Shown: one piece after another, positions 1 to 64,000 of the stretch
Position numbering within the stretch: position 1 is the stretch's first letter
How the letters are laid out: the number at the start of each line of letters is the position of its first letter
Assembly (NCBI GenBank): GCA_016188245.1
Contig: JACPIE010000028.1
Coordinates: forward strand, 5,704-69,703
Origin: Candidatus Woesearchaeota archaeon
GTDB lineage: Archaea > Nanobdellota > Nanobdellia > Woesearchaeales > GW2011-AR4
DNA length: 64,000 nucleotides
Direction of reading: 5' to 3'
The notes under the pieces: model-generated
The model's input: only the letters and a program-made list of their open reading frames with translations
Told to the model about the DNA's origin: nothing
The model's database searches: none
Translations under genes and position numbers: made by a program

Positions 1-1
1 A

Positions 2-592
2 GTGCTGTCAGGCCCAAACCATGCTGAGGAAGTTAGCATAAAAATGCCGACTGCAAGCGTTGTTGCAAGCAGCGACAGGAAAGTGTCAAAAATTGCTGCG
101 GAACTGCTGGCAACACCAACTTTCAAATTATACCAGCTTAAGGATGTTACAGGGGTTGAAACCTGCGGAGCGCTAAAAAATATATCGGCCATTGCAACAG
201 GTGTTGTTGACGGGCTGAGCTTCGGCGACAATGCAAAAGCGTCCATAATGACTTTGGGATTGATGGAGATGAACAATTTCGGCAGGCACTTCGGGGCAAA
301 AAGGGGAACTGCCTATGGGTTGGCCGGAGTGGGTGATTTGATTGCAACATGCATGAGCATACATTCAAGAAACAGGTTTTTGGGCCAGCAGCTGGCAAAA
401 GGCAAATCAATTGACGAAATCAAAAAAGAGATGAGGGGCATGATTGCAGAAGGAGTTCCTACGACAAAAGCAGTCTATGAATACAGCAAGCAGCATAAAA
501 TTGAAATGCCACTAACGCAGCAGGCTTATGAAGTTCTTTTTGAGAACAAGGACTTGAAAAAAGCGATAACTGATTTGCTAAGATTGGTTTAA
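2..592 (+). CDS. gpsA: NAD(P)H-dependent sn-glycerol-3-phosphate dehydrogenase, C-terminal part (5' end outside the window)
   Basis: Frame is open to the window edge; stop TAA 590-592. Motifs GALKNISAIATGVVDGL, GDNAKAS, GLAGVGDLIATCMS and SRNR match the conserved GpsA C-terminal domain. Confidence 0.85.
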   Translation: MLSGPNHAEEVSIKMPTASVVASSDRKVSKIAAELLATPTFKLYQLKDVTGVETCGALKNISAIATGVVDGLSFGDNAKASIMTLGLMEMNNFGRHFGAKRGTAYGLAGVGDLIATCMSIHSRNRFLGQQLAKGKSIDEIKKEMRGMIAEGVPTTKAVYEYSKQHKIEMPLTQQAYEVLFENKDLKKAITDLLRLV

Positions 593-594
593 AT

Positions 595-1194
595 CTATTC
601 CTCTGTAAAATCTTCAATCTTATTGGAAAATTCCTCGTCAGATTTCAGTTTTCCTTTCAATTTCAAGAACTCTTTTGTCAATATATAAAACAGCAAGCCA
701 AGGCTTTTCTTTCCCTTGTTGTTGCAGGGCATGACAAAATCAATGAAATTGCTCTGGTTGTTTGTGTCACACAATGCAACCACGGGAATTCCAACCTTTA
801 CAGCATCTAAGACAGCATTCCTGTCAGGCCACGCGTCGACAACAAACACTATCTTCGCTTCCGTATACTCCTCCAAATTGGGGTTAGTTAGAATTCCAGG
901 CGGATAGCGGCCGGCGAACGCCCTTACCCCTGTCAATTTGCTGAAAAGCTCAACAGCCTTCCATCCGTTCTCTCTTCTGCAGACAACCAAGATATCCTCT
1001 ATGCCATACTGGGCGAGAAAAGATGCAGCAACCCTCAGCCTTTCATCTATCTTCTGCAGGTTCAGCACAGACAGCCCATCCGGCCTTGTCTTGTAAATAA
1101 ACTGCTCCATGTACGCAGTCCTGAATTTTGTGCCTATGTGTATTCCTGACTTCAGGTAAGCATCCCTCGGAACCAAAAAACTTTCTTCAGCCAT
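595..1194 (-). CDS. rps2: 30S ribosomal protein uS2 (archaeal type)
   Basis: 199 aa; N-terminus LVPRDAYLKSGIHIGTKFRT and the central VVDAWPDRNAV..IPVVALCDTN are typical archaeal/eukaryotic uS2. Confidence 0.9.
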   Translation of the reverse strand: MAEESFLVPRDAYLKSGIHIGTKFRTAYMEQFIYKTRPDGLSVLNLQKIDERLRVAASFLAQYGIEDILVVCRRENGWKAVELFSKLTGVRAFAGRYPPGILTNPNLEEYTEAKIVFVVDAWPDRNAVLDAVKVGIPVVALCDTNNQSNFIDFVMPCNNKGKKSLGLLFYILTKEFLKLKGKLKSDEEFSNKIEDFTEE

Positions 1195-1337
1195 TCTTAA
1201 TTGCAGTCTCCTATTGGAATTTTTAACTTTGTTTTAAACAGTCCAGAAGCTGAACTGACTTTTATAGCCTCTCAGTCGTTGAAGTGACCAGCACTTCGTA
1301 GGCAATATGCACGGGATTGCACAGCCATTTAAAAACC

Positions 1338-1868
1338 TTACTGATTGGAATTGAAAACGGCGACATCTTCATAGACTGGCCCTTCTGCAGTCAAATCTGA
1401 TTTAACCAGCCTGAAACTGCCGATTTCAATTTTTTTGCCTTCAACTTTTGTCTTTTTCAACTTCTCAAGAAACTGTTTTTTGCCTTCAGGATGGTTAACC
1501 CTTGCCAGCGTTATATGGGCTTTGAAATTTTTTTCTTTCCTGAACAATGGACTTAAAGATTCATCAATGTTTTTTTGCAATTCCGAAACTATTTTTTCAG
1601 GGCTGACTCCAACCCAAACAACCTTTACATGCCATCCATCCTGGAAAAAACCAATGTCTCCGAGAAAAACGCCAAATTGTTTATACCTTACACCATTTAA
1701 CCTGCTTATGACATCCCCAATATTATCAGAATGAACTTCTCCCAGAAATTTTAAAGTCATGTGGAAAGATTTTACAAGGCTGAAATCCGCATTTTTGGGC
1801 AAGCGGCTCTGCAATTCAAGAAAGTAACCCTTCAACTCATTGAAATCAACTGCAATAAAAAGCCTCAT
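1338..1868 (-). CDS. thpR: RNA 2',3'-cyclic phosphodiesterase / 2'-5' RNA ligase family (LigT/ThpR)
   Basis: 176 aa with the two HxTx motifs of the 2H phosphoesterase fold (HMTLKFLG and HITLARV). Abuts the next gene (1869). Confidence 0.8.
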   Translation of the reverse strand: MRLFIAVDFNELKGYFLELQSRLPKNADFSLVKSFHMTLKFLGEVHSDNIGDVISRLNGVRYKQFGVFLGDIGFFQDGWHVKVVWVGVSPEKIVSELQKNIDESLSPLFRKEKNFKAHITLARVNHPEGKKQFLEKLKKTKVEGKKIEIGSFRLVKSDLTAEGPVYEDVAVFNSNQ

Positions 1869-2528
1869 CTAATGGCTGAAAGCATCCGCATAAATATACT
1901 TTTCCTTTGGCAGCTGCTGCTTTGTGCCGAACACGTAATCGGCAAGCGGAAGTATCACATTTAGATTTGTGCTTGGATTCAGATGATGCTGGTAGTGGTG
2001 TCTGTTAATAACCTTCATGATGCCGGTGCTGCAAATCCACCTCCATTTATTTGGCACATGCATTACTGCGTGCAGCCATTCATAGGCCGCATAATACGCC
2101 GCAAAAGCCAATCCAAATCCAATCACTTCAGGCATAAGAAGCGCAACAGAAATACCGAGCATCATGCGTATTGAGGCATCAATTCCATAAACAACGGCTG
2201 TTGCAGATGCAACAATCAGAAACCCCTCATACCATGAAAAAGTCAGCACTTCGTTCTTGTTTGTATCATCACGTGTGTAATGGTCATCCGGGGCGTAATT
2301 AGAATGATGGGAAACAACATGGCCATGCCACATCCCTTTCACATATTTGATTTTCCTTAAATGCTTTGGGGTGCTGTGAAGAAAATACTTATGAATCCCA
2401 TACTCCATGAAGCTGCCTAATGCCACTCCTGCAGCAAACCCGGCACTTATCCCAGCCCAATTGACCAATATTTTGCCTCTTTTGTCATTCCATCCCCCAT
2501 AGGTATATAAATCAATATGTTCAATCAA
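1869..2528 (-). CDS. Membrane di-iron fatty acid hydroxylase / sterol desaturase superfamily protein
   Basis: Histidine boxes HKYFLH, HGHVVSHH and NRHHYQHH, interspersed with hydrophobic segments. Confidence 0.55.
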   Translation of the reverse strand: MIEHIDLYTYGGWNDKRGKILVNWAGISAGFAAGVALGSFMEYGIHKYFLHSTPKHLRKIKYVKGMWHGHVVSHHSNYAPDDHYTRDDTNKNEVLTFSWYEGFLIVASATAVVYGIDASIRMMLGISVALLMPEVIGFGLAFAAYYAAYEWLHAVMHVPNKWRWICSTGIMKVINRHHYQHHLNPSTNLNVILPLADYVFGTKQQLPKEKYIYADAFSH

Positions 2529-2552
2529 AAATAAAACAAAAAAAGAACAAGC

Positions 2553-2909
2553 TTATTGATTATCCTCTCCGAAATTCTCAGAATCTTCTCCGGAGTACTG
2601 CTCTTCTGCAGGCTCATCTGAGCTTTCGTAGTTTTCTTCTGAAGCAGGCCCTTCATTCGATTCGCTTGCCGCTTCCTGGCTTTTTTCTCCAGCTACCTCA
2701 GCAAACCCGACTTTTTGAAGCACTCGTGTCACTCTTATCCTCACTTCATCGCCTTGCTTTGTGCCTGGCACAAAAAGTACAAATCCGTCTTTCTTTGCTA
2801 TCCCGTCTCCCTTCTCGCCAACAGCCTCTATCTTCACATCAAGCTCATCGCCTACTTTGACAGGCGCGAAACTTCTATCCCTAAAACTACTTCGTCTTTC
2901 GTGTCTCAT
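2553..2909 (-). CDS. TRAM domain protein with acidic C-terminal tail
   Basis: VKVGDELDVKIEAVGEKGDGIAKKDGFVLFVPGTKQGDEVRIRVTRV matches the TRAM beta-barrel pattern. The tail is rich in E/S/D. Confidence 0.7.
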   Translation of the reverse strand: MRHERRSSFRDRSFAPVKVGDELDVKIEAVGEKGDGIAKKDGFVLFVPGTKQGDEVRIRVTRVLQKVGFAEVAGEKSQEAASESNEGPASEENYESSDEPAEEQYSGEDSENFGEDNQ

Positions 2910-3029
2910 ATCAATTTACCTCTACCATATTTAATCTTTTTGATGTTCTTTAGAACTAGATTCTAAAAAACAACCACATATCTACAGCAATAAAAGACAA
3001 GTAATATTTAAAGCTTACCACTTATTTGG

Positions 3030-3764
3030 CTAAAAATTCAATCCCCCATCAACTCTGATGACATCTCCTGTGATGTATCCTGCTTTGTCAGATGCAAGGA
3101 AAACGACAAGATTTGCGACATCTTCCGGCATTCCGGGCCTGCCAAGGGGCACCATTGCCATAATTATCTTTTTCCTTATGAAGGGCATGCCTTTCGTCAT
3201 GTAAGTTTCTATAAACCCCGGAGCAATGGCGTTCACAGTAACTTTTTGCTTGCCTAGCTCCCTTGCAAGAGATTTAGTAAAGCCGATTACCCCTGCCTTT
3301 GAAGCAGCGTAATTTGTTTGGCCATGGTTGCCGCTTATGCCCACAATTGAGCTTATGTTGATGATCCTTCCATTTTCCCTTATCAACGGGAGAGCGTTCT
3401 TCGTCACATTAAAAATGCCGTCCAGATTGGTCCTTACAACAAGATCCCACTGCCCCTTATCCATATTTTTCAGCGTTCTGTCGGAGATTGCGCCTGCATT
3501 ATTCACCAAAATGTCCAGATAGCCGAACTTTTTTTTAACAGCATCCATCATAGAAGAGCACTCTTCAAACTTGGAAACGTCTGCTTTAACAGCAATCGAA
3601 TCAACTCCGAGCTTTTTAATCTCTTCCACGACACCAGCCGCTTCTTTTTCATCTTTATAGTAATTGACAGCTATATCGGCATTGTTTTTAGCCAGCTCTA
3701 TAGCTATTGCCTTTCCAATTCCCCTCGAAGCTCCTGTCACCAAAGCAACTCTTCTGTTTTGCAT
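3030..3764 (-). CDS. Short-chain dehydrogenase/reductase, 3-oxoacyl-(ACP/CoA) reductase-like (FabG-like)
   Basis: TGASRGIGKAIA Rossmann motif, NNAG, and YAASKAG catalytic Y-x3-K. Start moved to ATG 3762-3764; the longer track ORF overlaps the upstream gene. Confidence 0.8.
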   Translation of the reverse strand: MQNRRVALVTGASRGIGKAIAIELAKNNADIAVNYYKDEKEAAGVVEEIKKLGVDSIAVKADVSKFEECSSMMDAVKKKFGYLDILVNNAGAISDRTLKNMDKGQWDLVVRTNLDGIFNVTKNALPLIRENGRIINISSIVGISGNHGQTNYAASKAGVIGFTKSLARELGKQKVTVNAIAPGFIETYMTKGMPFIRKKIIMAMVPLGRPGMPEDVANLVVFLASDKAGYITGDVIRVDGGLNF

Positions 3765-3774
3765 TTTTTCCCTC

Positions 3775-4743
3775 CTAAATTTTAATCGCCGTAAAATACA
3801 CCCACTCTGCCGTAAAACTTTTTCCATCAGCAAACGGATTGTTGCTTTCAAGCTCCTTAAACAATTTCAATGAAGCAATCGTTATTAATTCATCTCTGTC
3901 CTGTTCCTCTTGTTGAGAAGGCTCTTTGCCTCCAACCTCAGGCAATATTCCAGCTTGCAATCTTTTAACTCTCAAAAAATCAAGCCAATCTTTGTATTTA
4001 ACTTTAATAAGTTTATGATGTGTGCCTATATCGTCAAAACCTGCGTTTTTTAACATCTTTAGATAAACTTCTATACGCCTTGGCTCAGGAAACACAAACT
4101 TACGCTGCACATCTTCATTTTCTATCTTTTCATCAAGTCCTATCCAGTATATTTTGTATTTGACATCTGTGCGTATCAATTCCAAAGCAATTTCATGCAC
4201 CCTTTTAACAGTATCATCAATCATCAATACTCCTTTTTTCCTGCCTTCCCTCATGATATTCCCGCTTTGAAAAGCGAAGCTTCCTCCACGGCGCAATGCG
4301 GCATTTATTCCTAAAAAAGCACTTTTCAGGTCTTGTATCAGGTGAAATGTGTTGGCAGACACCACATGATTTGCAATATTCTCTCCAACTGTCTCTGCAA
4401 GCGTAGCATACCTTTCATCAATCTTATCCAGAACGAAAAACTCAACATGCGGGTTCTTTCCCAGGATTTCATAAGCCTTGCCCAGCCAGGCAGCAGAATT
4501 GTCAACAAGCCAAAGCCTGAAATTTGACTTTACGGTTTTCAAAAAATAAAAGGACAAACCCCCTGTCCCGGCTCCAAAATCAACCACGATATCCTTATCT
4601 TTTACCTTTCCCTGCACTACCCTTATAAGCTCGCTTACATTTTCGACATGCCAGGAAGCATTAATCACAGCATCGTGGTAAGCCGCAGCCCCTCTCGATA
4701 CGGGCTTGCCAGGCTGCCATGTTTTTTCCATCATTTTTTGCAT
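3775..4743 (-). CDS. Class I SAM-dependent methyltransferase
   Basis: Motif I VVDFGAGTGGLSFYF, followed by LVDNS. Track start 4758 is TTG; first ATG is at 4741-4743. Confidence 0.6.
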   Translation of the reverse strand: MQKMMEKTWQPGKPVSRGAAAYHDAVINASWHVENVSELIRVVQGKVKDKDIVVDFGAGTGGLSFYFLKTVKSNFRLWLVDNSAAWLGKAYEILGKNPHVEFFVLDKIDERYATLAETVGENIANHVVSANTFHLIQDLKSAFLGINAALRRGGSFAFQSGNIMREGRKKGVLMIDDTVKRVHEIALELIRTDVKYKIYWIGLDEKIENEDVQRKFVFPEPRRIEVYLKMLKNAGFDDIGTHHKLIKVKYKDWLDFLRVKRLQAGILPEVGGKEPSQQEEQDRDELITIASLKLFKELESNNPFADGKSFTAEWVYFTAIKI

Positions 4744-4779
4744 TTTATTCTGAAACAAAGCACGATTTTTAAACTTTCC

Positions 4780-5895
4780 TCACAATACAACCCCACTTTT
4801 TTTAAGCCTGCTTATGTATCCCTTACCATACCCCATTTGATGCATTATCTCCATAGTGTTTTCGCCAAGTTTAGGCGCCTTCTTATAACTGATTTTTTTG
4901 ACTGAAGAGAATATCACGGGCATGGCAGCTTGCCTAAACCCGTCAATATCTACAAAATTTCCCCTTTTATTTAATTCCTTATCACGAATGACATCTTCAA
5001 TCTTCTTGACAGGCTCACAGCAAAAATCATACTTTTTTCTAAGCCTTAACCAATCGCCCATCTCTTTGCTCTTGAATATCTTCTTTACTTCCTTTATTGT
5101 ACCCTCATCAAACTGCTTAGATACCAAATCACTCCTTTTGACCGCATCGCAAAAAGAATTCCAGAATTTAGTTTCTATTGCCCCAAAGCTTGCATATTTC
5201 CCATCTTTTGTTTCATAAACATTGTAGCAGGCTTTGCTGCCGGACAGAACAGTTTTTCGGTTTTTAGATACTGAATGGCGTGCAAAATGCATCCCAATAA
5301 CAGAAAGGGCGCTTCCAAATATGGAAACGTCAATATAGCTGCCTTTGCCTGTTTTTTCTCTATTATACAAGGCTGAAACTATTGAAAACGCTGCAATAAA
5401 TGCACTTGCCGCATCTGCCATTTGCACTCCCGGCACAAACGGGTTAGAAGATAGCACGTCTAGCATCCCGCTCAAACCCGAATAATTTAAGTCATGGCCT
5501 GCCTTGTTTTTGTATGGGCCTTTTTGCCCATATCCTGAGATTGAGCAATAAACTATTTTTGGGTTTACCTTTTTAATACTTTTATACCCGATTCCTAGCG
5601 CATCAGATTTTCCAGGCCTGAAACCCTCAATAATCACATCAGTATCTTTTGCAATATCAATAAATATTTTTCTACCTTCAGCTGCCTTAAGGTTTATCGC
5701 TATGCTTTTTTTGTTCCTGTTTAATGCAGAAAAATAAGGGCTTTTTTTGCCCAACATTTCAAAATGCCTCATAAAATCACCATTAAGGCTTTCCACTTTG
5801 ATTACTTCGGCGCCAAGATCAGCCAAGAATAAAGAGCACAATGGTCCCGGAAGCAGGGTTGACAAATCCAAAACTTTTATGCTTTTTAGCAGCAT
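4780..5895 (-). CDS. CoA-transferase family III protein (CaiB/BaiF / alpha-methylacyl-CoA racemase-like)
   Basis: N-terminus IKVLDLSTLLPGPLCSLFLADLGAEVIKVE and GFRPG are family III CoA-transferase hallmarks. Confidence 0.75.
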   Translation of the reverse strand: MLLKSIKVLDLSTLLPGPLCSLFLADLGAEVIKVESLNGDFMRHFEMLGKKSPYFSALNRNKKSIAINLKAAEGRKIFIDIAKDTDVIIEGFRPGKSDALGIGYKSIKKVNPKIVYCSISGYGQKGPYKNKAGHDLNYSGLSGMLDVLSSNPFVPGVQMADAASAFIAAFSIVSALYNREKTGKGSYIDVSIFGSALSVIGMHFARHSVSKNRKTVLSGSKACYNVYETKDGKYASFGAIETKFWNSFCDAVKRSDLVSKQFDEGTIKEVKKIFKSKEMGDWLRLRKKYDFCCEPVKKIEDVIRDKELNKRGNFVDIDGFRQAAMPVIFSSVKKISYKKAPKLGENTMEIMHQMGYGKGYISRLKKSGVVL

Positions 5896-5907
5896 TTGTA
5901 ATCACAA

Positions 5908-7044
5908 TCAATTAAGATTCTTGAATATGTGGACCGTGGCAACGCTGCCAACTCCTCCGATATTGTGAGCCAGCCCGTACTTTGGCTTTTTTAATTGCCT
6001 GTCTCCAGCCTCGTTCCTCATCTGCTTAACAATCTCATACACTTGCGAAATCCCGGTAGGGCTTATTGGATGCCCTTTTGCCTTTAGGCCTCCGCTTGTA
6101 TTCACAGGCAGCTTTCCGTCAATATTGGTGATGCCTTTCCTTATCATTTCTTTTCCTTCGCCTTTTTTGCAAAATCCAAGGTCTTCATATGAAATCATTT
6201 CCAACGGAGTGAAAGCATCATGCACTTCTGCCATGCCTATATCTTCCGGTCCAACTCCTGCCTGTTTGTACGCTTCTTCGGCAGCAAGCCTTGTTGCTTC
6301 CAGCGATGTCATATCCTCTCTCTCAAAAGGGCTTAAATAATCGTTCTCTTCCCCAGAGCCAACTACTTCCACATCCGACTCCGCTTTTGAAAGTACCAAT
6401 GCAGCTGCCCCATTGCACGAGATGCTGCAGTCAAAAATTCTCAATGGGGAAGCCACAACAGGGGAATTCTTGATTTCTTCCAAAGAAACATTTTTCTTGT
6501 AAAACCTTGCCTTTGGGTTCAGGAAAGCATTCTTATGGTTCTTGTAAGCGACAAGCGCAAAATCATCAGTTGTGGCGCCATGCTTCATCATATACTGCTG
6601 CGCTACAAGCGCATTTTGGGCAGGAAAGTTCAGGCCTTCAGCCTGCTCGTAGATTCTTTCTGCAGCCATCAAAATCTCATCAGTTACTTTTTTGCCAGTT
6701 GTTGCAACAAGCTTATCAAATCCAATAACAAGTATGTTTTCATAATTTCCTGATTTTTGGATTCTTAAAGCTGTCCACAAGGCAGTTCCGCCGCCGGCAC
6801 ATGCAGCAGGAACTGTTATAATCGGCAATTTTTTTTGGAATAAGCTGCTCATTTGGGAAGCACTATGCCTTTGCCTTTCCCCATTGCTTAAAAAATCATG
6901 ATTTGAAAGCACAATGGCATCAACATCATTCATTGACAGTTCTGCATCGTTCAAAGCATCCAGAGTTGCTTCGTAGACAAGATGGGTTGATGCATCCTCC
7001 TGTATCCCGAACTTAGTCATACCTACTCCCTTAATGAAACTCAT
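5908..7044 (-). CDS. Thiolase-like protein (archaeal acetyl-CoA C-acetyltransferase / SCP-x type), paralog 1
   Basis: 378 aa; GVGMTKFG N-terminus, ACAGGGTAL active-site Cys region, C-terminal NTSGGLKAKGHPISPTG and NIGGVG. Start overlaps the stop of the upstream gene (ATGA at 7041-7044). Confidence 0.8.
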   Translation of the reverse strand: MSFIKGVGMTKFGIQEDASTHLVYEATLDALNDAELSMNDVDAIVLSNHDFLSNGERQRHSASQMSSLFQKKLPIITVPAACAGGGTALWTALRIQKSGNYENILVIGFDKLVATTGKKVTDEILMAAERIYEQAEGLNFPAQNALVAQQYMMKHGATTDDFALVAYKNHKNAFLNPKARFYKKNVSLEEIKNSPVVASPLRIFDCSISCNGAAALVLSKAESDVEVVGSGEENDYLSPFEREDMTSLEATRLAAEEAYKQAGVGPEDIGMAEVHDAFTPLEMISYEDLGFCKKGEGKEMIRKGITNIDGKLPVNTSGGLKAKGHPISPTGISQVYEIVKQMRNEAGDRQLKKPKYGLAHNIGGVGSVATVHIFKNLN

Positions 7045-8495
7045 CTGATCACCCTTGAAAGAAGTTTTTTCATTTTGGATTTTACTTTATCAACCGGAGT
7101 TATTTTTGGCATGCCTTTTGTATCCAGCAATTTTTTTAACAGCACAAGCTGCTCAACAGCATCAAGCCTTTCATCTATCCGGACAACAGATGCTATGCCC
7201 ATTTCATCAATTTTTTTTGATGCACAATCCCCCAAAACAACCAGCCTTTCCCTGCCTTTTAGCATATCCTCGCTGAGCATTGAGCCGATAACCAAATTGA
7301 GCTCATCCCCCCTCAATCCCACTAATTTTGAAGTGAGGCTGTACATCATATTCAGGCAGGCAGGGCATGCTTTTCCGTCAATGACTTTAATATCCGGATG
7401 GGGAGTTTCGTTTGGGGTAGGCTGCTTAATTGGATACTTAAGCGCTTCAAGATCATTTCCCACAATTTCAATGTTTTTGATGTTGATTTTCCCTAGAGAG
7501 TTTGTTACATGCAAAGGTATCGGCAAAATAGTTGATTCGCAAAAGACAGTGTCAAGCGCAGCGGCATTCAATCCTGCAAAAACCAGATTCAAGAAAGCCG
7601 GCTCTCCCAAAACCAAAGGGCCCTGTGCCTGCATTCCATTTGTTGCATCAGCTATTGTAACAATGCCAGGAAGCAGCTTTGCCATCTGCGGAAGCGTTTT
7701 ATCAATTCCCTTAAAATACATCTGCCTTTGGGTTTCCTCATCAGCAAGCCTTGATAGATTTTCCAATGCACCAGAAATCCCAATCTGAAAATTTGTCTTC
7801 ATTATCGGCACATTTACAATTTTCCTTTTCAAAGCCTCTTTAGATAAGCTGAACATGAAACCGTCTGACTCAATTTCCTCAAAAGGGCCTTTTGAAATAT
7901 CCTCGAACTTTACTGAATGCTTCTTGCACACCTCAAGAATTCCTGATTTTGAGGCAGCATCCATCACATCGCTTCCTATAAGCGCCTGCTCGGCAACAAT
8001 AATATTGCCTTTGCCTATGCCATATTCAAACAGGACTTTAAGCAATGCGTCCAAAAAATCAGGGTTAGTATTAACTGCCTGATAAGGGTAGGCTGCTGTT
8101 ACAATGCTGGGCTTGATGAGTATCTTGTCATCCGGGCTGAATTTGATGCCATTCAAAAGCCCAACTGCTTCTTTTATTGCTTCATAAATGTCGTACTTTA
8201 CTTTCACGACAGCGACAGCATCTTTTGTTTTTGCATTTGGCTGAGAATAAGCATCGCCTATCTTGTAATCTTTCATGGTTTTTTTCGGCATCCTGTTGCC
8301 AAACTCATCTTCAAGAAGAAGTATATTGTAAGGCGTAATCGGATGCATAGGTGACGGGATTGCCACTTTGGTTATACCGGAAACTTTTATCTTAGTTCCT
8401 TTCTGCTTTGTGATTGTTCCCTTGCAATAGACACATTTCTCAACAGGATAAATCCATTTCTTATTGCATTTTTCACATATCCATCTTATTATCAT
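7041..8495 (-). CDS. Fusion protein: DUF35-type zinc-ribbon + OB-fold N-terminus joined to a DUF362 domain
   Basis: N-terminus CEKCNKKWIYPVEKCVYCKG followed by an OB-like segment, as in the DUF35 scaffold of archaeal thiolase complexes. The rest (ILIKPSIV..NTNPDFLDALLKVLFEYG..IIVAE, C-terminal ACPACL) resembles DUF362. Translationally coupled to both thiolase genes. Confidence 0.6.
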   Translation of the reverse strand: MIIRWICEKCNKKWIYPVEKCVYCKGTITKQKGTKIKVSGITKVAIPSPMHPITPYNILLLEDEFGNRMPKKTMKDYKIGDAYSQPNAKTKDAVAVVKVKYDIYEAIKEAVGLLNGIKFSPDDKILIKPSIVTAAYPYQAVNTNPDFLDALLKVLFEYGIGKGNIIVAEQALIGSDVMDAASKSGILEVCKKHSVKFEDISKGPFEEIESDGFMFSLSKEALKRKIVNVPIMKTNFQIGISGALENLSRLADEETQRQMYFKGIDKTLPQMAKLLPGIVTIADATNGMQAQGPLVLGEPAFLNLVFAGLNAAALDTVFCESTILPIPLHVTNSLGKINIKNIEIVGNDLEALKYPIKQPTPNETPHPDIKVIDGKACPACLNMMYSLTSKLVGLRGDELNLVIGSMLSEDMLKGRERLVVLGDCASKKIDEMGIASVVRIDERLDAVEQLVLLKKLLDTKGMPKITPVDKVKSKMKKLLSRVIR

Positions 8496-9616
8496 AAGCT
8501 CACCTTCTTCAGTATGTTCACAGTCACGGTGCTTCCTGCCCCGCCAATATTCTGCGCAAGGCCATACCTCACATTGTTAACCTGCCTGTCTCCTGCTTCA
8601 TTCCTCATCTGCTTAACAATCTCATATACCTGTGAAACGCCTGTTGCGCTTATCGGATGGCCTTTTGCCTTCAACCCTCCGCTTGTGTTTACAGGCAATT
8701 TTCCGTCAATGTTTGTAACGCCTTTCCTTATCATTTCTTTTCCTTCGCCTTTTTTGCAAAATCCAAGGTCTTCATAGCTAATCAGCTCAACAGAAGTAAA
8801 GGCATCATGCAGCTCTGCAATGTCAATATCAGCAGGAGAAATTCCAGCCTGGTTGTAAGCTTCCTCAGCAGCAAGCTTTGTAGCATCCCAGGATGTCATG
8901 TCCTGGCTTTCAAAAGCAGGAAGCCTGTCAACATATAAGCTCGAGCCTGCAATCTCAATGTCAGTCTTCTCTTTTGTCAATATAGCTGCGGCAGCGCCAT
9001 TGACAGACAGGCTGCAGTCAAAAAGCCTTAACGGAGAAGCAACAACAGGAGATTTCTTAATTTGTTTTAAAGTGACTTCTCTTTTGTAGAACCTTGCCTT
9101 CGGGTTCAGGAAAGCATTCTTATGGTTTTTATATGCAACCAAAGCAAAATCATCAAGAGTCACCCCATATCTGAGCATGTACTGCTGCGCTACAAGCGCA
9201 TTTTGGGCAGGAAAGTTCAGGCCTTCAGCCTGCTCGTAGATTCTTTCTGCAGCCATTAAAATCTCATCAGTTATCCTCATGGAGTTGTTTGTCAGCAGCC
9301 TTTCAACACCTACAACAAGCACATTATTGTAATCAAGCTTGTTGGCTGTCCACAAAGCTGCTCCGCCGCCGCCGCAAACAGCAGTTGCGGTTAAGATAGG
9401 CACTTTCTTTCTTAAGATGCTGTTTAGGATATTTGAAAACAGCCTTTGCCTTTCTCCATTGCTTTCCGTGTCAACTGCAGAAACCACAACTGCATCAATA
9501 TCCCCTATCCCGGAATCAGCATTCTCGACAGCTTCCAAAGTAGCCTCGTAAACAAGCTTCTGGCTAGAGTCTGTCTGTGCCCCAAACTTTGTCATGCCCA
9601 CCCCCTTAACATACAT
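8492..9616 (-). CDS. Thiolase-like protein, paralog 2
   Basis: 374 aa, collinear with 5908-7044. Shares long identical peptides (ITDEILMAAERIYEQAEGLNFPAQNALVAQQYM, FCKKGEGKEMIRKG, IDGKLPVNTSGGLKAKGHPIS). Confidence 0.8.
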   Translation of the reverse strand: MYVKGVGMTKFGAQTDSSQKLVYEATLEAVENADSGIGDIDAVVVSAVDTESNGERQRLFSNILNSILRKKVPILTATAVCGGGGAALWTANKLDYNNVLVVGVERLLTNNSMRITDEILMAAERIYEQAEGLNFPAQNALVAQQYMLRYGVTLDDFALVAYKNHKNAFLNPKARFYKREVTLKQIKKSPVVASPLRLFDCSLSVNGAAAAILTKEKTDIEIAGSSLYVDRLPAFESQDMTSWDATKLAAEEAYNQAGISPADIDIAELHDAFTSVELISYEDLGFCKKGEGKEMIRKGVTNIDGKLPVNTSGGLKAKGHPISATGVSQVYEIVKQMRNEAGDRQVNNVRYGLAQNIGGAGSTVTVNILKKVSL

Positions 9617-9625
9617 AGAATCACC

Positions 9626-10114
9626 TTACTTAAACTTTGCCCTGAACTCTTCTTTGCTGACAATCGCCAGCATAAGGAGGGCTTCTGCAACTAACACGCC
9701 TTTGCTAAAAGTTTTGCCCTGAAGAATAGCACCTCTTTCATCCTGGGCTATCAAATCAACTTCAAATCTTACCTGAGCCGGGGGCAGTATCGGCGCAAAA
9801 AACTTAACTTCTTTAAGCTTATGGGCAAGCACATCCTTTTCCTGATGGTTTGGGATGTTGCTTCTTGCCAATAAAGTGGCTGCCTGCCCCATGCCTTCCA
9901 CTGTCAAAGCGCCAGGGGTGATTGGGAATCCAACAAAATGGCCTTTGTAAAAATCTTCTTTGCCGGTGAATTCTTTTACCGCTATCACTTTGTTTCTTGT
10001 TAGGCTTGTAATCTTGTCCAGGAATAAAAAAGGCTTGTCATAAGGGATTATCTTCATAATGCCCGGAATGCCAATTTCTCCCTGTGAATTTTTAAGCTCG
10101 TTGATTGTATTCAT
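9626..10114 (-). CDS. Hotdog-fold dehydratase, FabZ/FabA-like (3-hydroxyacyl thioester dehydratase)
   Basis: FLFLDKITSL and GHFVGFPITPGALTVEGMGQAA match the FabZ active-site region. Confidence 0.7.
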   Translation of the reverse strand: MNTINELKNSQGEIGIPGIMKIIPYDKPFLFLDKITSLTRNKVIAVKEFTGKEDFYKGHFVGFPITPGALTVEGMGQAATLLARSNIPNHQEKDVLAHKLKEVKFFAPILPPAQVRFEVDLIAQDERGAILQGKTFSKGVLVAEALLMLAIVSKEEFRAKFK

Positions 10115-10176
10115 TTCAGTAAATTTACCTCTTTGCCCATTTAAAAAACTTTCTACTGGGCTATTCTACAATCTAT

Positions 10177-12180
10177 ATGTCACAACAAATATATTCAAAA
10201 CTATTAATACTTCACATAGGGTGCAAATCTTTATATAACCTGCTGCAAAATTCAAGTACTATGTTTAAGCACAAGAAAGCAGGGCTGGATATGAAGCAGG
10301 GCCATAAATTCATGGCAAACTTCCTTAATAAAATGTTCAAGCCAATTGAGAGGTACTGCGGCATATTAATCGGCTCTATTTTAAAATCAAAGGAAAAATT
10401 TCCAGCGATTTATAAATATCTTGAAAATGTGGTAAGCCGCCACATCATTACCCCAAGCAAAAGCCTGTTCAACTCTTCCAAGATTGAAGATATGGGCAGC
10501 TTTATAACTGCCAATGTAATAAAAAGGCTTCCAAATGTCGATGAATTCAAGGTAGACCAAATATTAAGCAATCCTTCTGCCAAATCCTTTTTGGGGGTAC
10601 TAACAGCAGGGCTGGGCATAAACAAGGAAAAAGAAAGAACGTACACAAAACTAGGCAACAAAGGATTCAAAAGGATACTAATAGCCAACAGGGGAGAGAT
10701 AGCATTAAGGGTTATACGGGCATGCAGGGAGCTTGGAATTGAAAGCGTTGTTGTATACTCTGAAGAGGAAAAAGATTCGCTTGCTGTTAAATTTGCTGAC
10801 AAATCCTATAATATAGGAAAATCAAAAAATTATCTTGACATCAAAAAAATAGTAAAAATTGCAAAGCAGGCAAATTGTGACGCAATACATCCAGGCTACG
10901 GATTTCTTGCTGAAAACCCAATATTTGCAAAACTATGCGAAAGAAAGAATATAAAGTTCATAGGCCCTTCTTCCAAGATGATAAGGAAGCTTGGCGACAA
11001 GGTCGAGGCTAAAAAGGCAATGCTTAGGGCAAGCATACCGGTCATAGAAGGATTAAAAGAAGAATTAAGGAGCAAAAGGCATGCCCTGAAGGTTGCAAAA
11101 AGGATAGGATTCCCTGTCATAATAAAGGCATCTGCAGGCGGCGGAGGAAAAGGGATGAGGATTGTTGGCAAAGCCGAAGAACTTTTTGATTCTTATGAAA
11201 ATGCAAAGAAAGAAGCGCTCAATGCTTTTGGAGATGACTCACTCTACATTGAAAAATACCTTGAAGAGCCCCACCATATAGAATTTCAGGTGCTGGCTGA
11301 CAAATATTCCAATGTCATACACCTTGGCGAAAGAGACTGCAGCATACAAAGAAAACATCAAAAATTGGTGGAAGAATCGCCAAGCCCTGCGCTTAACAAT
11401 GAGCTGAGGGAGATGATGGGAAATGCCGCTGTAAATGCAATAAAGGCAATAGGATATGAGGGGGCAGGCACGGTTGAATTCCTGCTGGACAAAAACAGGA
11501 ATTTTTATTTTATTGAGATGAACACGCGAATACAAGTTGAGCATGGTGTGACTGAAATGGTGACCAACGTTGATTTGGTGAAGGAACAGATAAAATTAGC
11601 CGAAGGAGCCAGACTTGCCTATAAGCAGGAAGACATCAAAGTTGAAGGGCATGCAATTGAGTGCAGGATTAACGCAGAGGATGCTGCAAATAATTTTGCC
11701 CCATCTCCGGGCACAATCACAAATTATCTGCCGCCCGGAGGCCCAGGAATAAGGATAAGCAGCTCATGCCATTCAGGCTGCAAGATTTCTTCGCAATTTG
11801 ATTCGCTGATTGCCCTGCTGATATGCCATGGGAAGACAAGGAATGAAGCCATAGCCAGAATGAAAAGGTCTTTGGACGAATTTATCATAGAAGGGGTGAA
11901 CACAACAATACCCTTCCATAGGCTTGTTTTGGGCAAAAGGCAGTTTTTAAGGGGAAACATCACAACCTCTTTCATAGAAAACAACAATTTAATGGAAGAG
12001 CTTAAAGGAACGAGAGAAATGAAAAAAGAAGAGCTGCCAAAAGAAAAGAAAGTCCTTATTGTCACAACAGCTGTTGCCCAGTATCTTGCAAAGAAGCAGC
12101 ATGGAAACAGCAGGAGAATAAATCCGTGGGTAATGGCAGCAAGGCAGGAGTCAATGAACGAGGGCAGCTTTGAGGAATAG
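10177..12180 (+). CDS. accC: Biotin carboxylase subunit of an acyl-CoA carboxylase, with N-terminal (58-164 aa) and C-terminal extensions
   Basis: KRILIANRGEIALRVIRACRELGIE, ATP-grasp segments GGGGKGMRIV, EMNTRIQVEH and HAIECRINAED. The canonical domain starts near residue 165 of the ORF; the last upstream ATG is residue 106, so the true start is uncertain. Confidence 0.85.
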   Translation: MSQQIYSKLLILHIGCKSLYNLLQNSSTMFKHKKAGLDMKQGHKFMANFLNKMFKPIERYCGILIGSILKSKEKFPAIYKYLENVVSRHIITPSKSLFNSSKIEDMGSFITANVIKRLPNVDEFKVDQILSNPSAKSFLGVLTAGLGINKEKERTYTKLGNKGFKRILIANRGEIALRVIRACRELGIESVVVYSEEEKDSLAVKFADKSYNIGKSKNYLDIKKIVKIAKQANCDAIHPGYGFLAENPIFAKLCERKNIKFIGPSSKMIRKLGDKVEAKKAMLRASIPVIEGLKEELRSKRHALKVAKRIGFPVIIKASAGGGGKGMRIVGKAEELFDSYENAKKEALNAFGDDSLYIEKYLEEPHHIEFQVLADKYSNVIHLGERDCSIQRKHQKLVEESPSPALNNELREMMGNAAVNAIKAIGYEGAGTVEFLLDKNRNFYFIEMNTRIQVEHGVTEMVTNVDLVKEQIKLAEGARLAYKQEDIKVEGHAIECRINAEDAANNFAPSPGTITNYLPPGGPGIRISSSCHSGCKISSQFDSLIALLICHGKTRNEAIARMKRSLDEFIIEGVNTTIPFHRLVLGKRQFLRGNITTSFIENNNLMEELKGTREMKKEELPKEKKVLIVTTAVAQYLAKKQHGNSRRINPWVMAARQESMNEGSFEE

Positions 12181-12209
12181 TTTTAATACTTCTTGATTAT
12201 ACTTTAGAT

Positions 12210-12929
12210 ATGTATAAAATATTCCGCTTTAAATCCTTAACATCAACCCAGGACAAAGCTAAAGAATTCTCCAAGAAAGGATTAAGCGATATAGTAGTTG
12301 TTGCCGGTGTTCAGACAAAAGGAATTGGGCGCTTCAAGAGAAAATGGCATTCCGGCAAAGGCGGATTATGGATGTCGATTTTGCTGAAGCCAAAAAGCAT
12401 CAAAAATTCCCAATATCTCACTTTTATTGCTGCAATCTCTGTTGCTGAATCAATACAAAAGATATCAAAATTAAAAACAAATATTAAATGGCCAAATGAT
12501 GTGCATTACAAAAGGAAAAAACTATGCGGCATACTTACAGATGGCATTTTTGGCAAAGATAATTTTATTGCTGTCGGAATAGGATTAAATGTCAACCAAA
12601 ATAAATTTCCAAGAGAAATAAGCAATACGGCAACTTCATTAAATCTCATAAAGCACAGGGCTTTCAGCATCAAAAAATTACTGGACGAAATAACGAATAA
12701 GTTCTTTTATTTGTATGAAAATTACTACATCAAAAATAAATTAGAATATATACTAAACTCATGGAAAAAATATAGTGACACTATAGGCAAGAATGTAATA
12801 GTTGCCACAAGAACAAAAAAGATTTACGGAAAAGCCATAGGCATCGATAAAAACTGCAATTTGCTATTAAGGCAAAAAAAAAGAAGAATAACAAAGATTA
12901 TTGAAGGAGACATAACTGTCAGGCATTAG
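12210..12929 (+). CDS. birA: Biotin-[acetyl-CoA-carboxylase] ligase
   Basis: GIGRFKRKWHSGKGGLWMSILLKP matches the GRGRxGRxWxSxxGxL biotin-ligase motif; also KWPNDV. No N-terminal HTH is evident. Confidence 0.8.
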   Translation: MYKIFRFKSLTSTQDKAKEFSKKGLSDIVVVAGVQTKGIGRFKRKWHSGKGGLWMSILLKPKSIKNSQYLTFIAAISVAESIQKISKLKTNIKWPNDVHYKRKKLCGILTDGIFGKDNFIAVGIGLNVNQNKFPREISNTATSLNLIKHRAFSIKKLLDEITNKFFYLYENYYIKNKLEYILNSWKKYSDTIGKNVIVATRTKKIYGKAIGIDKNCNLLLRQKKRRITKIIEGDITVRH

Positions 12930-13324
12930 CCAATCTTAATCTTCTTCCTTAAATCGTCTGGAATCTTGATTGACTTCATTTTTTTCCAGTCCACAAAAAC
13001 ATTTACAGTGTAGCCTGCTGCAAGCAGCTTTTTGTCCTTCTTCCTGTAAACCTTATGCTCAAATTTAACGCTTTTTTCCTTTATTTCTGTGATATTTGTT
13101 TCTACAATTACAACATCATCATACCTAGCAGGGTGGAAATAATTGCAATGTGCTTCGACAACAGGAGTGATTATGCCTCTTTCGCTAAGCGCATTGTAGC
13201 CAATCTTCAAGCTTCTGAATATCTCTCGCCTTCCGCTTTCAAACCACCTAAAATAGTTGGCATAATAAACAACCTGGCCGGCGTCTGTGTCGCCATATAT
13301 AACACGGTGCTCTACCTTGTGCAT
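12926..13324 (-). CDS. Acyl-CoA thioesterase, 4HBT/YbgC hotdog family
   Basis: HRVIYGDTDAGQVVYYANYFRWFESGRREIFRSL is the YbgC-type catalytic Asp region. Track start 13342 is TTG; ATG is at 13322-13324. Confidence 0.75.
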   Translation of the reverse strand: MHKVEHRVIYGDTDAGQVVYYANYFRWFESGRREIFRSLKIGYNALSERGIITPVVEAHCNYFHPARYDDVVIVETNITEIKEKSVKFEHKVYRKKDKKLLAAGYTVNVFVDWKKMKSIKIPDDLRKKIKIG

Positions 13325-13439
13325 GGCAAATGCAAAAAGCAAGTACTATTTATGCTTTGCCACAATTAAGGAAGATACTCAATTTTTGAATCCAACAGTT
13401 TCAAAACCTTTAAAAAAGCCATGAATTAACTTCATCTTA

Positions 13440-13667
13440 ATGTCTATTTTGAAGAACGTGCCTATCCTGGGAAAGCTTCTTGAAATAGGCTATGCAATGC
13501 TTGTTGTGGTGGTATTAAGCGCATTGGTTGGGCTGATTCTTGCATTTCCTGTTATGTGGCTGTGGAACTTTGTTTTCGGGAACCTGCACAAAATAAGCGT
13601 GTTCCAGGCATGGGCGCTGAATGTGCTTGCAGGAATACTCTTCGGGCAGAGAAATTCTAATAAATAA
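13440..13667 (+). CDS. Small membrane protein (2 predicted TM segments)
   Basis: 75-aa ORF with an ATG start and two hydrophobic stretches. No recognisable family. Confidence 0.35.
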   Translation: MSILKNVPILGKLLEIGYAMLVVVVLSALVGLILAFPVMWLWNFVFGNLHKISVFQAWALNVLAGILFGQRNSNK

Positions 13668-13786
13668 TGATATCAACAAGCTTATTTTAAAGAAATAAAG
13701 GTGGGCACATCCTAAGTTCAGCGTTTAGAAACAATGGAAAAGCAGTCTTTGCTCCCGATGTAGATTTTGGAACATTAGTTTTCGGA

Positions 13787-16081
13787 TTGGATATTGGATT
13801 AGATATTCTGACGGGCGGAAGCGGGCAAAGAAGAAAACATATTGAAACAGCGACAGAGCCAAAAGAAGAAGAGACAACAAAAGCAGCGCTTCCATCCCCA
13901 TTCTTTTTGGACGATTTTGTAATGCCGAAGGATGCAGGGGTTCTGGAGAAAAAGGTATTTTTTGTCGCTTACACCAGTTTACAACCTGTAAATTCCATTT
14001 TTGACTATTTATTTTCTGGCGCTGATTCAAGGATAATAGGTAATTTTAATCCGCGCTATTTGGTTTACAAGGCTCTTGAATTTCCAGTGCAAAATTACCT
14101 TGGATATGCGGCGCCTCAAGATGGTTCTGTTTCTGCTTATCAAAGCGAACAGGCTTATGGGCCATCAAGCAGTTTTGTTGCTTACCGGTCAACATTGCAA
14201 ACTGAAATAAAACCATATACATTTCCTTTGCCCAAGCCAGAAGAATTATTTGCACCTGAATATAGGCAAGCAAATTCTGCTCCGAACTATGACATGCCAA
14301 AGCATGCGATTGAAGCTTTAAGTCATAATCTTTGGGAGGCTTCGCCTTATTTTGTTGGTTTTTATAAGCCTTTTACAGAATCTTTAATGCCTAGCACTCA
14401 AACTCAAAAAGAAATTCCAAAGAAAACATTAGATTTTATTGTTGCAAAAACTCCTGATGTTAAGACAGCTCCCTTTAGAATGATATACTCCATAAGCATA
14501 GGAATTCCGGCACATCCGATACAGGCAAACACAAGAGGCATTGAACTGATAGCTCAAGCAGCTTTTGTACACCAAAAACAAAATCAACCAAAATCACCAT
14601 ATACTGGAAGCAGACAGCCAAATTACGATTCACAAAAGCAATATATTGATATTATGAGTTCAAGCTTTTGGAGAGAATCATCTTCGTATGAAGGTGAATA
14701 CCGGGCTGATGGGAATTTAGCAGACCAAGCTAAAAAAGATAAAGTCCATGGAAACGGAGTTTACAGAAGAAGAAAAAGAAATCCAAAAAATGATGGAAAA
14801 TATGATATTAAAAAATTGAAAAAAGCAGAAAAAGAGTCAAAGAAAAAAACAAAAAGAATCGCTGCAAAAGAGCAAACAAATGGACATAAACAAAATCATG
14901 TTAGAAATCCAAAAACTTATCATACAAATAGTCAAATGACCGAATATTCTCCACAAAAACAACAATATGATGAAAAAAATCAGCCAGCAGTTGCATTATA
15001 TCTGGCAGCTATATCCAAGATAGCATTTCTTTTTGAAAGAGGAGTAAGATATTTGCTCAATGGAAAAAATAAGTTTAGAGGTGAGCACAAAGCTTTCATT
15101 GCTGATTATGAAAACTGGAGAGGTAGGGCAGAAAAAGATTTGGGGGTAAAAATATATGATTTTTTTATGGATACGAAAACCAGCTCTACTTATGGTCATG
15201 GCGAAAATGTTGTTGTGCCATCGGCATCATTGAATAAAATAGGCATAGGTGATGCTTTGGTATCTATGCTACAGGAAGGCAGACTGGATATAAACAAAGA
15301 AGTACCTCACATTCCTGAATTAGTTCTTGATCGTGAAACCAGGAAATACAAGCAATTTGGTAAAGATGGAAATAAAAGTCATAAGCTTGCGGATTTGAAT
15401 GTATTAATGGAAAAATTCTCTTGTAATGGCGCAACTAACCATATCCTATATGCTCTCGGTCATGAGGACGATTACAAAGAAAACCCAACACCAGCAGAAA
15501 TAAAAAGGCAGATAGATAAGGGTATGCAAATAGTAATGAATTATGCTTCAAGAAAAGGCGTTTATATAAAAATGGAAGCCCCTTATGTTGATGAGCCAAA
15601 ATTAAGGGTGTTGGGATATTCTAAAGATTGGAGTTCAAATACCACCACTGCAAAAGACATTGGATTGCTTATGGCATCAACACAAGCAGATGGCCATTTA
15701 AGTGAAGAATACCGAAGAATGTGGGTTGAGCCGCTGGAACAAGAAGAAACCATGCAATGGTTTAAAAGAATACTTGGTGTAGAAAATGCACCTGGAAAAC
15801 CCGGCATTGACAGGCATAATAATGGCTATGCGATCGTGCTTAATGGTAAAGTGTTAACAATAATATTAGATCAACATCCTAGTCCGATTTACGATAATCC
15901 AGACAATAAATCTGAAATACATAATACGGCAACACCACAAGGAAAAAAGACATTTAATTATTTAGCAGAACTCGGCACAATCTTACATAACTATTGGGTA
16001 AATCCTTCGCAAAAAAAAGTCTACAATCCGATTTTTCTTGACGTACTTAAATCAGCCAAACCAAATCAAAAACCAGCCTAA
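13787..16081 (+). CDS. Large hypothetical protein: Q/N/Y/P-rich N-terminal half, lysine-rich linker, C-terminal serine beta-lactamase / DD-peptidase-like domain
   Basis: The C-terminal about 250 aa carries ordered S-x-x-K (SLNK), S-x-N (SCNGATNHIL, compare class A SDNTAANLL), TTTAKDIGLLM and a KTG-like KPG. Track start is TTG, so the true start is uncertain. Confidence 0.5.
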   Translation: MDIGLDILTGGSGQRRKHIETATEPKEEETTKAALPSPFFLDDFVMPKDAGVLEKKVFFVAYTSLQPVNSIFDYLFSGADSRIIGNFNPRYLVYKALEFPVQNYLGYAAPQDGSVSAYQSEQAYGPSSSFVAYRSTLQTEIKPYTFPLPKPEELFAPEYRQANSAPNYDMPKHAIEALSHNLWEASPYFVGFYKPFTESLMPSTQTQKEIPKKTLDFIVAKTPDVKTAPFRMIYSISIGIPAHPIQANTRGIELIAQAAFVHQKQNQPKSPYTGSRQPNYDSQKQYIDIMSSSFWRESSSYEGEYRADGNLADQAKKDKVHGNGVYRRRKRNPKNDGKYDIKKLKKAEKESKKKTKRIAAKEQTNGHKQNHVRNPKTYHTNSQMTEYSPQKQQYDEKNQPAVALYLAAISKIAFLFERGVRYLLNGKNKFRGEHKAFIADYENWRGRAEKDLGVKIYDFFMDTKTSSTYGHGENVVVPSASLNKIGIGDALVSMLQEGRLDINKEVPHIPELVLDRETRKYKQFGKDGNKSHKLADLNVLMEKFSCNGATNHILYALGHEDDYKENPTPAEIKRQIDKGMQIVMNYASRKGVYIKMEAPYVDEPKLRVLGYSKDWSSNTTTAKDIGLLMASTQADGHLSEEYRRMWVEPLEQEETMQWFKRILGVENAPGKPGIDRHNNGYAIVLNGKVLTIILDQHPSPIYDNPDNKSEIHNTATPQGKKTFNYLAELGTILHNYWVNPSQKKVYNPIFLDVLKSAKPNQKPA

Positions 16082-16471
16082 TCACTCCAGCACAGCCAGC
16101 ACATCCCCTTTGTTCACATTATCGTTCTTTTTGACTTTGATTTCTTTGATAATTCCGTCCCTTGGCGCAACAACATCATTTTCCATCTTCATTGCAATAA
16201 GCGTAAACAAGCTTTGCCCTTGCCCAACCTTGGCTCCGTCCTTAACTTTAACATCATAAATTACGCCTGGCAGCGGCGCTGTTATCTCAATTTTCCCCCC
16301 TTCAGCTGCCTGCTTTTTATGAAGCCTCTCAATGGCTGACTGCTCAATATCCTTTTTAGTTTCAACCTCGTAAACATCGCCTTCGCAATGGACAAGAACC
16401 TTGCCTTGCTCTGTTTCCTCTACAAGAACCTTGTATTCCTTGCCGTCAACCTTAACAACTATCTCTTCCAT
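16082..16471 (-). CDS. accB: Biotin carboxyl carrier protein (biotinyl domain)
   Basis: C-terminal LIAMKMENDVVAPRDGIIKEIKV contains the AMKM biotinylation motif. Sits 2 nt downstream of the carboxyltransferase gene. Confidence 0.85.
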   Translation of the reverse strand: MEEIVVKVDGKEYKVLVEETEQGKVLVHCEGDVYEVETKKDIEQSAIERLHKKQAAEGGKIEITAPLPGVIYDVKVKDGAKVGQGQSLFTLIAMKMENDVVAPRDGIIKEIKVKKNDNVNKGDVLAVLE

Positions 16472-16473
16472 GT

Positions 16474-17991
16474 CTACAAAGGAATGTTGCCGTGTTTTTT
16501 AGAAGGCCTTTTTTCCCTTTTGGAAAGCAGCATGTCAAGGCACTTAATCAGGGAAATCCTTGCATCTTTGGGCTCTATAATCATGTCAACCTTGCCAAGC
16601 TCAGCAGCAGCATAAGGATTAAGGTATTTTTTTGTATATTCATTTACAAGGTCTGCTTTGGCTTTTGTGTTTTTGCTCATCTCTTCCCTGTTTATGATGC
16701 TGACAGCCTGCTCTGCCCCCATTACTGCAATTTCAGCAAACGGCAATGCGATAACCTTGTCAAACCCCATATCCTTTGAGACCATTGCAATATACGCCCC
16801 TCCATAAGCTTTTCTTAACACAAGAGATATCTTGGGAACAGCAGCCTCAGAATAAGCAAAAAGGACTTTTGCACCGTGCCTTATAATCCCATTATGCTCC
16901 TGCTCTGTGCCAGGCAGGTAGCCGGTTACATCAACAAGATTAATCAATGGAATGTTGAAGCAATCGCAAAATCTTACAAATCTTGCCATCTTATCCGAAG
17001 AGTTTATGTCAAGGCAGCCTGCAAGCACTTTTGGCTGGTTTGCCACTATTCCGACAACATTGCCGTTAAGCCTTGCAAATCCGGCTATTATATTGGATGC
17101 ATAAGCAGCCTGAATCTCAAAAAAAGATTTTTTGTCGAAAACCTCAATAATCACATCTTTCATGTCATACGCTTTTTTAGGGTCTTCAGGCACTATTGAC
17201 TCAAGCTTTTTGGTTTCCCTGTCTGCAGCATCATTCGCATAGTAAGGCGGGCTTTCCAGGTTATTCTGGGGAAGGTAGCTCAGCAAAATTTTCAGCATAT
17301 CCAGGCAGTCCTTTTCACTGTCAGCAGCAAAATGCGCAACGCCGCTTTTTTCATTATGTATGGAAGAGCCTCCAAGCTTCTCGAAATCTATTGACTCATT
17401 AGTTACGGTCTTGATGACTTCAGGGCCGGTAATGAACATATAGCTTGTTTTTTTTACCATCAAAATGAAATCAGTCAGAGCAGGAGAGTAAACAGCTATT
17501 CCTGCGCAGGGCCCCATTATGGCCGATATCTGCGGCACAATGCCAGACATTGTTGTATTAAGCTGGAATATTCTGCCTCCTGTGTCCAAAGCCGAAATCC
17601 CTTCCTGTATCCTTGCCCCCCCTGAATCGAGCAATCCTATGCAAGGGCATCCTGTTTTCAACGCCAGCTCCATAACATTGGCGATTTTCCTGTTGTGCAT
17701 CTCACCCATTGAGCCCCCGACAAAAGAGAAATCCTGGGCGTAGACGTAAACTGGCTTTTTGCCTATCATCCCATATCCCGTAATGACCCCATCTCTTGGC
17801 TTTTTCTTCCCAAGCTGCTGGCTTTGATGCTCTGCAAATGCATCCAGCTCAACAAAAGAACCAGGATCAAGCAGATAGTTCAGCCTTTCTTTCGCTGTCA
17901 GCTTGCCTTTCTTGTGCTGCAGCTCAGCAGCCGGCTTGTCATTATCCAGCTCTTTTCTTTTCTCAAGAAACTCCTTAAGCTTTCCCCCCAT
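16474..17991 (-). CDS. Acyl-CoA carboxylase carboxyltransferase subunit (propionyl-CoA carboxylase beta / methylmalonyl-CoA decarboxylase alpha family)
   Basis: 505 aa; DSGGARIQEG, MGPCAGIAVYSPALTDF and ANQPKVLAGCLD are typical of the fused carboxyltransferase family. Confidence 0.85.
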   Translation of the reverse strand: MGGKLKEFLEKRKELDNDKPAAELQHKKGKLTAKERLNYLLDPGSFVELDAFAEHQSQQLGKKKPRDGVITGYGMIGKKPVYVYAQDFSFVGGSMGEMHNRKIANVMELALKTGCPCIGLLDSGGARIQEGISALDTGGRIFQLNTTMSGIVPQISAIMGPCAGIAVYSPALTDFILMVKKTSYMFITGPEVIKTVTNESIDFEKLGGSSIHNEKSGVAHFAADSEKDCLDMLKILLSYLPQNNLESPPYYANDAADRETKKLESIVPEDPKKAYDMKDVIIEVFDKKSFFEIQAAYASNIIAGFARLNGNVVGIVANQPKVLAGCLDINSSDKMARFVRFCDCFNIPLINLVDVTGYLPGTEQEHNGIIRHGAKVLFAYSEAAVPKISLVLRKAYGGAYIAMVSKDMGFDKVIALPFAEIAVMGAEQAVSIINREEMSKNTKAKADLVNEYTKKYLNPYAAAELGKVDMIIEPKDARISLIKCLDMLLSKREKRPSKKHGNIPL

Positions 17992-18044
17992 GCACCAAGC
18001 TTATGAACGGATGTTTAAAAAGGTTTTCAAAAAATTTTTCTAGG

Positions 18045-18764
18045 CTAAAACAGCTTAAACCCTTTGCTTTCTGTGGTTCCGATTATCCCGCCGTCAACTA
18101 TCTTGAAGATAAATTCCTTTTCCGGCTGGATTGACCTGTGCTTCTTCAGTATAAGCCTTCGGTTGTTGTTTGGGGTTATCTGCAGCTCTATGAGGCATTT
18201 GCTTCCATATCTAAGAATGTCCCCCCCTACAATATTGACTTTGTCTTTGTTGTCAAAATCAGAGTAGACCTGGTTTGTCACAAGGATAGGAATTTCCTTT
18301 TTCCTTGCTATCTCTGTAAGGTATGCTATCTGCTTTCCAAGCTCCCTGTTAACCTCATGGATGTCCTCATTTTTGCCAAGCTCGAGCCTGTAAAGCATTG
18401 CTATCGTGTCAACAATTATCAGGCCTATCTTGTCATTCACTATGTCTTTTAATTTCTCAAACGATTTTTTTTGCTCGGCAAAGCTTGCGGGCTTCAGGAA
18501 AATGATATTGTCAAGCAGTTTCTTGTAATCCTGATTGATATGGGAAGAGATTTGCTTCAGCCTTTCAAAGGAAAAACCGCCTTCGCTGTCAACATAAACC
18601 ACTTTTTTGCCTTTCATTGCAACATTTATTGCGCAAAGCAGGCAAAGAACCGTCTTGCCGGAGCCTGCAGGGCCGTATACAGTTGTTATTACATCCTTTT
18701 CATAGCCTCCGTTCAGCATTTCATCAAGTATTTTGCTTCCTGTCGGCAGCCTGTTATCTTCCAT
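18045..18764 (-). CDS. radB: RadA paralog RadB (KaiC/RecA-like ATPase)
   Basis: LPTGSKILDEMLNGGYEKDVITTVYGPAGSGKT (Walker A) and LIIVDTI (Walker B), at RadB size. Start set to the internal ATG at 18762-18764. Confidence 0.75.
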   Translation of the reverse strand: MEDNRLPTGSKILDEMLNGGYEKDVITTVYGPAGSGKTVLCLLCAINVAMKGKKVVYVDSEGGFSFERLKQISSHINQDYKKLLDNIIFLKPASFAEQKKSFEKLKDIVNDKIGLIIVDTIAMLYRLELGKNEDIHEVNRELGKQIAYLTEIARKKEIPILVTNQVYSDFDNKDKVNIVGGDILRYGSKCLIELQITPNNNRRLILKKHRSIQPEKEFIFKIVDGGIIGTTESKGFKLF

Positions 18765-18852
18765 GGCAATAAGCGCTTTGAAGCTTTTTATAAAATTTGT
18801 TATTATCCCAATACCCAAAAAATTTTAAATAAAGGCAGCATATCCAGCTTAC

Positions 18853-20109
18853 ATGCCTGCATCAATCTATGTTAAGGCTGTATTATGGACAGCTTATCTT
18901 ATCTCTCTGTATTTTGCAGTATTCTGGTTTCTTGTGCTTATCGACAGGGAAACCAAGCAAAAGACAAAAAAGCTGAAAAGCCACCCTTTAGTAAGCATTG
19001 CAATTCCGGCATATAATGAAGAAAAGAACATAGCAAAAACTTTAGCGTCGCTAACAGAACTGAAGTATCCAAAAAACAAGCTGGAGATAATTGTTGTCAA
19101 TGACGGCAGCACTGACGGAACAAAAGAGGCCGTCACTAAGCTCATCTCAGAAAACAGGCAATTTGATATAAAACTAATCAACAAAAAGAATCAAGGAAAA
19201 GGCGCTGCCCTGAATCATGCCCTAAAAACTGCCAGGGGCGAGTTTTTTGTCTGCCTGGATGCAGACTCAATCGTGACAAAAGGCGCTCTGCTGAAGATAC
19301 TGCCTCATTTTACAAGCGGCAACATAGCTGTAGTGCTTCCGCTGCTTAAAGTTGAAAAGCCGAAAAATATCTGGCAGAAAATGCAGTGGCTCGAGTACAT
19401 TGTCAATATGTTTTACAAGAAGCTCATGGGCAAGCTTAACTGCGTTCATGTCTCTCCGGGCCCATTCAGCGTTTACAGAAAGAGCATATTAAAAAATATC
19501 GGGGGATTTGACGAGAACAACTTAACAGAGGATTTGGAAATAACTTTGAGGCTGCAAAGCAAAAATTACATAATAGTCCAGCTGCTTGATGCGGAAGTCT
19601 TTACTTTGGCGCCAAAAACATTCAAAGAGCTGTACAAGCAAAGAAACAGGTGGTATAAGGGCTCTGTTATCAATGCATTCAGGTACAAGCACATGATGTT
19701 CAACAAGCAATACGGGGATTTTGGCATGATCCAGATGCCGACAATAATAATTTCCGGGCTAATAGCGATGATACTGGTTTCATCTGCCATGTATTACGGA
19801 TTGAAGCCGTATTTTAAAATAATGCACAACTCAATTTTTATCGACTTTGATTTTTATACATTGGCAAAGGCATTCAAGTTCGATTTCAGCTTTATGGATT
19901 TAAATTATATGGCAATTTTAGTTGCAGCCATAATGCTTGCAATATCCGTTCTTGTCTTGAAAAAATCACATACAGCAACAAATGAGAACCCAAACAAGCA
20001 TGGACTGTTCTCTCTGGTTTCATATACTTTCTTCTATTTTTTAGTCATAGGATTTATATGGGTAGGGATAACTTTGGATTTAATGTTTGGAAAAAAGCAG
20101 AAGTGGTAA
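18853..20109 (+). CDS. Membrane-embedded family 2 glycosyltransferase (processive type)
   Basis: VSIAIPAYNEEKNI, VVNDGSTDGT, LDADS and QRNRWYKG (QxxRW), plus N- and C-terminal TM segments. Confidence 0.75.
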   Translation: MPASIYVKAVLWTAYLISLYFAVFWFLVLIDRETKQKTKKLKSHPLVSIAIPAYNEEKNIAKTLASLTELKYPKNKLEIIVVNDGSTDGTKEAVTKLISENRQFDIKLINKKNQGKGAALNHALKTARGEFFVCLDADSIVTKGALLKILPHFTSGNIAVVLPLLKVEKPKNIWQKMQWLEYIVNMFYKKLMGKLNCVHVSPGPFSVYRKSILKNIGGFDENNLTEDLEITLRLQSKNYIIVQLLDAEVFTLAPKTFKELYKQRNRWYKGSVINAFRYKHMMFNKQYGDFGMIQMPTIIISGLIAMILVSSAMYYGLKPYFKIMHNSIFIDFDFYTLAKAFKFDFSFMDLNYMAILVAAIMLAISVLVLKKSHTATNENPNKHGLFSLVSYTFFYFLVIGFIWVGITLDLMFGKKQKW

Positions 20110-20110
20110 T

Positions 20111-20797
20111 ATGAGAATCTTAAGCAAAGACAAATATGTAATTGCAGGAGTTATAACTCTTGGAATATTCCTGCTTGGGCTTTTCTTGGGGCTAGCCATA
20201 GAGGGAAAAAGGGTAAACTACATAGAATCAGTCAGCAGGAGGCAAAACCTTGATTTCGGCAGCCTTCAGCTCCAGTATGCGTTCATAGACCAGCTCAGCC
20301 AGGACAATAACTGCCTGGCTGTGCAGAAAACCTTTGAGCACAACATCAACAATCTTGAATCAACGAGAATAAGGCTTGAAAATTTCAACAGGGATGCAAC
20401 ATTAAACAAAAATGAGCTGGACATATTGAAGAACGAGTATATTCTTGCCCAAATAAGGTACTGGCTTCTTGCGGAAAGAACGAAAGAAGTTTGCGGCTCT
20501 GACATAGTGAACATCCTTTATTTTTTTTCAGATGAGGAAGAATGCCCAGACTGCGAGAAGCAGGCATTTGTACTGACTTACCTCAAGAAAAAATTCAAGG
20601 ATAAGCTGCTTATATTCTCATTTGACTCAAAATTCAAGGACGAGCCAATGATAGGCCTGCTTAAAAACACATATGCTGTTGACAAGTACCCTTCATTAGT
20701 CATTGAAGGGAATCCCTCAAGCGGATTCAAGGACAAAAATGCGCTTCTGGAGCAGATATGCCCCAGTTATAAGGAAAAAACTGAAGATTGCGCCTGA
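20111..20797 (+). CDS. Membrane-anchored protein with a thioredoxin-like CxxC segment
   Basis: N-terminal TM helix; LYFFSDEEECPDCEKQAFVLTYLKK resembles a thioredoxin-fold CxxC site. ATG at 20111 lies directly after the GT2 stop. Confidence 0.35.
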   Translation: MRILSKDKYVIAGVITLGIFLLGLFLGLAIEGKRVNYIESVSRRQNLDFGSLQLQYAFIDQLSQDNNCLAVQKTFEHNINNLESTRIRLENFNRDATLNKNELDILKNEYILAQIRYWLLAERTKEVCGSDIVNILYFFSDEEECPDCEKQAFVLTYLKKKFKDKLLIFSFDSKFKDEPMIGLLKNTYAVDKYPSLVIEGNPSSGFKDKNALLEQICPSYKEKTEDCA

Positions 20798-20799
20798 AA

Positions 20800-22152
20800 A
20801 TGATAGGTGTTCTCAGGAAAAACAAAATATACTTAATAGTTTTTTTGTACCTTGCACTGAAGCTTCTTACGCTATTCAGCTATAATTCCACATGGTGGGA
20901 TTCTGCCGTTTACATCGGAATGGGGAAGTACTTATATTCACTGGGCAATTCTGGATTATGGGAGCCTTCAAGGCCTTTGGTTTGGCCCATTATTCTGGGC
21001 ATTTTTTGGAAAACAGGGCTGGCAACTTCAGCAGCAAGGATACTGGAGATTGCCTCTGGCAGCTTAGCAATCTTTCTTGCATACCTCATAGGGAAAAAGA
21101 TATTTGATGAAAAAACTGCACTGATTTCATCATTTTTTCTTGCGATATCCCCAACATACTTTTTCTATAATGGAGTCATGCTTACCGAGACGATATCGAC
21201 AGCATTCTCTTTGGCTGCAATCTACCTTTTGATTAAGCAGAAGCATCTTGCTTCCGGGCTGCTTTTTGGGATTGCATTTATGACGAGATTTTTGCAGATA
21301 TTCGCATTTATCGGAATTATTTTAGCGTTAATTTATCCTAAAAGAAACATAAAAACCCTGCAAAAAATATTTTTCGGATTAATTATCGCGGTTATTCCTT
21401 ACCTGATCTTTAACCTAGTATTGTACGGCAACGCATTTTTCCCGTTTTTTGACCAGATACTCCTTACAAACAACAGCGGCTGGCAAAATCACCATACGGC
21501 AAGCTATTATTTTACAGAATTGTTCAGGGAAAACTATCTTTATCTTATGTTCATAGTTGGAATAACACTGACATTTAAAAAATCAAACAGCAGGCTGGTT
21601 TTATTTCCCTTCATGACCCTATTCCTGTTTTTTAACATAATCAAACAGAAAGAGATGAGATTTTTGATAATGCTGCTGCCATACATGTACCTGCTTATGG
21701 CATATCCTATTTCCAATTTTATGAAATCCAGAAAAATAAAACCGGTTGCAATGGCACTTATGCTCATCATGTTTGTTTCTTCTATAACCCAAATATCGGC
21801 AGCCATTGCTTCAGAATCAGGAAAAACAAACCAATATGGGTTGCTTCAGAATAAGCTCGAGCAGGCAAAAGGCAGCATATGGATTTCAAGCCCGGTGATG
21901 GCTGCCAACAGCGACAAGAGAATTGAAAAACTAGTCTATTACCCCTATTTCAGCCAAAATTTTGATGAATTGACCAAAGGATCTAAAAGTGCTGACTTTA
22001 TCTTTGTTGACACTTGCGACCTGGCATGCGGGCCTCTTGATGCAAAGTGCGAGAATAACAGGAAAGAGCTGATACGGCATTTCCAGCAGGAATTTAAGAC
22101 TGATTATTCTTCAAAAACAGGCAGTTGCGAGCAGTTTGCTTTCCAGAAATGA
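20800..22152 (+). CDS. Polytopic GT-C type glycosyltransferase (ArnT/PMT family 39-like)
   Basis: About 12 hydrophobic segments. The first loop WWDSAVYIGMG resembles the DE/DS acidic motif of GT-C enzymes. Track start is TTG; ATG is at 20800. Confidence 0.5.
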   Translation: MIGVLRKNKIYLIVFLYLALKLLTLFSYNSTWWDSAVYIGMGKYLYSLGNSGLWEPSRPLVWPIILGIFWKTGLATSAARILEIASGSLAIFLAYLIGKKIFDEKTALISSFFLAISPTYFFYNGVMLTETISTAFSLAAIYLLIKQKHLASGLLFGIAFMTRFLQIFAFIGIILALIYPKRNIKTLQKIFFGLIIAVIPYLIFNLVLYGNAFFPFFDQILLTNNSGWQNHHTASYYFTELFRENYLYLMFIVGITLTFKKSNSRLVLFPFMTLFLFFNIIKQKEMRFLIMLLPYMYLLMAYPISNFMKSRKIKPVAMALMLIMFVSSITQISAAIASESGKTNQYGLLQNKLEQAKGSIWISSPVMAANSDKRIEKLVYYPYFSQNFDELTKGSKSADFIFVDTCDLACGPLDAKCENNRKELIRHFQQEFKTDYSSKTGSCEQFAFQK

Positions 22153-22183
22153 TGAGATTGTTTATGATTAAGCATTTGCCGCC

Positions 22184-23017
22184 CTATACAACTTTAAAAT
22201 CCGCACATATCCTGTAAAATCCAGGCGCATACTGCCCGCACTTTACAATGTTCAAAATCCTGCATTTTTTCTTTGCTTTCCCGCACGCTCTTTTGATTTT
22301 TTCTTCAGCGGCATTAAGCTCATTCTCATGCAGGAAGATGTAAAAATGAATATTCCCGCCTTTTTTTATGTGCTTCAAAGCCAATCCCAGAAAAGCTTCC
22401 CCTCCTTTCGGCAGCGGCATCAGGATCCTATCAAATTTTTTATTTAGCTTCGGCATAACTTTTCTGGCATCGCCTAAAAACAGCTTTACTTTATTTTCAA
22501 GCTTGTTTTTCTTGATATTTTCCAAAGCGTATCTATGGGCAACTGGATTCATTTCAATCCCGTAAACTTCCCTGCATTCCGAATTTTTGGCAATTACCAG
22601 CGGATAGGCCCCGGAGCCTGAAAACATGACTAAAACAGACTCATTTGGAATGATTAAATCTTCAATCCTTTTCCTTTCATTCGACATTCTCGGGGAAAAA
22701 TATACTTTTTCAACATCAAGCTTTACAAGAACATTGTTTTCCTTGCATACTGTTTCTTTTTTCTTTTCACCTGCAATAACCTTAAGCTTAGGCGTCCTGA
22801 ACTTTCCCGAGTATTTTTTCGTTTTTTTTAGTACAGTCTTTATGTGGCCGTAATTTTCAAGAATCGTCTGCCCGATTAATCTTTCTTTTTTAGAAAGCTC
22901 TTTCGGAAAATCAGAAAAAATCATGATGTCTCCGACTACATCAAAAGAGGAAGGCACCAATTCAAGCTCTTTTTTTGGCAATTTATCTTTTAGGTAAAAT
23001 TTTAGGTTTTGTTTCAT
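22184..23017 (-). CDS. trm5: tRNA (guanine37-N1)-methyltransferase Trm5 (Met-10+ family)
   Basis: FDVVGDIMIF, VLVMFSGSGAYPLVIAK, YGIEMNPVAHRYALENIKKNKL and DRILMPLPKG. Track start is GTG; ATG is at 23015-23017. Confidence 0.8.
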   Translation of the reverse strand: MKQNLKFYLKDKLPKKELELVPSSFDVVGDIMIFSDFPKELSKKERLIGQTILENYGHIKTVLKKTKKYSGKFRTPKLKVIAGEKKKETVCKENNVLVKLDVEKVYFSPRMSNERKRIEDLIIPNESVLVMFSGSGAYPLVIAKNSECREVYGIEMNPVAHRYALENIKKNKLENKVKLFLGDARKVMPKLNKKFDRILMPLPKGGEAFLGLALKHIKKGGNIHFYIFLHENELNAAEEKIKRACGKAKKKCRILNIVKCGQYAPGFYRICADFKVV

Positions 23018-23019
23018 AG

Positions 23020-24057
23020 TCACCCAAAAAACTCCCCCAGCCCTTTCTGCCTTTTTTTCTCTTTTGCCTTAGCCAATCCTTCAATCTGGTTCCTGACCCT
23101 TTCTTCAGAGAAATCATGCTTGTCAACAAGCAGCTTCATTATCTTTTCTTCGTCAATATTTTTCCATTCAAGATGGAAGTTCTCATCAGCAGGCATATTC
23201 CTTATCAGTTCAAATACTTCTTTCCATTCAAACTCAAAAAAATCACTCCATTTGGCATCCTCAAACAATTTTTCAAAATTTGTCCCGTGCTCCCTGACTA
23301 GCTTCAATGCGGTTTTCGGCCCAACACCCTTTATCCCTCCGCCGTTGTAATCAGTCCCGATAAGCATTGCCAACGCCACCAATTGGTCATGGCTGATGCC
23401 CATATGATCAAGATTTTCTTTTAAATCTATCATGTCAGGGCTTATAATCTCAAAACTCAGCTTGTCTTTTCTTTTCTTTTTGCCGGCAATGTTCAGGTTT
23501 CTCACAATCCTTGGGGCTCCAAAAAGCAAAGCATCTGCATCATTTGTAGCCAGTGCAAATGCGTTTCCAGTCTTAACAATAAGGGATGCCTGAGCTTCTG
23601 CTTCAGAAGGCGCTTCAATGACCGGCAAGCCAAAAGCCTCAACAAGCCTTTTTGCCTCGCCAATCATCTCCTCTGTCAGCCTTGAAGTTCTCGATGCATA
23701 CTTTTTCATAAGATCTTCATCAGCCTTTTCCTTTGCCTGCTCAAACTTTTTTTGCGCTTCAATCTTCACTTCCTTTCTTTTTTCAAGCGTCAAATGCTTC
23801 AATTTTGGAGGTTTGCCGTCAAACACAAAAGCGAGATTTATATCGCTTTGGAGCAGGCTTGAAACCCTCGAAAGCAGCCCAATCAGATGGGATGTCACAT
23901 TGCCCTTTGAATCCGTGAGCAAAGTTCCGTCCCTCTGCCTTATGGAACTTAAGAACTGGTAGAGCCACATGGGAGAGTCAACAGCCAAAACTTTATTTTT
24001 AAGCAGCCCTATGTCAATCTGCTTAATTAGCAATAGTTCTGTTAAGGCAACTCCCAT
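23020..24057 (-). CDS. fen: Flap endonuclease 1
   Basis: MGV..L..LL N-terminus, AVDSPMWLYQFLSSIRQRDGTLLTDSKGNVTSHL, and the H3TH region GIKGVGPKTALKLV. C-terminal PIP box QKGLGEFF. Confidence 0.9.
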   Translation of the reverse strand: MGVALTELLLIKQIDIGLLKNKVLAVDSPMWLYQFLSSIRQRDGTLLTDSKGNVTSHLIGLLSRVSSLLQSDINLAFVFDGKPPKLKHLTLEKRKEVKIEAQKKFEQAKEKADEDLMKKYASRTSRLTEEMIGEAKRLVEAFGLPVIEAPSEAEAQASLIVKTGNAFALATNDADALLFGAPRIVRNLNIAGKKKRKDKLSFEIISPDMIDLKENLDHMGISHDQLVALAMLIGTDYNGGGIKGVGPKTALKLVREHGTNFEKLFEDAKWSDFFEFEWKEVFELIRNMPADENFHLEWKNIDEEKIMKLLVDKHDFSEERVRNQIEGLAKAKEKKRQKGLGEFFG

Positions 24058-24058
24058 T

Positions 24059-24973
24059 TTATATCTTCTTGAATGTTAAATTTAATTCTTTTCCCATCAT
24101 CCCTTGCGCCTTTTCTGATAAATCTCCTCCAGAAATAAAAAGGACCGGCAATCTTTTCATCTGCCCCTTTACATATGCGCTGCTAAGGTCAGAATCGCTT
24201 ATCCTTTTCTTGCTCTTTGCCCTGCAGTAATACTGCAGATTGCCAACAACGCTTGGAATCTCAAGAATGAACTCAATTTCAGAGTTTTTTTTTATTATCT
24301 CGCTTGTTATTATACTTATTTTATTTTTTTCAAAAAATTTATTTATTTCTTTGAGGAACTGGTCTTCATTGTCTTTGGAATGGTGTTTTCTTTTTTCCTT
24401 TGGCTGTTTTGAAATTGTTTGGGGATTATCTTCTTTCTGTACCCCTTCTTTTTGCCTTAAATCCAATTGCCTCTCTTCAATCTTTTTTTCTACCGGCTTT
24501 TCTTCTATTTTATTCTCAAAAGGCTTTTCCGGAATATTCAGTTTTGACTTTATCAGCTTTTCAGCATCTTCATTGCTTTCCAAGTACCACTTCCAGAAAA
24601 TTTCCTTGCTGTCGTCATGCGTGACATTCAAAGGCACTGCAAAATCTTTGATTTCCCTCAATGCAACCCTGATGACCGGCTCAAGCTCTGAATCCCTCAA
24701 TGCCCTGCCTTGCTGCAGCATATCATAAGCCTTTTTTTCCTTGTCATTCATGCCTGATACAAATTTTTGCAGCATTGATTCTTGCCCTTGAAGGTAGTAG
24801 AGCGGAGAGTTCCCAACCTTTATTGCTGAAACCTTCAGCTTGTTTGTTGCAGTCAATTCCGCAAGATGCGCAGAAGCCATAAGAATGTCGCTTCCTATCT
24901 CCTTTGCAATCTGCACAGGCAGCACAGGGCCTTTTAGTTTTATAAATTCAAGGATTTTGTCTCTGTGGTCCAT
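24059..24973 (-). CDS. Hypothetical protein: N-terminal winged-helix, K/E-rich repeat linker, C-terminal Mrr-like PD-(D/E)xK-type domain
   Basis: N-terminus ILEFIKLKGPVLPVQIAKEIG is wHTH-like. C-terminus IEFILEI..YYCRAKSKKRISDSDLSSAYVKGQMKRLPVLFISGGDLSEKA resembles the Mrr_cat core. Confidence 0.35.
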   Translation of the reverse strand: MDHRDKILEFIKLKGPVLPVQIAKEIGSDILMASAHLAELTATNKLKVSAIKVGNSPLYYLQGQESMLQKFVSGMNDKEKKAYDMLQQGRALRDSELEPVIRVALREIKDFAVPLNVTHDDSKEIFWKWYLESNEDAEKLIKSKLNIPEKPFENKIEEKPVEKKIEERQLDLRQKEGVQKEDNPQTISKQPKEKRKHHSKDNEDQFLKEINKFFEKNKISIITSEIIKKNSEIEFILEIPSVVGNLQYYCRAKSKKRISDSDLSSAYVKGQMKRLPVLFISGGDLSEKAQGMMGKELNLTFKKI

Positions 24974-25016
24974 AATCCAGAATAAGGAAGGTTTGTTTTT
25001 ATATTTTGTTGTTGGA

Positions 25017-25616
25017 CTATGGCCTTAACCACTTAATCTCATAATAGGTCACATCATTTTCTGCATCAACTATCCCTATCAGCAGCCTTTTTTTTGTAGA
25101 ATGCGCAACACGATTCTTTGCCGCAAATTCATACCACGTCAATACAGACCCTTCATGCACCGGAAAAACAACCCACCTTGCATGGTCTTCTCCTGGCTTC
25201 ACTCCCCTGTCATAAATCCTAAAGTCTGCTCCGAACTTCAATGCCGTCTTTATTATATATCCCCTGTTCCTTATGTCTTTATAGACACAATACCTTACCC
25301 AGAAATTCGGCTCAAATTTTTGCGCTTTTTTCAGGAATTTCTCGAAGCCAACCGGCTTATTCCTCTGGTCATAGGCTATCAGCCTTTTTTTTTCAAGCAG
25401 ATAAACTGACTCTATCAGGGAAAGCTGAACTCTGCCGTCATCCAATAATTCACCATACCTGCTTTGGTTATAGAACTCTCTAGCGTTGTCCGAGCTTTCT
25501 GTTAGCACCCTTTCATTTGAAAGGTATGCATTGACAGGCTCCTTGATTATCTTCTCTTCTTTGGCTTCTTTTTTGGGAAGCACTTCTTCGGCGTCTTCTT
25601 TTTTCTTTGATGTCAT
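25017..25616 (-). CDS. endA: tRNA-splicing endonuclease (single short subunit, about 199 aa)
   Basis: Catalytic C-terminal domain ALKFGADFRIYDRG..HARWVV..HSTKKRLLIGIVD, with a K/E-rich N-terminal extension. Confidence 0.8.
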   Translation of the reverse strand: MTSKKKEDAEEVLPKKEAKEEKIIKEPVNAYLSNERVLTESSDNAREFYNQSRYGELLDDGRVQLSLIESVYLLEKKRLIAYDQRNKPVGFEKFLKKAQKFEPNFWVRYCVYKDIRNRGYIIKTALKFGADFRIYDRGVKPGEDHARWVVFPVHEGSVLTWYEFAAKNRVAHSTKKRLLIGIVDAENDVTYYEIKWLRP

Positions 25617-25715
25617 AAAATAGAGAATAATGGTATATTATCTCATTTAAAAACTTATTTCTTTTCAATATCGAAAACAAAAACCATTAAATATCCTGAT
25701 TCAATACTTGGCTTC

Positions 25716-26606
25716 ATGCAAATAACATTCCTTGGAACTTCTTCAATGGTTCCGACAAAAGAGAGAAACCAGATGGCTGTTTTTCTTAGCTATGGCTCTG
25801 AAGGAATCTTGTTTGACTGCGGGGAAGGCACCCAAAGGCAGCTCAAGATAGCGGGCATAAGCCTGACAAAGGCAACAAAAATCTTAATAAGCCACTGGCA
25901 CGGCGACCATGTTCTCGGATTGCCTGGCTTGATTCAGACATTGAGCTCAATGGATTACAGCGGAAAGCTGGAAATTTATGGCCCAACAGGAACAAAAAAA
26001 AGAATGGAAATGATGTTCGAGGCGTTCATCTTCGACAAGAGGCTGGACTTTATCGTCAAAGAAGTGAAAAGCGGGATTTTTTTTGAAAATAATGATTTTC
26101 AGCTGGAAGCACATGGGCTGGAGCACGGAATTGAGACGCTAGGCTATAGGTTTGTTGAAAAAGACAAACGAAAAATAGACATGAAAAAAGTAAGGAAGCT
26201 GGGCATTCCGCCTGGGCCACTGCTCGGCAAACTTCAGGACGGAAAAAGCATAGAATTCAACGGAAAAAAGATTGATGCAGATGAAGCTACTTACACTGAA
26301 GCCGGCAAAAAAATCGCATATATAACTGACACGCTGCATTGCGACAATTGCTATAAAATAGCCCAAGATGCAGATTTGCTCATGTGCGAGGCAACTTACT
26401 CCTCCAAGCTTGAAAGCAAAGGAGAAGAATACGGGCACATGACTGCAAAGCAGGCAGGACAGATTGCAAACAAGTCGAATGCAAAGCAGCTTGTCTTAAT
26501 TCATTTCAGCGCAAGATACAAAAACACCCAGGAATTAGAGGAGGATGCAAGGGACATTTTTGACAATGTGATATGCGCAAAGGATTTCATGAAAATTGAT
26601 TTATAA
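25716..26606 (+). CDS. rnz: Ribonuclease Z (tRNA 3' endonuclease)
   Basis: MQITFLGTSS..PTKERN, ILISHWHGDHVLGLPGLIQT (HxHxDH) and a C-terminal LIHFS motif. Confidence 0.85.
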   Translation: MQITFLGTSSMVPTKERNQMAVFLSYGSEGILFDCGEGTQRQLKIAGISLTKATKILISHWHGDHVLGLPGLIQTLSSMDYSGKLEIYGPTGTKKRMEMMFEAFIFDKRLDFIVKEVKSGIFFENNDFQLEAHGLEHGIETLGYRFVEKDKRKIDMKKVRKLGIPPGPLLGKLQDGKSIEFNGKKIDADEATYTEAGKKIAYITDTLHCDNCYKIAQDADLLMCEATYSSKLESKGEEYGHMTAKQAGQIANKSNAKQLVLIHFSARYKNTQELEEDARDIFDNVICAKDFMKIDL

Positions 26607-26620
26607 AAAAGAGCGGAATA

Positions 26621-27013
26621 ATGTCATCCAAATCCAAAGGAAGCAATGCTGAAAGGGAGTTGCTGCATAAATTTTGGAGCACTGGAAAATGGTGTGCAAT
26701 CAGATCAGCCGGCAGCGGCTCTATGAAATACCCGGGTCCTGACTTGTTAGCTGGCAACTTGGCAAGAAGAATGTCTATCGAATGCAAATCGTCAAAAAGC
26801 AATAAAATCTACTTAACTAACGAGGATATCGCCCAGTTAAATCAATTCTCAAAAGTATTTGATGCAAGGCCGTGGTTCGCAGTCAAGTTTTTCAGGAAAG
26901 ACTGGCTATTTGTAAGCATAGAGGATCTGGAAAAAACACCTAAAGGATACGCCATCGGTTTAAAAGAAGCAGAGCTTAAAGGGCTGTCTTTCGAAGAATT
27001 GATATCATATTAA
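26621..27013 (+). CDS. hjc: Holliday junction resolvase Hjc
   Basis: KGSNAERELLHKFWSTGKWCAIRSAGSG, PDLLAGN and IECKSSK form the Hjc PD-(D/E)xK signature. Confidence 0.8.
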   Translation: MSSKSKGSNAERELLHKFWSTGKWCAIRSAGSGSMKYPGPDLLAGNLARRMSIECKSSKSNKIYLTNEDIAQLNQFSKVFDARPWFAVKFFRKDWLFVSIEDLEKTPKGYAIGLKEAELKGLSFEELISY

Positions 27014-27016
27014 AAA

Positions 27017-27208
27017 CTAATGCCTCTTCTTCATGGCCCTTTCAATCTTTATCTCTTCCCTGACGATTTTGTCTACAACCCTTTCAATGTGCATCTCTAT
27101 CCTGGCAATTCTTCTTTCCATCAGGACCAGAATCCTCAAAGAATAAACAATAGCAGCCAAAGTTCCTATTATAACTGCAAGAGTTATCTCCTGAACGCCA
27201 AAAACCAT
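27017..27208 (-). CDS. Small single-TM protein with charged helical tail
   Basis: 63-aa ORF with ATG start: one hydrophobic helix, then an R/E/K-rich helix. Confidence 0.3.
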   Translation of the reverse strand: MVFGVQEITLAVIIGTLAAIVYSLRILVLMERRIARIEMHIERVVDKIVREEIKIERAMKKRH

Positions 27209-27318
27209 CTAATCACCTCTATTTTGCATTAATCCCATTTTATTCGCTTATTTAAATAGTTTTCGCAAATTGAGAATTTGCGAGAACTCCCGAAAACTTT
27301 GTTTTCGAAAAATTTGGA

Positions 27319-28665
27319 TTATGACGTTGCATCTTTCTTGGGTTTTTCCGCCTTTTTGCCTTTTCCTTTGTTTTGGTTCATCATCCAAGCTTTTTTTGTC
27401 GTGTATTGGGCCGGATTCCGTATCCTCTGGCAGAAACTGTCGGGCTTGCATACCCCAATCCCAACCATATACGCTTCATTGCTGCAGTTTGGAGGCAAAA
27501 CTTTCTTGTGGCTTTGCTTGTGGTACCTCAGCTGCCCCATAAGGTAAACTTCCCTTAACGGCTCCCTGTTTTTTGAATTCCATTCATTGAGCTTTTTTTC
27601 TATGGCATCATAGCCCCATCCTATTGAAGTGAAATAATTAAGCAGGACAAGCAATGCCCTTTTTCTTCCGTCCTCCAATCCGTTGAGTATGAGCTTCACA
27701 CACGGCGGGAACAGCTCTTCAGGCAACGCATTTTCAGGTGCTGCAAACTCTTTTTTTCCGCCAAGCTTGACCTCTTCATGCCTGATTCCAAAATCCAAGG
27801 CTTCCATCAGCAGCCCTTTTGCCTCATCGCTTTTGGCATTCTCCCTTGCAAGAAACACATGCCTGCTTATCCTGACATTTTTTGGAGCCGCAAGCTCCTT
27901 CCTGAAAAGCAAGACTTTTTCAGGATTTAATGGCGTTGAAGCCAATCCAGACTTTTCATGCAGGGAGTACGGCATCCTGTACAAGTGCCTTGAGGAAATA
28001 AGCAAAGTGTCTATGTTCAGGAACGGCTCGGCATTCAGTGCCCTGTTTTTGTTAATGTAGTAAGTTATTTCATTTGCGTTTTTGCCAGTCTTTTTCATTA
28101 TGGCATTAAAGTCATTATTTTCAAAGCCCATTATCTTTTCCCCAAGCGGCTTTTTTATCATCTCCTTTATGTACAGCGCAATCTGCCTTGGGGCATCGGG
28201 AAACAGCTTTTTTGTGCCTTCATTCCTTATCTTCTCAGGGAAAGCCTCAAAAGGCACCCCTATATGGAACCCCTTGTTGCCTGAGAACTTGCATGAAATC
28301 GATTTTATGCCGTGAAACTTCAAAGCCTTTACAATCAAATCAGCGGCTATTTTCGAATATTCAAAAAATCCGCAGTCTATGTCAAGAACCAAGTCCCACC
28401 CGGACCTTAAATTGTCAAGCTCATGCTTCTTCATCGAAGTGTCAAGCTGCAAAGGGTTTCTCCAAAGCTCTTCAGATGCGTGAAAAGAAGTTGCGCCCTG
28501 CTTGGCAAGCTCAAGAATATCGCCCGAATGCCTCAGCACGTCAGGCCTTTTGCCGAAATTATCGCTGAATTTGACTGCAATTTCCCTGTCTTTGGAATTT
28601 GCAATTATCCCTTCCCGGATATCTTCCCTTTTGTAATAGCTTAAAGAAACATTTAAAGGAATCAT
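27319..28665 (-). CDS. DNA primase, fused small (PriS) and large-subunit C-terminal (PriL-like) domains
   Basis: N-terminal catalytic motifs DLVLDIDC and SGNKGFHIGVPF. The C-terminal ELFPPCVKLILNGLEDGRKRALLVLLNYFTSIGW and Cys-rich end resemble the PriL CTD. Lys-rich tail. Confidence 0.7.
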   Translation of the reverse strand: MIPLNVSLSYYKREDIREGIIANSKDREIAVKFSDNFGKRPDVLRHSGDILELAKQGATSFHASEELWRNPLQLDTSMKKHELDNLRSGWDLVLDIDCGFFEYSKIAADLIVKALKFHGIKSISCKFSGNKGFHIGVPFEAFPEKIRNEGTKKLFPDAPRQIALYIKEMIKKPLGEKIMGFENNDFNAIMKKTGKNANEITYYINKNRALNAEPFLNIDTLLISSRHLYRMPYSLHEKSGLASTPLNPEKVLLFRKELAAPKNVRISRHVFLARENAKSDEAKGLLMEALDFGIRHEEVKLGGKKEFAAPENALPEELFPPCVKLILNGLEDGRKRALLVLLNYFTSIGWGYDAIEKKLNEWNSKNREPLREVYLMGQLRYHKQSHKKVLPPNCSNEAYMVGIGVCKPDSFCQRIRNPAQYTTKKAWMMNQNKGKGKKAEKPKKDATS

Positions 28666-28706
28666 AGCCCTGGGTATGTTTTTTGTTATTTAAGGCTTTT
28701 GCAGCA

Positions 28707-29093
28707 ATGTTTAAAAAGAATAAGCCAGCACGAAAGCCAATGGACAGGAAGTTAGAAGATTTCAACAGCCTTGTTGAAAAAATAAAAGATTTGGATACTC
28801 CTGTCATTGTTGAAGGCAAGAAAGACAGGGCAGCATTGGAAAAATTCGGCATCAGGAACATAATTGAGCTCAATAAAAAGCCATTGTTCCAGATTATCGA
28901 GGAAATTTCAAGCTCAAATAATGAATGTATTATCCTGACTGACCTGGACAAAGAGGGAAAAGAGATATACGGAAAGCTGAATTCAGGCCTGCAAAAGCAC
29001 GGCACCAAAGTTAACAATAAACTGAGGAATTTCCTGTTTAAAAATACGAAGCTCAGGCAGATTGAAGGAATCGGCTCTTATTTTGGAATATAA
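28707..29093 (+). CDS. Small Toprim domain protein
   Basis: VIVEGKKDRAALEKFGI and ILTDLDKEGKEI supply the Toprim E and DxD motifs. Track start is TTG; ATG is at 28707. Confidence 0.65.
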   Translation: MFKKNKPARKPMDRKLEDFNSLVEKIKDLDTPVIVEGKKDRAALEKFGIRNIIELNKKPLFQIIEEISSSNNECIILTDLDKEGKEIYGKLNSGLQKHGTKVNNKLRNFLFKNTKLRQIEGIGSYFGI

Positions 29094-29134
29094 GCATTAA
29101 GTTTTTAAATAAAAACGCATTATACAATCACAAG

Positions 29135-29980
29135 ATGACAATAAAAAATCAGCTGAAAACAGCCATACTGCTTGCGCTGCTAACATCCATTCTGCTGTGG
29201 ATTGGCAGCCTGTTCGGAAAAGCAGGATTCTATTTTGCATTGATATTTGTGGGACTGATGAATTTTGGCTCTTATTGGTTTTCTGATAGGATTGTGCTTT
29301 GGATGTACAGGGCAAAAGAGGCAAAGCAAAGCGAATATCCAAATTTTTACAAGATTGTGAAGGAAATTTCTAAATTAAGCGGATTGCCAATGCCTAAAGT
29401 TTATGTTATTCCGACAAATTCGCCGAACGCCTTCGCAACAGGAAGGAACCCTGGTCATGCAGCAGTTGCAGCAACGGAAGGCATCCTGAAACTGCTGAAC
29501 GAGGAAGAGCTTAAAGGCGTTATCTCCCATGAATTTGCCCACATCAAGAACCGGGATATCTTAATTTCAACAGTTGCAGGAACAATTGCAGGAATCATCT
29601 CTTACATAGCCAATATGTTCATGTGGAGCGCAATTTTTGGCGGCAGGGACGATGACAACAGGGGCAACATAATCAGCTTATTGGTATTGGCAATACTCAC
29701 CCCAATAATCGCTTCATTAATCCAGCTTGCAATTTCAAGAAGCAGGGAATATCTTGCTGACGAGACTGGAGCAAAAACCGTAAAAAATGGAAATTCTCTT
29801 GCAGATGCCTTGGAGAAAATAGAGAAGAATGTCGACGCAAATCCATTAAGGTTTGGGAACCAGTCAACAGCGCATTTATTCATATCCAACCCGTTCAGAG
29901 GGCAGGCGCTCATGGCATTGTTCATGACGCACCCGAGCACCAAAGAGCGCACCCAAAGGCTCAGGGCAATGAAATTTTAG
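29135..29980 (+). CDS. htpX: Zinc metalloprotease HtpX (peptidase M48)
   Basis: NAFATG, HEFAHIKNRD (HExxH), EYLADETGA and THPSTKERTQRL. Confidence 0.85.
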   Translation: MTIKNQLKTAILLALLTSILLWIGSLFGKAGFYFALIFVGLMNFGSYWFSDRIVLWMYRAKEAKQSEYPNFYKIVKEISKLSGLPMPKVYVIPTNSPNAFATGRNPGHAAVAATEGILKLLNEEELKGVISHEFAHIKNRDILISTVAGTIAGIISYIANMFMWSAIFGGRDDDNRGNIISLLVLAILTPIIASLIQLAISRSREYLADETGAKTVKNGNSLADALEKIEKNVDANPLRFGNQSTAHLFISNPFRGQALMALFMTHPSTKERTQRLRAMKF

Positions 29981-30960
29981 GCTTTTTTCCTGCTTTTCTT
30001 CTTCGGCTTAATTGAGGATTCTTTAATCACTTCTTTTTGCGCTGATTTTTTCTTTCGGGCAAATGTATAGATCTTCCCGGCTATACCTATAGATAAAAAC
30101 ACAATTCCCAAAATTATTATTGCATGAGTATAGGTTCTCAGAAACAAAAGAAGAGCCACACTTATCAGCGCTTTTGGCTCAATGCCAAACCCTTCTCCAA
30201 ACATGTTCCCGAGGATTGATGTTGTGTCTATCCCGACAAAATTGTCATAAATGACTATCACCATGTACGGCAGCATTATAAAAATTCCGATATTCAAAGA
30301 AATGCCTGCCAATTCCAAAACAAACAATTTTACGTCCATCAACAACAAATACAGCAAAATCAGCAGTATAAGTATGGCGGCAAAATAGACAAGCTTATTG
30401 TTGCTTAAATAATTCATGAATTTAGCATAGCCTTCAAAAACCCCGCTATCCGGAATTTGGCCCGGCATTGCCCCTCCAACAACATCAAAGAAAAACTCCC
30501 TGTCATTTATTTTGCCGGACTTGTAATCCTTGCACAAGCTTCCTATCTTGCTCAAATCAGGTAGCAATGAACTTTTCTGCATTTTATTGCATTGGTTTTC
30601 AATCTCCCCTGATTCTATTTTGCTGCAGCTCTCTCTCACTCTGGCTTCATTTTCAATTTTGGCATTGCTTTTTTTTAGCTCCCGGTAACCTGCACAATCC
30701 TCTTTCATTGACTCAAGCAGGCTTCTGTTGGCGCAAATCTGGCTTATGGTTACCAAGTTTCCCTGCTCCAGCGATGAGCATGACTCTGCCAACTGGCCAA
30801 TTACTTGCTTTTGGGCATCGGGCGAGGCGTATGCAAAAATGTCCCCAAAAATTCCCTTAATCAGGTCCGGAAAATCAAAAGCTACTGAAGAAAAAATCAA
30901 TGTCGCGACAACTAAAACAATAAGAGATTTGACTATTGATATGGGGAATTTTTTTACCAT
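29977..30960 (-). CDS. Polytopic membrane protein with Cys-rich extracytoplasmic domain and Lys-rich tail
   Basis: N-terminal TM, about 150-aa soluble Cys-containing segment, 4-5 TM segments, KKKSRKKA tail. Start overlaps the upstream NTase gene by 7 nt. Confidence 0.35.
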   Translation of the reverse strand: MVKKFPISIVKSLIVLVVATLIFSSVAFDFPDLIKGIFGDIFAYASPDAQKQVIGQLAESCSSLEQGNLVTISQICANRSLLESMKEDCAGYRELKKSNAKIENEARVRESCSKIESGEIENQCNKMQKSSLLPDLSKIGSLCKDYKSGKINDREFFFDVVGGAMPGQIPDSGVFEGYAKFMNYLSNNKLVYFAAILILLILLYLLLMDVKLFVLELAGISLNIGIFIMLPYMVIVIYDNFVGIDTTSILGNMFGEGFGIEPKALISVALLLFLRTYTHAIIILGIVFLSIGIAGKIYTFARKKKSAQKEVIKESSIKPKKKSRKKA

Positions 30961-31472
30961 GAGCCCTCCTGCACAATTCCGTTTAATAAATTTGCCTTGA
31001 ATTCTTCGCTTATTTTGCCTAAACTTACTTCATGCACGCTTATTGCCTTTTTTAATATATTTTCATATTTTGACAAATCCAAATTTAATCTCTTGCTTGT
31101 TATGACAGCAATACCTATGTCTGATTTTTCGATGTCTTCTCCTCTTGAGAAGCTTCCAAACAAGATGATTGTTTTTGGCTGGTTGTATGATTCGGAAAGG
31201 CAGTCTATGATGCCTGATCGGTATATCAGCTCCAAATTATGCAGTCTTTTAAGCCTTGCAAAATCAATGTTTTCCCTGTTTGCAAAAACCTTTGTTATTA
31301 CCTTGCCCTTTTCCTTTATTATTAACCTCTCTTTTGCTAATCTGTCTGTTGCAGAAATGATGGTTGGCATGGATAATTTTAATATTCTGGAAAGCTCTCT
31401 AAGATGGAATTCCCTTGATGGATTATCAAAAAATACCGCTAAAACCTTCTGTATGGTAGATTTTTCTATCAT
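30954..31472 (-). CDS. Winged-helix + minimal nucleotidyltransferase (MNT-like) protein
   Basis: N-terminal FHLRELSRILKLSMPTIISATDRL is wHTH-like. ILFGSFSRGEDIEKSDIGIAV matches the GSxxRGxxxxxSDID NTase motif. Confidence 0.6.
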   Translation of the reverse strand: MIEKSTIQKVLAVFFDNPSREFHLRELSRILKLSMPTIISATDRLAKERLIIKEKGKVITKVFANRENIDFARLKRLHNLELIYRSGIIDCLSESYNQPKTIILFGSFSRGEDIEKSDIGIAVITSKRLNLDLSKYENILKKAISVHEVSLGKISEEFKANLLNGIVQEGSW

Positions 31473-31655
31473 TTGATAGATAAAAGTATCAATTGATATT
31501 TAAAACTATCGGTTTAATAAAGGACATAAAAATTTCTGAAAATTACCACCCTTCCTTGCCATATCTTTGAAAAATTTACTCTCTTATCAACTTTTATTTT
31601 TTCTTTCATTATAAATAAAAGTATTATTGAATGTATAAATGTTTTGGTTAGACAG

Positions 31656-31993
31656 AAAAGTTCGTGAAACGTACAATATTAAACGAGCTTTTTTCCCTCG
31701 TAAATTTTGTCCTCGTGAGGATTTTTTTGAGGCAGCCCACAAAAAATCCGAAACAGAGCTGACAAAATTTTCAGAGCTGGAAAAAAGTTAAGTTGAGTGA
31801 AGCGAAGCTACGAAGTGGCGAGCGGAACGAACCGTTTAATATGTGTTATATTCTTTTCCCATGCGTAGTGTGGGAAAACTGCGTCCGCAGACTTTTTCTG
31901 CGCCCAAGTGTGTTTGAGGCGACTTTTATGTAAGAAAAGGGCGTATAATCTACAGAGATTATGCGTAGGCTCAAATAGGATAATGAGGTTAGA
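31656..31993 (+). repeat. Left copy of a block-conserved inverted element (blocks A-D), expanded by hairpin insertions; possible structured ncRNA
   Basis: Blocks AAAAGTTCGTGAAAC (31656-31670), GTGTTATATTC (31843-31853), ACTTTTTCTGCGCCC (31891-31905) and GGATAATGAGGTTAGA (31978-31993) recur in the same order, reverse-complemented, at 38428-38525. The spacers fold into stems, including a 10-bp stem with one G-U pair at 31942-31965. TATAAAT lies at about 31634-31640. Confidence 0.5.
31676..31842. repeat. 167-nt hairpin-forming insertion bounded by 10-nt perfect inverted repeats (MITE-like or inserted RNA helix)
   Basis: ATATTAAACG (31676-31685) pairs with CGTTTAATAT (31833-31842). Inside is a three-tier nested stem: CTTTTTTCC/GGAAAAAAG, AAATTTTGTC/GACAAAATTT and GGATTTTTT/AAAAAATCC (31688-31787). 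Absent from the right copy, where blocks A and B are 2 nt apart. Confidence 0.5.
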
Positions 31994-32068
31994 TACTAGA
32001 GTACTTACGTTAGGCGAACTTTCCCAAATTAAGAAAATTTATAAATCAAAAAATCTTCTTTTTTGTTA

Positions 32069-32749
32069 ATGACAAATACTAAATGGAAAGCTTTTGAGGA
32101 ACTTGTCAAAAAAATTTATGATATATTCCTATCAGAATACGATAAAAATGTTAAGCACGATATTAAAATTAAAGGAAAATCTGGGCTGGAACATCAAATT
32201 GATGTTTTTGTTGAAATTTTTATGCCAATTCTAACAATTAAAGACATAATAGACTGTAAACATTGGAATAGCAGAGTTAAAAAATCTGACGTAAAAGAAA
32301 TTTATACTACTAGGGATGAGGTCAATGCTAATAGGGCTACAATAATTTCTCGTAAGGGATTTCAAAGTGGTGCAATTCAGTTTGCTAAATTTAACGGGAT
32401 TAATTTATATAAAATTCTGAAACCAGAAGAATTGGGATTGCACACTGCTGTTTTTAAGGTAGAAGGCATAAAAGAAGAAGTCATTAAACTTAATGTTCAA
32501 TTAGAAGCTGAAAATCCCGAACAATTAAATCAATTATTTTCAAAATTTCATAAGAAGAAAAATTATAATGAGGTCACGATTTATAACCAAAAAGGAGAAG
32601 CGATAGCAAATGTTTTCGATTTGATGGATGATGCTTTTAGTCATTTGCGAAAAATTCCAGAACCAGGTTTAGAATCTACGACAAGGTTTTTAAATAGTTA
32701 CATGATAATAGATGGCAAGAAAAGAAAGGTTAACTTTATTGAAATATGA
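32069..32749 (+). CDS. Restriction endonuclease-like protein (Mrr_cat type PD-(D/E)xK N-terminal domain + unknown C-terminal domain)
   Basis: WKAFEELVKKIY, GKSGLEHQIDVFVE, IIDCKHW and ATIISRKGFQSGAIQFAKFNGINLY follow the Mrr catalytic-domain pattern. Track start is TTG; ATG is at 32069. Confidence 0.6.
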   Translation: MTNTKWKAFEELVKKIYDIFLSEYDKNVKHDIKIKGKSGLEHQIDVFVEIFMPILTIKDIIDCKHWNSRVKKSDVKEIYTTRDEVNANRATIISRKGFQSGAIQFAKFNGINLYKILKPEELGLHTAVFKVEGIKEEVIKLNVQLEAENPEQLNQLFSKFHKKKNYNEVTIYNQKGEAIANVFDLMDDAFSHLRKIPEPGLESTTRFLNSYMIIDGKKRKVNFIEI

Positions 32750-32879
32750 ATTCAAAAGAGACCAATAAAAACAGAGAGATCTCAAGACATTAAAAATATA
32801 AAATTGCTCATAAACGATGTAGTTAATAACAAAATGTTTCTTGTTGAAAAACCAATTGGATTTGATTTGTTGGAAAAGG

Positions 32880-33647
32880 ATGGAATTTAAATGGGTAGTG
32901 AATAAAGAGGATATAGAAAGATTAAATAATTTCGTAGATAAATTTAAAGGAAATAATTTTGTGAAAGGTAGGGTTAAGAGGAACTTATCCGACAGTATAC
33001 CTCAATTTACTGAATCTGAATTTTGGAAATGGATGATTGGCTGCCTCTTGACAACACAACAGAGATCTGGTCCAAACAGCAGAATTTCTAAATTCTTAAT
33101 AATCACCCCTTTCCCCTTAAGCTATGATTCTTGTAAAAAGACTAAAAATCTTAAGAATTATTCATATGAGGTGCTTACCAAATCAAGAGGAATAAGAAGA
33201 ACAAACAAAATCAGTGAAGAAATTAAATTTAATTTTGATTGGTTGGTGAATGATGGTTGGGAAAAGATTATCAACATTTCAGAAAAGCTTATGGAAGCGA
33301 GGAAACAAAAGCCTTCAACAGAAAACATTAAGGTAGAACGAGAAGCATGCTTACTTGTTCAAGATTTGAAGGGGATAGGACCTAAGCAATCAAGGAATTT
33401 ATGGCAGGCTATGGGTTTAACAAGATATGAGATACCAATTGATAGCAGAATTATAAAATGGTTAAATAAAAATGAATTTCCATTTACTTTATCACCATCT
33501 GGATTATCGGATGAGAACTATTATCAGATGTTAATGGGGGGTATACAGGAATGGTGTGAAAGAGCGGATATTTTTCCTTGCATTTTTGATGCAGCAATAT
33601 TCTCAAGCTATGATGAAGAATGGCCAGAAGATTATGAACTTTGGTGA
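32880..33647 (+). CDS. HhH-GPD superfamily DNA glycosylase-like protein
   Basis: LKGIGPKQSRNLWQAMGLTRYEIPIDSRIIKWL is a helix-hairpin-helix plus a downstream Asp, as in EndoIII/OGG/AGOG enzymes. Track start is TTG; ATG is at 32880. Confidence 0.5.
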   Translation: MEFKWVVNKEDIERLNNFVDKFKGNNFVKGRVKRNLSDSIPQFTESEFWKWMIGCLLTTQQRSGPNSRISKFLIITPFPLSYDSCKKTKNLKNYSYEVLTKSRGIRRTNKISEEIKFNFDWLVNDGWEKIINISEKLMEARKQKPSTENIKVEREACLLVQDLKGIGPKQSRNLWQAMGLTRYEIPIDSRIIKWLNKNEFPFTLSPSGLSDENYYQMLMGGIQEWCERADIFPCIFDAAIFSSYDEEWPEDYELW

Positions 33648-33674
33648 ATATTAAAATTAATTTTTTCAGAAAAA

Positions 33675-34247
33675 ATGAAAAATAAAAAACTCACAATTGA
33701 AGAAAATATAAAAAAATTAAATTATTTTACTAGTATAGCTAAGGAAGCCGAGAAATCTGAGGATTTTCCAACAAAATTGGGTGCCTTGACTATTTATGCC
33801 GGAATGGTGGATTTCTCTGCTATACAAGCAGCAAAAGTTCTCGAACAAGTAATACTAAAATCACAGATAAAATTAAACAAAAGACCCTCATTTAAACCAA
33901 AATCTGATGAATATTTTTATAATTTTCAAGTCCCTAGCAGAAGAATAGGTAGAGTAATAAGCTCTCATTTACCTTTCAGACCCTTAGCTGGAACTAATGA
34001 AGAAAAAGCTCAGGAAATTACTTCTAAAGCTAAAAAATTTTTAGAATCACTGAATAACTTTCTTAATTATCGGAACACTCTGGTTCACCATTTAGGAAAT
34101 TCTAAGTTTAGTAAAGAATATTTATACGAACTACTAAATAAAGCAATATCAAAGTACAAAGAATATGTTATGGCTCATGAAGAATTTATGGACATAATAG
34201 CACCCTACACTCTTACTAAAGAACAAAGAGAAGAACTTTACAAATAG
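33675..34247 (+). CDS. Hypothetical all-helical protein with HEPN-like RNxxxH motif
   Basis: 190 aa; LNYRNTLVHHLGN fits the R-N-x3-H motif of HEPN RNases. No other recognisable feature. Confidence 0.35.
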   Translation: MKNKKLTIEENIKKLNYFTSIAKEAEKSEDFPTKLGALTIYAGMVDFSAIQAAKVLEQVILKSQIKLNKRPSFKPKSDEYFYNFQVPSRRIGRVISSHLPFRPLAGTNEEKAQEITSKAKKFLESLNNFLNYRNTLVHHLGNSKFSKEYLYELLNKAISKYKEYVMAHEEFMDIIAPYTLTKEQREELYK

Positions 34248-34332
34248 AAAATTAGAAAAGATGATATTACTATTATCAATTCAGCTATTATGTTCTCAAA
34301 AATGCCATCTAAAGTTATCATTTTTAGTTAAA

Positions 34333-34995
34333 TCAACCTATATAATCTGGCTTTTCTTTCTTGTTTTTTCTCTCTTGATATTTTCTAATGAAATATCTTA
34401 TTAACCAACGTGAGCCTGCGTATATTGTACATATTAAAGTCAATAGCGTTGTCCATGTCACAAAAAAGGTCAATTTATTTGTGAAATCTTTAGAGCTTTC
34501 AATAATGTAATCCAAGAGTGAAGGATCAGGAATTCGGATAAAATTATAGTAAGTTCCATTAAATCCAACATAAAGCCATGTAGGAATTGTCCGGATTTGT
34601 ATTGTGGTAGTCCCATTAACTAATTTTAGATTTTTTTCATGTAGTTCTTTTCCATTGCCAAAATCATAATACAAATCAGCAGAACAATCTTGGCATGGAA
34701 CACAAACAGGTTCAAAACTACTACATAAGTTTAACGTGATATGTAGCAAATCTCTTTCGCCAAAATTTTCATTATATGCTGCATCAATGTTATATGCTGG
34801 TACTATAGACATCATGCCGGGAATTGGAATCGCTACTCTATCTCCACTCCACCATAAAAATTGCTGATAAAAGAGAAGAGAAACCATCACGAATGAAAGA
34901 AATGCCGTCAGTAAAATTCTTTTTTCTGTAGGAATACCTCTAACAAACTCGTGCATTTTCTCAGCATTGGTTTTATATTTCTTCTTTTTCTTCAT
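34333..34995 (-). CDS. Hypothetical bitopic membrane protein with Cys-rich extracytoplasmic domain
   Basis: 220 aa; TM near the N-terminus and TM near the C-terminus; CSSFEPVCVPCQDCS cluster. Last gene of a 3-gene minus-strand cassette. Confidence 0.35.
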   Translation of the reverse strand: MKKKKKYKTNAEKMHEFVRGIPTEKRILLTAFLSFVMVSLLFYQQFLWWSGDRVAIPIPGMMSIVPAYNIDAAYNENFGERDLLHITLNLCSSFEPVCVPCQDCSADLYYDFGNGKELHEKNLKLVNGTTTIQIRTIPTWLYVGFNGTYYNFIRIPDPSLLDYIIESSKDFTNKLTFFVTWTTLLTLICTIYAGSRWLIRYFIRKYQERKNKKEKPDYIG

Positions 34996-35296
34996 TTATG
35001 TATTCTAGAGCTCTTTTTTTATTCCATTTATGTACTCCTTTTTCTTTAAATTCCACTAATAATGTTGTATTACTAAAATATCGTCCACAAGTATATGCTA
35101 ATAAAACTAAAACAATTATAAAAAAAGGGTATATGACCCAAGTTTCTCCACTTAAGATGGCTCTTAAAAAATCAAAAAAAGTTATGATAAGTACAACTAA
35201 AAAACTAACCATAAAAGCTTGATAAACACTCAACTGTCTCTTTAATTCTGATAATTTTGATTTTTTTACAATATTTAGCATTTTTTCTGCATTCAT
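34973..35296 (-). CDS. Hypothetical small membrane protein (2 TM)
   Basis: 107 aa; overlaps the downstream gene by 23 nt and lies 9 nt after the upstream gene. Confidence 0.3.
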   Translation of the reverse strand: MNAEKMLNIVKKSKLSELKRQLSVYQAFMVSFLVVLIITFFDFLRAILSGETWVIYPFFIIVLVLLAYTCGRYFSNTTLLVEFKEKGVHKWNKKRALEYINEEKEEI

Positions 35297-35305
35297 TTGT
35301 CAAAA

Positions 35306-35986
35306 TCATTTAGTTTCTCTTTTTATAAAATTAACAAATTTATAACCGAATTCATTTTGCCTAAACTCGAGATTTGGTTTATGGAAAAAATGATCATATG
35401 GCATAGAACCAGTATTTGCTTCTCTTTTCAATTGTTCAAATGATTCCCCAACCTTTTCGAAAGCCCGACCAATCGAATCAATATCCCTTTGTACTAAGCC
35501 GTGTCCAGACAGCACATTTATCAAGGATTTTTCTCGTGGATTTAAAAAAGATTCATTAATTATAGTATGATCTTCCTCGTAGATACTTAATAGATAGACA
35601 AGTTCTTCCTCAGATAGTCTATCTAAAATATTAAGAAACGAGAGTTTTTCGTCAAAAGAAATTTTCTTTTTATAAGAATTTATTGCCAAATTTAAATATC
35701 TCTTTCGTTTTTCTTCTCTATTCTCAAAAGCTACCTTTTGAACAAGTTCTCGGATAAATTGTATATTTTCCGCAGATTTCCTAGCATCATCAATCATAAA
35801 CAAAACATCGACTTCATTGATAAATTCTTCCCACCACTCTTTATTTCTTTTACTAAGATATTCAAAGCCCTGAACTAGCAAGGCAAAAGATCCTGTTGTT
35901 GCCCCAACAATCCCCCCAAATAGAATGTCTATTATTGGTGCTACAGTCTTAAAGACTTCAATTCCAAACTCTTTTTTCTCATTCAT
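35306..35986 (-). CDS. Hypothetical protein (N-terminal Gly-rich hydrophobic segment, helical body)
   Basis: 226 aa with ATG start; first gene of the minus-strand cassette. No family recognised. Confidence 0.4.
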   Translation of the reverse strand: MNEKKEFGIEVFKTVAPIIDILFGGIVGATTGSFALLVQGFEYLSKRNKEWWEEFINEVDVLFMIDDARKSAENIQFIRELVQKVAFENREEKRKRYLNLAINSYKKKISFDEKLSFLNILDRLSEEELVYLLSIYEEDHTIINESFLNPREKSLINVLSGHGLVQRDIDSIGRAFEKVGESFEQLKREANTGSMPYDHFFHKPNLEFRQNEFGYKFVNFIKRETK

Positions 35987-36158
35987 TTTTATTTAGTTGG
36001 TTTCTAATCCTTTAAAAAGGCTTCCATACATTACACTGAAAATGTTTGACATAACGTTAACAGAGTATGCAAATATGAGAAACTTACCTATCCAAAAATC
36101 AGTAACCTTTAAATTCCCTTATTCATTCTATTTTCTATAGTAAAAGGGATTGATAATC

Positions 36159-36320
36159 ATGCTTGATTGGGATAAAAAGCAATGGAAATTATTCTGGCTA
36201 GGTAGTACTGGATTTTTCATTATAACTGGTGTTTTTGGGATAATGAGTCAAGTTTGGTATACGATTGCAATCTCGGTAATTATGACATCTATCTCAATTA
36301 TACAATATAAAAAAATTTAA
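36159..36320 (+). CDS. Small membrane protein (53 aa, 2 TM), below the ORF-track cutoff
   Basis: ATG 36159, TAA 36318-36320; translates to MLDWDKKQWKLFWLGSTGFFIITGVFGIMSQVWYTIAISVIMTSISIIQYKKI. Ends 2 nt before the next ATG. Confidence 0.25.
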   Translation: MLDWDKKQWKLFWLGSTGFFIITGVFGIMSQVWYTIAISVIMTSISIIQYKKI

Positions 36321-36322
36321 TC

Positions 36323-37429
36323 ATGAGTAAAGAAGAGCTAGATAGGAAAATTTCTGAATTCAGGGATTTTTTAGAGAAAAATAATTTTCCTGTTGTGAAT
36401 TTAATATTTGAAAATTTTCTTAGTGGGAAAATAAAAAACAAATTCTTAGATTTAGTTAAATTATCAAAAAAAGTAGATACCTCAAAACAGGAAAACGAAA
36501 TAAAATTTGATTTAATAAAACTACTCGATAGAATCGTTAGATTAGATCCAACAAGAATTAAGAAATATTATCTTTGGGATATTGCTGTTGAAGAAAAAAC
36601 AGATTTTGTATTTGAGAAATTCCCAGAGGTAAAAGAATTATTGGACGAAGATGGGCTTATTCAAATACCTTACAACTCTGATTTAAATAAGAATGGATTC
36701 AGATACAAGGATAGTTATCTAATTTTTGAGAATGCTTACAGCAGAAATTTTCATCTAACACAATGGTTAATAGAAAATTGGAAAAATAATTTTGTACTAA
36801 AACTTCCGATTAACAAAAACTGTTTAGGAGTTTCTGAAACAAGGAGACAAGTAGAATTACTTTCTCATTGGCAAGGTCCTAAAACAATTAATCAAATTAA
36901 AGAATCTTTAGCGGGAAAGGAATTTGTCGTGAAAGGCCCAAGTTTTTTTGATGCACCTTTGATGGATAAAACAGAGTTCTTATTTAATTCACGAGATAAT
37001 AAGTGGCATTTGCAAATTGAGGAGTTGTTACCTCTAGACGGCATTGAACTTGGAACAATAATTAATTATCAAGACAAAGAACATAAATTTTATACTAGGT
37101 ATCTACATGCAATTACTAACAAAAATCTGTCAGAATGTTTTCATATGGATGGTGGAATAAGAGTTTACAAAACTTATGAAAATTTTGAAAGGAGGAATAA
37201 ATCTGAATTAAAAGATTCTAGCATAACAAGTTACTCAGATAGATATAAATTTTTTAGAGTAGATTCAGAAAGTGGAATTTCATCCTTTCAAGAGATTATT
37301 GGTTTGTTTTTCATAGCAAACCCTTATGTTTTAGAGTTTTTTGATGGAGAAAGTAATTTCACCAAAGATTTAGAAAAAAACAGAACAGGCATTTTAGAAA
37401 TAGATTTTAAGTATAAAAAATTCAATTAA
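36323..37429 (+). CDS. Hypothetical soluble protein, 368 aa
   Basis: Long ATG-initiated ORF in an A+T-rich context where stop codons are frequent. No family recognised. Confidence 0.45.
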   Translation: MSKEELDRKISEFRDFLEKNNFPVVNLIFENFLSGKIKNKFLDLVKLSKKVDTSKQENEIKFDLIKLLDRIVRLDPTRIKKYYLWDIAVEEKTDFVFEKFPEVKELLDEDGLIQIPYNSDLNKNGFRYKDSYLIFENAYSRNFHLTQWLIENWKNNFVLKLPINKNCLGVSETRRQVELLSHWQGPKTINQIKESLAGKEFVVKGPSFFDAPLMDKTEFLFNSRDNKWHLQIEELLPLDGIELGTIINYQDKEHKFYTRYLHAITNKNLSECFHMDGGIRVYKTYENFERRNKSELKDSSITSYSDRYKFFRVDSESGISSFQEIIGLFFIANPYVLEFFDGESNFTKDLEKNRTGILEIDFKYKKFN

Positions 37430-37483
37430 TTAACAAGTTAAATAAAGTAATCCTTAAATACATATTGATATTTGTAAAAATTT

Positions 37484-38407
37484 ATGAATAATATAATAAT
37501 AAATGCTTCGAATGGAATCAACGCTTCTATATCTATTTTAAACAACAATCCACCTATAAATTATTCTATAATAGAAAGTATAGCAAATAATGCTGTTTCA
37601 ACTTTAACAAGTGCTAATACGGCTTTTATTGATCCTTACTGGTTTTATAGTGCCGCTGCACAATCTGCCGCAGCAATTGTTGGTCTTATGGGTGCTTTCT
37701 TAACCACTAAAATCATAAGTATACATAGTCAGAAAAAACAATTAAAACAGAATATTTCGACTTACAAAAATCAGATAGAGTTTATAGAAAAAGAAATAAA
37801 ACCATTTCAAGAATGGATAAAAAAAATTGATGAGGATGAAGAAAGAAAAAATGTTATAAAATTCTTGGATGAAATAAAAGAAACAATAAATCTAGATAAT
37901 CCCCCAGAGTTTGAATCAATTCTGAAAGAAGCAAGAGAATCTGAAGATTTTAAAGACATCAGTGAAGAAATTCTAAAAGAAGAGTACAATGAAGAATTTT
38001 TTAATTCAGTAAGAAACTATCGCCGTACGCCACCTTTTGCTAGGGGACTCTCTAACTTATTCACTTCAAATTTAGACGCAACTAGAGATAAATGGAATAG
38101 GTATCGAGAATATTCTGATTATATAGATAAAAAATTAGTAGAAGTTGAATCACTCAAAAAATTAATTTCCATAAAAGAAGATGAAATAAAAAGTCTAGTA
38201 ACACTAAAGGAGTTAAGAGATAACATTTTTTCACTAATAATATTTTCTATATTGGGTGTTGTTGTCCCATTAACTTTATTAATGTTGAATTATGAGACAA
38301 TGCTTAAATGGCGATTAATCGTTCTTGCTCTTTTTATTTTTGGATTAAGTCTTGTTGTTGTTACTATTAGCAATGAAATAAGAAAAATATTTTCAAGCAA
38401 ATATTGA
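37484..38407 (+). CDS. Hypothetical membrane protein: TM - long coiled coil - two C-terminal TM segments
   Basis: 307 aa; hydrophobic AAAQSAAAIVGLMGAFLTTKII, an E/K-rich heptad-like middle, and a C-terminal LIIFSILGVVVPLTLLML / LIVLALFIFGLSLVVV. Confidence 0.4.
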   Translation: MNNIIINASNGINASISILNNNPPINYSIIESIANNAVSTLTSANTAFIDPYWFYSAAAQSAAAIVGLMGAFLTTKIISIHSQKKQLKQNISTYKNQIEFIEKEIKPFQEWIKKIDEDEERKNVIKFLDEIKETINLDNPPEFESILKEARESEDFKDISEEILKEEYNEEFFNSVRNYRRTPPFARGLSNLFTSNLDATRDKWNRYREYSDYIDKKLVEVESLKKLISIKEDEIKSLVTLKELRDNIFSLIIFSILGVVVPLTLLMLNYETMLKWRLIVLALFIFGLSLVVVTISNEIRKIFSSKY

Positions 38408-38427
38408 TACATAAAACAAATAAATAG

Positions 38428-38525
38428 TCTAACCTCATTATCCGTTAGTCTTTCTTTCTCTTAAGAGAAACAGTAATCGAAGGGGCGCAGAAAAAGTGAA
38501 TATAACACTAGTTTCACGAACTTTT
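38428..38525 (-). repeat. Right (compact) copy of the block-conserved inverted element
   Basis: Reverse complements of blocks D (38428-38443), C (38483-38497), B (38498-38508) and A (38511-38525). The C-D spacer contains a 16-nt perfect palindrome TTTCTCTTAAGAGAAA (38455-38470). Confidence 0.5.
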
Positions 38526-38557
38526 ACTTTATTTTCATACGTAAATTTTCCATTTTT

Positions 38558-40768
38558 CTAACTCTCCTTATACTCCCCTTCGACAACGTCCTTTATCTGC
38601 TTTGCCTTTAAAGGGCCTATCTTGCCGACTTCCTGCAGCTCCTTTTCAGAGGCATTCACAATGTTTTTTATTGTCTTGAAATGCTTCAGCAAGGGCTTTG
38701 CCAAAGTAAGGTTTATGCCGGGCAGCGAGCTTACAAAATACTCCTGCTGCTCTTTTAATGTGGCTGGCTTTCTGTCGGCATGCAGGCTGAAGTCCTTGCC
38801 CGTTTCGTCCTGCTCCCTTCTTGCTATTATCTGCAGCAAGGCAGCAGTTTCCTTAGAGCTTCTTGTCTGCACAATCGGGATGCCGTAGCTTACGGCAATC
38901 GTGGCAAGCATACCCAGGATTGAATTTTGATGCACGTTCCTCACGCTGTAGATGTCTTGGTTTCCTTCTATGACCACCATGGGCCTTTCAAAATTATTCT
39001 TGAGATTTTTTATCTGCTCAAGCAGCCTTCCGTCAATTATGCTGTCAACAAAATCGTGCACTGCTTTGACTTCAATGCCGCACCTTGAAGAAACAATATA
39101 ATCCGCATAATCCAGCTTTTCCAGGCTTATGGAAACATCATTTTCAGCAAGCTCTTTTAAAATGCCGCTTCCCTTTTCCCTATAGTCGGCAAATATCCTT
39201 AACCTGCCGGCGAACCTGTTCACCGGAACCTCTTTTTTAACATTCAATGAAAGATTCAGCTTTTTCCTCAAATTTTCCAGGTGCCTGTGCATCTTCTTTT
39301 CATTATGGTGCGCAACCCACCTGTAGGCTTCATCTCTTGTGCCTTCTGCCATAAGAATAATGACTCTGCCCTTATCCTGCCTTCCTGTCCTGCCTCTCCT
39401 CTGTATGCTCCTTATCGCGCTTGGAATAGGCTCGTAAAAAATAACCAAGTCCACTTTTGGAATATCCAGCCCTTCCTCCCCGATTGAAGTTGCCACAATG
39501 ACATTAAACAAGCCCTGCCTGAAATCGTCAAGCATCTGCTTCTGCTCTTTCTGGCTCAATCCAGTGTCATTTTTTTTCTGCTGCCCGACAAAAATATTGG
39601 CCTTGACGTTTGGAATCATGTTAAGCTTTCTCATAACATCAAGGGCGTTATCCCTGTATTGGTTGAAAATCATTATTTTTACATTTTCATTTTGCCTGAC
39701 TTCATTTTCGACAATATTCTGCAGCTCTATCAGCTTCGGGTGCTCTACTTTTTCCTCGTGCAAAATCCTTGCCTTGACCATCGCAGACTTGAAGTTTGAA
39801 TCGCCCATTACGGATTTTATCGCCTTGGTTTTGCCTGTCCTTGATTCGGCGATAAGCTTTTCAAAGTACTTGTGCAGCGCGGCAATTCCCTGGCTTTCAA
39901 GCAACTCCAGGGCATGATGCACCTTCATCATTTCAGCAAGCAAGGAAATTGAGTTCCATACAACAAAATCCTTTTCGCCGGAAGATATCTTTCCTCTCAG
40001 CTCAGCCTGCAGCTGCAGCAAGTCAGACTTTGAGGCAAACTTGGAATTCTGCCTCTGCAGGATGCCCCATTGCCTGAGCTTTTCAAACCTCTCTTTCAAA
40101 AACAGCAGCAAAAATTTTTGTATGTCTATGAATACCTTTGGAAGCTTAACTTTGACCCAGTCTATCTGCATCTCCTGTATGTACGGCTTTACATCAGGAT
40201 CTTCGTCAGTCCTTACTTCAATTCCCTCAATGAAAAGATTCCTGCAGACATCCTCTATCTTGGCCATATCGCTTCCGGGAGAGGCTGTCAAGGCAATTAT
40301 CCTCGGAAATCTTGAAAGCTTCATGAACTGCTTCGCGACAAAAACATAAGAATAATCCCCAACAGCGCGATGGGCCTCGTCAATCCCAAGCAGGCAAACT
40401 TCTTCAAGATTTATCCTGCTGCTTATTATGTCATTTTCCAGGCCTTGGGGAGTTGAGAAAATTATTTTTGATTTGCCCCAGAGCTCCTGCCTTTTTTCCG
40501 GGCTTACCATTCCTGTAAAAACTGCCATATCACTGCCATCGATGACAAAATGCTCCCTGAAAACATTTATGTACTGCTCAATCAAGGGTTTTGTGGGGCC
40601 TATGAAAAGCACCTTTGAATTCGGATACTGCTTGAGCCTTTGCGCAGCAAGCATAAGGAAAATGTTGGTCTTGCCCATGCCTGTAGGCAGCACAACCAAA
40701 GTGTTCTTTTCAGCGGCTGTTGCAAGAATTGTCTGCTGGTACAGCCTTGGCTCAAAGTTCTTAATCAT
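38558..40768 (-). CDS. hef: Hef: helicase-associated endonuclease for fork-structured DNA (SF2 helicase + ERCC4 nuclease + HhH2)
   Basis: LPTGMGKT, GIDEAHRAVG, TSIGEEGLDIP, QRRGRTGR, then ERCC4 YADYIVSSRCGIEVK and the C-terminal LPGINLTLAKPLL HhH pair. Track start is TTG; ATG is at 40766-40768. Confidence 0.85.
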   Translation of the reverse strand: MIKNFEPRLYQQTILATAAEKNTLVVLPTGMGKTNIFLMLAAQRLKQYPNSKVLFIGPTKPLIEQYINVFREHFVIDGSDMAVFTGMVSPEKRQELWGKSKIIFSTPQGLENDIISSRINLEEVCLLGIDEAHRAVGDYSYVFVAKQFMKLSRFPRIIALTASPGSDMAKIEDVCRNLFIEGIEVRTDEDPDVKPYIQEMQIDWVKVKLPKVFIDIQKFLLLFLKERFEKLRQWGILQRQNSKFASKSDLLQLQAELRGKISSGEKDFVVWNSISLLAEMMKVHHALELLESQGIAALHKYFEKLIAESRTGKTKAIKSVMGDSNFKSAMVKARILHEEKVEHPKLIELQNIVENEVRQNENVKIMIFNQYRDNALDVMRKLNMIPNVKANIFVGQQKKNDTGLSQKEQKQMLDDFRQGLFNVIVATSIGEEGLDIPKVDLVIFYEPIPSAIRSIQRRGRTGRQDKGRVIILMAEGTRDEAYRWVAHHNEKKMHRHLENLRKKLNLSLNVKKEVPVNRFAGRLRIFADYREKGSGILKELAENDVSISLEKLDYADYIVSSRCGIEVKAVHDFVDSIIDGRLLEQIKNLKNNFERPMVVIEGNQDIYSVRNVHQNSILGMLATIAVSYGIPIVQTRSSKETAALLQIIARREQDETGKDFSLHADRKPATLKEQQEYFVSSLPGINLTLAKPLLKHFKTIKNIVNASEKELQEVGKIGPLKAKQIKDVVEGEYKES

Positions 40769-40808
40769 GGAAAAAGAGGGTGTTTCCGGATTTAAATATC
40801 TATTGCAG

Positions 40809-41585
40809 TCATCTCTGTATTTCAACAGTCAAAACCGCTTTTCTAACTCCTGAAGCAGGCCAATAGCTCGTTATTTTAGTCTCGTCCTTCATTGTAAACT
40901 CCCTTGTTATAGGCTGCTCGCCTTTCAGCTTGTAGTTGATGTCCTGAAAAGGCCCTTTTATATCTATGCCTGCAAAATAGATTGAGCTGTCCCTGAATTT
41001 GAAGCTTATTTTCACTTTATCGCCAATTTTTGCCTTTATAGTGCTTGGGTAAAAGCCATTGTCATCGGATTCTACTGTAAACTCTGCAATGCCCTGCGGC
41101 ATCTCCTGCTTTGGAGGCACATAATCAGATTCAACATCAATAGTGATTGCTTTAGTCACTTTTGGGCTTAACGAGGAATGGTTGCTTTGGACAAGCTCGG
41201 CCACTATGGTGTGTTTTCCTGAAACAATGTTATCAAAAGAGATTATGCTGTCAGCCGTGACTCTTTTATCGCTGTCGAGCCACACATGAAAGTGGCCTTC
41301 TCCCTTTCTTGGAGGCTTGCCTATCTCAACAATCCTGAAGTTTGAAGCGCTTACATTGACAGCTACTGTGCTGTTCTTTATAATGCTGCCATCTTTCGGA
41401 AATATTATCCTAATTTCCGGATTTTGGGCAGTTTCCTCAGTATCATTAATCTCTATCTTTGTAGTCCTCATGTATGCATTGTCTTTGATGACTCTTTCAA
41501 TGGAAGAATCTTCTATCCTGACGGACTCTTCGGAGCATGCAGCCAGCAAGGCAAATGCCATAAAAAAAGCAAAAAAATATCTCAT
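40809..41585 (-). CDS. Secreted lipoprotein, DUF4399-like + cupredoxin-like C-terminal domain
   Basis: Signal/lipobox FALLAAC; GEGHFHVWLD resembles DUF4399; C-terminal beta-rich segment. Confidence 0.45.
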   Translation of the reverse strand: MRYFFAFFMAFALLAACSEESVRIEDSSIERVIKDNAYMRTTKIEINDTEETAQNPEIRIIFPKDGSIIKNSTVAVNVSASNFRIVEIGKPPRKGEGHFHVWLDSDKRVTADSIISFDNIVSGKHTIVAELVQSNHSSLSPKVTKAITIDVESDYVPPKQEMPQGIAEFTVESDDNGFYPSTIKAKIGDKVKISFKFRDSSIYFAGIDIKGPFQDINYKLKGEQPITREFTMKDETKITSYWPASGVRKAVLTVEIQR

Positions 41586-41586
41586 T

Positions 41587-41910
41587 TTAGAATCTTATAT
41601 CCTTCAAAATTTTCTTGTTATACAGGCTGTAGCTTAAAATTGCGCCTATGACAAACAGCATGATCATCAGCCTTTTGTTTCCGTAATACACCCCTATCAG
41701 GTAGCCTATCACAAAGCCGGCAATAATGAGGAGATAAGGCAGCTGCATCTTGTTCTTCCTTTCATAAATCAGCCTTCCTGCAAACATCCCAACAAAGAAT
41801 ATGATGAAATAGCTTATGGCTGCGCTTGGCGATGCCAAGGCAACAATCATGCCCAAAGCCATGAGCACAACGAAAAAAAACTCCATCCAGTTCTTGTAAA
41901 ATTCAAACAT
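41587..41910 (-). CDS. Small membrane protein (3 TM)
   Basis: Start set to ATG 41908-41910, which removes the overlap with the upstream gene. Confidence 0.35.
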   Translation of the reverse strand: MFEFYKNWMEFFFVVLMALGMIVALASPSAAISYFIIFFVGMFAGRLIYERKNKMQLPYLLIIAGFVIGYLIGVYYGNKRLMIMLFVIGAILSYSLYNKKILKDIRF

Positions 41911-41914
41911 AAAT

Positions 41915-42673
41915 TCACCTTGGGCCCGGATAAGCCCTGTTCTCAAAGCTTATGTAATATGCCAGCCATAATGCAATTCCGACCAAAAAGGAAATAACCA
42001 AAGACAGGAATATCGGGACTTTAGTTATCATAAGTACGGCTGCAACTATTATTGCAGGCAGTGAAAATGCGTAAAGCATCCTGCTCCCAAAATAAATTTT
42101 GCTTCCGTCAAATGGAGGCAGAGGCAATAGGCATGTTATTATATAAATTACATTGAAGATTATTGCCTTTTCTATAAGCGGGTTGGAGGAGAAAACACTC
42201 AAAATTTTAAGCAATATCAGGAGCATCAATGAGAACAAAGGACCTGCGAGCGCAATCATGGCCTGACCGAAGTAATTAATCCCGTACCTGAACCAGCCCA
42301 AGCGAGGGCCGGCAAGATGGTGAATCATAAAACCTCCGGGCATTATGAACCATAAGCTCCCATTGCTGATGAATGCCAATACCAATGCAATGATTAGTCC
42401 AAAAGTCCACATCTTGAACTCAACCCTGTAGCCTATTGCAAGCCCCCAAAGCCTTTGCCCCATATCATGGACAAGGATAGACAATGCAGCAATAAGGACT
42501 GCATTAAAAAGATTGAAAAGTCCATCAGCCAAATCAAATGATGATGTGCCCCACTCCTTGAATGATATGATGAAAGCAATGACAAGTATGGATATTGTTA
42601 ATCCTCTTACCTCATAAGGCGTAAGCTTGTAAAATCTCTTTACTTTGTCTATATAGTCGACTATCTCTCCCAT
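41915..42673 (-). CDS. Polytopic membrane protein, site-2-protease (M50)-like with degenerate metal motif
   Basis: The HExxH position reads VHDMGQR; a later LPLPPFDGSKI resembles the M50 LDG motif. Confidence 0.35.
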   Translation of the reverse strand: MGEIVDYIDKVKRFYKLTPYEVRGLTISILVIAFIISFKEWGTSSFDLADGLFNLFNAVLIAALSILVHDMGQRLWGLAIGYRVEFKMWTFGLIIALVLAFISNGSLWFIMPGGFMIHHLAGPRLGWFRYGINYFGQAMIALAGPLFSLMLLILLKILSVFSSNPLIEKAIIFNVIYIITCLLPLPPFDGSKIYFGSRMLYAFSLPAIIVAAVLMITKVPIFLSLVISFLVGIALWLAYYISFENRAYPGPR

Positions 42674-42715
42674 ACCAACTCAATTCAAAATAATGTATTT
42701 AAATATATCGGAATG

Positions 42716-43381
42716 TCATGCATCTTTTACCAGCCCAAGCACTTCATCAATATGGCCTGCCCCCAAAATCACAAGAATCTTCTTGTCCGGCTCGGCATCC
42801 ATGAGCTTTTTCAGCTTATTTGCGATGACAGCATTCCTTTCCTCAATCAGCACCTTGTAAACATTCGGATAGCGCTCTTTTAATTTGCCTGTCAGCTTTT
42901 TTATTATTTTTTTGTCCGGGACAGTTGCCAGGTCAAAATCCACCCTTTCTTTTTTCAGGAGCAATGCCTTTAAGATATCGGCAATGAAATTCATCTTTTC
43001 TTTCCAGGTTATCGAGCCTGAAAATCTTTTTAGGGTTGTTTCTATGTCCTGGTCTACAAGTGCAATCCTGATGTTTTCTTTTCTGGCAATCCTTATTGCC
43101 TGCTTCATTTCAGAGCCCGGAGCGACCCCGACAAGATTGCCGAGCTTCTTTTCAGCCCATGCCCCAAATAATGAAAAAAGAAATCCCTTGAGCCCAATCT
43201 TTTTTATGATTTTGACTTCAAACTTTCTTTGCCCATTGCTCATGAGGGCATTGATTCTCTTCGCATCAAGCTCCAGCGCAATAATCCCGGGCTTTTCCGA
43301 TTCTATGTTTCTTTTGACTTCATCAAGGCTCTGCTTTGCTATATGGGAGGTCCCCAAGAACACCAGATTTTTGTATCTCAT
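42716..43381 (-). CDS. TraB/PrgY family protein
   Basis: FLGTSHIAKQSLDEV, PGIIALELD and VILGAGHI are typical of the TraB family. Confidence 0.7.
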   Translation of the reverse strand: MRYKNLVFLGTSHIAKQSLDEVKRNIESEKPGIIALELDAKRINALMSNGQRKFEVKIIKKIGLKGFLFSLFGAWAEKKLGNLVGVAPGSEMKQAIRIARKENIRIALVDQDIETTLKRFSGSITWKEKMNFIADILKALLLKKERVDFDLATVPDKKIIKKLTGKLKERYPNVYKVLIEERNAVIANKLKKLMDAEPDKKILVILGAGHIDEVLGLVKDA

Positions 43382-43483
43382 AAGTTACCAGAAAACAGCA
43401 CTTTTTATAAAACCTATCCAAAAGATTTATATACTTGGCAGTAGATAAAATGGAAGTTAATTAAAACAATAAAGGTGATCTGA

Positions 43484-43783
43484 ATGCTGAAGATGAAAAA
43501 GATAAGCGAGACTTTTGATATGAGGGTTTTTACCGATAATGGAGAATATTTTGGGGATGTTGAAGAAAGCATATTGACCCAGAACAAGGTGTTCGGATGG
43601 AGGGTAAGGGCAACAAAGAATTCTTTCCTTAACAAAGTTTTAGGAAGCGCAAAAGGCGTCATTGTCCCTCACCAGCTTGTCAAGAGCATTGGCGACATCA
43701 TGATAATAAGCAAGGCTGCTGTGCCTTCCTACAGTGAAGGAGAATCTGAATCAAAAGGAAAATCTGCAAAGGATGAAGATTAA
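43484..43783 (+). CDS. PRC-barrel domain protein
   Basis: FDMRVFTDNGEYFGDVEESILTQNKVFGWRV fits the PRC-barrel pattern. Confidence 0.5.
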   Translation: MLKMKKISETFDMRVFTDNGEYFGDVEESILTQNKVFGWRVRATKNSFLNKVLGSAKGVIVPHQLVKSIGDIMIISKAAVPSYSEGESESKGKSAKDED

Positions 43784-43786
43784 TTA

Positions 43787-44104
43787 TTAAAAGCTTAAAA
43801 CCCTTGCATTGCAGTAAGGGCAGTTCTTTGGCTTCTTGGTTTCTGGGTCTATCTTGAATTTATACCCGCATGAGCTGCATTTGTGGGAAATTTTAGCATC
43901 TGTTTCAGCCTCAGCATGCCTTTGCTCTGGCTTGTGGAAAACTTCTTTTTCAATCTCTTTATGAATGCTTTTGTTTTTGATGCAGTCCGGGCATATCATC
44001 TTTTTCTCATCAAAGTCAAGCTTCAGGGAGGAAGCAGTCACTTTATTGCCGCATTTCCTGCACGGAACCATCACATCTTCCTGCTTTGGCTTTAGCCATT
44101 CCAC
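43787..44104 (-). CDS. Double zinc-ribbon protein
   Basis: Cys pairs CRKC..CPDC and CSSC..CPYC; paralog of the next gene. Confidence 0.45.
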   Translation of the reverse strand: MEWLKPKQEDVMVPCRKCGNKVTASSLKLDFDEKKMICPDCIKNKSIHKEIEKEVFHKPEQRHAEAETDAKISHKCSSCGYKFKIDPETKKPKNCPYCNARVLSF

Positions 44105-44107
44105 AAG

Positions 44108-44392
44108 TTAGTCACCCTTCATCTTGGCAACATCAGCCATTATCCTGGCTACGCTGCCTTTGACCATCAAAGATCCTGAATCGCAGTATGGGCAAGTGCT
44201 TATAACAAGATGCTTCGCCCTTTTAAAGCTGTACTTGCATGATTTGCAGAAGTATTCTTTCATAGGACTTTCTTGTTTTTGCTGCTTAGGCTCGGCAGTT
44301 TTTGCCGAAACGCCCTTTTGCACAGGCTTTCTCTCAATGCAGCTCCTGCACATCAAGCTCTTGCCGTCAGGAGCCATGCGCATCATTGACAT
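44108..44392 (-). CDS. Double zinc-ribbon protein (paralog)
   Basis: CRSC and CKSC..CPYC; same C-terminal architecture as 43787-44104. Confidence 0.45.
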   Translation of the reverse strand: MSMMRMAPDGKSLMCRSCIERKPVQKGVSAKTAEPKQQKQESPMKEYFCKSCKYSFKRAKHLVISTCPYCDSGSLMVKGSVARIMADVAKMKGD

Positions 44393-44528
44393 TTCATATT
44401 CATTGCCGCATTTACGGCACTTTATCCTGATTTCAGTGTTTTTTTCTATTTTCCATCACCGTTTTAAAAACAAAAATTCATTTCCATGCCTAATATTTAA
44501 ATATTATTGTTTAATACCGCAAGTTTAT

Positions 44529-44654
44529 ACGGCTGTGGTCTAGTGGTTTGATACGAGCTTCCCAGTAACATAAAGTTATGAAAGAGCTTGTGGTCCGGGT
44601 TCGATTATGTGTGAAGTGAGCAATGCTTTCACATCGCAAGTCCCGGCAGCCGTA
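44529..44654 (+). tRNA. tRNA-Gly(CCC) with two introns (after position 37, and in the T-loop)
   Basis: Acceptor ACGGCUG/CAGCCGU plus discriminator A. D-arm GUC-UAGUGGUUU-GAU. Anticodon stem CGAGC/GCUUG, with loop UUCCCA interrupted by about 20 nt (44565-44584). T-arm CCGGG-UUCGAUU-CCCGG interrupted by 35 nt (44607-44641) that forms a UGUGAAG/UUUCACA helix. Confidence 0.75.
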
Positions 44655-44699
44655 TTTATTTAGAAACCTATTTATACTAATCCCCATAGTTCATGAGTT

Positions 44700-45308
44700 A
44701 TGGTATGGGGTCTGTTTCACGAGATAGGAAGAAAGATAATCCACATAACGATTCTTTTCGTGCTTGGAGCTTATTTCCTTATACAGGAAAGCCTTACAGG
44801 TGCCGGCTATACAGCTGCACTTGCAAAACAGGTTGCACTGCTTTTTCTTGTTGCACTGCTGATCATTTTTTTGATACTTGAATACCTGAGGCTGGAGCTC
44901 GGATGGAGAATGCCGTTCTTTTCGCAGTTTATAAGGCCAAAAGAGCAAAATAGGATGTATGGGGTCATTTATTTTCTCTCAGCAACTGTCATTTCGCTTG
45001 CTGTATTCGACCATAAGATTGCCTTGGCAGCGCTGCTCATGACAACTTTTGGGGACATGGCTGCCGCGTTAATAGGAAAAAGATACGGAAACACTTTAAT
45101 TTACAGGAACAAAACCTGGGCGGGTTTTTTGGCAGAGCTCGGAGTGAATTTAGCTGTTGGGTTTTTTGTGCTGAACAACATCTATGTCATAATAGGCATG
45201 GCATCGATTGCCACAGTCGTGGAAACATTAGTTGACGAGCTGGACGACAACCTTCTCATACCCCTGTTTGCCGGTTTTGCAGGCCAGATAATACAGTTTA
45301 GCCTATAA
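44700..45308 (+). CDS. Polyprenol/dolichol kinase-like membrane protein (CTP-dependent cytidylyltransferase-fold family)
   Basis: Polytopic; TFGDMAAALIGKRYGN and KTWAGFLAE resemble the dolichol kinase / CDS-family motif. Confidence 0.5.
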   Translation: MVWGLFHEIGRKIIHITILFVLGAYFLIQESLTGAGYTAALAKQVALLFLVALLIIFLILEYLRLELGWRMPFFSQFIRPKEQNRMYGVIYFLSATVISLAVFDHKIALAALLMTTFGDMAAALIGKRYGNTLIYRNKTWAGFLAELGVNLAVGFFVLNNIYVIIGMASIATVVETLVDELDDNLLIPLFAGFAGQIIQFSL

Positions 45309-45764
45309 TTTTGCAATCAACTGGCCTTCATCTATTGGCTCCACCATTTCAAACATCGACTTCAGCCCATTCTCCAAAGAAGACTCGTCGCATATCTTGT
45401 GGTGGGTATGCGGGAAAACTATCCATTTTTTGTCAAGCCCGGAAAAAGGATTCACAAATATTATGCTAAGAAACTTAAAGTTTATCAGCTTCTGCCAGTT
45501 TTTTATAACTGTGTCAAAATTGCCCTTGGAGTTTAAGGCCACAATGCCGAAATAGGCGTTATTGCTTATTCTTTGTATGATCGCATTCATATCCGAGATG
45601 CTTGGCGCAATTATAAAATACTGCTCCCTGTCTTTGTATCTGACATACAGGTCAAAGCCGTCTTTGCCATTCTCTATTTTCTCTATTTTTTTGGAGACAA
45701 TATCCTTGTTTTTTATGAAGTTTACTGTCCAGTCTGCCAGGAACAATGCTGCTTTGTCCTTCAT
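45303..45764 (-). CDS. Hypothetical protein, 153 aa
   Basis: ATG-initiated ORF with a TATA-like element about 25 nt upstream. No family recognised. Confidence 0.4.
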   Translation of the reverse strand: MKDKAALFLADWTVNFIKNKDIVSKKIEKIENGKDGFDLYVRYKDREQYFIIAPSISDMNAIIQRISNNAYFGIVALNSKGNFDTVIKNWQKLINFKFLSIIFVNPFSGLDKKWIVFPHTHHKICDESSLENGLKSMFEMVEPIDEGQLIAKL

Positions 45765-45788
45765 GGCAAAATTTTTAGAATTCTTATT

Positions 45789-45806
45789 TATAAAATTATC
45801 GAAAAA
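45789..45806 (-). promoter_or_regulatory. TATA-box-like promoter element (copy 1 of an 18-nt direct repeat)
   Basis: TATAAAATTATCGAAAAA reads TTTTTCGATAATTTTATA on the minus strand, with TTTTATA about 25 nt upstream of the ATG at 45764. An identical 18-mer lies at 45852-45869. Confidence 0.35.
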
Positions 45807-45893
45807 TTTCGTTTTTCGGAATTTTATATTCGAAAATTTTAATTTTCTTTATATAAAATTATCGAAAAACTTGGATTTGATTTTAAAGTATTC

Positions 45894-46637
45894 TCAGTCG
45901 TTCTCCACCCTTGGAGCAAGAATAAATGAAAGCATTACCTTGTCAACTGTCTTGTATTCAAGCTTTAAGGGGTAGTCCTTGTTGAATTGTATCGTAACAT
46001 CGCCGCTGAGCTTGGAGCCATTAATCATCTTTTTAAGGTATTCTATGCTGTATTTTGCCTTTACCTTTTCATTTCCATCCATGCTTATTTTTGTGATTTC
46101 ATCTTCTTTTATGTCGATTTTTGCCTGGTTTAGGTCGCCCTCTGCATGCAGTGTAAACTTTTTCGGCTCTGCAATGAAAGCCACGCTCTCACCTACAACA
46201 TCAACATCGGCAACAGCCTCATTAAGGACGCTTGAAGATGTTTTTATAGTGACCGGAAACTTCAAATCAGGGACTTTTTGCTCTTTATCTTCCAGGTCAA
46301 TTATCGGCAGATTGAATGTCCTTGTCGTGCCGCTTTTCAGCTCTATCTTGAGCCTGCCTTCTTCAAGCTCAAGGGTCAGCATATCCTTTGGAGAAGCCCT
46401 CCTGAGCACCTGCTTCAGATTGGCAAGATTGATTGCAATCTCAGTGTCTTTTGTGACATCATACTCTGTGAAAGAGCTGCTAAGCAGCTTGAATACAACC
46501 ATTGCGACATTTGCCGGGTCCATTGCAACCAATTCAATTGCATTCGGAGTTATTTTGAACCTTGCTTCATTCACTAAGTCAGAAATAATGGCAATGCTCT
46601 CCTTCAAGTAGCTCGGTTCTGCTAAAGTAAGTCTCAT
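45894..46637 (-). CDS. pcn: DNA polymerase sliding clamp PCNA
   Basis: LKESIAIISDLVNEARFKITPNAIELVAMDPANVAMVVF plus C-terminal YPLKLEY..LSFILAPRVE. Start set to ATG 46635-46637. Confidence 0.9.
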   Translation of the reverse strand: MRLTLAEPSYLKESIAIISDLVNEARFKITPNAIELVAMDPANVAMVVFKLLSSSFTEYDVTKDTEIAINLANLKQVLRRASPKDMLTLELEEGRLKIELKSGTTRTFNLPIIDLEDKEQKVPDLKFPVTIKTSSSVLNEAVADVDVVGESVAFIAEPKKFTLHAEGDLNQAKIDIKEDEITKISMDGNEKVKAKYSIEYLKKMINGSKLSGDVTIQFNKDYPLKLEYKTVDKVMLSFILAPRVEND

Positions 46638-46687
46638 GAAACACCCCATATCAGGTTATAGTGCTTCATTTATAATTTTTATGGTTT

Positions 46688-48016
46688 TTATAGCCTGACC
46701 CTCTCCCCATTGCCCATTACATGCACATTCTCCCCTTTTTTATAACCCATCTCAGCTGCCAAGTCAGCCAGTGCAGAAGTCATGCTTCGCTCTCCATGCG
46801 CAGGGATTATATGCTTTGGCTTGACAAGATTTATCAAATCTCTTAAGTCTTCCCTTGCAGCATGCCCGCTTTGGTGTACATCTTTGAAAATCCTGACATT
46901 AAAATCCCTTAAATCGGCTTCCAGCCTCTTCCTGTTCTCAATGTTTGTCGGAGTCGGAATTGTCCTGCATGAGAATATCACGTGGTCTTCAGGCATAAAA
47001 TTAAATTTAAGCTCCCCATTCATCATCTTTGAAAGCACGGAATTAGGTTCCCCTTGATGACCAGTTGCAACCATCAAGTACCTGCCCCTGTCTTTGGCAA
47101 TTGCCTTGAGCTTTCTTTTTATCTGCCCGCTGAATTTTAAAACTTCAACTTTGTTGGAAAAGTTCGCAATGCCGGCTGCCTCTGCAGCCCTTACATATTT
47201 TGCCATTGAGCGGCCCATGAAAACTATCTTCCTGTTCATCTTCCTGCCGAATTCAACTATGGAATTCAGCCTTGCGATATGGGATGAAAATGTTGTTACA
47301 ACAACGTGCTTGTTTTTTGACTCTATGCCGAGCATTATCTCTCTCAGCATCTCCTTTGCTATGCTCTCAGAAGGCATTTTTCTCGCATCAGCTGCATAGG
47401 TCGAGTCGCAGACCAAAGCCAAGACTTTTTGATTGCCGAGCTCTTCCAGCCTCCTGAAGTTCGGCTTTTTTCCAAGCGTCGGAAACAGGTCAAACTTGAA
47501 GTCATTTGCGTAAAGTATGATTCCCTCTTTTGTGTGCAAAGCAATAATTACTGTATGGGGAGTTGAATGGGTCATGTGCACGAACTCTATCTTCACATTG
47601 CCTGATGCCTGGAATGATGAGTTGGCAGACATGCTCCTTATCTTGCTGTTGAGTCTTATCTTGTCTTCTGTTATGATGCCATTTATTACTTCTGAAGTGA
47701 AAGGGGTGCACATTATTGGGGCTTTGAAGTTGTTTGCAAGGTAAGGTATTGCGCCGACATGGTCAAGATGCGCATGGGTTGGCAGGATCATCTTGACTTT
47801 TGACTTCCAGTCGCCAATTGCAGAAATGTCAGGAACAGCGCCTGCATCCATGAGCTCATTGGGATTTATGCTTATTATGTCCTCGTCCCTTGTGTATTTT
47901 ACATAATTCTCAAGGTGAATCCCCAAATCAAGAATGTAAACTTCGTCCCCAATCTTCACGGCTGTTGAGTTTTTCCCGACTTCATCATAGCCGCCCACTG
48001 TGCAGATTTCTACCAT
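46688..48016 (-). CDS. rnj: Archaeal RNase J (metallo-beta-lactamase / beta-CASP ribonuclease)
   Basis: GGYDEVGKNSTAV, ILPTHAHLDHVGAIP, beta-CASP region, and C-terminal HQSGHAAREDL..IIPAHGE. Confidence 0.8.
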   Translation of the reverse strand: MVEICTVGGYDEVGKNSTAVKIGDEVYILDLGIHLENYVKYTRDEDIISINPNELMDAGAVPDISAIGDWKSKVKMILPTHAHLDHVGAIPYLANNFKAPIMCTPFTSEVINGIITEDKIRLNSKIRSMSANSSFQASGNVKIEFVHMTHSTPHTVIIALHTKEGIILYANDFKFDLFPTLGKKPNFRRLEELGNQKVLALVCDSTYAADARKMPSESIAKEMLREIMLGIESKNKHVVVTTFSSHIARLNSIVEFGRKMNRKIVFMGRSMAKYVRAAEAAGIANFSNKVEVLKFSGQIKRKLKAIAKDRGRYLMVATGHQGEPNSVLSKMMNGELKFNFMPEDHVIFSCRTIPTPTNIENRKRLEADLRDFNVRIFKDVHQSGHAAREDLRDLINLVKPKHIIPAHGERSMTSALADLAAEMGYKKGENVHVMGNGERVRL

Positions 48017-48050
48017 TGAGGATTAGCAATCAGAGGATGGTATAAAAAGG

Positions 48051-48443
48051 TTATGTAGATAATTCGTTCAATAGTTTCATTGCTTCTTTTGATTTTCCAA
48101 TAGGAACAAACAAGTGGTCATGATAATAGGCAGAAACAGCATTAATACTTATCCCATTGGAGGCGAGCTTATTTGTTATCACCGCTAAGAAACCTATTGC
48201 ATTTAAATTAGAATGAACGGTTAAAGTAATCATTGCCCATTCATTTTCATAAGAAATTTTATTTTGGTCAGCAATTTTCTTTTCCAAAATAATTGTGATT
48301 CCTTCTTTCTCCTTAAAAATCATTATTGCTTCATCTTTTAACTTTAATTTTAAATTTTTTACAGTACAAAAAACAAAGCTTTCACCCATCAGTTTAGGCT
48401 TTATTGATTTTAGCAGAATGTTCAAATCTTTAATACCTTTCAT
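48051..48443 (-). CDS. ACT domain protein
   Basis: ITLTVHSNLNAIGFLAVITNKLASNGISINAVSAYYHDHLFV is ACT-like. Start set to ATG 48441-48443 to clear the adjacent tRNA. Confidence 0.6.
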   Translation of the reverse strand: MKGIKDLNILLKSIKPKLMGESFVFCTVKNLKLKLKDEAIMIFKEKEGITIILEKKIADQNKISYENEWAMITLTVHSNLNAIGFLAVITNKLASNGISINAVSAYYHDHLFVPIGKSKEAMKLLNELST

Positions 48444-48458
48444 TTTGTTAATAATATA

Positions 48459-48617
48459 TGCGGGGAGCAGGATTCGAACCTGCGAAGGCACTAAGCCAAT
48501 AGATGGCTCGCAAGTACTTCATCAGCTTTTTGAGCCTCGTTACTTCAAACTTGAGTTTGGATGTTTAGCACCCTAATGCCAAAACGCTATCCCGTTTGGC
48601 CGCTCCGGCATCCCCGC
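48459..48617 (-). tRNA. tRNA gene with about 80 nt of intervening sequence; anticodon unresolved (Leu-like acceptor/D-arm)
   Basis: Reverse complement has acceptor GCGGGGA/UCCCCGC plus discriminator A, D-arm CCG-GAGCGGCCAAA-CGG and T-arm GCAGG-UUCGAAU-CCUGC. Several alternative anticodon-arm-like hairpins lie between D- and T-arms. Confidence 0.6.
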
Positions 48618-48816
48618 ATAGGGTTTAGAATTAAAATTGGCTTTAAAAACATTGCTGAAAAATCAATTACGATAGTAATATCAAAAATCAATCACGAGAG
48701 CGACTTTGTGTTTCATCAGGTTAAGAAAGTAATCCGCTTTGGACAGAGCATTAAATTAATAGGAGAGCCAGAACTTGTGGCAGGCAGTGAGGGTGGGCAC
48801 AAGATATTGTTGCGAA

Positions 48817-48867
48817 GCCCTAAAAAATCCATAGGATTTTTGGGCACCAAAAATGCTTTGCATTTTT
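48817..48867 (-). terminator. Two tandem hairpins with U-tracts downstream of the 50219-48909 operon
   Basis: GCCCTAAAAAATCC-ATA-GGATTTTTGGGC (48817-48845) and AAAAATGC-TTT-GCATTTTT (48849-48867). On the minus strand each ends in a T-run, 40-90 nt after the stop at 48909. Confidence 0.35.
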
Positions 48868-48908
48868 TAGTGCAACGGAATGAAAAAAATTTAAGAAAAA
48901 ACAATCTT

Positions 48909-49337
48909 TCAAATCAAATTCTTCAGCTTGCCTTCTATCGCGCTTAGCTGTGATTCAAGCTTCTCCACTTCAGTCATGTCTTTTTTTGGAGGGGCATTAT
49001 CTTTTTTCTGAGGTGTTTTTTCCTTTTTCTGCTCAGGAGCTTTTGATTTTTTCTTCTTATGGTTTTTTTTGGCAGGAGCTTCCCTGACGACAACAGCCCT
49101 CAGGTTGGTCTGCGGCAGCTTGCCCCTTAAGTCGCCAAGCATTTTGTTTGCCTGCCTGATTTGGACTCTAAGATGGTTTATCTTTTCAATCTTTTCGTGC
49201 CTTATCTGCCTGAATTTCTCAAAGCTCTGCAGCACCCCGACTATCTCCTTCAGGGTTTCAAGAATGCTTCTCCTGACTTCAGCAGGGTTCCTGACCTGCA
49301 CGAAAAAAAGCTCGCTGTCCTGCTCCTTTTTTACCAT
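48909..49337 (-). CDS. Hypothetical coiled-coil protein with Lys-rich middle (paralog group member 3)
   Basis: LFFVQVRNPAEVRRSILETLKEIV aligns with the VFVKIDEYKEIL / IYVKVDKFKATL openings of the two upstream genes. Overlaps the upstream gene by 7 nt. Confidence 0.4.
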   Translation of the reverse strand: MVKKEQDSELFFVQVRNPAEVRRSILETLKEIVGVLQSFEKFRQIRHEKIEKINHLRVQIRQANKMLGDLRGKLPQTNLRAVVVREAPAKKNHKKKKSKAPEQKKEKTPQKKDNAPPKKDMTEVEKLESQLSAIEGKLKNLI

Positions 49338-49573
49338 GTCTGTTCCGGCTCAAACATAATCTTGTCAATTCCTTCTATCTTCCTTTCTATCTCATTTATG
49401 GTGTTGTTCCACATGGAAAGCTCACCATCCTCTTCATTTCGCAATGAATTGATGCTGCCAAGCGTTTCCCTTATCTCCCGTATCTTGGACTTCACCATCT
49501 CCAAAACATCCAGTATCTCCTTATACTCATCTATCTTAACGAAAACAGGCGCTCCGGTTCTTTGCTCTTGCAT
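49331..49573 (-). CDS. Hypothetical small coiled-coil protein (paralog group member 2)
   Basis: Start set to ATG 49571-49573, 1 nt after the upstream stop. Contains PVFVKIDEYKEILDVLEMVKSKIREIRETLGSI. Confidence 0.4.
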   Translation of the reverse strand: MQEQRTGAPVFVKIDEYKEILDVLEMVKSKIREIRETLGSINSLRNEEDGELSMWNNTINEIERKIEGIDKIMFEPEQTW

Positions 49574-49574
49574 T

Positions 49575-50219
49575 TTACTCACCTTCAAATAAAGTTTTGT
49601 CAATGAAAATAAGTTTTTTCTGCAGGTCATCAAGCGAGGATTTTACCCTGTCAAAAGCCCTGTCCTTTGAATTTTTTATGCTCTCAAGCTTCGCCAGCGC
49701 TTCCTCAGTTTTTTTCAAATCGCTCCTGACAACATTGATGCTTCCAAGAGTGGCTTTAAATTTGTCCACTTTTACATAGATTGTTTTGCCTGTCGGCCTT
49801 TCCCGCAACGGCTTTTCATGGGAAAACAGCCTTCTGCCCATTTTTGACCTGCCCATCTGCGTAAATTTGGGCTCTTCCGGGGCAGCGATGTTCTCTTCTT
49901 CAGGCTCAGCAACCGCCATTGGCTCCGGAATATTCGGAGAAGTCATAGTGGCGCTTATATCCTGCACAGTGGCTGCAGCAGGCGCTTCAACAGCCCGGAT
50001 ATCGGGATTTTCAAGCTCCGGAATCTCAGGCAAGGGCTCTTCATTCATATCAAAATTAGGCATATCTTTTGGGGCAGAAATTTTCTCCTCGGGAAATTCA
50101 GGAAACTCCGGAAGATCCATGCTTCCTTCTGCATTCCCAAGTGAAGGCGGCGCAGGCGGCAAATCTAGCTCATCCAAATCAGCTTTCTTTTCCCTCTTCA
50201 AGAACTTTAAAAAACCCAC
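49575..50219 (-). CDS. Hypothetical protein: N-terminal amphipathic MGFLKFLKR, Pro/Glu-rich linker, C-terminal coiled coil (paralog group member 1)
   Basis: 214 aa; low-complexity acidic/proline linker; C-terminus TIYVKVDKFKATLGSINVVRSDLKKTEEAL. Confidence 0.45.
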   Translation of the reverse strand: MGFLKFLKREKKADLDELDLPPAPPSLGNAEGSMDLPEFPEFPEEKISAPKDMPNFDMNEEPLPEIPELENPDIRAVEAPAAATVQDISATMTSPNIPEPMAVAEPEEENIAAPEEPKFTQMGRSKMGRRLFSHEKPLRERPTGKTIYVKVDKFKATLGSINVVRSDLKKTEEALAKLESIKNSKDRAFDRVKSSLDDLQKKLIFIDKTLFEGE

Positions 50220-50344
50220 TCAATCACACCCTATTGGATATACTTAGCCGTTCTTATTAAAATTTTTGTTAGCATTGTTAAATGGTAAAGTATATATGCT
50301 TGCTGGAATAAAAGATATATACTCCAAGCACGCAATCAAATAAA

Positions 50345-51070
50345 ATGAAAAAACTGGCAATTTTCCTGCTTTTCTCGGTTGTTTATATGAACTTTTCATT
50401 TGCACAGGCAACTTGCGATTATAAGGTTGAAATCCTTGCCGACGGAGACGAATTTGAAGCAGAAGAATTCAAGTGGCGCATGAAAGCAACAAAAATAGAG
50501 GGCAAATCAACAAATATAACAGGAACTGCAAAAATTGAAGATTCAGGCGGCAGGGCTGTCAAAAGCTACAAGCCATGGACTTCCCAGTCAATTTCAAAGC
50601 AGAAAACCTCGAGTGAATATTCGCCCAACTTAAAGCCCGGAGAATACAAAATAACGGCAGAAATCAAAGTTGAATGCGATGACACAGACAAGTCAAATAA
50701 TGAGGATGAAAAAGAGATTGAAATAAAAGGCGAAATAAAAGAAAAAACATCCAAAAGCAGCAAAAATGATGAAGAAACTGCCGATGAAGGCACAGGGGGC
50801 GAGCAAAGACAGCAAACAGCTAAAACCACACAAACTGCAGCAAAAGAAAAGCCGAGCAAACAAGCCACAGAAGAGCTTGAGAATACAGTGGAATTGAAGT
50901 CACAGGCTGTCCAGCGAAACAAAGAGCTGCCGGCAACAGCAAACATAATCTCGAATGAAAAAATAGAAACCGTCTATGCATCAAGCAATGAGCGGGCAAA
51001 AGGGTGGATTATGGCACTCCTATTGACTATATCGGTATTGCTGAATATCATCCTGATATGGAAAAGATGA
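50345..51070 (+). CDS. Secreted, C-terminally membrane-anchored protein
   Basis: Signal peptide MKKLAIFLLFSVVYMNFSFAQA, a beta-rich domain, an acidic/Lys-rich linker, and C-terminal TM WIMALLLTISVLLNIILIW. Confidence 0.4.
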   Translation: MKKLAIFLLFSVVYMNFSFAQATCDYKVEILADGDEFEAEEFKWRMKATKIEGKSTNITGTAKIEDSGGRAVKSYKPWTSQSISKQKTSSEYSPNLKPGEYKITAEIKVECDDTDKSNNEDEKEIEIKGEIKEKTSKSSKNDEETADEGTGGEQRQQTAKTTQTAAKEKPSKQATEELENTVELKSQAVQRNKELPATANIISNEKIETVYASSNERAKGWIMALLLTISVLLNIILIWKR

Positions 51071-51697
51071 TCAGCGCCTTGAATGCCAAACATACACAAA
51101 TTCCCCGGCATTCCTGCATTTTTCAATAAAACCATTCAAGAGCCTGTAAATCTCCCTGCATTTCATTATGTCAATGGAATTCTTGTAAAAATGGAACAGT
51201 TCAGAAAGCGCTTCATTGCAAATATCTTCCGAATCATCTTTTAGAATCTGCAGTTTTTTGTAATGAGCCAATGCTTCATCTGGCTTTTTCGCGCCGAATG
51301 CCTTGTTTAGCCCTTCTGCCGAGACGCAAATGGCATTTACAAGCTTTAACATATGGCTGTCAATGCGCTCAATGCCCAGGGCCATAAGTTTGGATGATAA
51401 ATCAGCCAGCAAATCTGCAGCCTCGCGCAAAAGCAAAGCAATGCTGTACATGTTGTTTTTTCCGGATAAGCCGCCGCTGCCAAGCTTGAGAACAATCTCT
51501 TGATGCAGCTCATCAGACTGCCCTTTGAGCTTTTTAATATGCTGGACTCTTGATTTTCTTTCGCTCCTGTCAAGCTTTGAATAATCATCAACAATGGATT
51601 TCAGCTCATTTGCCGAAACAAGAACGTTTGCAGACTGGCCTGCAAGCATATCAAATATGGCTTTTTTTGGCGCAAGCCAATGCATGATATTTTTCAT
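51071..51697 (-). CDS. Hypothetical helical protein (possibly DUF47/PhoU-like)
   Basis: All-helical heptad-like sequence of DUF47-like size. Start set to ATG 51695-51697; assignment is weak. Confidence 0.3.
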   Translation of the reverse strand: MKNIMHWLAPKKAIFDMLAGQSANVLVSANELKSIVDDYSKLDRSERKSRVQHIKKLKGQSDELHQEIVLKLGSGGLSGKNNMYSIALLLREAADLLADLSSKLMALGIERIDSHMLKLVNAICVSAEGLNKAFGAKKPDEALAHYKKLQILKDDSEDICNEALSELFHFYKNSIDIMKCREIYRLLNGFIEKCRNAGEFVYVWHSRR

Positions 51698-51773
51698 AAT
51701 TTCAGACGATAGCCTTTTGTATAAATAAGTTTCGTTGCAAAGATTTTTAAACAAATATCTTTACTTTGGGCAT

Positions 51774-52355
51774 ATGGCAGAAGAGCAGCAAGGAGAACAT
51801 GCACATATAAGGTGCAGGGCAATAATTGAAGTACTGGGCAAGCCGAAAGAGCATGTTGAAAATGCGATAAAAGAGTACATAGAGCACATCAAGCAGGACT
51901 CCGAGCTTGTCATTTTAAATGAGGAATACTCGGATGCAGAAGAGCATGGCAGCCTCTGGAGCAAATTTGTTGAAATTGAACTTGTGGTAAAAGGAACAAA
52001 AAAACTTATTGCCTTTTGCTTTGAATACATGCCGTCCTCTCTTGAGATTCTAAAACCGGAGCACTTAGTAATGACTAATCCGGAGCTTTCAAGCTTCCTT
52101 AATGACTTGCAGGCAAGGCTGCATGATGTTGACATGGTGGTCAAGAAGCTGAAGGCAGAGAATGATTTTCTAAGGCTCAACATGAATGCAATCCTGCATA
52201 ACTCAATACTCATCTGCCTTAAAGTCAGCAGGCTTAGCATTGAGCAGATTTCCCAAATTACAGGGGTTGACAAGAAGGAGATTGAGATTTTTGTTGAAAA
52301 AATGCTCAAGGAAAACAAGATTAAAAAAGAAGACGAGCTTTACACTTTAGCATGA
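51774..52355 (+). CDS. Hypothetical protein with C-terminal wHTH-like segment, translationally coupled to scpB
   Basis: Start at ATG 51774. C-terminus LSIEQISQITGVDKKEIEIFVEKML. ATGA overlap with the next gene at 52352-52355. Confidence 0.35.
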   Translation: MAEEQQGEHAHIRCRAIIEVLGKPKEHVENAIKEYIEHIKQDSELVILNEEYSDAEEHGSLWSKFVEIELVVKGTKKLIAFCFEYMPSSLEILKPEHLVMTNPELSSFLNDLQARLHDVDMVVKKLKAENDFLRLNMNAILHNSILICLKVSRLSIEQISQITGVDKKEIEIFVEKMLKENKIKKEDELYTLA

Positions 52356-53347
52356 TTGAGCTTAAAAAACCAAGCGCCAAAAGCAAGATAGAGGCAATCA
52401 TATTCTCCACAGGGCACAGAATCAGCCTGGATGAGCTCAGCAAGCTGAGCCGCTCAAGAAAAGAAGATGTTCTTGCTGCATTAAAGGAGCTCCAAAAGGA
52501 ATATGAGGAAAAGCAATCATCATTAATGCTTGTTGAGGAAGGCGATTTCTGGAAATTCACAGTCAAAGACCATTTTATCCCCATGGTGAGAAAAATAGTC
52601 ACTGAAACAGAGCTTACAAAAAGCGTGCTTGAGACATTGGCGGTAATAGCATTTAAATATCCAATCCTGCAGTCTGACATGATAAAGATAAGGACGAACA
52701 AGGCATATGACCACCTTGTTGAGCTGGAGAAGTCCGGCTATATCTCAAGGCAGAAGCACGGCAGGACAAACCTGATTAAGCTGACAGACAAGTTCTTCAA
52801 ATACTTTGACCTGACAGAGGATAAGCTCAAGGAGCAGTTTAAAGATTTTGGAAGCATAGCCAAAGCCATCAAGGATAAAGAGGAAGAAGTTGAAAAAATC
52901 AAGGAAGAGCAAAGAAGCAGGGCGGAGGAGCTCAAGAAACAGGACGAGACCATAAAGAAAGAGATTGAATCGCTTGATGAATCCGGAGAAGAATTTGAAG
53001 TTCCGCTTGAGACTTACAAAGCGAAGCAAAAAGAAAACGTTTCAGAGGAATTTGAGCAGGAAGGAAGCCTAATTCTTGAAAAGCAGAAGCTCGGAGAGAT
53101 GGAAATTGTTGATGAGGAAAAACAAAAAATAAAAAAAGAGCAACAAGCTCAGGAAAAAGCAGAAATGCAGCAGGAGCAGGAAACAGCCGAGACCCATCCG
53201 GCTTTTGAAAAACAGGAAAAAGCCCGAAAGAAGCATGCAAAAAAGAGCGAAGGAATCAAGATGACTCCTGAAATGGAAAAGGCTGCCGATGATAAAGTCA
53301 ATGAGATGCTAGGGGCAGCAAAAGAAGAAAATAAAGAAAACCAATAA
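52352..53347 (+). CDS. scpB: Segregation and condensation protein B-like, with long K/E-rich tail
   Basis: KIEAIIFSTGHRISLDELSKLS and a second wHTH LETLAVIAFKYPILQSDMIKIR match the ScpB tandem winged helices. Confidence 0.7.
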   Translation: MIELKKPSAKSKIEAIIFSTGHRISLDELSKLSRSRKEDVLAALKELQKEYEEKQSSLMLVEEGDFWKFTVKDHFIPMVRKIVTETELTKSVLETLAVIAFKYPILQSDMIKIRTNKAYDHLVELEKSGYISRQKHGRTNLIKLTDKFFKYFDLTEDKLKEQFKDFGSIAKAIKDKEEEVEKIKEEQRSRAEELKKQDETIKKEIESLDESGEEFEVPLETYKAKQKENVSEEFEQEGSLILEKQKLGEMEIVDEEKQKIKKEQQAQEKAEMQQEQETAETHPAFEKQEKARKKHAKKSEGIKMTPEMEKAADDKVNEMLGAAKEENKENQ

Positions 53348-53348
53348 A

Positions 53349-53489
53349 ATGTTTCTTCTCCAATGCCCGAAATGCAAAAACAAAATGAAATATCAAAGTA
53401 AGGATATTTATTTAACCAGCAAAAAGAAAAAATGCGTTTATTGCGGGTTCTCAATAAGTGTCAGCAAGGCAATTGTGAGGAAGGTTTAA
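53349..53489 (+). CDS. Small zinc-ribbon protein (46 aa), below the ORF-track cutoff
   Basis: ATG 53349, TAA 53487-53489; MFLLQCPKCKNKMKYQSKDIYLTSKKKKCVYCGFSISVSKAIVRKV has CxxC..CxxC. Confidence 0.35.
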   Translation: MFLLQCPKCKNKMKYQSKDIYLTSKKKKCVYCGFSISVSKAIVRKV

Positions 53490-53605
53490 CTTTGTTTTCC
53501 ATATTGAAGTTTTCCATATAGACAACAATACAAAAACGTAACTCTTATAAAGCATAAAATACACCATTTTGTAGACGATAAAATGGTTTTGACATTCTCA
53601 CAAAA

Positions 53606-56600
53606 ATGACAGAGGAAACAGTGCAAAAATCAGGCACAAGAATAGTGCCAAGAGTCATCCAGGAAGAGATGAAGCAGAGCTACCTTGATTATTCAATGTC
53701 TGTTATTGTAGGGAGGGCACTGCCTGACGTGAGGGACGGATTAAAGCCCGTCCACAGAAGAGTGCTTTTTACGATGTGGGATATTGGATTGACTCATGAC
53801 AAGCAATTCAAAAAATCCGCCAATGTTGTCGGAAACTGCATGGCGCGTTTTCATCCGCATGGCGATTCGGCAATTTATGATACGCTTGTCCGCTTAGCCC
53901 AGGATTTTTCTATGAGGTATCCTTTGATTGACGGGCAGGGAAATTTTGGTTGTTTTACAGCTGATACAAAAGTCAAGCTGACTGACGGAAGAGATATAAC
54001 TTTTACAGAATTAATAGAAGAGCATAAACAGGGAAAAAGGAATTTTACATTTACCATCGACGAAAAAGGATTTGTTAAAATAGCAGAGATAAAAAACCCA
54101 AGACTAACTAAAAAGGATCAGAAATTAATGAAAGTTGTCCTTGATAATGGGGAGGAAATTAAATGCACTTTGAATCATAAATTTATGTTGAGGAACGGCG
54201 CATATAAAGAAGCTCAGGATCTAAAGCACGGTGATTCCTTAATGCCGCTTAACTTAAGATTTTCTACCAAAGAAGATGCTATAAAACCAGAGCTTGTTGG
54301 TTATCAAATGATTCATCAACCAAATGTAGATGAATGGACTGGTGTCCATGTTCTTGCTGATGAATGGAATTTAGAGCATGGAGTATATGCAAGAAGTTCA
54401 GGAAAAATAAGGCATCACATGGATTTTAACAAATTGAACAACAGCCCAGACAATTTAGTCAGAATGCAATGGAAAGACCATTGGAAATTACATGCAGAAC
54501 ACGCTTCACATCTTCATAATAATCCAGAATATCGTAAAAAGATATCTGAAGGAAGGAAAAAATATTGGTCTGCAAAAGAGAACAGGGAAAAAGCAGCCAA
54601 GATACTTTCTGACGGAAATAAGCAAAACTGGAAGGATGCAAATTACAGGAATTTAATGATAAAAATGTTAAGTGAAATTAATATTGAACACTACAAAAAA
54701 CATCCTGAACTAAGAAAAGTCATTAGTAACAGATTAAAAAATTTATGGAAAAATGAAGAATATCAAAGGTTAATGAGTACATTTAAGTCGAAAGAAACGA
54801 AGGAGAGATGGAAAAATAAAGACCCGTCTTTAAGAAAATTTACATCTGAAGAATCCAAAAAGATATGGTCTAATCCTAGGCATAGAGAATTTGTTTCTAG
54901 CCTAATGAAAGAAATTTGGCAGAATGAGGGATATAGAATTAGGATGGGCAAAGAGTCAAAGGAAAGATGGGAAGATGCCACATATCGCTCGAAATTTAAT
55001 CAAAATCATTTTCAAAATCATTTTAGTCAAATGGCAAAAAAATTGTGGACAGATCCAAATATACATAAACTACATAGTGAAAAAACATCACTTCAATGGA
55101 AAAATCCTGAATTCCGTGAAAAAATTATTAGCCAAGTAAAAAAAAGCAACGAACAACGACTGCAAAAAGATCCAGATTATATGAAAAAATTAGCAAAGAA
55201 AGCCAGTATGTCATTAAGAGAAAGATGGCAACATACACACTATAAAAAAAAAATCATAAAAAATAAGATTTTGGGTTATGTCAATTCCCTCAATAAAAAA
55301 TATGCAGAAATAACACCTGAAATTTACGAAAAAGAAAGGTACAATAACAGTATTCCAAGAATCAGCACTGCCCTAAAATATTTTGATAATTTCTTTGATA
55401 TGGTTAAACAAGCAGAGACCTATAACCATAAGGTTTTGTATGTTGAAATTCTTACAAAAAACGAAGATGTTTATGATTTGACTGTAGCAGAAACCCATAA
55501 TTTTGCCCTTAGTGCTGGAGTTTTTGTACATAATTCTGTTGACGGGGATCCGGCAGCCGCAATGCGCTACACAGAATGCCGCCTGACCAAGCTGTCAGAA
55601 GAGATGCTTGAAGATATCGATAAAAAAACAGTCAGGTTCATTTCAAACTTTGACAGCAGCACGACTGAGCCGATTGTGCTGCCTTCCAAGCTTCCCAATC
55701 TCCTTATCAACGGCAGCTCGGGAATTGCAGTCGGCATGGCGACAAACATGCCACCAAACAATGTCGGCGAAATTATCGATGCAGTTACTATGCAAATATC
55801 CAATCCTGAAATAGGAATTAACGAAATATTAAACATAGTCCGGGGGCCTGATTTTCCCACAGGCGCATTAATATGCGGAAAAAACGGCATCAGGGAAGCC
55901 TACTCAACCGGAAGAGGCAAGATTCTCGTAAGGGCAAAAACCACAATTGAACAGGACAAAAATAAATCAACAATCATCGTGAACGAAATACCATTCATGG
56001 TGAATAAGTCAGAGCTGCTTGAAGAGATAGCTGACATGGTAAGGGACAAGAAAGTAATAGGGATTTCTGATTTGAGGGATGAAAGCGACAGGCATGGAAT
56101 AAGGATTGTGATTGAGCTGAAAAAAGATGCTGATGCCAATGTGGTCCTTAACCAGCTGTTTGAGCATTCAAGGCTGCAGACAACTTTCGGAATCATAATG
56201 CTTGCCCTTGTGAGCAATGAGCCAAAAATCCTCAATATAAAACAGCTGATACATTTTTACATAGAGCACAGGAAGGATGTTGTCAGAAAAAGAACATTGT
56301 TTGACCTAAACAAGGCCCAAACCAGGGTGCATGTTTTGGAAGGGCTGATAATTGCGCTTAGTAACATCAGTAGTGTAATCAAGCTGATTAGGGAAAGCAA
56401 ATCAGTGGAAACAGCGAAAGATGCCCTGGCATCAAGCTTCAACCTTACAAATGAGCAGGCAATTGCAATCCTCGAAATGAGGCTGCAAAGGCTGACTTCC
56501 CTGGAGCAGGAAAAAATAAAGCAGGAGCATTCTGGATTACTGAAGCTCATCGAGGAGCTGGAATCTATATTGTCGAACCCGCAGAAAATATTAGGCATAA

Positions 56601-57643
56601 TCAAAAAAGAGCTTGGAGAGCTGAAGGAAAAGTACAACGATGCAAGAAGAACGCAGGTGATAGAGGCTGAAAATGAGGAGCTTGAGACAGAAGACCTGAT
56701 AAAAGACGAGGAGATGGCAATAACCATAACCAACTCCGGATATATAAAAAGGCTGCCACTGCAGACTTACAAGCTCCAGCACAGGGGAGGCAAAGGCGTC
56801 ATAGCTGCAGCAGCCAAGGAACAAGACATAGTCAAGGACATATTTGTTGCAAGCACACATTCTTACATTCTGGTTTTCACAGACAAAGGAAGGGTGTACT
56901 GGCTGAAAGTGTATAATGTTCCGGAGGCAAGCAGGCAGGCAAGAGGCAAGGCCATTGTGAATATGCTTGAAATGCAGGGCAATGAAAAAGTCACAGCTTT
57001 TGTTCCTGTAAGGAATTTTGACAGCGGAAAATACCTTATCATGTCAACAAAAAAAGGCACTGTAAAGAAAACAGAAATAATGGCTTACAGCAACCCAAGA
57101 AGGCACGGCATAGTTGCAATCACGCTTGAGCAGGGGGATGAGCTGATAAATGTTGAGCTTACTGACGGCAACCAGCAAATAATCCTGGCAACCAAAAACG
57201 GCCTGGCTGTAAGATTTGAGGAAAAAGATGTTAGGGCAACGGGCAGGAGCGCGCAAGGCGTAAGGGGAATATCTTTGAAGGACAATGATGGAGTCATAGG
57301 GATGGTTGTGGCATCTGATGAAACCACCCTTATGAGCGTTACTGAAAACGGGTACGGAAAAAGAACGCCAATTTCCGAGTACAGGCTGATAAATCGAGGA
57401 GGATCAGGAGTTATAAACATCCAATGCAGCGAAAGGAATGGCAAGGTTGTCTCAATCTGCCCTGTGGCAGAAAATGACGACATAATCTTCATAAGCAAGA
57501 ACGGCATTGTCATAAGGGTTTCAGCAGCCGACATTTCAGTCATTGGCAGGAACACCCAAGGCGTCAAAATAATGAAGCTTGATGAAAGCGACAAGGTTGT
57601 GAGCGCTGTAAAGGTGGCTAAAGAGGAAAATAACCACGAGTAA
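53606..57643 (+). CDS. gyrA: DNA gyrase subunit A, interrupted by an intein
   Basis: Extein motifs SMSVIVGRALPDVRDGLKPVHRRVL, HPHGD, PLIDGQGNFG | SVDGDPAAAMRYTE (catalytic Tyr), and a C-terminal beta-pinwheel with repeated G-rich blades. The extein sum is 817 aa. Confidence 0.9.
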   Translation: MTEETVQKSGTRIVPRVIQEEMKQSYLDYSMSVIVGRALPDVRDGLKPVHRRVLFTMWDIGLTHDKQFKKSANVVGNCMARFHPHGDSAIYDTLVRLAQDFSMRYPLIDGQGNFGCFTADTKVKLTDGRDITFTELIEEHKQGKRNFTFTIDEKGFVKIAEIKNPRLTKKDQKLMKVVLDNGEEIKCTLNHKFMLRNGAYKEAQDLKHGDSLMPLNLRFSTKEDAIKPELVGYQMIHQPNVDEWTGVHVLADEWNLEHGVYARSSGKIRHHMDFNKLNNSPDNLVRMQWKDHWKLHAEHASHLHNNPEYRKKISEGRKKYWSAKENREKAAKILSDGNKQNWKDANYRNLMIKMLSEINIEHYKKHPELRKVISNRLKNLWKNEEYQRLMSTFKSKETKERWKNKDPSLRKFTSEESKKIWSNPRHREFVSSLMKEIWQNEGYRIRMGKESKERWEDATYRSKFNQNHFQNHFSQMAKKLWTDPNIHKLHSEKTSLQWKNPEFREKIISQVKKSNEQRLQKDPDYMKKLAKKASMSLRERWQHTHYKKKIIKNKILGYVNSLNKKYAEITPEIYEKERYNNSIPRISTALKYFDNFFDMVKQAETYNHKVLYVEILTKNEDVYDLTVAETHNFALSAGVFVHNSVDGDPAAAMRYTECRLTKLSEEMLEDIDKKTVRFISNFDSSTTEPIVLPSKLPNLLINGSSGIAVGMATNMPPNNVGEIIDAVTMQISNPEIGINEILNIVRGPDFPTGALICGKNGIREAYSTGRGKILVRAKTTIEQDKNKSTIIVNEIPFMVNKSELLEEIADMVRDKKVIGISDLRDESDRHGIRIVIELKKDADANVVLNQLFEHSRLQTTFGIIMLALVSNEPKILNIKQLIHFYIEHRKDVVRKRTLFDLNKAQTRVHVLEGLIIALSNISSVIKLIRESKSVETAKDALASSFNLTNEQAIAILEMRLQRLTSLEQEKIKQEHSGLLKLIEELESILSNPQKILGIIKKELGELKEKYNDARRTQVIEAENEELETEDLIKDEEMAITITNSGYIKRLPLQTYKLQHRGGKGVIAAAAKEQDIVKDIFVASTHSYILVFTDKGRVYWLKVYNVPEASRQARGKAIVNMLEMQGNEKVTAFVPVRNFDSGKYLIMSTKKGTVKKTEIMAYSNPRRHGIVAITLEQGDELINVELTDGNQQIILATKNGLAVRFEEKDVRATGRSAQGVRGISLKDNDGVIGMVVASDETTLMSVTENGYGKRTPISEYRLINRGGSGVINIQCSERNGKVVSICPVAENDDIIFISKNGIVIRVSAADISVIGRNTQGVKIMKLDESDKVVSAVKVAKEENNHE
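53951..55534 (+). mobile_element. Intein (528 aa) with HNH-type endonuclease motif and NUMOD3-like repeat array
   Basis: Begins CFTADTKVKLTDG (block A, Cys1) and ends VYDLTVAETHNFALSAGVFVHN, followed by Ser+1. The interior has HHMDFNKLNNSPDNL..H..H and about 10 repeats of the type W-x-[ND]-P-E-[YF]-R / S-x-E-[ST]-K-x-x-W. Confidence 0.85.
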
Positions 57644-57686
57644 AAAAATCCAAACTTATTTATACACCTTAAATTTGATTTCTGTT

Positions 57687-58946
57687 ATGAAAAATGTTAA
57701 TGCAGTGCTTGATGAAGCCCTTACAGGCATCCAGCCGGACAAAAATTACGAGAAAGAAATATTCGAGAAGCTCAGCCTGATAATAAAAAAAATAAACCAT
57801 AACCAGAAAAGCATCAAGGCAGTCCTCGGCGGCTCCGGGGCAAAAGGGACATGGCTCAAAACTTTCGATGCGGACATATTTGTCCTGTTCAATTACGGCA
57901 GATTCAAGGGCAAAAGCGACAAACTTTCAGATATCCTGGAAAAAATGCTGAAAAGGAAATTCAAGAATATTGCAAGGCTCCATGGCTCTAGGGACTATTT
58001 CCAAATTAACCAGGGAAAATTCACTTTTGAAATTGTGCCGATATTAAGGATAACAAGGGCAGAGCAGGCAAAAAACATAACTGACGTGAGCCCGCTGCAC
58101 TCGAACTGGGTTAAAAAGCACAAAAAACTGGTTGATGACATCAAGCTGACAAAGCAGTTTTGCCAGGCCCGGGGAATTTACGGGGCAGAAAGCTATATAA
58201 TGGGATTTTCAGGATATGTGTGCGAAATCCTGACAGTTTATTACGGCTCATTTCTTAGCCTGATAAAAAATGCCGCGAAATGGCAGGACAAAACAGTTGT
58301 GGATGCGCAAAAATATTACAAGGGGAAGGATGTTTTCAGGCTTGTCAACACGTCAAAGCTGGCCTCTCCGCTTATAGTCATAGACCCTGTCCAAAAAGAC
58401 AGGAACGCTGCAGCAGCCCTGAGCCGGGAAAAATTCGAGGCCTTCAGGAAAGCGGCAAATGAATTTTTAAAAAAGCCATCAAGAAATTTTTTCATTAAAA
58501 AGGACATGAAATCTGCATTTTTAGAAGAAAAATCAAAAAATACCAAGCTCATAGCAGTCAATGCAGGGCCTTTGCCGGGGAAAACAGATGTCATCGGCAG
58601 CAAACTGCTGAAGATTTATGAATTTTTAAAAGAGCAGCTGCAAAAAAACGGATTTAAGCCAATCAAGTCCGGCTGGGAATGGGACAAGAAAAACGAAGCC
58701 GTTTTCTATTTTATTTTAGATAAAATGCCTTTGCCAAAAACTGCCGAGGCAGAGGGCCCCCCGCTTAAGATGGAGCAGCATGCTGAAAATTTCAGGAAGA
58801 TTCACAGGAAAACATTTGTAAAAAACAACAAGATTTATGCAATTGAAAACAGGGAGTTTACATTGCCGGAGCAGTTAGTCAAAAACCTGATAAAAAATCG
58901 ATTTATCATAGAAAGGGCAAAACATATTAAAATAAAAATTCTCTAA
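57687..58946 (+). CDS. cca: CCA-adding tRNA nucleotidyltransferase (archaeal class I)
   Basis: LGGSGAKGTWLKTFDADIFVLF is the class I NTase motif. Track start is TTG; ATG is at 57687. Confidence 0.85.
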   Translation: MKNVNAVLDEALTGIQPDKNYEKEIFEKLSLIIKKINHNQKSIKAVLGGSGAKGTWLKTFDADIFVLFNYGRFKGKSDKLSDILEKMLKRKFKNIARLHGSRDYFQINQGKFTFEIVPILRITRAEQAKNITDVSPLHSNWVKKHKKLVDDIKLTKQFCQARGIYGAESYIMGFSGYVCEILTVYYGSFLSLIKNAAKWQDKTVVDAQKYYKGKDVFRLVNTSKLASPLIVIDPVQKDRNAAAALSREKFEAFRKAANEFLKKPSRNFFIKKDMKSAFLEEKSKNTKLIAVNAGPLPGKTDVIGSKLLKIYEFLKEQLQKNGFKPIKSGWEWDKKNEAVFYFILDKMPLPKTAEAEGPPLKMEQHAENFRKIHRKTFVKNNKIYAIENREFTLPEQLVKNLIKNRFIIERAKHIKIKIL

Positions 58947-58947
58947 A

Positions 58948-59922
58948 ATGCAGGCAGTTATCTTGGCAGCAGGAAAATCAACAAGAGCATACCCTTTAAC
59001 ACTCACAAGGCCAAAGCCCCTGCTTAAAGCCGCCAACAGGACTTTGCTGGAGCATAATCTGGACAGCCTAAGCGGCACTGCGGATGAGGCCATAATTGTC
59101 GTAGGCTACAAAAAAAGCATGATTAGAAGGCACATCGGAAACAAATACAAATCCATAAAAATCAGGTATGTCGGGCAGAAACAGCAGCTGGGGACGGCAC
59201 ACGCAGTTTCCTTAGCCAGGCGCCTCATCAAAGATAGGTTTATTTTGCTGATGGGCGATGACATTTATCCAAAAGAAGACATAAGAAAATGCACACGCCA
59301 CAGGTATTCAATACTGGCAGCAAGAATAAAGAACCCGCAGAATTTTGGGGTCATAACAGAAAAAAACGGATTTTTGGCTGATTTTGCCGAGAAGCCGAAA
59401 AAATTTGTTTCAAGCCTGGCCAGCACTGCGCTTTATTCCCTGGATAAAAAAATATTCATCCATATAAAAAAGATAAAAAAATCAAACAGGGAAGAATTTG
59501 AGCTTCCGGATGCCATCAAACTGCTTGCCAAGGAAGAAAATATAAGTATTGTAAAAACAAGCAAATGGCTTCCGGTCGGCAATGCGTCTGATTTGCTGGA
59601 AGCTGACAGGATATTAAGAAAAAATAAAAATAAATTAGGCAAAAATTCCAAAATCTCCGGGAACATAAAAAACTCAAGCATTGGGAACGGCTGCATCATA
59701 ATGGGCAATGTCAAAAACTCGATAATAATGGACAAGGCGATAATTGGCAAAAACTCAACTGTTGAAAACTCAGTTATAGGCGAGAATGCCCATGTTAACG
59801 GCAGGGCATTGAACTGCATAATGGCAGACAACACCAAGATAAGCAATTCAATTGTTAAAAACTGCAGGATATGGCCGAATAAGTCTATTGCAAACAAAAT
59901 AATCCAGAATGATGTGAAATGA
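58948..59922 (+). CDS. Sugar-1-phosphate nucleotidyltransferase with C-terminal left-handed beta-helix (GlmU/RmlA-like)
   Basis: MQAVILAAGKSTRAYPLTLTRPKPLL N-terminus and a hexapeptide-repeat C-terminus. Confidence 0.75.
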   Translation: MQAVILAAGKSTRAYPLTLTRPKPLLKAANRTLLEHNLDSLSGTADEAIIVVGYKKSMIRRHIGNKYKSIKIRYVGQKQQLGTAHAVSLARRLIKDRFILLMGDDIYPKEDIRKCTRHRYSILAARIKNPQNFGVITEKNGFLADFAEKPKKFVSSLASTALYSLDKKIFIHIKKIKKSNREEFELPDAIKLLAKEENISIVKTSKWLPVGNASDLLEADRILRKNKNKLGKNSKISGNIKNSSIGNGCIIMGNVKNSIIMDKAIIGKNSTVENSVIGENAHVNGRALNCIMADNTKISNSIVKNCRIWPNKSIANKIIQNDVK

Positions 59923-60533
59923 TTGTAGAAAAAATAATTGAGTATATAGTGCTTGGCATGTCGGCATTCGGGTATTTTGGCCTGTTCATACTTATGGCTC
60001 TGGAAAGCATGATAGCCCCTGTGCCGAGCGAGGTTGTCATGCCGTTTGCAGGCTACCTGGCCCTGCAGGGAAGATTTAGCTTCTGGACAGCTGCTTTTGT
60101 CAGCGGCCTTGGCTCCGTTTTCGGATCTTTGGCATCGTACTACATGGGAAGCTATCTTGGGCGCCCATTTATTCTTAAATTCGGAAGATATCTGCTTTTG
60201 GAAGAGGAGCACCTTGACTGGACTGAGAAATGGTTTAAAAAACAAGGCGACAAAACAATTTTCATAAGCAGATTTGTCCCTGTTGTGAGGCATTTGATAT
60301 CAATACCGGCAGGCATCGCAAAGATGCCCATGAAAAAATTTGCAGGATACACTCTCATTGGAGCCACTATGTGGAATATTATATTGCTTTATGCGGGCTA
60401 TAAACTAGGCTCGCATTGGGACAAAATCCACCAGTACTCAAAGCAGCTTGACATTGTGTTTATTGCAGCCGTTGCTTTGTTTTTAGCTTACTTTGTATGG
60501 AAGCACCATAAAAAAAATGAAAAAACCAAATGA
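59919..60533 (+). CDS. DedA family membrane protein
   Basis: ESMIAPVPSEVVMPFAGYL and FISRFVPVVRHLISIPAG. ATGA overlap with the upstream gene. Confidence 0.75.
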   Translation: MIVEKIIEYIVLGMSAFGYFGLFILMALESMIAPVPSEVVMPFAGYLALQGRFSFWTAAFVSGLGSVFGSLASYYMGSYLGRPFILKFGRYLLLEEEHLDWTEKWFKKQGDKTIFISRFVPVVRHLISIPAGIAKMPMKKFAGYTLIGATMWNIILLYAGYKLGSHWDKIHQYSKQLDIVFIAAVALFLAYFVWKHHKKNEKTK

Positions 60534-61080
60534 CGCCGCAATACTTATAATTGGAATCATCATATTTGCCATTTCATACAGCATTGACAATCAGGCAAGC
60601 GCATTTTTTAAAGAAGCAAAATTCCCGCTTTTTGATGCCGTGTTCAGCACTATAACTAATTTCGGAGTTGTCCTGATCGTGATGCTTGCAATCCCGTCAA
60701 TCATGATTTACAAGAAAAAAAGAAAACTGGCCTACCTGCTGCTGGCGGCTTTCTTCATCTCTTTTGCGCTGGCATTTGTTTTGAAATTGGCATTCCTGAG
60801 GCAGCGGCCCATAGACGCGTTTACATACCCATTTACCGGCATCATAAATTATTCTTTTCCAAGCATGCATGCAATGGTTGTTTTCGCATTGCTGCCGATT
60901 CTGGCCAAATATCTGCAAAAACAAAGAACTTTTTGGCTTTCATTCGCTTTTTTGGCTGTTTTTAGCAGAATTTACCTCGGTTTTCATTTTTTAAGCGATG
61001 TTGTGTTTGGGGCATTATCGGGATACTTCATCGGCACATGTTTGCTCAGATATTCAGAAAATAAAAAATGGCTGAAATAA
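60517..61080 (+). CDS. PAP2 family phosphatase (polyprenyl-diphosphate / phosphatidate phosphatase type)
   Basis: KLAFLRQRP, PSMHA and SRIYLGFHFLSDV form the three PAP2 motifs. Start set to ATG 60517. Confidence 0.75.
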   Translation: MKKPNDAAILIIGIIIFAISYSIDNQASAFFKEAKFPLFDAVFSTITNFGVVLIVMLAIPSIMIYKKKRKLAYLLLAAFFISFALAFVLKLAFLRQRPIDAFTYPFTGIINYSFPSMHAMVVFALLPILAKYLQKQRTFWLSFAFLAVFSRIYLGFHFLSDVVFGALSGYFIGTCLLRYSENKKWLK

Positions 61081-61661
61081 ACAAGTTTGAATTTGGCAGG
61101 CAGCTTTTTCATATATTTCTTGGAGTATTTATCGTGATTTTATTGATGTATAACCTCATTGGCAAAAACACGATATTGGCGGCTGTAATAATCGGATTGG
61201 CGCTCTCTTACCTGAGCAAAAAAGCCAAAATTCCGGCAATTTACCAATTGCTTCAAAAATTTGAGAGAAAAAAAGAAATCAAAAAATTTCCAGGAAAGGG
61301 ATTAATATTTTACCTAATTGGGGCTTATATCTCCCTATCCTTCTTTCCAAAAGACATTGCAATGGCTTCAATAATGGTGCTCGCCCTTGGGGATTCATTT
61401 TCCCACCTGTTTGGAATTCATTACGGCAAAACAAAGCACCCATTGTCAAAAACAAAATTTCTGGAAGGAACAATTGCCGGATTTGCAGCAGGATTCCTCG
61501 GCGCTTTGGTGTTCTTGCCGTGGCACGAGGCATTTTTTGCTTCGCTTGCAGCAATGCTGGCCGAAGCAATGGATATTCAGCTAGGCACCCATCAGGCTGA
61601 TGACAACCTGATTGTGCCTTTTGTGGCAGGGGCTGCGGTTTGGATTGTCAGGATGGCTTAA
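61068..61661 (+). CDS. Polyprenol/dolichol kinase-like membrane protein (paralog of 44700-45308)
   Basis: ALGDSFSHLFGIHYGKTKHPLSKTKFLEGTIAGF is the same motif architecture as 44700-45308. Confidence 0.5.
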   Translation: MAEINKFEFGRQLFHIFLGVFIVILLMYNLIGKNTILAAVIIGLALSYLSKKAKIPAIYQLLQKFERKKEIKKFPGKGLIFYLIGAYISLSFFPKDIAMASIMVLALGDSFSHLFGIHYGKTKHPLSKTKFLEGTIAGFAAGFLGALVFLPWHEAFFASLAAMLAEAMDIQLGTHQADDNLIVPFVAGAAVWIVRMA

Positions 61662-61809
61662 ACGAAAGAATGATATACTCGTTCTCTCAAGAGCATAGTA
61701 CATGGTTAAAGATGCGTGTGAAGGAAGAATTTGCTTTTATAAAATAGGATACTCTCTCAGATTTTTAAATATCGAAATTCCACTTATGTCATGAAAATCA
61801 AAGATTCAG

Positions 61810-61855
61810 CGAAAATCATAGATTTTCGAGGTGATCGAAAACTTATAGTTTTCGA
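61810..61855. promoter_or_regulatory. Two adjacent 8-bp-arm palindromes upstream of the AAA+ activator gene (candidate operator or RNA hairpins)
   Basis: CGAAAATC-ATA-GATTTTCG (61810-61828) and TCGAAAAC-TTATA-GTTTTCGA (61835-61855), about 140-185 nt upstream of the ATG at 61996. Confidence 0.3.
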
Positions 61856-61995
61856 CATTCGAGTGTGCTCGGAAATCGCTTTGTGATTCGCCGGCATATG
61901 GCTGGCGGTTTTTGACACTTGATAAACAATGCAATGACTTAAAAGTGGTGAAAGAACAGAAAGATTTAAAAATTTGAAGTGAAAATAACAATAAA

Positions 61996-63117
61996 ATGGC
62001 AACTGTGACGGTTGATGCACCAACAATAGAATTATGCCTTCCCCATTATGTTAGCAGGGAAGGGTTGGTAATCGTTTCTCGTTCGATGCAAGCAGTTTAT
62101 GCGGATATACAAAAAGCTGCAAGTGTCATATCGAATTTGTTAATCCTTGGAGAGAGCGGAACAGGCAAAGACACGGTAGCGTATGCCGTCCATAAAAATA
62201 GCAGTAGGCAGGGCAAAAAGCTTGTCCGCGTTGATATGGCAGCTTTACCAAGAGAATTGCTGGAAGCTGAGTTGTTTGGATATTGCAAAGGTGCATTTAC
62301 TCACGCAATTAAGGACAGGCAAGGCAGGTTTCTGTATGCTCACGGAAGCACATTATTCCTTAACGAGATAGTGGAAATAGACACTCAACTGCAGGCAAAG
62401 CTATTATCCGCCATCGAATACAAGGAAGTGACCAGGCTTGGCGAAGATGAAGCAAAGACTGTTGATGCAAGAATTATCGCAACAACTAATAGGGATATAC
62501 ACCAAGAGATGAGGCAAGGAAATTTTAGACAAGATCTTTATTATAGGTTAGCCGTCTTGACAATTCATCTTCCGCCGCTTAGAGAAAGAAGGGAAGACAT
62601 ACCCTACTTGATAGCTTTTTTAATGCAAAAACATCAACGAATTCTCGATATAGCAACAACACCATTTAAACAGCAGGAGTATGGCGTATTTCAAAATGAA
62701 TATGATTGGCCGGGAAATGTCAGGGAATTAAGCAATGTGGTTGAGCATATCATAGCTACAGGAAAGGATAAAATTGGCGTATTGGATAAAATGAGAAAAG
62801 AAGCACTTACTATATACGGGGCTAGGAACCCGGGCTTAGGAAGCGCATCAATGGGTGTTCAAAAATTGGCAGAAACTGAAAAAAGCCAAATTTTAAGCGC
62901 ATTAAGGGAATATAAGGGAAATATCACCTTAATAGCAGACAAACTAGGAGTCACGCGACAAACATTGAAATTTAAGTTAAATCAATATATTACTAGAGAC
63001 GATATAACAAGAGCTTTGGAACAATCAAATGGAGATAGAAATGCAGCTGCAGGTTTGCTTGGGATGAAACAGCAAACATTTCATGGAATGTTAATTCATC
63101 ATAAGATATCTTTATAA
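61996..63117 (+). CDS. NtrC-family sigma54-interaction-domain AAA+ transcriptional activator (no receiver/sensor domain) with C-terminal Fis-type HTH
   Basis: GESGTGKD, ELFGYCKGAFTHA, GSTLFLNEI, RQDLYYRLAVLTIHLPPLRERREDIPYL, WPGNVRELSNVVEH, and the HTH GNITLIADKLGVTRQTLKFKL. Confidence 0.8.
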   Translation: MATVTVDAPTIELCLPHYVSREGLVIVSRSMQAVYADIQKAASVISNLLILGESGTGKDTVAYAVHKNSSRQGKKLVRVDMAALPRELLEAELFGYCKGAFTHAIKDRQGRFLYAHGSTLFLNEIVEIDTQLQAKLLSAIEYKEVTRLGEDEAKTVDARIIATTNRDIHQEMRQGNFRQDLYYRLAVLTIHLPPLRERREDIPYLIAFLMQKHQRILDIATTPFKQQEYGVFQNEYDWPGNVRELSNVVEHIIATGKDKIGVLDKMRKEALTIYGARNPGLGSASMGVQKLAETEKSQILSALREYKGNITLIADKLGVTRQTLKFKLNQYITRDDITRALEQSNGDRNAAAGLLGMKQQTFHGMLIHHKISL

Positions 63118-63155
63118 ACATTAATCCTTTTTCTCTCTGGTTTAAATTATTCAAA

Positions 63156-64000
63156 ATGCTAAGCGAACAACTGACGGAAATATTCCTGAAAAACAAAGAG
63201 CCGTTTGCAGACATACTTGGGCAGGAAAATGCAAAGCAGGGCATCAAGTCAGCCTTGCTTGCCGACAGGCACATAGTCATTGTAGGCTCACCGGGAATCG
63301 GAAAAACTACATTGGCAAAGAACATAGCAAAACTGCTGCCTGATATGGAAGCCATAGAAGGCTGCCATTACCATTGTGCTCCGGAAAATCCGGTATGCCC
63401 TGCATGCAGGCAAAAAAAGCACCAAAAAACAGCCAGATTAAGCGGGGAAAAGCGATTTGTCAGGATACAGGGAAGCCCAGACTTAACAGTTGAAGACCTG
63501 CTTGGAGATATAGACCCGATAAAAGCCCTGAAATTCGGGCCCTTGAGCCTGGAAGCGTTCACTCCCGGAAAAATATTCAGGGCCAACAACGGAATTTTAT
63601 TTTTTGACGAGCTGAACAGATGCCCTGAAAAGCTGCAGAATGCCTTATTGCAGGTCCTGGAAGAAAGAAAAGCAACTATCGGCTCTTATGATGTTGACTT
63701 TGATGTTAATTTCATATTCATAGCTACGATGAACCCGGAAGACACTTCTACAGAAAAGCTGAGCGATGTGCTGCTTGACAGGTTTGACATTATTTACATG
63801 GGATATCCTGAAAACAACGAAACAGAAAAGCAGATTGTTTTGATGAAAGGAAAAAAATTGGCAAATGTTAACGATGAGCTGCTCAATCTGATTGTTTATT
63901 TCATCAGGCTGCTCCGCCAAGACGAAAAACTCGAAAAAAAGCCGAGCGTAAGGGCTTCAATCGGGCTGTATGAAAGGGCGCAAAGCAACGCACTCCTGAA
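63156..64000 (+). CDS. Mg-chelatase ChlI/BchI-like AAA+ ATPase (3' end outside the window); not in the ORF track
   Basis: My own translation from ATG 63156: FADILGQENAKQGIKSALLADRHIVIVGSPGIGKTTLAKNIAKLLP, Zn-ribbon-like insert GCHYHCAPENPVCPAC, GILFFDELNRCPEKLQNALLQVLEER, ATMNPED and LLDRFD. Open to the window end. Confidence 0.75.
   Translation, partial: MLSEQLTEIFLKNKEPFADILGQENAKQGIKSALLADRHIVIVGSPGIGKTTLAKNIAKLLPDMEAIEGCHYHCAPENPVCPACRQKKHQKTARLSGEKRFVRIQGSPDLTVEDLLGDIDPIKALKFGPLSLEAFTPGKIFRANNGILFFDELNRCPEKLQNALLQVLEERKATIGSYDVDFDVNFIFIATMNPEDTSTEKLSDVLLDRFDIIYMGYPENNETEKQIVLMKGKKLANVNDELLNLIVYFIRLLRQDEKLEKKPSVRASIGLYERAQSNALL

Follow-up and report, generated by a model that had tools for sequence, protein, structure and literature searches.

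MITEs and mobile insertion cassettes carry inverted ends around variable passengers, have no internal transposase and occur in varied contexts. The accessory-gene cassettes of Woesearchaeota analyzed here share these properties, include a cargo-free form (L024; relatives of the locus are designated by L numbers), and have a long border element that is itself bounded by inverted sequences (A and E, see below). They differ in that their ends span 100-370 nt with four colinear blocks, in that one end contains a multi-helix fold preserved by compensatory mutation, in that the inserted DNA overshoots the repeats, and in the lack of a consistent target-site duplication. BIME/REP, pneumococcal BOX and ERIC elements also have optional hairpin modules and stable folds, are intergenic at the ends of genes, and combine their modules in varied arrangements and orientations, as seen here in L009, L016, L024 and L029. 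Unlike these bacterial repeats, the present family is archaeal (DPANN) and apparently sparse, with one pair in 64 kb, and it has a fixed long/compact arrangement, a three-way domain with conserved loops, and no linked RAYT-type enzyme.

Archaeal integrons with an attI/attC cassette system have been described (Ghaly et al., 2022; PMC9668308). Common to integron attI/attC sites and to the borders reported here are a promoterless appearance, one or a few accessory genes in between, strand-specific folding with G·T or G·U pairs, end boxes that are conserved around a variable centre, the words GTTAGGC and GTTAGAT, and a fixed polarity. However, the borders are inverted and not direct, there is one cassette per locus and no array, several domains replace the one imperfect hairpin of 55-141 nt that forms attC, and no IntI was found in the cargo; a domain scan of the cargo, the NTase and Hef found no integrase domain either. 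We rejected an attC identity, as the long copy has 367 nt and multiple domains, GTTAGGC faces GTGAAAC and not RYYYAAC, and the compact copy is not the self-complementary hairpin that characterizes attC (z ~0).

The IS110 bridge RNA, the IS1111 seekRNA and the TnpB/IscB omega RNA are structured, 150-400 nt long, and encoded in a non-coding end of a mobile unit, and, as with them, the long copy has sequence in common with the element ends. Their guides are short, split and placed in loops, whereas here 56 nt in four blocks are shared, and no recombinase or nuclease gene is adjacent. A bridge RNA or seekRNA was rejected because no DEDD/RuvC-like domain is encoded by the ten genes in or beside the window cassette, and an omega RNA because that cassette has no tnpB or iscB and Rfam gave no match (4,227 models, which cover omega-RNA motifs only if these are among them). 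Translations of the cargo ORFs of L001 and L003-L008, read by eye, contained no evident IS110-type recombinase, TnpB or IscB. Invertons (Hin/Gin-type, Mpi-type) likewise consist of a segment bounded by inverted repeats, and the ACGT-centred word AAACGTAC in the A/E repeats is reminiscent of the Bacteroides Mpi site consensus, but the orientation does not differ between the loci, and there is no invertase gene nearby. In the literature, we found no description of an element like the present one.

Layout of the long element and its inverted partner

The features of the locus are given below by their position in the window, i.e., the whole 64-kb stretch of DNA that was analyzed, with the strand in parentheses.

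31548-31571 (-): remnant of a DUF5678 gene, last codons (FKDMARKG); tblastn, 7 of 8 residues, weak alone (E = 1.2)
31609-31641 (+): TATA-like AT-rich boxes, a candidate archaeal promoter read from the sequence; TTATAAATAAAA at 31609-31620, TATAAAT at 31635-31641
31656-32022 (+): long structured element, ~367 nt (roughly 370), with A/P1-P2, domain I, B, hairpins II and III, C, domain IV, D and E
31656-31673 (+): block A with the 5' closing strands; P1 AAAGTTCG at 31657-31664, P2 AACGTA at 31668-31673
31656-31670 (+) and 38511-38525 (-): block A, AAAAGTTCGTGAAAC, exact 15-nt copies
31674-31843 (+): domain I, with basal stem P3 CAATATTAAACG/CGTTTAATATG, arm P4 and a GA-rich side arm
31843-31853 (+), inverted at 38498-38508: block B, GTGTTATATTC, exact copies
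31854-31878 (+): hairpin II, TTTTCCCA/TGGGAAAA, also written TTTTCCCATGC/GTGTGGGAAAA
31879-31890 (+): hairpin III, CTGCG/CGCAG
31891-31904 (+), inverted at 38484-38497: block C, ACTTTTTCTGCGCC, exact copies
31914-31975 (+): domain IV, with closing stem TTTGAG/CTCAAA and hairpins CTTTT/AAAAG and GCGTATAATCT/AGATTATGCGT
31978-31993 (+), inverted at 38428-38443: block D, GGATAATGAGGTTAGA, exact copies
31994-32022 (+): block E, TACTAGAGTACTTACGTTAGGCGAACTTT, with the 3' strands of P2 (TACGTT, 32006-32011) and P1 (CGAACTTT, 32015-32022)
32023-38427 (no strand assigned): cargo with nine ORFs, among them one for an Mrr-like nuclease, interrupted by a nonsense mutation, and one for an Abi-alpha-like protein
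38428-38525 (-): compact copy, with A-TAG-B-C, a 40-nt spacer, CTAAC/GTTAG and D, and without block E
38526-38557 (-): 32-nt spacer from the Hef stop codon to block A' (the inverted copy of A), kept in L024 and L029 and to some extent in L009, missing from empty sites

Blocks A to D are colinear, comprise 56 nt in all, and recur inverted within 38428-38525; they are 100% identical between the two ends, whereas the intervening spacers are unrelated. The joint pattern of C and D matches at two places only in the 64-kb window (shuffle expectation 0.00), which holds no further copies of the element besides 31656-32022 and 38428-38525. An earlier note on this DNA had listed blocks A to D and several hairpins of the left copy, as well as a 16-nt palindrome, a TATAAAT box and a T-run. 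All of these are present in the sequence, the last three at 38455-38470, 31635-31641 and 32059-32064, respectively. Three hairpin positions in the note were off by one base: the 5' arm TTTGAG lies at 31914-31919 (not 31913-31918), the CTTTT/AAAAG hairpin at 31924-31940 (not 31923-31939), and the 10-bp stem, which contains a T·G pair, at 31943-31966 (not 31942-31965).

The element is larger than had been noted: the pairing partner of block A is a fifth block, E, and this helix closes the fold. Both closing helices, P1 and P2, are part of the MFE fold of the long element (-119.9 kcal/mol). Block E ends in a T-run and is confined to long copies; it is kept in L001, L008 and L005 and diverged in L004, and homology between loci ceases immediately past it. 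In the window as well as in L001, L008 and L005, T3-T5 terminates the closing stem. Between A and B, 172 nt form a single three-way domain that was absent from the earlier note, with nested CTCGTGA...GAAACAGAGCTG motifs and a conserved loop TGAGGCAGCCCAC. Directly 3' of hairpin III, the ACTTTTT of block C creates a terminator-like arrangement.

A coding function was rejected, as no ORF exceeds 53 aa; a 28-codon ORF that starts with the ATG of block D and overlaps the Mrr start codon is, by inspection of the alignments, not conserved, being cut off by a stop after 6 codons in L001 and lacking the ATG in L008. The TATA-like boxes at 31609-31641 sit in DNA that is specific to the window, past the DUF5678 remnant. 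Archaeal promoters are not reliably callable in AT-rich DNA and the spacing between TATA and A varies among homologues, so the 5' end of a putative RNA, and the inclusion of block A in it, are uncertain.

Folding and covariation

The left element folds much better than its shuffles, with z = -4.2 for 31656-31993 and z = -6.0 for 31656-32027, and the long copies as a group fold 2.7-6.0 SD better than theirs. Covarying helices were found in the homologues L001, L004, L005, L008 and L009. RNAalifold predicted 54 pairs for domain I when it was aligned with L009 and L004, with 98.6% of cells paired and 9 compensatory changes; shuffles contained 3.0 +/- 1.4 such changes (the observed number was attained by 1 of 500), and slid controls 0-4. 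The 22 pairs of domain IV (96.6% paired) included 3 compensatory changes, versus 0 in six out of six slid controls. Among individual helices, P3 is fully covaried in L005 (GGAATTATGCG/CGCATAATTCC), where hairpin II also changes from C-G to U-A and from G·U to A-U, and P2 from G-C to A-U; in L008, a U·G pair is found in P1. Domain IV of L004 reads TTTAAGG/CCTTAAA and GCGTTTAATGT/ACATTAAGCGC, and the 11-bp hairpin GCGTATAATCT/AGATTATGCGT of this domain contains a conserved U·G pair. Hairpin III is invariant among homologues and hence uninformative.

For 13 helices in up to 6 homologues, a table compiled by hand contained 319 Watson-Crick, 16 G·U, 0 A·C and 6 other pairs. The 16 G·U versus 0 A·C pairs point to a fold specific to the plus strand, in a count that is biased because the helices were defined from plus-strand folds and that rests on 3-6 homologues per helix, several of them closely related. 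Together, these comparisons show that the long element has a multi-helix, strand-specific fold kept by compensatory changes in nearly every helix. This bears out the earlier proposal that the left copy folds like a structured RNA, for which an absence of covarying pairs had been named as a refutation: the comparative fold has them in nearly all helices.

The pairing partners proposed in the same note had to be revised. It had suggested that A (AAAAGT) pairs with C (ACTTTT); E (CGAACTTT, 32015-32022) is the better partner, and A:C pairing was rejected, as a G-to-A change in block A of L005 is matched by a C-to-T change in E, while A:C would become A·G. The conserved blocks had also been taken as single-stranded. 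Block A, however, forms a helix with E, and for C the folds predict a partner, either a purine-rich strand or D, in both cases without covariation. The invariance of C among homologues is partly an ascertainment effect, C (and D) having been fixed by the search patterns.

The compact copy, which the earlier note had regarded as a homologous structured RNA, behaves differently. Its 40-nt spacer holds a TTTCTC/GAGAAA hairpin, but there is no fold signal relative to shuffles (z ~0), an alignment of 7 homologues contains 17 predicted pairs and 0 compensatory changes, and block E is missing. One-sided changes yield G·U pairs on the minus strand of 38428-38525 only. The compact copy thus looks like a truncated paralogue, not like an equivalent structured RNA.

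Rfam 15 at gathering thresholds had 0 matches in the whole window, in line with the earlier statement that the element could not be matched to RNase P, SRP, tRNA, C/D or H/ACA signatures; under permissive settings, the best hits were a plant microRNA and snoRNAs (E = 0.12-0.44, 23-29 bits under threshold). A C/D sRNA was ruled out on its defining features, ARAGORN found 0 tRNA or tmRNA genes in the window, and readings of the blocks as K-turn, bulge-helix-bulge intron or promoter obtained no support from inspection by eye. A weak similarity at 57.7 kb of the window lies inside a coding region and was judged to be due to chance. Pattern scans of viral contigs had 0 matches, blastn searches of plasmids and phages had none either, and model R1 found no new copies across 219 kb of sequence. 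Exact look-ups of proteins from the window (Hef with either of two start sites, the NTase and P0001) had no entry on record. A sigma-70 promoter and terminator scan of the window was uninformative, the host being archaeal.

Shared borders around unrelated cargo

Scans of public collections identified the relatives L001 and L003-L008 on Woesearchaeota-like contigs from several studies and habitats; L002, found in a metagenome scan, was a chance match. A long and an inverted compact copy enclose 6.4, 1.8, 1.25 and 1.1 kb in the window, L001, L008 and L005, respectively; in L006, one ATPase gene lies between a solitary block A and a compact copy. In these five bracketed loci (window, L001, L005, L006 and L008), shared borders surround cargo of 1.1-6.4 kb that is mutually unrelated, and the polarity of the cassette is fixed, with the same orientation in all five. 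Long copies are found upstream of a co-oriented first cargo gene (5 of 5 cases, at a distance of 27-63 nt), and the compact copies (~100 nt) are inverted against the 3' end of a convergent last cargo gene (6 of 6), so that both copies point inward. The first genes after the long copies encode an Mrr-like nuclease, a coiled-coil protein, two different membrane proteins and an unknown protein of 195 aa, and each has its own TATA-like box after E. Block B occurs as TAAATGC in L008 and as TATATTC in L005 and the window, with both ends of a locus having the same variant, while substitutions in A, C and D of L005 and L008 are without a match at the opposite end.

The blocks therefore act as inverted border repeats of variable-cargo cassettes, and the earlier note, which had set a structured RNA against terminal repeats, was mistaken in that choice. 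Taken as a whole, its conserved strand-specific fold stands; A:C pairing, single-stranded blocks, an equivalent right copy and the either/or with terminal repeats do not. In L009, L016, L024 and L029, the modules are mosaic, some being in another orientation or partnership, which fits a repeat family equally well as a single RNA.

GC content is ~28-32% in the window cargo, ~41% in the flanks and ~40% in the element. PADLOC and Pfam detected no mobility gene or recombinase in this cargo, the matches being weak ones to a nuclease and an Abi-like protein. The cargo recurs with 99.98% identity as separate contigs (L031-L035). Four Logan contigs break at 31993.

In close relatives, the position behind Hef is either vacant or occupied by other sequences. 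Hef abuts the next core gene directly in L016-L023 and L030. Downstream of it lie DUF5678 and the NTase gene in L025-L028, A, domain I and a different 3' domain in L009-L015, and A, other modules and a HinfI-like nuclease gene in L029. Insertions recur 32-36 nt from the Hef stop codon. Homology of the window to element-free relatives resumes at 31546 (at the protein level, with the remnant extending to 31571) and at 38555; the nucleotide limit at 31546 agrees with the DUF5678 remnant. The inserted DNA hence overshoots A by ~80 nt and A' by 32 nt.

Explanations and biological meaning

We favour the explanation that the ~367-nt element is a structured non-coding element, most likely a stand-alone small RNA gene, of an undescribed modular Woesearchaeota family that borders exchangeable accessory-gene cassettes, and hold it with about as much trust as doubt. 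The long copy would be transcribed on the plus strand from its own TATA-like box and end at the U-run that closes P1. Blocks A to D may be common recognition sequences for a trans-acting factor. Two inward-facing modules of a hairpin and T5 (B/C; hairpin III/C) could shield the cargo against read-through from outside genes, and the conserved borders might provide homology or sites for cargo swapping.

Another explanation, possible though somewhat unlikely, places the function at the DNA level. Blocks A to D (with A and the reverse complement of E as AAAAGTTCG..AACGT) would then be terminal or subterminal inverted repeats, or sites of recombination, in a cassette that is non-autonomous (a composite flanked by MITEs, a mobile insertion cassette, or an integrative or invertible segment) and is moved by an enzyme encoded elsewhere, and the hairpins would be single-stranded or cruciform DNA or palindromic insertions, so that an RNA function is unneeded. 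Five loci in differing contexts with the same inverted borders, unrelated cargo without mobility genes, and empty sites in relatives are what such cassettes would leave. Terminal inverted repeats are indeed present: A and A' are exact, the long element has A and E in inverted orientation to each other, so that their pairing also has the appearance of a MITE-like terminal repeat, and A-like ends are found, in inverted orientation, in L024 (a cargo-free mini-unit of 95 nt) and in L006, which has A and A' only. A 7-bp direct repeat, CTTAAAG, flanks A and A' of L006 and is a possible target duplication, but none flanks the units of the window, L008 and L024, and in the window the inserted DNA continues past both A blocks, which are thus not its exact limits. 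Compact copies resemble independent deletions of domain I, and G·T pairs are tolerated by DNA hairpins too; still, the three-way domain, the conserved loops and the 9 compensatory pairs exceed the needs of a protein-binding repeat. The loci compared here contain neither a matching transposase or invertase nor a cognate autonomous element with a transposase, the IS4-like element of L018 having unrelated ends. Inversion was not seen, with one orientation at all loci, and the copies are on opposite strands, both of which IS200/IS605-type single-strand transposition cannot use.

It is very unlikely that the copies are cis-acting mRNA modules, the long copy being the 5' leader of a cargo operon and the reverse complement of the compact copy its 3' UTR or terminator. 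The 56-nt complementary blocks would join the ends of the transcript, or the long RNA would be antisense to the 3' UTR, with control of stability, processing or translation as the outcome. Such modules would account for the strict polarity (long copies upstream, compact copies at the 3' end of the last gene, without exception), for the perfect complementarity of the blocks on one strand, and for the T-runs in which the compact copy ends on the cargo-sense strand. However, three cargo genes in the window are on the opposite strand, so that a single transcript cannot span the cargo, the first cargo genes have TATA-like boxes of their own after E, which ends in a T-run, and the G·U pairs of the small hairpins in the compact copy are on the A-to-D strand and not on the cargo-sense strand. 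A riboswitch or other ligand-sensing leader was rejected, since the genes downstream are neither alike nor functionally linked across loci.

Equally improbable is a guide or bridge-type RNA with blocks A to D pairing with compact-end DNA and the target, and directing a trans-encoded recombinase or nuclease that moves or exchanges the cassette. A structured RNA at one end that has 56 nt in four blocks in common with the other end, block B variants that match between the ends of each locus, and insertion at a fixed distance of 32-36 nt from the Hef stop codon could all be read in this way. Yet no recombinase or nuclease partner is found in or beside any cassette, the substitutions in A, C and D of L005 and L008 are unmatched between ends, and the left end of the L006 cassette is block A alone; within the fold, A forms a helix with E, and a partner is predicted for C, so that neither would be exposed in loops. 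That the element is decaying duplicated intergenic DNA with functionless chance hairpins, as the missing fold signal of the compact copy and the frequency of short hairpins in an AT-rich host genome might suggest, is hardly credible given blocks that are 100% identical next to unrelated spacers, compensatory changes far above controls, and an element kept across contigs of several studies and habitats.

In a further reading, the RNA at the 5' border and its compact partner at the 3' border might direct the capture, exchange or silencing of foreign accessory or defence genes, with the four shared blocks pairing RNA to DNA or RNA to RNA and a trans-encoded enzyme taking part. We regard this as decidedly unlikely; if true, such a border-RNA system, new in DPANN, would be a counterpart, built on RNA, of integron attI/attC or bridge-RNA recombination.

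DPANN archaea have tiny genomes. To our knowledge, there are no cultured genetics for them, and we know of little on how they acquire and control foreign genes. In the present case, accessory and defence-type genes that are unrelated to each other are bracketed, always in one polarity, by a conserved and strand-specific structured element, and close relatives have nothing at this site. Should the element be an RNA, archaea would gain a sizeable new class of non-coding RNA with a link to gene exchange; should it work as DNA, it would define a new type of cassette or transposon end for archaea, unusual in its architecture. In both cases, the block pattern and two alignments ready for covariance models provide a sequence handle for finding variable gene cassettes, and for examining their mobility, in DPANN metagenomes.

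Paired copies and the island they enclose

As the earlier note had claimed, the four blocks A (15 nt), B (11 nt), C (14 nt) and D (16 nt) are real: they occur exactly and colinearly on the plus strand (31656-31993) and again on the minus strand. The 64-kb window belongs to a Candidatus Woesearchaeota (DPANN) genome. The combined C...D pattern matches twice in it, at these two copies (0.00 expected by chance), and no further copy was found there.

Features of the window
29977-30960, membrane-protein gene
30954-31472, NTase gene
31548-31571 (-), C-terminal remnant (FKDMARKG) of a DUF5678 gene
31656-32022 (+), long element (left copy)
32069-32890, Mrr-like nuclease gene
38428-38525 (-), compact element (right copy)
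38558-40768 (-), Hef, a 736-aa helicase/ERCC4 nuclease

Hef matches a Woesearchaeota protein at NCBI with 100% identity and has >100 relatives (67-87% identity) named Woesearchaeota or Nanoarchaeota; one homologue, P0059 (1265 aa, intein/LAGLIDADG domains PF14890 and PF14528), is an intein-containing Hef. GC content is ~41% in the flanks versus 27-32% at 32.0-38.0 kb. The nine ORFs of this low-GC island, which include the Mrr-like nuclease, a weak Abi-alpha-like protein and several membrane/unknown proteins, contained no recombinase or transposase domain in a domain search. Compared with the cargo contigs L031 and L032, which are otherwise 99.98% identical, the Mrr-like gene has a C-to-T nonsense change at 32747 (CGA to TGA) that shortens the protein from 273 to 226 aa, so that this first cargo gene is probably inactivated in the window genome. 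A 28-codon ORF (31983-32069), with its ATG in block D and a terminal TAATG overlapping the Mrr start codon, is not conserved (stop after 6 codons in L001, ATG absent in L008) and is probably fortuitous. The stretch 31456-31514, immediately 5' of the start codon of the NTase gene, holds repeats both direct and palindromic (TCATTTGATAGATAAAAGTATCAATTGATA...) that are kept in relatives, including L025 (3700-3760), and that look like an operator for this wHTH-NTase (MNT-type) gene.

A modular family of long and compact copies

Scans of GTDB genomes and JGI/ENA metagenomes with the C...D pattern yielded the related loci L001 and L003-L008 (L002, from the metagenome scan, was a chance match), and further relatives were added through Hef-based look-ups; the invariance of C and D partly reflects search patterns that fix both. 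Two classes emerged. Long copies (window left, L001, L004, L008 and a variant in L005) have in common a C-D domain of ~73 nt and carry after D a fifth block, E (TACTAGA..AGTTACGTTAGGCGAACTTT). Compact copies (window right, L001, L003, L005, L006, L007 and L008) have a C-D spacer of 37-41 nt that contains two hairpins, TTCTC/GAGAA and CTAAC...GTTAG, and E is absent. Other loci combine A, domain I and B with a different 3' domain (L009-L015), A-TAG-TGTTA with other modules (L024 and L029), or present a solo A-B-C(5' half) element adjoining a 5S rRNA gene (L016, L019 and L020). These combinations mark the family as modular and mosaic.

In L016, the 5S rRNA gene (20168-20285, minus strand) is followed by the solo member (20345-20560, plus strand), composed of AAAAGTTCGCCATAACGT-TGTTATATTC-ACTTTTTT and other hairpins, with neither cargo nor inverted partner. 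In L009 the element beside Hef ends in an alternative 3' domain (12380-12530) with three hairpins that share one loop, CUUUGAUG (GCC-UUUGAU-GGC, GGGC-UUUGAU-GCCC and CCCCC-UUUGAU-GGGGG, one followed by CUGA), possibly a repeated protein-binding loop or K-loop-like motif. L001 (CAZVCF010000117.1) is a 2-kb contig binned in a 'Gammaproteobacteria' MAG, probably mistakenly, because its long and compact elements are of Woesearchaeota type and ~94-96% identical to those of the window.

Conserved fold of the long element

The earlier note had interpreted the element as a modular structured RNA, and this holds in part: the left copy has a real and conserved fold, details of the proposal needed correction, and the right copy gave no fold signal. 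Against dinucleotide shuffles, the left copy gave z = -4.2 (31656-31993) and z = -6.0 (31656-32027) and the right copy z ~0, with fold energies low on both strands and z-scores that do not tell the strands apart. All hairpins named earlier are present, three of them displaced by one base. The suggested A:C pairing is not the best one: A pairs with E to form the closing helix P1 (AAAGTTCG, 31657-31664, with CGAACTTT, 32015-32022), and in L005 a G-to-A change in A is answered by C-to-T in E, while A:C would turn into A·G. In L008, P1 contains one U·G pair. The second closing helix, P2, joins AACGTA (31668-31673) to TACGTT (32006-32011) and reads CTAACAT/ATGTTAG in L005. Block C may pair with AGAAAAG or with D, or may instead lie in a different hairpin, CGCAG-ACTTTTT-CTGCG.

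The helices of domain I, which spans 31674-31843 and has a three-way layout, differ in sequence among relatives.

Helices of domain I
Basal stem P3: window CAATATTAAACG/CGTTTAATATG; L004 CAATCTTAAACG/CGTTTAAGATG; L009 ..TTTAGGC/GCCTAAA..; L005 GGAATTATGCG/CGCATAATTCC
Arm P4: window AGCTTTTTTCC/GGAAAAAAGTT; L004 AGCTTTTTCTC/GAGAAAAAGTT; L009 AACATTTTTT/AAAAAATGTT
Distal hairpin: window GGATTTTTT/AAAAAATCC; L004 GCAAATTT/AAATTTGC

The loop enclosed by the distal hairpin, TGAGGCA(G/A)CCC(A/G)C, is conserved, as is the flanking motif CTCGTGA...GAAACAGAGCTG. RNAalifold on a three-sequence alignment (A5) predicted 54 pairs in this domain, with 98.6% of cells paired and 9 pairs changed on both sides, versus 3.0 +/- 1.4 in shuffles (1/500 had as many as observed) and 0-4 when the alignment was slid. 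For domain IV (31914-31975), 22 pairs were predicted (96.6% paired) with 3 compensatory pairs, versus none in 6/6 slid controls; one U·G pair in its 11-bp hairpin is retained across six homologues. In L005, hairpin II shows C-G replaced by U-A and G·U by A-U. Covariation among homologues, the check proposed in the earlier note, is thus seen above controls in domains I and IV, in a sample of few sequences that includes some close relatives. The seven compact sequences gave 17 predicted pairs and no compensatory changes, and their one-sided changes create G·U only on the A-to-D strand.

Over all hand-defined helices, which were first defined from plus-strand folds, we counted 319 Watson-Crick, 16 G·U (about seven sites independent), 0 A·C and 6 other pairs. 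In a symmetric double-stranded-DNA palindrome, G·T and A·C would be equally common, and the presence of G·U without A·C therefore indicates a fold specific to the element's sense strand.

Cassette borders and competing readings

By sequence comparison, the 3' end of Hef is a hot spot, occupied differently among relatives.

Genes at the 3' end of Hef in relatives
L016-L023: after 37 nt, a membrane-protein gene matching that of the window
L025-L028: a DUF5678 gene and the same NTase gene as in the window
L030: directly after Hef, an M48 peptidase gene
L009: a thioredoxin/DsbD cluster
L029: a HinfI-like nuclease gene

Homology between the window and L025 ends at 38555 and resumes at 31546. Since L025-L028 have a complete DUF5678 gene between Hef and the NTase gene and the window has a remnant, the island replaced most of this gene, and the window-specific DNA spans ~31576-38557. 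On the left it reaches ~80 nt past A and contains TATA-like boxes there; on the right it reaches 32 nt past A', as a spacer kept in L024 and L029 and partly in L009. Wherever the site is filled, 32-36 nt separate block A from the stop codon of Hef. Relatives also vary at further spots close to Hef: in L018 (2426-5743) and L019, where an IS4/IS5-type DDE transposase insertion and a 438-aa gene lie between 99-aa and 154-aa genes, and in L027 (53-517), with an IS200/IS605 Y1 transposase gene upstream of Hef.

A long copy and an inverted compact copy enclose 6.4 kb (window), 1.8 kb (L001), 1.25 kb (L008) or 1.1 kb (L005) of genes, and the ATPase gene of L006 sits between a single A block and a compact copy. 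The cargo is unrelated between loci, except for one membrane-protein gene common to L001 and L008, and no mobility enzyme is recognisable in it. The stretch without homology between loci begins exactly behind E and reaches exactly to D'. The polarity shows no exception: 5/5 long copies precede a co-oriented gene by 27-63 nt, and 6/6 compact copies point towards a convergent gene at its 3' end. The window cargo recurs as separate short Logan contigs (L031-L035, five runs of one series, 99.98% identity) that hold cargo only. L031 corresponds to 31977-38457, and its ends are explained by strain variants, because they coincide with positions differing in L001. The other four begin at the same base, 31993, just after GGTTAG of block D; this common break at 31992/31993 could mark an alternative junction.

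We see about an even chance that the element is a gene for a structured RNA of ~367 nt, in a new modular family bordering exchangeable gene cassettes. In favor are the covariation in a multi-branch fold with conserved loops, the strand-specific wobble pairs, the 5'/3' closing stem ending in a U-run, the host-like rather than cargo-like GC content, and the placement of the copies on opposite strands, both of which single-strand DNA transposition could not use. The main rival is a purely DNA-level role, in which a non-autonomous cassette has the copies as its inverted ends or as recombination sites. Three features speak for it, namely the logic of the A/E/A' repeats, the mini-unit of L024 and a 7-bp direct repeat at the flanks, found in L006 only, and we still consider it unlikely. 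The inserted DNA does not end exactly at the inverted repeats, and no target duplication lies next to these in the window, in L008 or in L024; on these two grounds the element fails defining features of classical MITEs and of mobile insertion cassettes. There is little to recommend 5'/3' mRNA modules, given cargo genes of mixed orientation with putative promoters of their own, and just as little a guide or bridge-type RNA, which would lack a partner gene, have block substitutions unmatched between the two ends, and have A (and probably C) paired rather than loop-exposed.

The element fails the defining features of all Rfam families, in agreement with the earlier failure to place it, and likewise those of tRNA, integron attC (including the archaeal integrons of PMC9668308), IS110 bridge RNA, TnpB/IscB omega RNA and riboswitches. 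No published description of such an element was found in the literature. Its nearest likeness in working is to the borders of mobile insertion cassettes or integrons and, like BIME/BOX, it is a modular structured repeat, here combined with the border role. We place it among the structured elements that border mobile gene cassettes, a kind already known; a categorically new RNA-based cassette system is improbable.

For the structured-RNA family, two roles would fit the 'hairpin + T5' look of the B/C and hairpin III/C modules and the inward-facing position of both copies, often just 3' of a co-directional outside gene (Hef in the window; others in L004, L006 and L008). The border modules may shield the cargo from outside transcription, and they may supply conserved flanks for cargo exchange.

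Follow-up and report, generated by a model that had tools for sequence, protein, structure and literature searches.

An Mrr-type nuclease gene, an Ogg2-like DNA glycosylase gene and a candidate HEPN RNase gene side by side in a low-GC island of a Candidatus Woesearchaeota genome

Three co-directional genes, here named A, B and C, occupy the left end of a low-GC island of 6.5 kb within the 64,000-nt stretch of a Candidatus Woesearchaeota MAG analysed here (the window; Table 1). The original prediction had described them as three consecutive plus-strand reading frames bearing the motifs IDVFVE/DCKHW, GIGPK...IPIDSRI and LNYRNTLVHH, and reading frames and motifs are all present. The GC content of the island is 27-32% compared to about 41% in the flanks, and the drop spans approximately 31.9 to 38.5 kb. 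The 16-nt inverted repeat that marks its boundaries occurs in only two copies within the 64 kb, where 0.04 are expected. Logan contigs begin at 31977 or 31993, at the left repeat arm, and four independent Logan contigs stop at 38457-38460, beside the right arm. A simple inversion across the 16-nt repeats was considered and rejected, because these contig ends misfit a clean inversion in a k=31 graph. No tRNA, integrase or direct-repeat att site was found at the island borders, and an Rfam search of the 31-39 kb region returned no match. An MNT gene is located in the flank of the island; looking up its exact protein, with the aim of finding a variant with an empty site, returned no record.

Table 1. 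Coordinates of the genes and sequence features of the low-GC island, counted from the first nucleotide of the window
Feature	Coordinates	Strand	Description
Low-GC island	31978-38443		Arms of the 16-nt inverted repeat at both GC boundaries
Inverted repeat, left arm	31978..31993	+	16 nt, perfect, GGATAATGAGGTTAGA; left GC-content boundary of the island
Candidate archaeal TATA box	32039..32046	+	TTTATAAA; about 23-30 nt 5' of the gene A ATG; read by eye
Gene A, window allele	32069..32749	+	226 aa; Mrr_cat PD-(D/E)xK N-terminal domain and family-specific C-terminal region
Gene A tail	32750..32890	+	Last 47 codons, in frame past the TGA; part of the 273-aa product of the CGA allele
Gene B	32880..33647	+	255 aa; Ogg2-like HhH-GPD DNA glycosylase, probable AP lyase
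Gene C	33675..34247	+	190 aa; four-helix protein with FLxxR133-N134-xxx-H138; probable stand-alone HEPN RNase
Convergent membrane gene	34333-34995		Downstream of gene C
Inverted repeat, right arm	38428..38443	-	16 nt; right GC-content boundary of the island

The N-terminal domain of gene A belongs to the Mrr_cat family (PF04471; residues 3-114, E 2e-9, 38 bits, cut-off 21), which bears out its prediction as an Mrr-like PD-(D/E)xK nuclease. Residues of catalytic type are E10/E11, D45 and D62-x-K64. Across six homologues D45, C63 and K64 are invariant, while position 62 is either D or E; the family is small, with six clusters found. Gene A keeps the D...(D/E)xK of Mrr and type IV restriction nucleases, but differs from them in its domain order, in which the nuclease comes first and is followed by a region of about 160 residues, and in the truncation of the window allele. 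In Escherichia coli Mrr, a winged-helix sensor is situated at the N-terminus. The C-terminal region of about 160 residues, already described as unrecognised in the original prediction, matches no Pfam, NCBIfam or PADLOC family.

Gene A is truncated in the window by a premature TGA at 32747-32749. The same codon is CGA in three of four near-identical metagenome contigs (L005-L007), each of which holds an ORF of 273 aa (32069-32890). Homologues of gene A (P0124-P0127) are 270-274 aa long and likewise keep the tail (...KLLIHDVVNNKMFLVEKP...). We interpret gene A as an Mrr-family, type IV-like PD-(D/E)xK endonuclease, which presumably cleaves foreign and probably modified DNA; its copy in this MAG is a nonsense allele without the conserved last 47 residues. 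The candidate TATA box, if real, would make the gene A transcript leaderless or nearly so.

The reading frame of gene B extends from 32841, and we place the true start at the ATG at 32880 because the resulting length matches that of the closest homologues and the NCBI gene call. With this start, intact gene A overlaps gene B by 11 nt. The AF2 model of the protein (pLDDT 92.7) displays the two-domain all-alpha fold of the HhH-GPD superfamily. Its top Foldseek matches are MjOgg (3knt; E 7e-5, TM 0.64/0.77), SsOgg and Tm1821, and almost all top matches are of HhH-GPD type, comprising Ogg2, OGG1, EndoIII and ROS1. A helix-hairpin-helix motif, LKGIGPKQSRN, contains K169, and the candidate catalytic aspartate D188 lies in IPIDSRI. 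A profile of the gene B family finds the MjOgg sequence (E 0.0025) with the G-x-G-x-K and I-D motifs aligned, and places K169 on the lysine of G-I-G-Y-K in MjOgg; the 3KNT chain has Gln in place of this lysine and scores lower against the profile. A single-sequence search of gene B against the PDB produced noise only.

Both residues are invariant among 44 sequences of the family. In a larger set of 120, the HhH lysine motif is present in all, the aspartate motif in 116, and the spacing from Lys to Asp is 19 residues in 116. This pairing probably makes gene B a glycosylase of the bifunctional (Ogg/Nth) type and a predicted AP lyase. Its original description as HhH-GPD glycosylase-like is consequently upheld, with an Ogg2 fold and a catalytic Lys and Asp that have not been lost. 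Further signature motifs of the family are CLLTTQQRSGP and PC-x-LDAAIFS.

Gene B nevertheless lies outside Ogg2 proper. The two share the HhH-GPD fold (MjOgg 3KNT/3FHF, SsOgg 3FHG and Tm1821 3N0U; TM 0.57-0.64 normalised on the query and 0.68-0.77 on the target) and the G-x-G-x-K catalytic lysine followed by the catalytic aspartate about 19 residues further on. However, gene B is only 14-21% identical to these proteins and about 45 residues longer, the Pfam model Ogg-HhH (PF22175) scores it at 15.8 bits (E 0.01), below the cut-off of 27, and it ends in a conserved Trp where Ogg2 has Lys. The C-terminal residue is Trp in 101 of the 120 family sequences and Lys in none. In Ogg2 the C-terminal lysine is strictly conserved, and its carboxylate reads N7-H and so tells 8-oxoG from G (PMC3397491). 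These differences in sequence and C-terminus suggest that the substrate of gene B is probably a different one. Keeping its Lys-Asp dyad, the enzyme would most likely flip out and remove a non-canonical base, distinct from classic 8-oxoG, and then nick the strand. Precomputed PF22175 matches exist for few family members only, and JGI pipelines label some members "thermostable 8-oxoguanine DNA glycosylase". Scans of the proteins of B and C with PADLOC, NCBIfam and PHROGs gave nothing usable, and no PADLOC model matches either of them.

The family of gene C has 56 representative clusters, and a metagenome scan with an alignment of eight sequences yielded four loci. The FLxxRNxxxH motif is found family-wide; R133, N134 and H138 are each retained by 90% or more of the 31 diverse members compared, and no other positions of the family are as strongly conserved. 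An AF2 model from a three-sequence alignment, of moderate confidence (mean pLDDT 75.8), comprises four helices (8-26, 31-66, 109-139 and 147-179) with an insert (67-108) between helices 2 and 3. RNTLVH closes helix 3 of the model, the place of the motif in HEPN domains, and E57 and K62 are nearly invariant in helix 2. HEPN domains are defined by Rx4-6H with a polar residue after the arginine, together with rules on topology (Anantharaman et al. 2013, PMC3710099). The R133-N134-x3-H138 of gene C follows this pattern, and the model agrees with the rules on topology in that the motif ends helix 3, an insert separates helices 2 and 3, and helix 2 bears the conserved acidic residue. All HEPN matches of the family in Pfam are below the gathering thresholds (HEPN_MAE_28990, E 0.0013; HEPN_Apea, 0.011; HEPN_RiboL-PSP, 0.036). 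The only Pfam families matched by more than one member are HEPN families (HEPN_RiboL-PSP and HEPN_MAE_28990), and a third, HEPN_Apea, is the top match of the family consensus.

Motif conservation, topology and these profile matches together indicate that gene C probably encodes a HEPN protein, in line with the HEPN-like assignment made originally. It would act as a stand-alone, metal-independent RNase, either a toxin or an abortive-infection effector, with R133, N134 and H138 and additionally E57 in helix 2 as likely catalytic residues. Alternatively, gene C might be a generic helical bundle, of structural or adaptor function or associated with the membrane as a partner of the convergent gene downstream, in which RNxxxH is not catalytic. 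Foldseek searches of the model in PDB and BFVD are compatible with this, as all their matches were generic helical bundles (E > 0.03) with no HEPN structure among them, and so are the sub-threshold Pfam scores and the linkage of gene C to the downstream membrane gene in one homologous locus (L009); the profile search of PDB sequences found designed coiled coils only. We regard a generic bundle as doubtful, because it leaves the strongest conservation of the family in exactly the three motif residues, the fit to the published HEPN definition and the confinement of multi-member Pfam matches to HEPN families to be explained. In the natural population, the predicted catalytic histidine has a Tyr variant.

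Gene C resembles the stand-alone HEPN RNases ApeA, RiboL-PSP and MAE_28990 in the R-N-x3-H that ends helix 3, in the four-helix bundle with its insert and conserved Glu in helix 2, and in its position next to restriction-type genes; HEPN genes within R-M loci have been described before (PMC3710099). It differs in that it reaches no HEPN threshold in Pfam, that its acidic/basic pair in helix 2 is E-x4-K instead of E-x3-[KR], that its neighbours include neither an MNT nor another antitoxin gene, and, from ApeA, in having no extra N-terminal sensor domain.

The family of gene B is large, uncharacterised and patchily distributed, and it is a sister family of Ogg2. It comprises at least 1450 protein clusters. 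Members occur in at least 149 of 185,579 species genomes, which are dispersed across many phyla of both bacteria and archaea, and bacterial and archaeal members are 38-50% identical. None of 50,697 phage genomes contains a member, and 2.9 million viral contigs yielded two matches, one of which is probably the same contig as a bacterial one in our survey (L044); these counts rule out gene B as a phage gene. The neighbourhoods of about 84 B loci were compared by all-against-all BLAST clustering of about 1860 ORFs. A conserved B operon is likewise ruled out, as no neighbour family occurs in more than five of these loci. Genes of defence or mobile type nevertheless recur beside B, namely PDC-S11/DUF2779, type I REase, McrBC, Shedu SduA_C, ThsB, Old/GajA, HNH, a NucC-like nuclease, integrases and IS elements. 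Plasmid copies of B are flanked by IS.

Many B homologues have housekeeping neighbours, for example AMP/thymidine phosphorylase, urocanase, amylase, and ScpA or ribosomal genes; among them are a close homologue of 72% identity (L099) and one of 65% identity that adjoins AMP/thymidine phosphorylase (L011). Gene B could for this reason be a mobile repair enzyme and not a defence gene, namely a horizontally mobile BER glycosylase for oxidised or alkylated bases, whose place beside A and C would be coincidental in an island of mixed accessory genes. The Ogg2 fold, the intact bifunctional dyad and the name given by the JGI pipelines agree with such a role. The DUF159/SRAP family handles abasic sites, and a gene of this family adjoins B on a plasmid of the halophilic archaeon DL31. 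Reduced DPANN genomes could moreover gain repair genes laterally. We nonetheless consider a repair role unlikely, in view of the very patchy spread over unrelated phyla at the stated identities, the location in a low-GC island here and between IS elements on plasmids, the recurrence of defence genes as neighbours, and the replacement of the Ogg2-defining C-terminal Lys by Trp. Patchiness, mobile context, defence neighbours and an altered C-terminus are the traits by which Dag glycosylases are separated from housekeeping ones.

The original prediction went further and united the three genes in a single modification-sensing defence module. This claim fails the first test proposed with it, co-occurrence of the three genes elsewhere. 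In 80 genome loci of B homologues, no gene resembling A or C lies within 6 kb (phmmer, E < 1e-3), and outside the window the trio was seen only in contigs that match it at 99.95% identity or more. Four homologues of C (L009, L010, L093 and L095) have unrelated neighbours, with neither B nor A among them, and the best-covered A homologue, the one whose flank could be used (L091), lacks a B gene in the roughly 590 nt downstream of it. In L009, C and its downstream gene are 90% identical to the window at the nucleotide level, and the similarity ends exactly at the start of C, which implies recombination between B and C. A three-gene system of Mrr nuclease, glycosylase and HEPN protein is therefore not supported, and the partnership of A and B is not conserved. 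What stands of the defence framing is the composition of the island: type IV-like restriction, a glycosylase and a HEPN protein are a reasonable set for a defence island and fit published themes.

A lineage-specific partnership of A and B is possible. Intact A overlaps B, and C follows B after 27 nt, a spacing compatible with an operon. A PD-(D/E)xK nuclease, of a family differing from that of gene A, precedes three of the closest archaeal homologues of B. In one (L001) it is a DUF6602/NucC-like nuclease directly 5' of B with a gap of 71 nt, and in another (L004) a DUF2779/Cas4-like nuclease with an overlap of 43 nt. Two loci (L102/L103) carry B, Macro and Mrr_cat on one strand, and DUF2779/PDC-S11 adjoins B in four loci. 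The nucleases 5' of the three close archaeal homologues hint at a non-random pairing of nuclease and glycosylase, to which a reading as independent modules gives too little room. One could accordingly imagine a cooperative, lineage-specific modification-sensing module of A and B and possibly C, in which B recognises or excises a modified viral base, an exchangeable upstream PD-(D/E)xK nuclease converts the lesion into a double-strand break, and C serves as a back-up RNase; A and B would then be the unfused counterpart of END nucleases, which set a precedent for a nuclease with an HhH sensor (PMC12191111). We judge this decidedly improbable. About 90% of the surveyed B loci are without an adjacent nuclease, and the two homologues beside housekeeping genes mentioned above are among the counter-examples; the separate occurrence of A, B and C in other genomes and the recombination break at the start of C point in the same direction. 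The intact catalytic dyad of B makes a partner nuclease unneeded, and nucleases are the commonest genes of defence islands, so that adjacency by chance is expected. Least probable of all, and very much so, is the extension of this idea to the entire family as unrecognised pan-prokaryotic antiviral glycosylases that form, in DPANN and other archaea, the sensor and excision half of a two-gene module with an interchangeable upstream nuclease (Mrr-like here, NucC-like and Cas4/DUF2779-like in relatives), as an unfused, active END counterpart.

We therefore favour, as reasonably probable, a horizontally acquired, variable island that holds three independently mobile single-gene modules targeting nucleic acids, and not a dedicated three-component system. 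Among these three modules, B may be a stand-alone, Dag-like antiviral glycosylase directed against base-modified viral DNA, with a mobile repair role as the main alternative. The overlap of intact A with B makes it probable that both are co-transcribed and translationally coupled in this lineage, where they may have additive effects on a shared invader.

As the claim of a new three-gene defence system fails, it carries little weight. The value of the locus lies elsewhere. The family of B is well defined, being Ogg2-like with an intact dyad and a different C-terminal specificity determinant, and is a concrete candidate either for widening the recently described antiviral HhH glycosylases to archaea and numerous phyla of bacteria or for a new repair specificity. 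The family of C is small and below threshold in every library searched, and now has a clear predicted catalytic motif. The nonsense allele of the nuclease and the His-to-Tyr variant of the putative HEPN protein, both in one natural DPANN population, offer a small direct glimpse of the turnover of defence genes in a group of archaea that has been little studied.

Among known systems, B most closely invites comparison with Dag1 and Dag2, stand-alone HhH glycosylases with a Lys-Asp pair that defend against 7-deazaguanine-modified phages, reside in AT-rich mobile regions and were defined as families in Vibrionaceae integrons (bioRxiv 10.1101/2025.10.29.685425). Compared by description only, B too is an HhH glycosylase encoded by one gene, has a Lys-Asp pair with a conserved Trp close by, and likewise occurs patchily in an AT-rich mobile region with defence and mobile neighbours. 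The two differ in that the B family is pan-prokaryotic and includes DPANN archaea, and in that an antiviral role is predicted for B by this analogy. Brig1 (PMC11078745) has a different fold (UDG). END nucleases are fusions of a nuclease with an inactivated EndoIII/Ogg-like sensor, and their HhH module joins various nuclease types (PMC12191111). The combination of a nuclease with an Ogg/EndoIII-like HhH protein in a defence context is shared with the present locus, and the occasional nuclease neighbours of B are similarly varied (Mrr, NucC-like and DUF2779). In contrast to END nucleases, however, A and B are separate genes whose pairing is not conserved, and B keeps the catalytic residues that the END sensor domain is without.

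Three consecutive open reading frames on the plus strand occupy positions 32069-34247 of the window, at the left end of a low-GC island, as the original prediction had placed them. The motifs quoted there for the three proteins are all present in the sequence, and the domain calls are correct or probably so: an Mrr_cat nuclease domain for gene A, a HhH glycosylase fold with its Lys and Asp residues for gene B, and a HEPN-like protein for gene C. The attribution to a DPANN archaeon is likewise right, since NCBI names a protein identical to that of gene B as a hypothetical protein of Candidatus Woesearchaeota archaeon. The proposal of a new, modification-sensing system of three genes is unsupported because the genes do not travel together: not one A-like or C-like ORF lies within 6 kb of B in 80 genome loci and the metagenome loci. 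On balance, the locus is probably best explained as a defence-type island of patchwork make-up, in which three single-gene modules stand independently of one another. A would be an Mrr-like, type IV-style nuclease present here as a nonsense allele, B an Ogg2-like but non-Ogg2 bifunctional glycosylase and a good candidate for a Dag-like antiviral enzyme, and C a probable stand-alone HEPN RNase.

Features of the island, its surroundings and compared loci. Coordinates are those of the window unless a locus is named; L-numbers denote genome or metagenome loci with relatives of gene A, B or C.
Feature	Coordinates	Strand	Remarks
MNT-type nucleotidyltransferase gene	30954-31472	-	Pfam Polbeta 9e-9; PADLOC PDC-M05A 2e-15
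Low-GC island	31978-38443		27-32% GC, about 41% on both sides
Inverted repeat GGATAATGAGGTTAGA	31978-31993 and 38428-38443		perfect, 16 nt
Gene A, intact	32069-32890	+	273 aa
Gene A, window allele	32069-32749	+	226 aa
Variant, gene A	32747		nonsense/sense, TGA/CGA, 226 vs 273 aa
Variant, gene A tail	32853		Pro to Leu
Gene B	32880-33647	+	255 aa
Gene C	33675-34247	+	starts 27 nt after B
Variant, gene C	34086		His138 to Tyr in L007
Two small membrane proteins	within 34333-38407		220 aa and 107 aa; weak 2TM match in the latter
226-aa protein	within 34333-38407		weak Abi_alpha match, E 1e-4
368-aa protein	within 34333-38407		no significant family match
307-aa protein	within 34333-38407		coiled-coil, predicted C-terminal membrane segment
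Region shared with L009	33674-34721		L009 663-1707
L001, region of B	L001 3837-5929		island of the closest relative
L102, B to nuclease	L102 2298-4300		
L103, B to nuclease	L103 918-2920		
L111, B and DUF159 genes	L111 5986-7627		plasmid of halophilic archaeon DL31

Initiation at the ATG at 32880 gives gene B the length of its closest homologues and agrees with the NCBI gene call, so that B overlaps the end of intact gene A by 11 nt. Its homologues, typically 249-255 aa long, form at least 1450 clusters from many bacterial phyla and archaea. Conservation in an alignment of 44 sequences is very strong in CLLTTQQRSGP, LKGFGPKQSRNL, EIPIDSRI and PC-x-LDAAIFS, and K169 and D188 are invariant. The best three PDB matches of the confident AlphaFold2 model (pLDDT 92.7, pTM 0.90) are the three solved Ogg2 enzymes, MjOgg (3KNT; E 7e-5, TM query/target 0.64/0.77), SsOgg (3FHG; E 9e-4, 0.57/0.68) and Tm1821 (3N0U; E 1.2e-3, 0.58-0.63/0.69-0.75), followed by OGG1, EndoIII and ROS1. 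The likeness to Ogg2 extends from the fold to the Lys and Asp motifs: the B-family profile matches the MjOgg sequence (E 0.0025) and aligns G-F-G-P-K169 with G-I-G-Y-K, and I-P-I-D188 with A-I-I-D. All 120 family members inspected carry the Lys motif and 116 the Asp motif, always 19 residues downstream. In Ogg2 enzymes, however, a C-terminal Lys is strictly conserved, whose carboxylate tells 8-oxoG from G and whose loss abolishes 8-oxoG excision while AP-lyase activity is kept (PMC3397491), whereas the C-terminal residue of the B family is mostly Trp (101 of 120) and never Lys. We interpret B as an Ogg2-like bifunctional glycosylase, catalytically equipped yet no canonical Ogg2, and because the C-terminal Lys is absent throughout the 120 members, it probably acts on a substrate other than 8-oxoG recognised as Ogg2 recognises it.

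When one genome per species was searched by pattern, B-family genes turned up in at least 149 of 185,579 species. The scattered carriers include Bacteroidota, Planctomycetota, Nitrospirota, Desulfobacterota, Proteobacteria, Patescibacteria, Methanosarcinales and Aenigmatarchaeota, among others, and their homologues are 38-65% identical to the window protein. None of 50,697 phage genomes carries a family member, and viral contigs hardly ever do. Many immediate neighbours of B are defence or mobile genes, and no neighbour family is common to more than five of the roughly 84 genome and metagenome loci. The most recurrent one, DUF2779/PDC-S11, occurs at three to four of them (L004, L017, L036, L061); the proteins are DUF2779/Cas4-like and about 500 aa long, and probably explain the PADLOC PDC-S11 matches near B. 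Their gene lies upstream of B in L004, overlapping it, and immediately after B in L036 and L061. Type I restriction endonucleases (two to three loci), HNH_2, Nmad2 and DUF6946 (two each) likewise recur, and further neighbours include McrBC, Shedu SduA_C, ThsB-TIR, Old/GajA-like proteins, RmuC, integrases and transposases. Still other neighbours are plain housekeeping genes, for instance those for AMP/thymidine phosphorylase, urocanase, amylase, peptidase M3, YceG, and ScpA with ribosomal proteins. The two plasmid copies of B, annotated "hypothetical protein", are embedded among IS elements.

On the DL31 plasmid, the B-family gene is convergent with a DUF159 gene, a member of the abasic-site-processing SRAP/YedK family; the pair lies amid ISH3 and IS4 transposases and adjoins an orc1/cdc6 gene. 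In L001, a NucC-like DUF6602 gene and a gene for a 435-aa protein with a faint QueC/PP-loop match precede B, with a type I HsdR upstream and a tyrosine integrase downstream.

At three of the closest archaeal-type loci a PD-(D/E)xK nuclease lies directly upstream of B, from a separate family in each case: Mrr_cat in the window, DUF6602 in L001 (71-nt gap; PADLOC PD_DExK/NucC-like, E 4e-38) and DUF2779/Cas4-like in L004 (43-nt overlap). In L102 and L103, the only other case of B neighbouring an Mrr_cat gene, a Macro-domain gene (168 aa) and then the gene of an Mrr_cat/NA-iREase1-type nuclease (202 aa) that differs from gene A come after B (55% identical), all on one strand. Such arrangements argue for a dedicated nuclease-glycosylase module of A and B and recall the END nucleases, fusions of an inactivated EndoIII/Ogg-like sensor with nucleases of various types, which attack hypermodified phage DNA (PMC12191111). 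B, however, is a separate protein that keeps its own catalytic dyad, and neither its close homologues in L099 (72% identity), L011 (65%) and L101 (60%) nor about 90% of the surveyed loci have a nuclease beside it; an A-B module is therefore not the best reading and, although possible, rather unlikely. Independent single-gene modules remain our preferred reading.

Gene A matches Pfam Mrr_cat over residues 3-114 (E 2e-9; 38 bits, cut-off 21), and six homologues all keep D45, C63 and K64, with D or E at position 62. The C-terminal ~160 residues have only weak matches in Pfam, NCBIfam and PADLOC. Position 32747 is T in the window and in L008, and C, coding for Arg, in L005, L006 and L007; since the homologues are all 270-274 aa long with a conserved tail, the window holds a nonsense allele. 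The family is small (six clusters in 5.8 billion proteins). L091 holds the nearest homologue whose flanking DNA could be used (61% identity); there the gene that follows lies on the opposite strand and tblastn found no B in the roughly 590 nt downstream, and another homologue (P0127) adjoins a C5 DNA methylase, a HATPase_c_3 protein and a transposase.

For gene C, a word-index search returned only two relatives; exhaustive scanning in HMMER, with a profile of three sequences, gave 56 representative clusters. Q51, E57, Q58, K62, F81, R89, F129, L130, R133, N134 and H138 are best conserved among 31 full-length members, giving the signature FLxxRNxxxH. The AlphaFold2 model (pLDDT 75.8, built from three sequences only) has four long helices (8-26, 31-66, 109-139, 147-179) with a poorly ordered insert between helices 2 and 3; RNTLVH stands at the very end of helix 3. 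HEPN proteins are marked by a four-helix bundle in which helices 2 and 3 are often parted by an insert, by a polar residue, mostly N, D or H, after the Arg of the Rx4-6H motif, and by a conserved acidic residue in helix 2 (PMC3710099). C matches all of these, but its nearly invariant E57 and K62 in helix 2 are spaced E-x4-K, not E-x3-[KR]. The only families recurring in more than one C member among weak Pfam matches are HEPN_RiboL-PSP (three) and HEPN_MAE_28990 (two, best E 0.0013), and the top match of the family consensus is HEPN_Apea (weak, E 0.011). Foldseek of the model returned generic helical bundles only. We consider C quite likely to be a HEPN protein.

C-family genes are solitary. 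In L093 the gene lies among glycosyltransferases, and in L095 among a methyltransferase, a PLP-dependent enzyme, a NUDIX protein and a Mur ligase. Between L009 and the window, C and the convergent membrane gene downstream of it are 90% identical in nucleotides; the similarity ends exactly at the C start codon, with an unrelated 120-aa membrane protein in place of B, which marks a recombination breakpoint between B and C. These unrelated neighbours and the abrupt end of similarity indicate that C is not linked to B. Proximity of HEPN genes to restriction genes is a theme described before (PMC3710099).

Four Logan assemblies of related samples (L005-L008) span the region of genes A-C and are at least 99.95% identical to window 31977-38457. 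Only three positions vary among them and the window; none of the variants is silent, suggesting that selection on A and C in the population is relaxed or inactivating. One replaces the nearly invariant HEPN histidine. Although the numbers are tiny, that two genes which may harm their own host carry loss-of-function variants fits the rapid turnover to be expected of costly defence genes.

The inverted repeat GGATAATGAGGTTAGA stands exactly at both GC boundaries of the 6.5-kb island and nowhere else in the window (0.04 copies expected). Outside the repeat arms, two more short blocks, GTGTTATATTC and CTTTTTCTGCGCCC, are shared and keep the same order. Several independent Logan contigs start or end 1-17 nt from the repeats while others read through, which points to structural heterogeneity at the island borders. 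A simple inversion at the 16-nt repeats could not be fitted to the contig ends. We found no tRNA gene in the window, no direct repeats at the borders, and no integrase or transposase family match in a Pfam scan of the island proteins. The remaining island proteins may be further defence or abortive-infection candidates. Just outside, the MNT-type gene has an N-terminal wHTH-like region, and its start overlaps the end of the adjoining membrane-protein gene by 7 nt; no HEPN partner lies next to it, the only nearby HEPN-like gene being C, 2.2 kb off on the other strand.

Genes A, B and C are all of known kinds, and what is new are the uncharacterised families. Worth following are the B family and the interchangeable PD-(D/E)xK nucleases with which it is sometimes paired. 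The B family combines a patchy spread and strong cross-domain conservation with surroundings that are AT-rich or mobile and often hold defence genes. Context of this kind (mobile elements, defence genes, AT-richness) is what sorted the antiviral HhH glycosylases Dag1 and Dag2 from housekeeping ones (bioRxiv 10.1101/2025.10.29.685425), and the same context in B-family genes is suggestive, though not proof, of a Dag-like antiviral role.

Follow-up and report, generated by a model that had tools for sequence, protein, structure and literature searches.

Multi-intron tRNA genes of the Thermoproteales have been detected with SPLITS and tRNAscan-SE 2.0 (PMC4033280, PMC8450103). In Methanopyrus kandleri, pre-tRNA-Glu(UUC) carries a canonical 37/38 intron together with an HBh' intron in the D loop, the relaxed HBh' type being common at non-canonical intron positions (PMC5829648). 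Disrupted tRNA genes have also been described in DPANN archaea, Woesearchaeota RBG_13_36_6 included; predicted tRNA sets from DPANN are incomplete, manual curation of them has been urged, and gene disruption in these archaea has been linked to an L3 loop in alpha4-type enzymes (PMC5829648). In addition, box C/D guides are encoded by the intron of Euryarchaeota pre-tRNA-Trp (PMC2584109, PMC11408192) and by the tRNA-Met intron of N. equitans (PMC3491384).

In the 64,000-nt stretch of DNA analysed here (the window), positions 48459-48617 hold what we regard with high confidence as a functional tRNA-Leu(CAA) gene with two BHB-type introns from a Woesearchaeota-like DPANN archaeon, its splicing and mature ends being those predicted from the sequence. 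As in the Thermoproteales, there are several BHB-type introns per gene, some of them non-canonical, and one may need to be removed before the motif of the next can form. Unlike in the Thermoproteales, the host is a DPANN (Woesearchaeota-like) archaeon, the 30/31 intron position of the window gene leaves a 7-nt micro-exon, and the endonuclease encoded in the window is a single-unit alpha type and not an (alpha-beta)2 enzyme with the Crenarchaea-specific loop. M. kandleri resembles the window in combining a canonical with a relaxed HBh' intron and in having an endonuclease without known specificity loops, but its enzyme is a heterotetramer and the second intron of the window gene sits in the anticodon stem rather than the D loop; some orthologs of the window gene do have a D-loop intron at about the M. 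kandleri place. The disrupted DPANN genes match the window in both lineage and phenomenon, whereas the window endonuclease differs from the L3-loop enzymes: its catalytic domain carries no insertion when set against M. jannaschii.

Layout of the gene and its orthologs

With default settings ARAGORN reported no tRNA anywhere in the 64-kb window, and Rfam at its gathering threshold found nothing at the locus; at E<=10 the Rfam tRNA model matched the T arm only (14.5 bits). The locus is thus opaque to simple tools. A first-pass annotation, made from the letters alone, had nevertheless placed a tRNA gene at 48459-48617 on the minus strand with an acceptor stem, a D arm, a T arm, four candidate anticodon hairpins, (a) to (d), and one UGAUGA box, and all of these elements are present. 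It had also put the extra sequence at about 80 nt. The extra sequence is real and amounts to 75 nt, which leaves a mature RNA of 84 nt.

Read from 48617 to 48459 on the minus strand, the 159-nt gene is GCGGGGAUGCCGGAGCGGCCAAACGGGAUAG-CGUUUUGGCAUUAGGGUGCUAAACAUCCAA-ACUCAAG-UUUGAAGUAACGAGGCUCAAAAAGCUGAUGAAGUACUUGCGAGCC-AUCUAUUGGCUUAGUGCCUUCGCAGGUUCGAAUCCUGCUCCCCGCA; its three exons measure 31, 7 and 46 nt and its two introns 30 and 45 nt, and CCA is not encoded. Exon 1 (48587..48617, minus strand) comprises tRNA positions 1-30, that is, the acceptor 5' strand, the D arm, G26 and, in the anticodon stem, A27-G30. Intron 1 (48557..48586, minus strand) interrupts the anticodon stem at the non-canonical position 30/31. 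It is followed by the micro-exon ACUCAAG (exon 2; 48550..48556, minus strand), which supplies A31 and C32-G37 of the anticodon loop with the anticodon CAA. Intron 2 (48505..48549, minus strand) lies at the canonical position 37/38 and has a relaxed BHB core. Exon 3 (48459..48504, minus strand) runs from A38 to A73 and contains the 3' strand of the anticodon stem (UCUAU), the variable arm GGC-UUAGU-GCC, the T arm and the 3' strand of the acceptor. A TATA-like promoter box TTTTTAAAG (48641..48649, minus strand) lies upstream; the TTTTTAAA box is 24-32 nt from the first tRNA base in the window and at the same distance in most orthologs.

When both introns were removed in silico, the 84-nt product was called tRNA-Leu(CAA) by ARAGORN, its variable arm being long and its discriminator A73. 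When only one was removed, ARAGORN -i found Leu(CAA) with the remaining one as its intron, whichever of the two was left in place. ARAGORN, one of the checks that had been proposed for this locus, gave nothing by default, a forced Gly(GCC) with -i (discussed below), and Leu(CAA) after in-silico intron removal. The spliced RNA forms a flawless cloverleaf in which all stems pair with a single G-U wobble. Its acceptor stem is GCGGGGA/UCCCCGC and its discriminator A; the D stem has 3 bp (CCG/CGG) and closes an 11-nt loop, the T arm is GCAGG-UUCGAAU-CCUGC, and the class II traits of tRNA-Leu, namely long variable arm, A73 and anticodon CAA, are all there. The earlier suggestion of a Leu-type tRNA is thereby borne out.

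The structure was settled by 50 orthologous genes. The genes flanking the tRNA locus encode an ACT-domain protein, an archaeal RNase J and PCNA, and a search with RNase J yielded 80 syntenic loci, all in Woesearchaeota or Nanoarchaeota (DPANN) assemblies. Some of these loci carry the depositors' label "uncultured Methanosarcinales". In most of them a tRNA gene of 84 to 230 nt stands upstream of the ACT/RNase J pair. Because this synteny is kept in dozens of Woesearchaeota/Nanoarchaeota genomes, we take the locus to be more than chance, and by its PCNA, its RNase J and its Woesearchaeota relatives we judge the host to be archaeal.

Orthologs bracket every junction. One of them (L058) has no intron and reads ...CCAGA-CUCAAGA-UCUGG-UCCCUUAGUGGGUUC...; it scores 61.5 bits with the Rfam tRNA model and is Leu(CAA) for ARAGORN. 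Three others (L004, L006 and L025) have a single insertion directly 3' of CUCAAG and thus the 37/38 intron only, while L001 has the 30/31 intron and lacks the 37/38 intron. The window gene and 24 others carry the second insertion, between nucleotides 4 and 5 of the anticodon stem 5' strand. Since no nucleotides are shared across junctions, the mature sequence fixes the junction positions without ambiguity. The comparison of orthologous loci that the first-pass annotation had recommended accordingly resolves the gene as tRNA-Leu(CAA) with 30/31 and 37/38 introns. The annotation had also allowed for multiple or nested introns: there are indeed two, and they are separate, lying side by side 7 nt apart rather than nested. 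Across the ortholog series the number of introns per gene runs from 0 to 5, at no fewer than eight positions (at least 8), the five-intron gene being L021; reviews give three introns as the maximum per tRNA gene (PMC4033280, PMC8450103).

Exon and intron sequences have diverged to very different extents. All 84 of the 84 exon positions are identical in seven species-level genomes (L002, L005, L009, L012, L017, L019 and L023), whereas identity to the window in the same seven species is 77-87% for intron 1 and 78-91% for intron 2. Judged by these alignments, the window gene is not decaying and its exons are more constrained than its introns.

Splicing motifs and alternative readings of the gene

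The core of intron 1 is of textbook form, with a 3-nt bulge, a 4-bp helix, a 3-nt bulge and a 4-bp h' helix. In the H helix, GGAU of the exon (48592-48589; G25-G26-A27-U28) pairs with AUCC at intron positions -6 to -3 (48562-48559). Cleavage is placed after the second nucleotide of each bulge (AG|C and AA|A), and the h' helix GUUU/AAAC continues into an inner hairpin GGCA/UGCU. This exact core contradicts the first-pass statement that no single model gives canonical BHB geometry. An outer h helix is missing, as only G24:C32 can pair, and intron 1 is therefore of the relaxed HBh' type. The minimum-energy fold of the intron 1 region alone consists of exactly the H helix, the bulge and h'.

Pairing was counted on a junction-anchored alignment of the 25 orthologs with a 30/31 intron. 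All four base pairs of the H helix form in 25/25 of them, with compensatory changes that yield the pair types GGAU/AUCC, GGAU/GUCC, GGGU/ACCC, GGAC/GUCC, GGAC/GUCU and GGCC/GGCU. Over the whole core 93% of cells are paired, compared with 27-55% when the 3' partner columns are slid; double changes, on both sides, occur in 6 of the 8 pairs, and the covariation score is equalled by none of 500 shuffles. The loop sequence of intron 1 varies among orthologs and the nucleotide at -1 varies freely.

Intron 2 departs further from the canonical motif. Its H helix, between exon CUCA (C32-U33-C34-A35) and CGAG, has 3 bp and an A.C mismatch; most relatives have UGAG or UGGG in place of CGAG, and there the helix has all 4 bp. 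The 3' bulge is correct (CC|A38). The 5' bulge is enlarged to a 6-nt loop (AG|UUUG) that leads into a 5-bp helix AAGUA/UACUU. The outer helix h of intron 2 is the anticodon stem, which intron 1 interrupts in the primary transcript. A minimum-energy fold of the intron-1-spliced precursor did not recover the intron 2 motif. Neither the whole 159 nt nor the intron-1-spliced form gave a cloverleaf on minimum-energy folding, and we did not use these folds as evidence.

Because A27-U28 are taken up by the H helix of intron 1 and intron 2 depends on the anticodon stem, the motifs cannot coexist. The simplest order of removal would have intron 1 go first, and closely spaced introns that pose the same situation are described in the tRNAscan-SE 2.0 paper (PMC8450103). 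We propose that the tRNA-Leu(CAA) gene would be transcribed from the TATA-type promoter and that the window-encoded splicing endonuclease would cut at two 3-nt bulges per intron, with an RNA ligase joining the exons. Intron 1 would fold alone as a helix-bulge-helix, borrowing G25-U28 of the D stem and anticodon stem, and so could be removed first. With intron 1 gone, the anticodon stem would be complete and could provide intron 2, whose motif is relaxed, with its outer helix. The product would be an 84-nt class II tRNA, to which CCA would then be added by a CCA-adding enzyme, needed because the gene encodes no CCA.

A 9-bp complementarity that had been pointed out earlier, GGCAUUAGG with CUUAGUGCC, is present and lies between intron 1 and the variable arm. 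An 8-9 nt complementarity between these two elements is found in 19 of the 25 orthologs. Shuffled sequences do as well in 2-9% of cases, and all of the variation consists of transitions opposite G or U, a kind of change that does not discriminate.

Three other readings of the gene have to be set against a two-intron tRNA-Leu(CAA). ARAGORN -i reports one tRNA-Gly(GCC) with a single 77-nt intron in the anticodon loop (at 33/34) on the same GAUAG/CUAUU stem. This model is forced because ARAGORN places only one intron, and it comes at the price of A33 instead of the near-universal U33 and of an absent position 26. The class II variable arm and A73 fit Leu and not Gly, no BHB exists at the proposed junctions, and zero-intron and one-intron orthologs all read ...AGA-CUCAAGA-UCU..., so that we attach practically no probability to Gly(GCC). 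We are just as dismissive of the idea that the real anticodon arm is one of the hairpins (a) UUG, (b) UAG or (d) CUA, the last a possible amber suppressor. Such hairpins can be drawn, and many orthologs can pair the 3'-terminal five nucleotides of intron 2 with the five at the start of the variable arm, as (d) requires. Yet none of the three yields a cloverleaf with BHB-flanked introns, and their helices consist partly of intron sequence and span exon-intron boundaries. Arms (a) and (b) fall, entirely or in part, within intron 1, where the loop sequence is not conserved; arm (d) would have U37 and a loop made of the anticodon stem 3' strand, and 3 of its 5 pairs are by-products of the H helix while the other two are inconsistent across orthologs. 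The remaining candidate (c), CUCAAG, which had been listed as a CAA loop one nucleotide short, turns out to be the true anticodon loop: its missing seventh nucleotide is A38, beyond intron 2, and in the hairpin as drawn the loop stands between the 3' end of intron 1 and the 5' end of intron 2. The hairpin (c) stem CCAAA/UUUGA has no compensatory support among orthologs.

The third reading, also raised in the first-pass annotation, is a degenerating gene, a pseudogene with acquired insertions. That standard tools fail at the locus and that the intron 2 splicing motif is imperfect in the window would both be expected of it. Against it stand the exons, unchanged in seven other species although intron identity there is down to 77-91%, as well as the compensatory changes that keep the intron 1 helices, the conserved upstream promoter box, the flawless cloverleaf of the spliced RNA and a syntenic position kept across the order. 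We consider degeneration very improbable and retain the two-intron tRNA-Leu(CAA) gene as our reading of the locus.

Kink-turn and antisense stretch in intron 2

Inside intron 2 (48519..48540, minus strand) is a kink-turn composed of a D'-like ACGA, a hairpin GGCU-CAAAA-AGCU, a 3-nt bulge GAU and then GA. One strand has GA abutting the short stem and the other has the 3-nt bulge plus GA, which is the box D'/C' arrangement, and the AAGUA (48545-48541)/UACUU (48516-48512) helix flanks it. The UGAUGA box of the first-pass annotation exists, then, not as box C of a complete C/D RNA but as the bulged strand of this single conserved kink-turn. Shuffles of intron 2 give the kink-turn pattern in 3% of cases and the pattern with an NAU bulge in 0.25%, so that the single-sequence case is only mildly unlikely by chance and the evidence for the kink-turn is its conservation. 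The design NUGA - hairpin (3-7 bp) - NAU-GA is found in 37 of the 46 long 37/38 introns of the synteny set. Its hairpin varies by compensatory changes, and the A and U at bulge positions 2 and 3, which the detection rule did not require, are nearly invariant. A larger pooled scan returned the same design in 114 of 139 entries, some non-tRNA chance matches being among the entries. By its form, the kink-turn is a likely binding site for L7Ae. A rough tblastn probe for fibrillarin and L7Ae gave no matches, a result that is uninformative; the host genome is represented here by 64 kb.

Upstream of the D'-like box, guide positions g7-g3 read UUGAG in 26 of 37 synteny-derived orthologs. UUGAG is complementary to C32-A36, so C34 stands opposite the fifth base. 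We searched metagenome contigs using a pattern in which neither exon position 31 nor intron position g2 was fixed, and pooled the matches with the genome loci, which gave 89 distinct genes carrying the kink-turn and the UUGAG register. Positions 31 and g2 can pair in 87 of these 89 genes (A:U in 76, G:C in 6, C:G in 5). The 31:g2 pairing excludes the anticodon-stem pair 31:39, and a second precursor conformation thus appears, from this covariation, to be under selection in genes with the kink-turn and the UUGAG register.

The window's own antisense stretch, UUUGAAGUA|ACGA, has an A opposite C34 and its register is broken; in the nearest relatives of the window gene the stretch is eroded further. 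The clade with the 30/31 intron has kept the kink-turn and has the antisense register broken.

These features raise the question of a function beyond splicing, which would add to the main reading rather than replace it. The kink-turn and antisense stretch might form a minimal one-kink-turn box C'/D'-type guide that, by cis pairing with A31-G37 in the anticodon loop of the same tRNA, directs 2'-O-methylation of the wobble nucleotide C34 (Cm) before splicing, much as the intron of pre-tRNA-Trp does. The wide retention of the kink-turn, the placement of C34 opposite the fifth nucleotide of UUGAG and the 31:g2 pairing speak for such a role, as does the prediction of trans-acting Pyrococcus C/D sRNAs for C34 of tRNA-Leu(CAA) (PMC7994747, PMC7668247). 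The intron-encoded guides of pre-tRNA-Trp and tRNA-Met are similar in having a kink-turn in a 37/38 intron with antisense to the anticodon loop, and C34 of the orthologs falls at N+5. Unlike those guides, the tRNA-Leu(CAA) introns have one kink-turn and no terminal C/D pair, so that the particle would be a half-mer. Their duplex spans just 6-7 bp, they sit in tRNA-Leu(CAA), and the window's copy has lost register. Reading of the sequences near the intron 2 ends revealed no second GA/GA motif (terminal C and D boxes) in the window or its orthologs, and a search for a second guide in intron 2 and in related introns was also negative. In 1.5 Mb of sequence scanned, the kink-turn-plus-cis-antisense design in other tRNAs was represented only by chance matches in coding regions. 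On balance we hold the guide hypothesis to be doubtful; it is a possibility for the tRNA-Leu(CAA) intron family and is unlikely to operate in the window's copy. If it is true, tRNA-Leu would follow those for Trp and Met as the third tRNA whose intron bears a guide, and would be the first of them without terminal C/D boxes; the window's copy, together with the clade in which the 30/31 intron arose, would have been caught losing guide function.

Processing enzymes and significance of the locus

The window encodes a tRNA-intron (splicing) endonuclease, EndA (25017..25616, minus strand; 199 aa), a single-unit alpha type with the Pfam domains tRNA_int_endo_N and tRNA_int_endo, which is the enzyme expected to cut both introns. 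It also encodes an archaeal CCA-adding enzyme (57675..58946, plus strand), an RNase Z-like metallo-beta-lactamase (25716-26606), Trm5/TYW2 (22184-23023) and a LigT-like 2H phosphoesterase (1338-1868). The best PDB matches of the endonuclease are N. equitans alpha (E = 2e-36) and M. jannaschii alpha4 (E = 5e-33). Its alignment to M. jannaschii is gapless across the catalytic domain, and it lacks both the Lys-rich insertion of N. equitans before the catalytic His (GVIPKKGKRSEREH vs GVKPGEDH) and the 5-residue insertion of the ARMAN-2 alpha unit. Cleavage of relaxed motifs has been tied to endonuclease loops (PMC5829648, PMC3239211, PMC12397907), and strict alpha4 endonucleases are reported not to cut the HBh' type efficiently (PMC5829648). 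A second endonuclease subunit elsewhere in the genome is possible. We note as unusual the pairing of a loop-less alpha-type endonuclease with a lineage rich in non-canonical introns.

The window gene joins a known kind, that of multi-intron tRNA genes and of DPANN gene disruption (PMC4033280, PMC8450103, PMC5829648). More unusual are the conserved one-kink-turn intron with covarying antisense, the five-intron ortholog and the loop-less alpha-type endonuclease. An iterated BHB-search tool would probably resolve the window gene; the BHB models of the iterating tool were trained on other phyla (PMC8450103). Default finders are blank over the 64 kb, and a genome of this sort would therefore seem to be without tRNA-Leu(CAA). 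Loci like this one are the reason for the incomplete DPANN tRNA sets noted previously (PMC5829648). The ortholog series provides a compact record of intron gain and loss within one gene, and with relaxed non-canonical introns and a plain alpha-type endonuclease in one window, the link that has been proposed between specificity loops and intron diversity becomes directly testable with one enzyme and one substrate. Were methylation guidance confirmed for the kink-turn intron, intron-borne guides would span a wider range than is now known.

An ortholog with five introns

The tRNA-Leu(CAA) ortholog at L021, one of the loci (L001–L080) found by synteny in Woesearchaeota and Nanoarchaeota assemblies, spans 230 nt (5480–5709 of contig CAZGEW010000015.1) and contains five introns of the bulge-helix-bulge (BHB) type. 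Four are located at about 15/16 (38 nt), about 21/22 (20 nt), about 30/31 (30 nt) and about 37/38 (45 nt); the fifth, of 13 nt, interrupts the T loop. The central helices (H) of these introns form 3–4 of 4 bp, and the usual TATA-like promoter box is found at this gene too. When all five introns are removed, an 84-nt RNA is obtained that ARAGORN identifies as Leu(CAA). According to reviews, the maximum per archaeal tRNA gene is three introns (PMC4033280, PMC8450103).

Kink-turn and complementary segments

Many DPANN-like contigs, drawn both from metagenomes (L081–L200) and from the L001–L080 loci, have a tRNA-Leu(CAA) gene whose 37/38 intron contains a D'/C'-like kink-turn. Covariation links exon position 31 to the antisense stretch adjoining this kink-turn (A:U in 76 cases, G:C in 6 and C:G in 5, with 2 mismatches), and the stretch brings C34 to position N+5.

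Intron 1 (30/31) carries, in 19 of 25 orthologs, a segment, RGGYGCUAR, that is complementary to UUAGUGCCU of the variable arm over 8–9 nt including G.U pairs, a match equaled by 2–9% of shuffles. In the window copy these segments lie at 48563–48571 and 48474–48482 on the minus strand. Intron 1 further has an inner hairpin that is similar to the variable arm.

tRNA-processing genes and a low-G+C segment

The window encodes a splicing endonuclease of the single-unit alpha type (25017–25616, minus strand), which aligns without gaps to the M. jannaschii alpha4 enzyme over the catalytic domain and lacks the insertions near the catalytic His that are borne by the N. equitans alpha protein and the ARMAN-2 alpha unit. 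An insertion-free alpha-type endonuclease alongside introns of the HBh' type, the relaxed form that lacks the outer helix, is unexpected. Other tRNA-processing genes within the same 64 kb encode a Trm5/TYW2 methyltransferase (22184–23023, minus), an RNase Z-like metallo-beta-lactamase (25716–26606, plus), a CCA-adding enzyme (57675–58946, plus) and a LigT-like 2H phosphoesterase (1338–1868, minus).

Positions 32001–40000 have a G+C content of 30–34% versus about 40% in the rest of the window, and contain an Mrr-type restriction endonuclease domain (32063–32749) accompanied by several ORFs without a Pfam match. This segment may be a foreign island.

Intron positions across species

A neighboring tRNA gene in relatives, beginning with ACGGCUGUG and having the anticodon loop UUCCCAA (Gly-CCC type), likewise bears introns that vary by species, its length ranging from 71 to 161 nt. 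It occurs on the minus strand in L006 (3265–3336), L025 (742–858) and L033 (2219–2379), as well as in L009, L038, L062, L063 and L067, and is absent from the window.

The two closest relatives, L023 and L005, have the same tRNA-Leu(CAA) exons as the window. In the regions concerned (about 4690–4740 in L023, about 3960–4007 in L005), the promoter box lies ~45 nt farther upstream and is followed by GCGGG, 43 nt and then GCGGGGAUGCC, an arrangement which suggests an additional acceptor-stem intron (H = UGCG/CGCG) that is absent from the window. Comparable duplicated 5' ends of this gene were observed in L036, L050, L027 and L043.

Further positions in other species include a 124-nt T-loop intron in L001 (5675–6100), which has no 37/38 intron; T-arm introns of 28–31 nt in L003 (3175–3368), L028 (1025–1300) and L045 (4060–4330); and 15/16 introns in L074 (3041–3207) and L027 (3251–3423). 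D-loop introns at 21/22 occur in about ten loci. The tRNA-Leu(CAA) gene alone thus shows very fast intron turnover.
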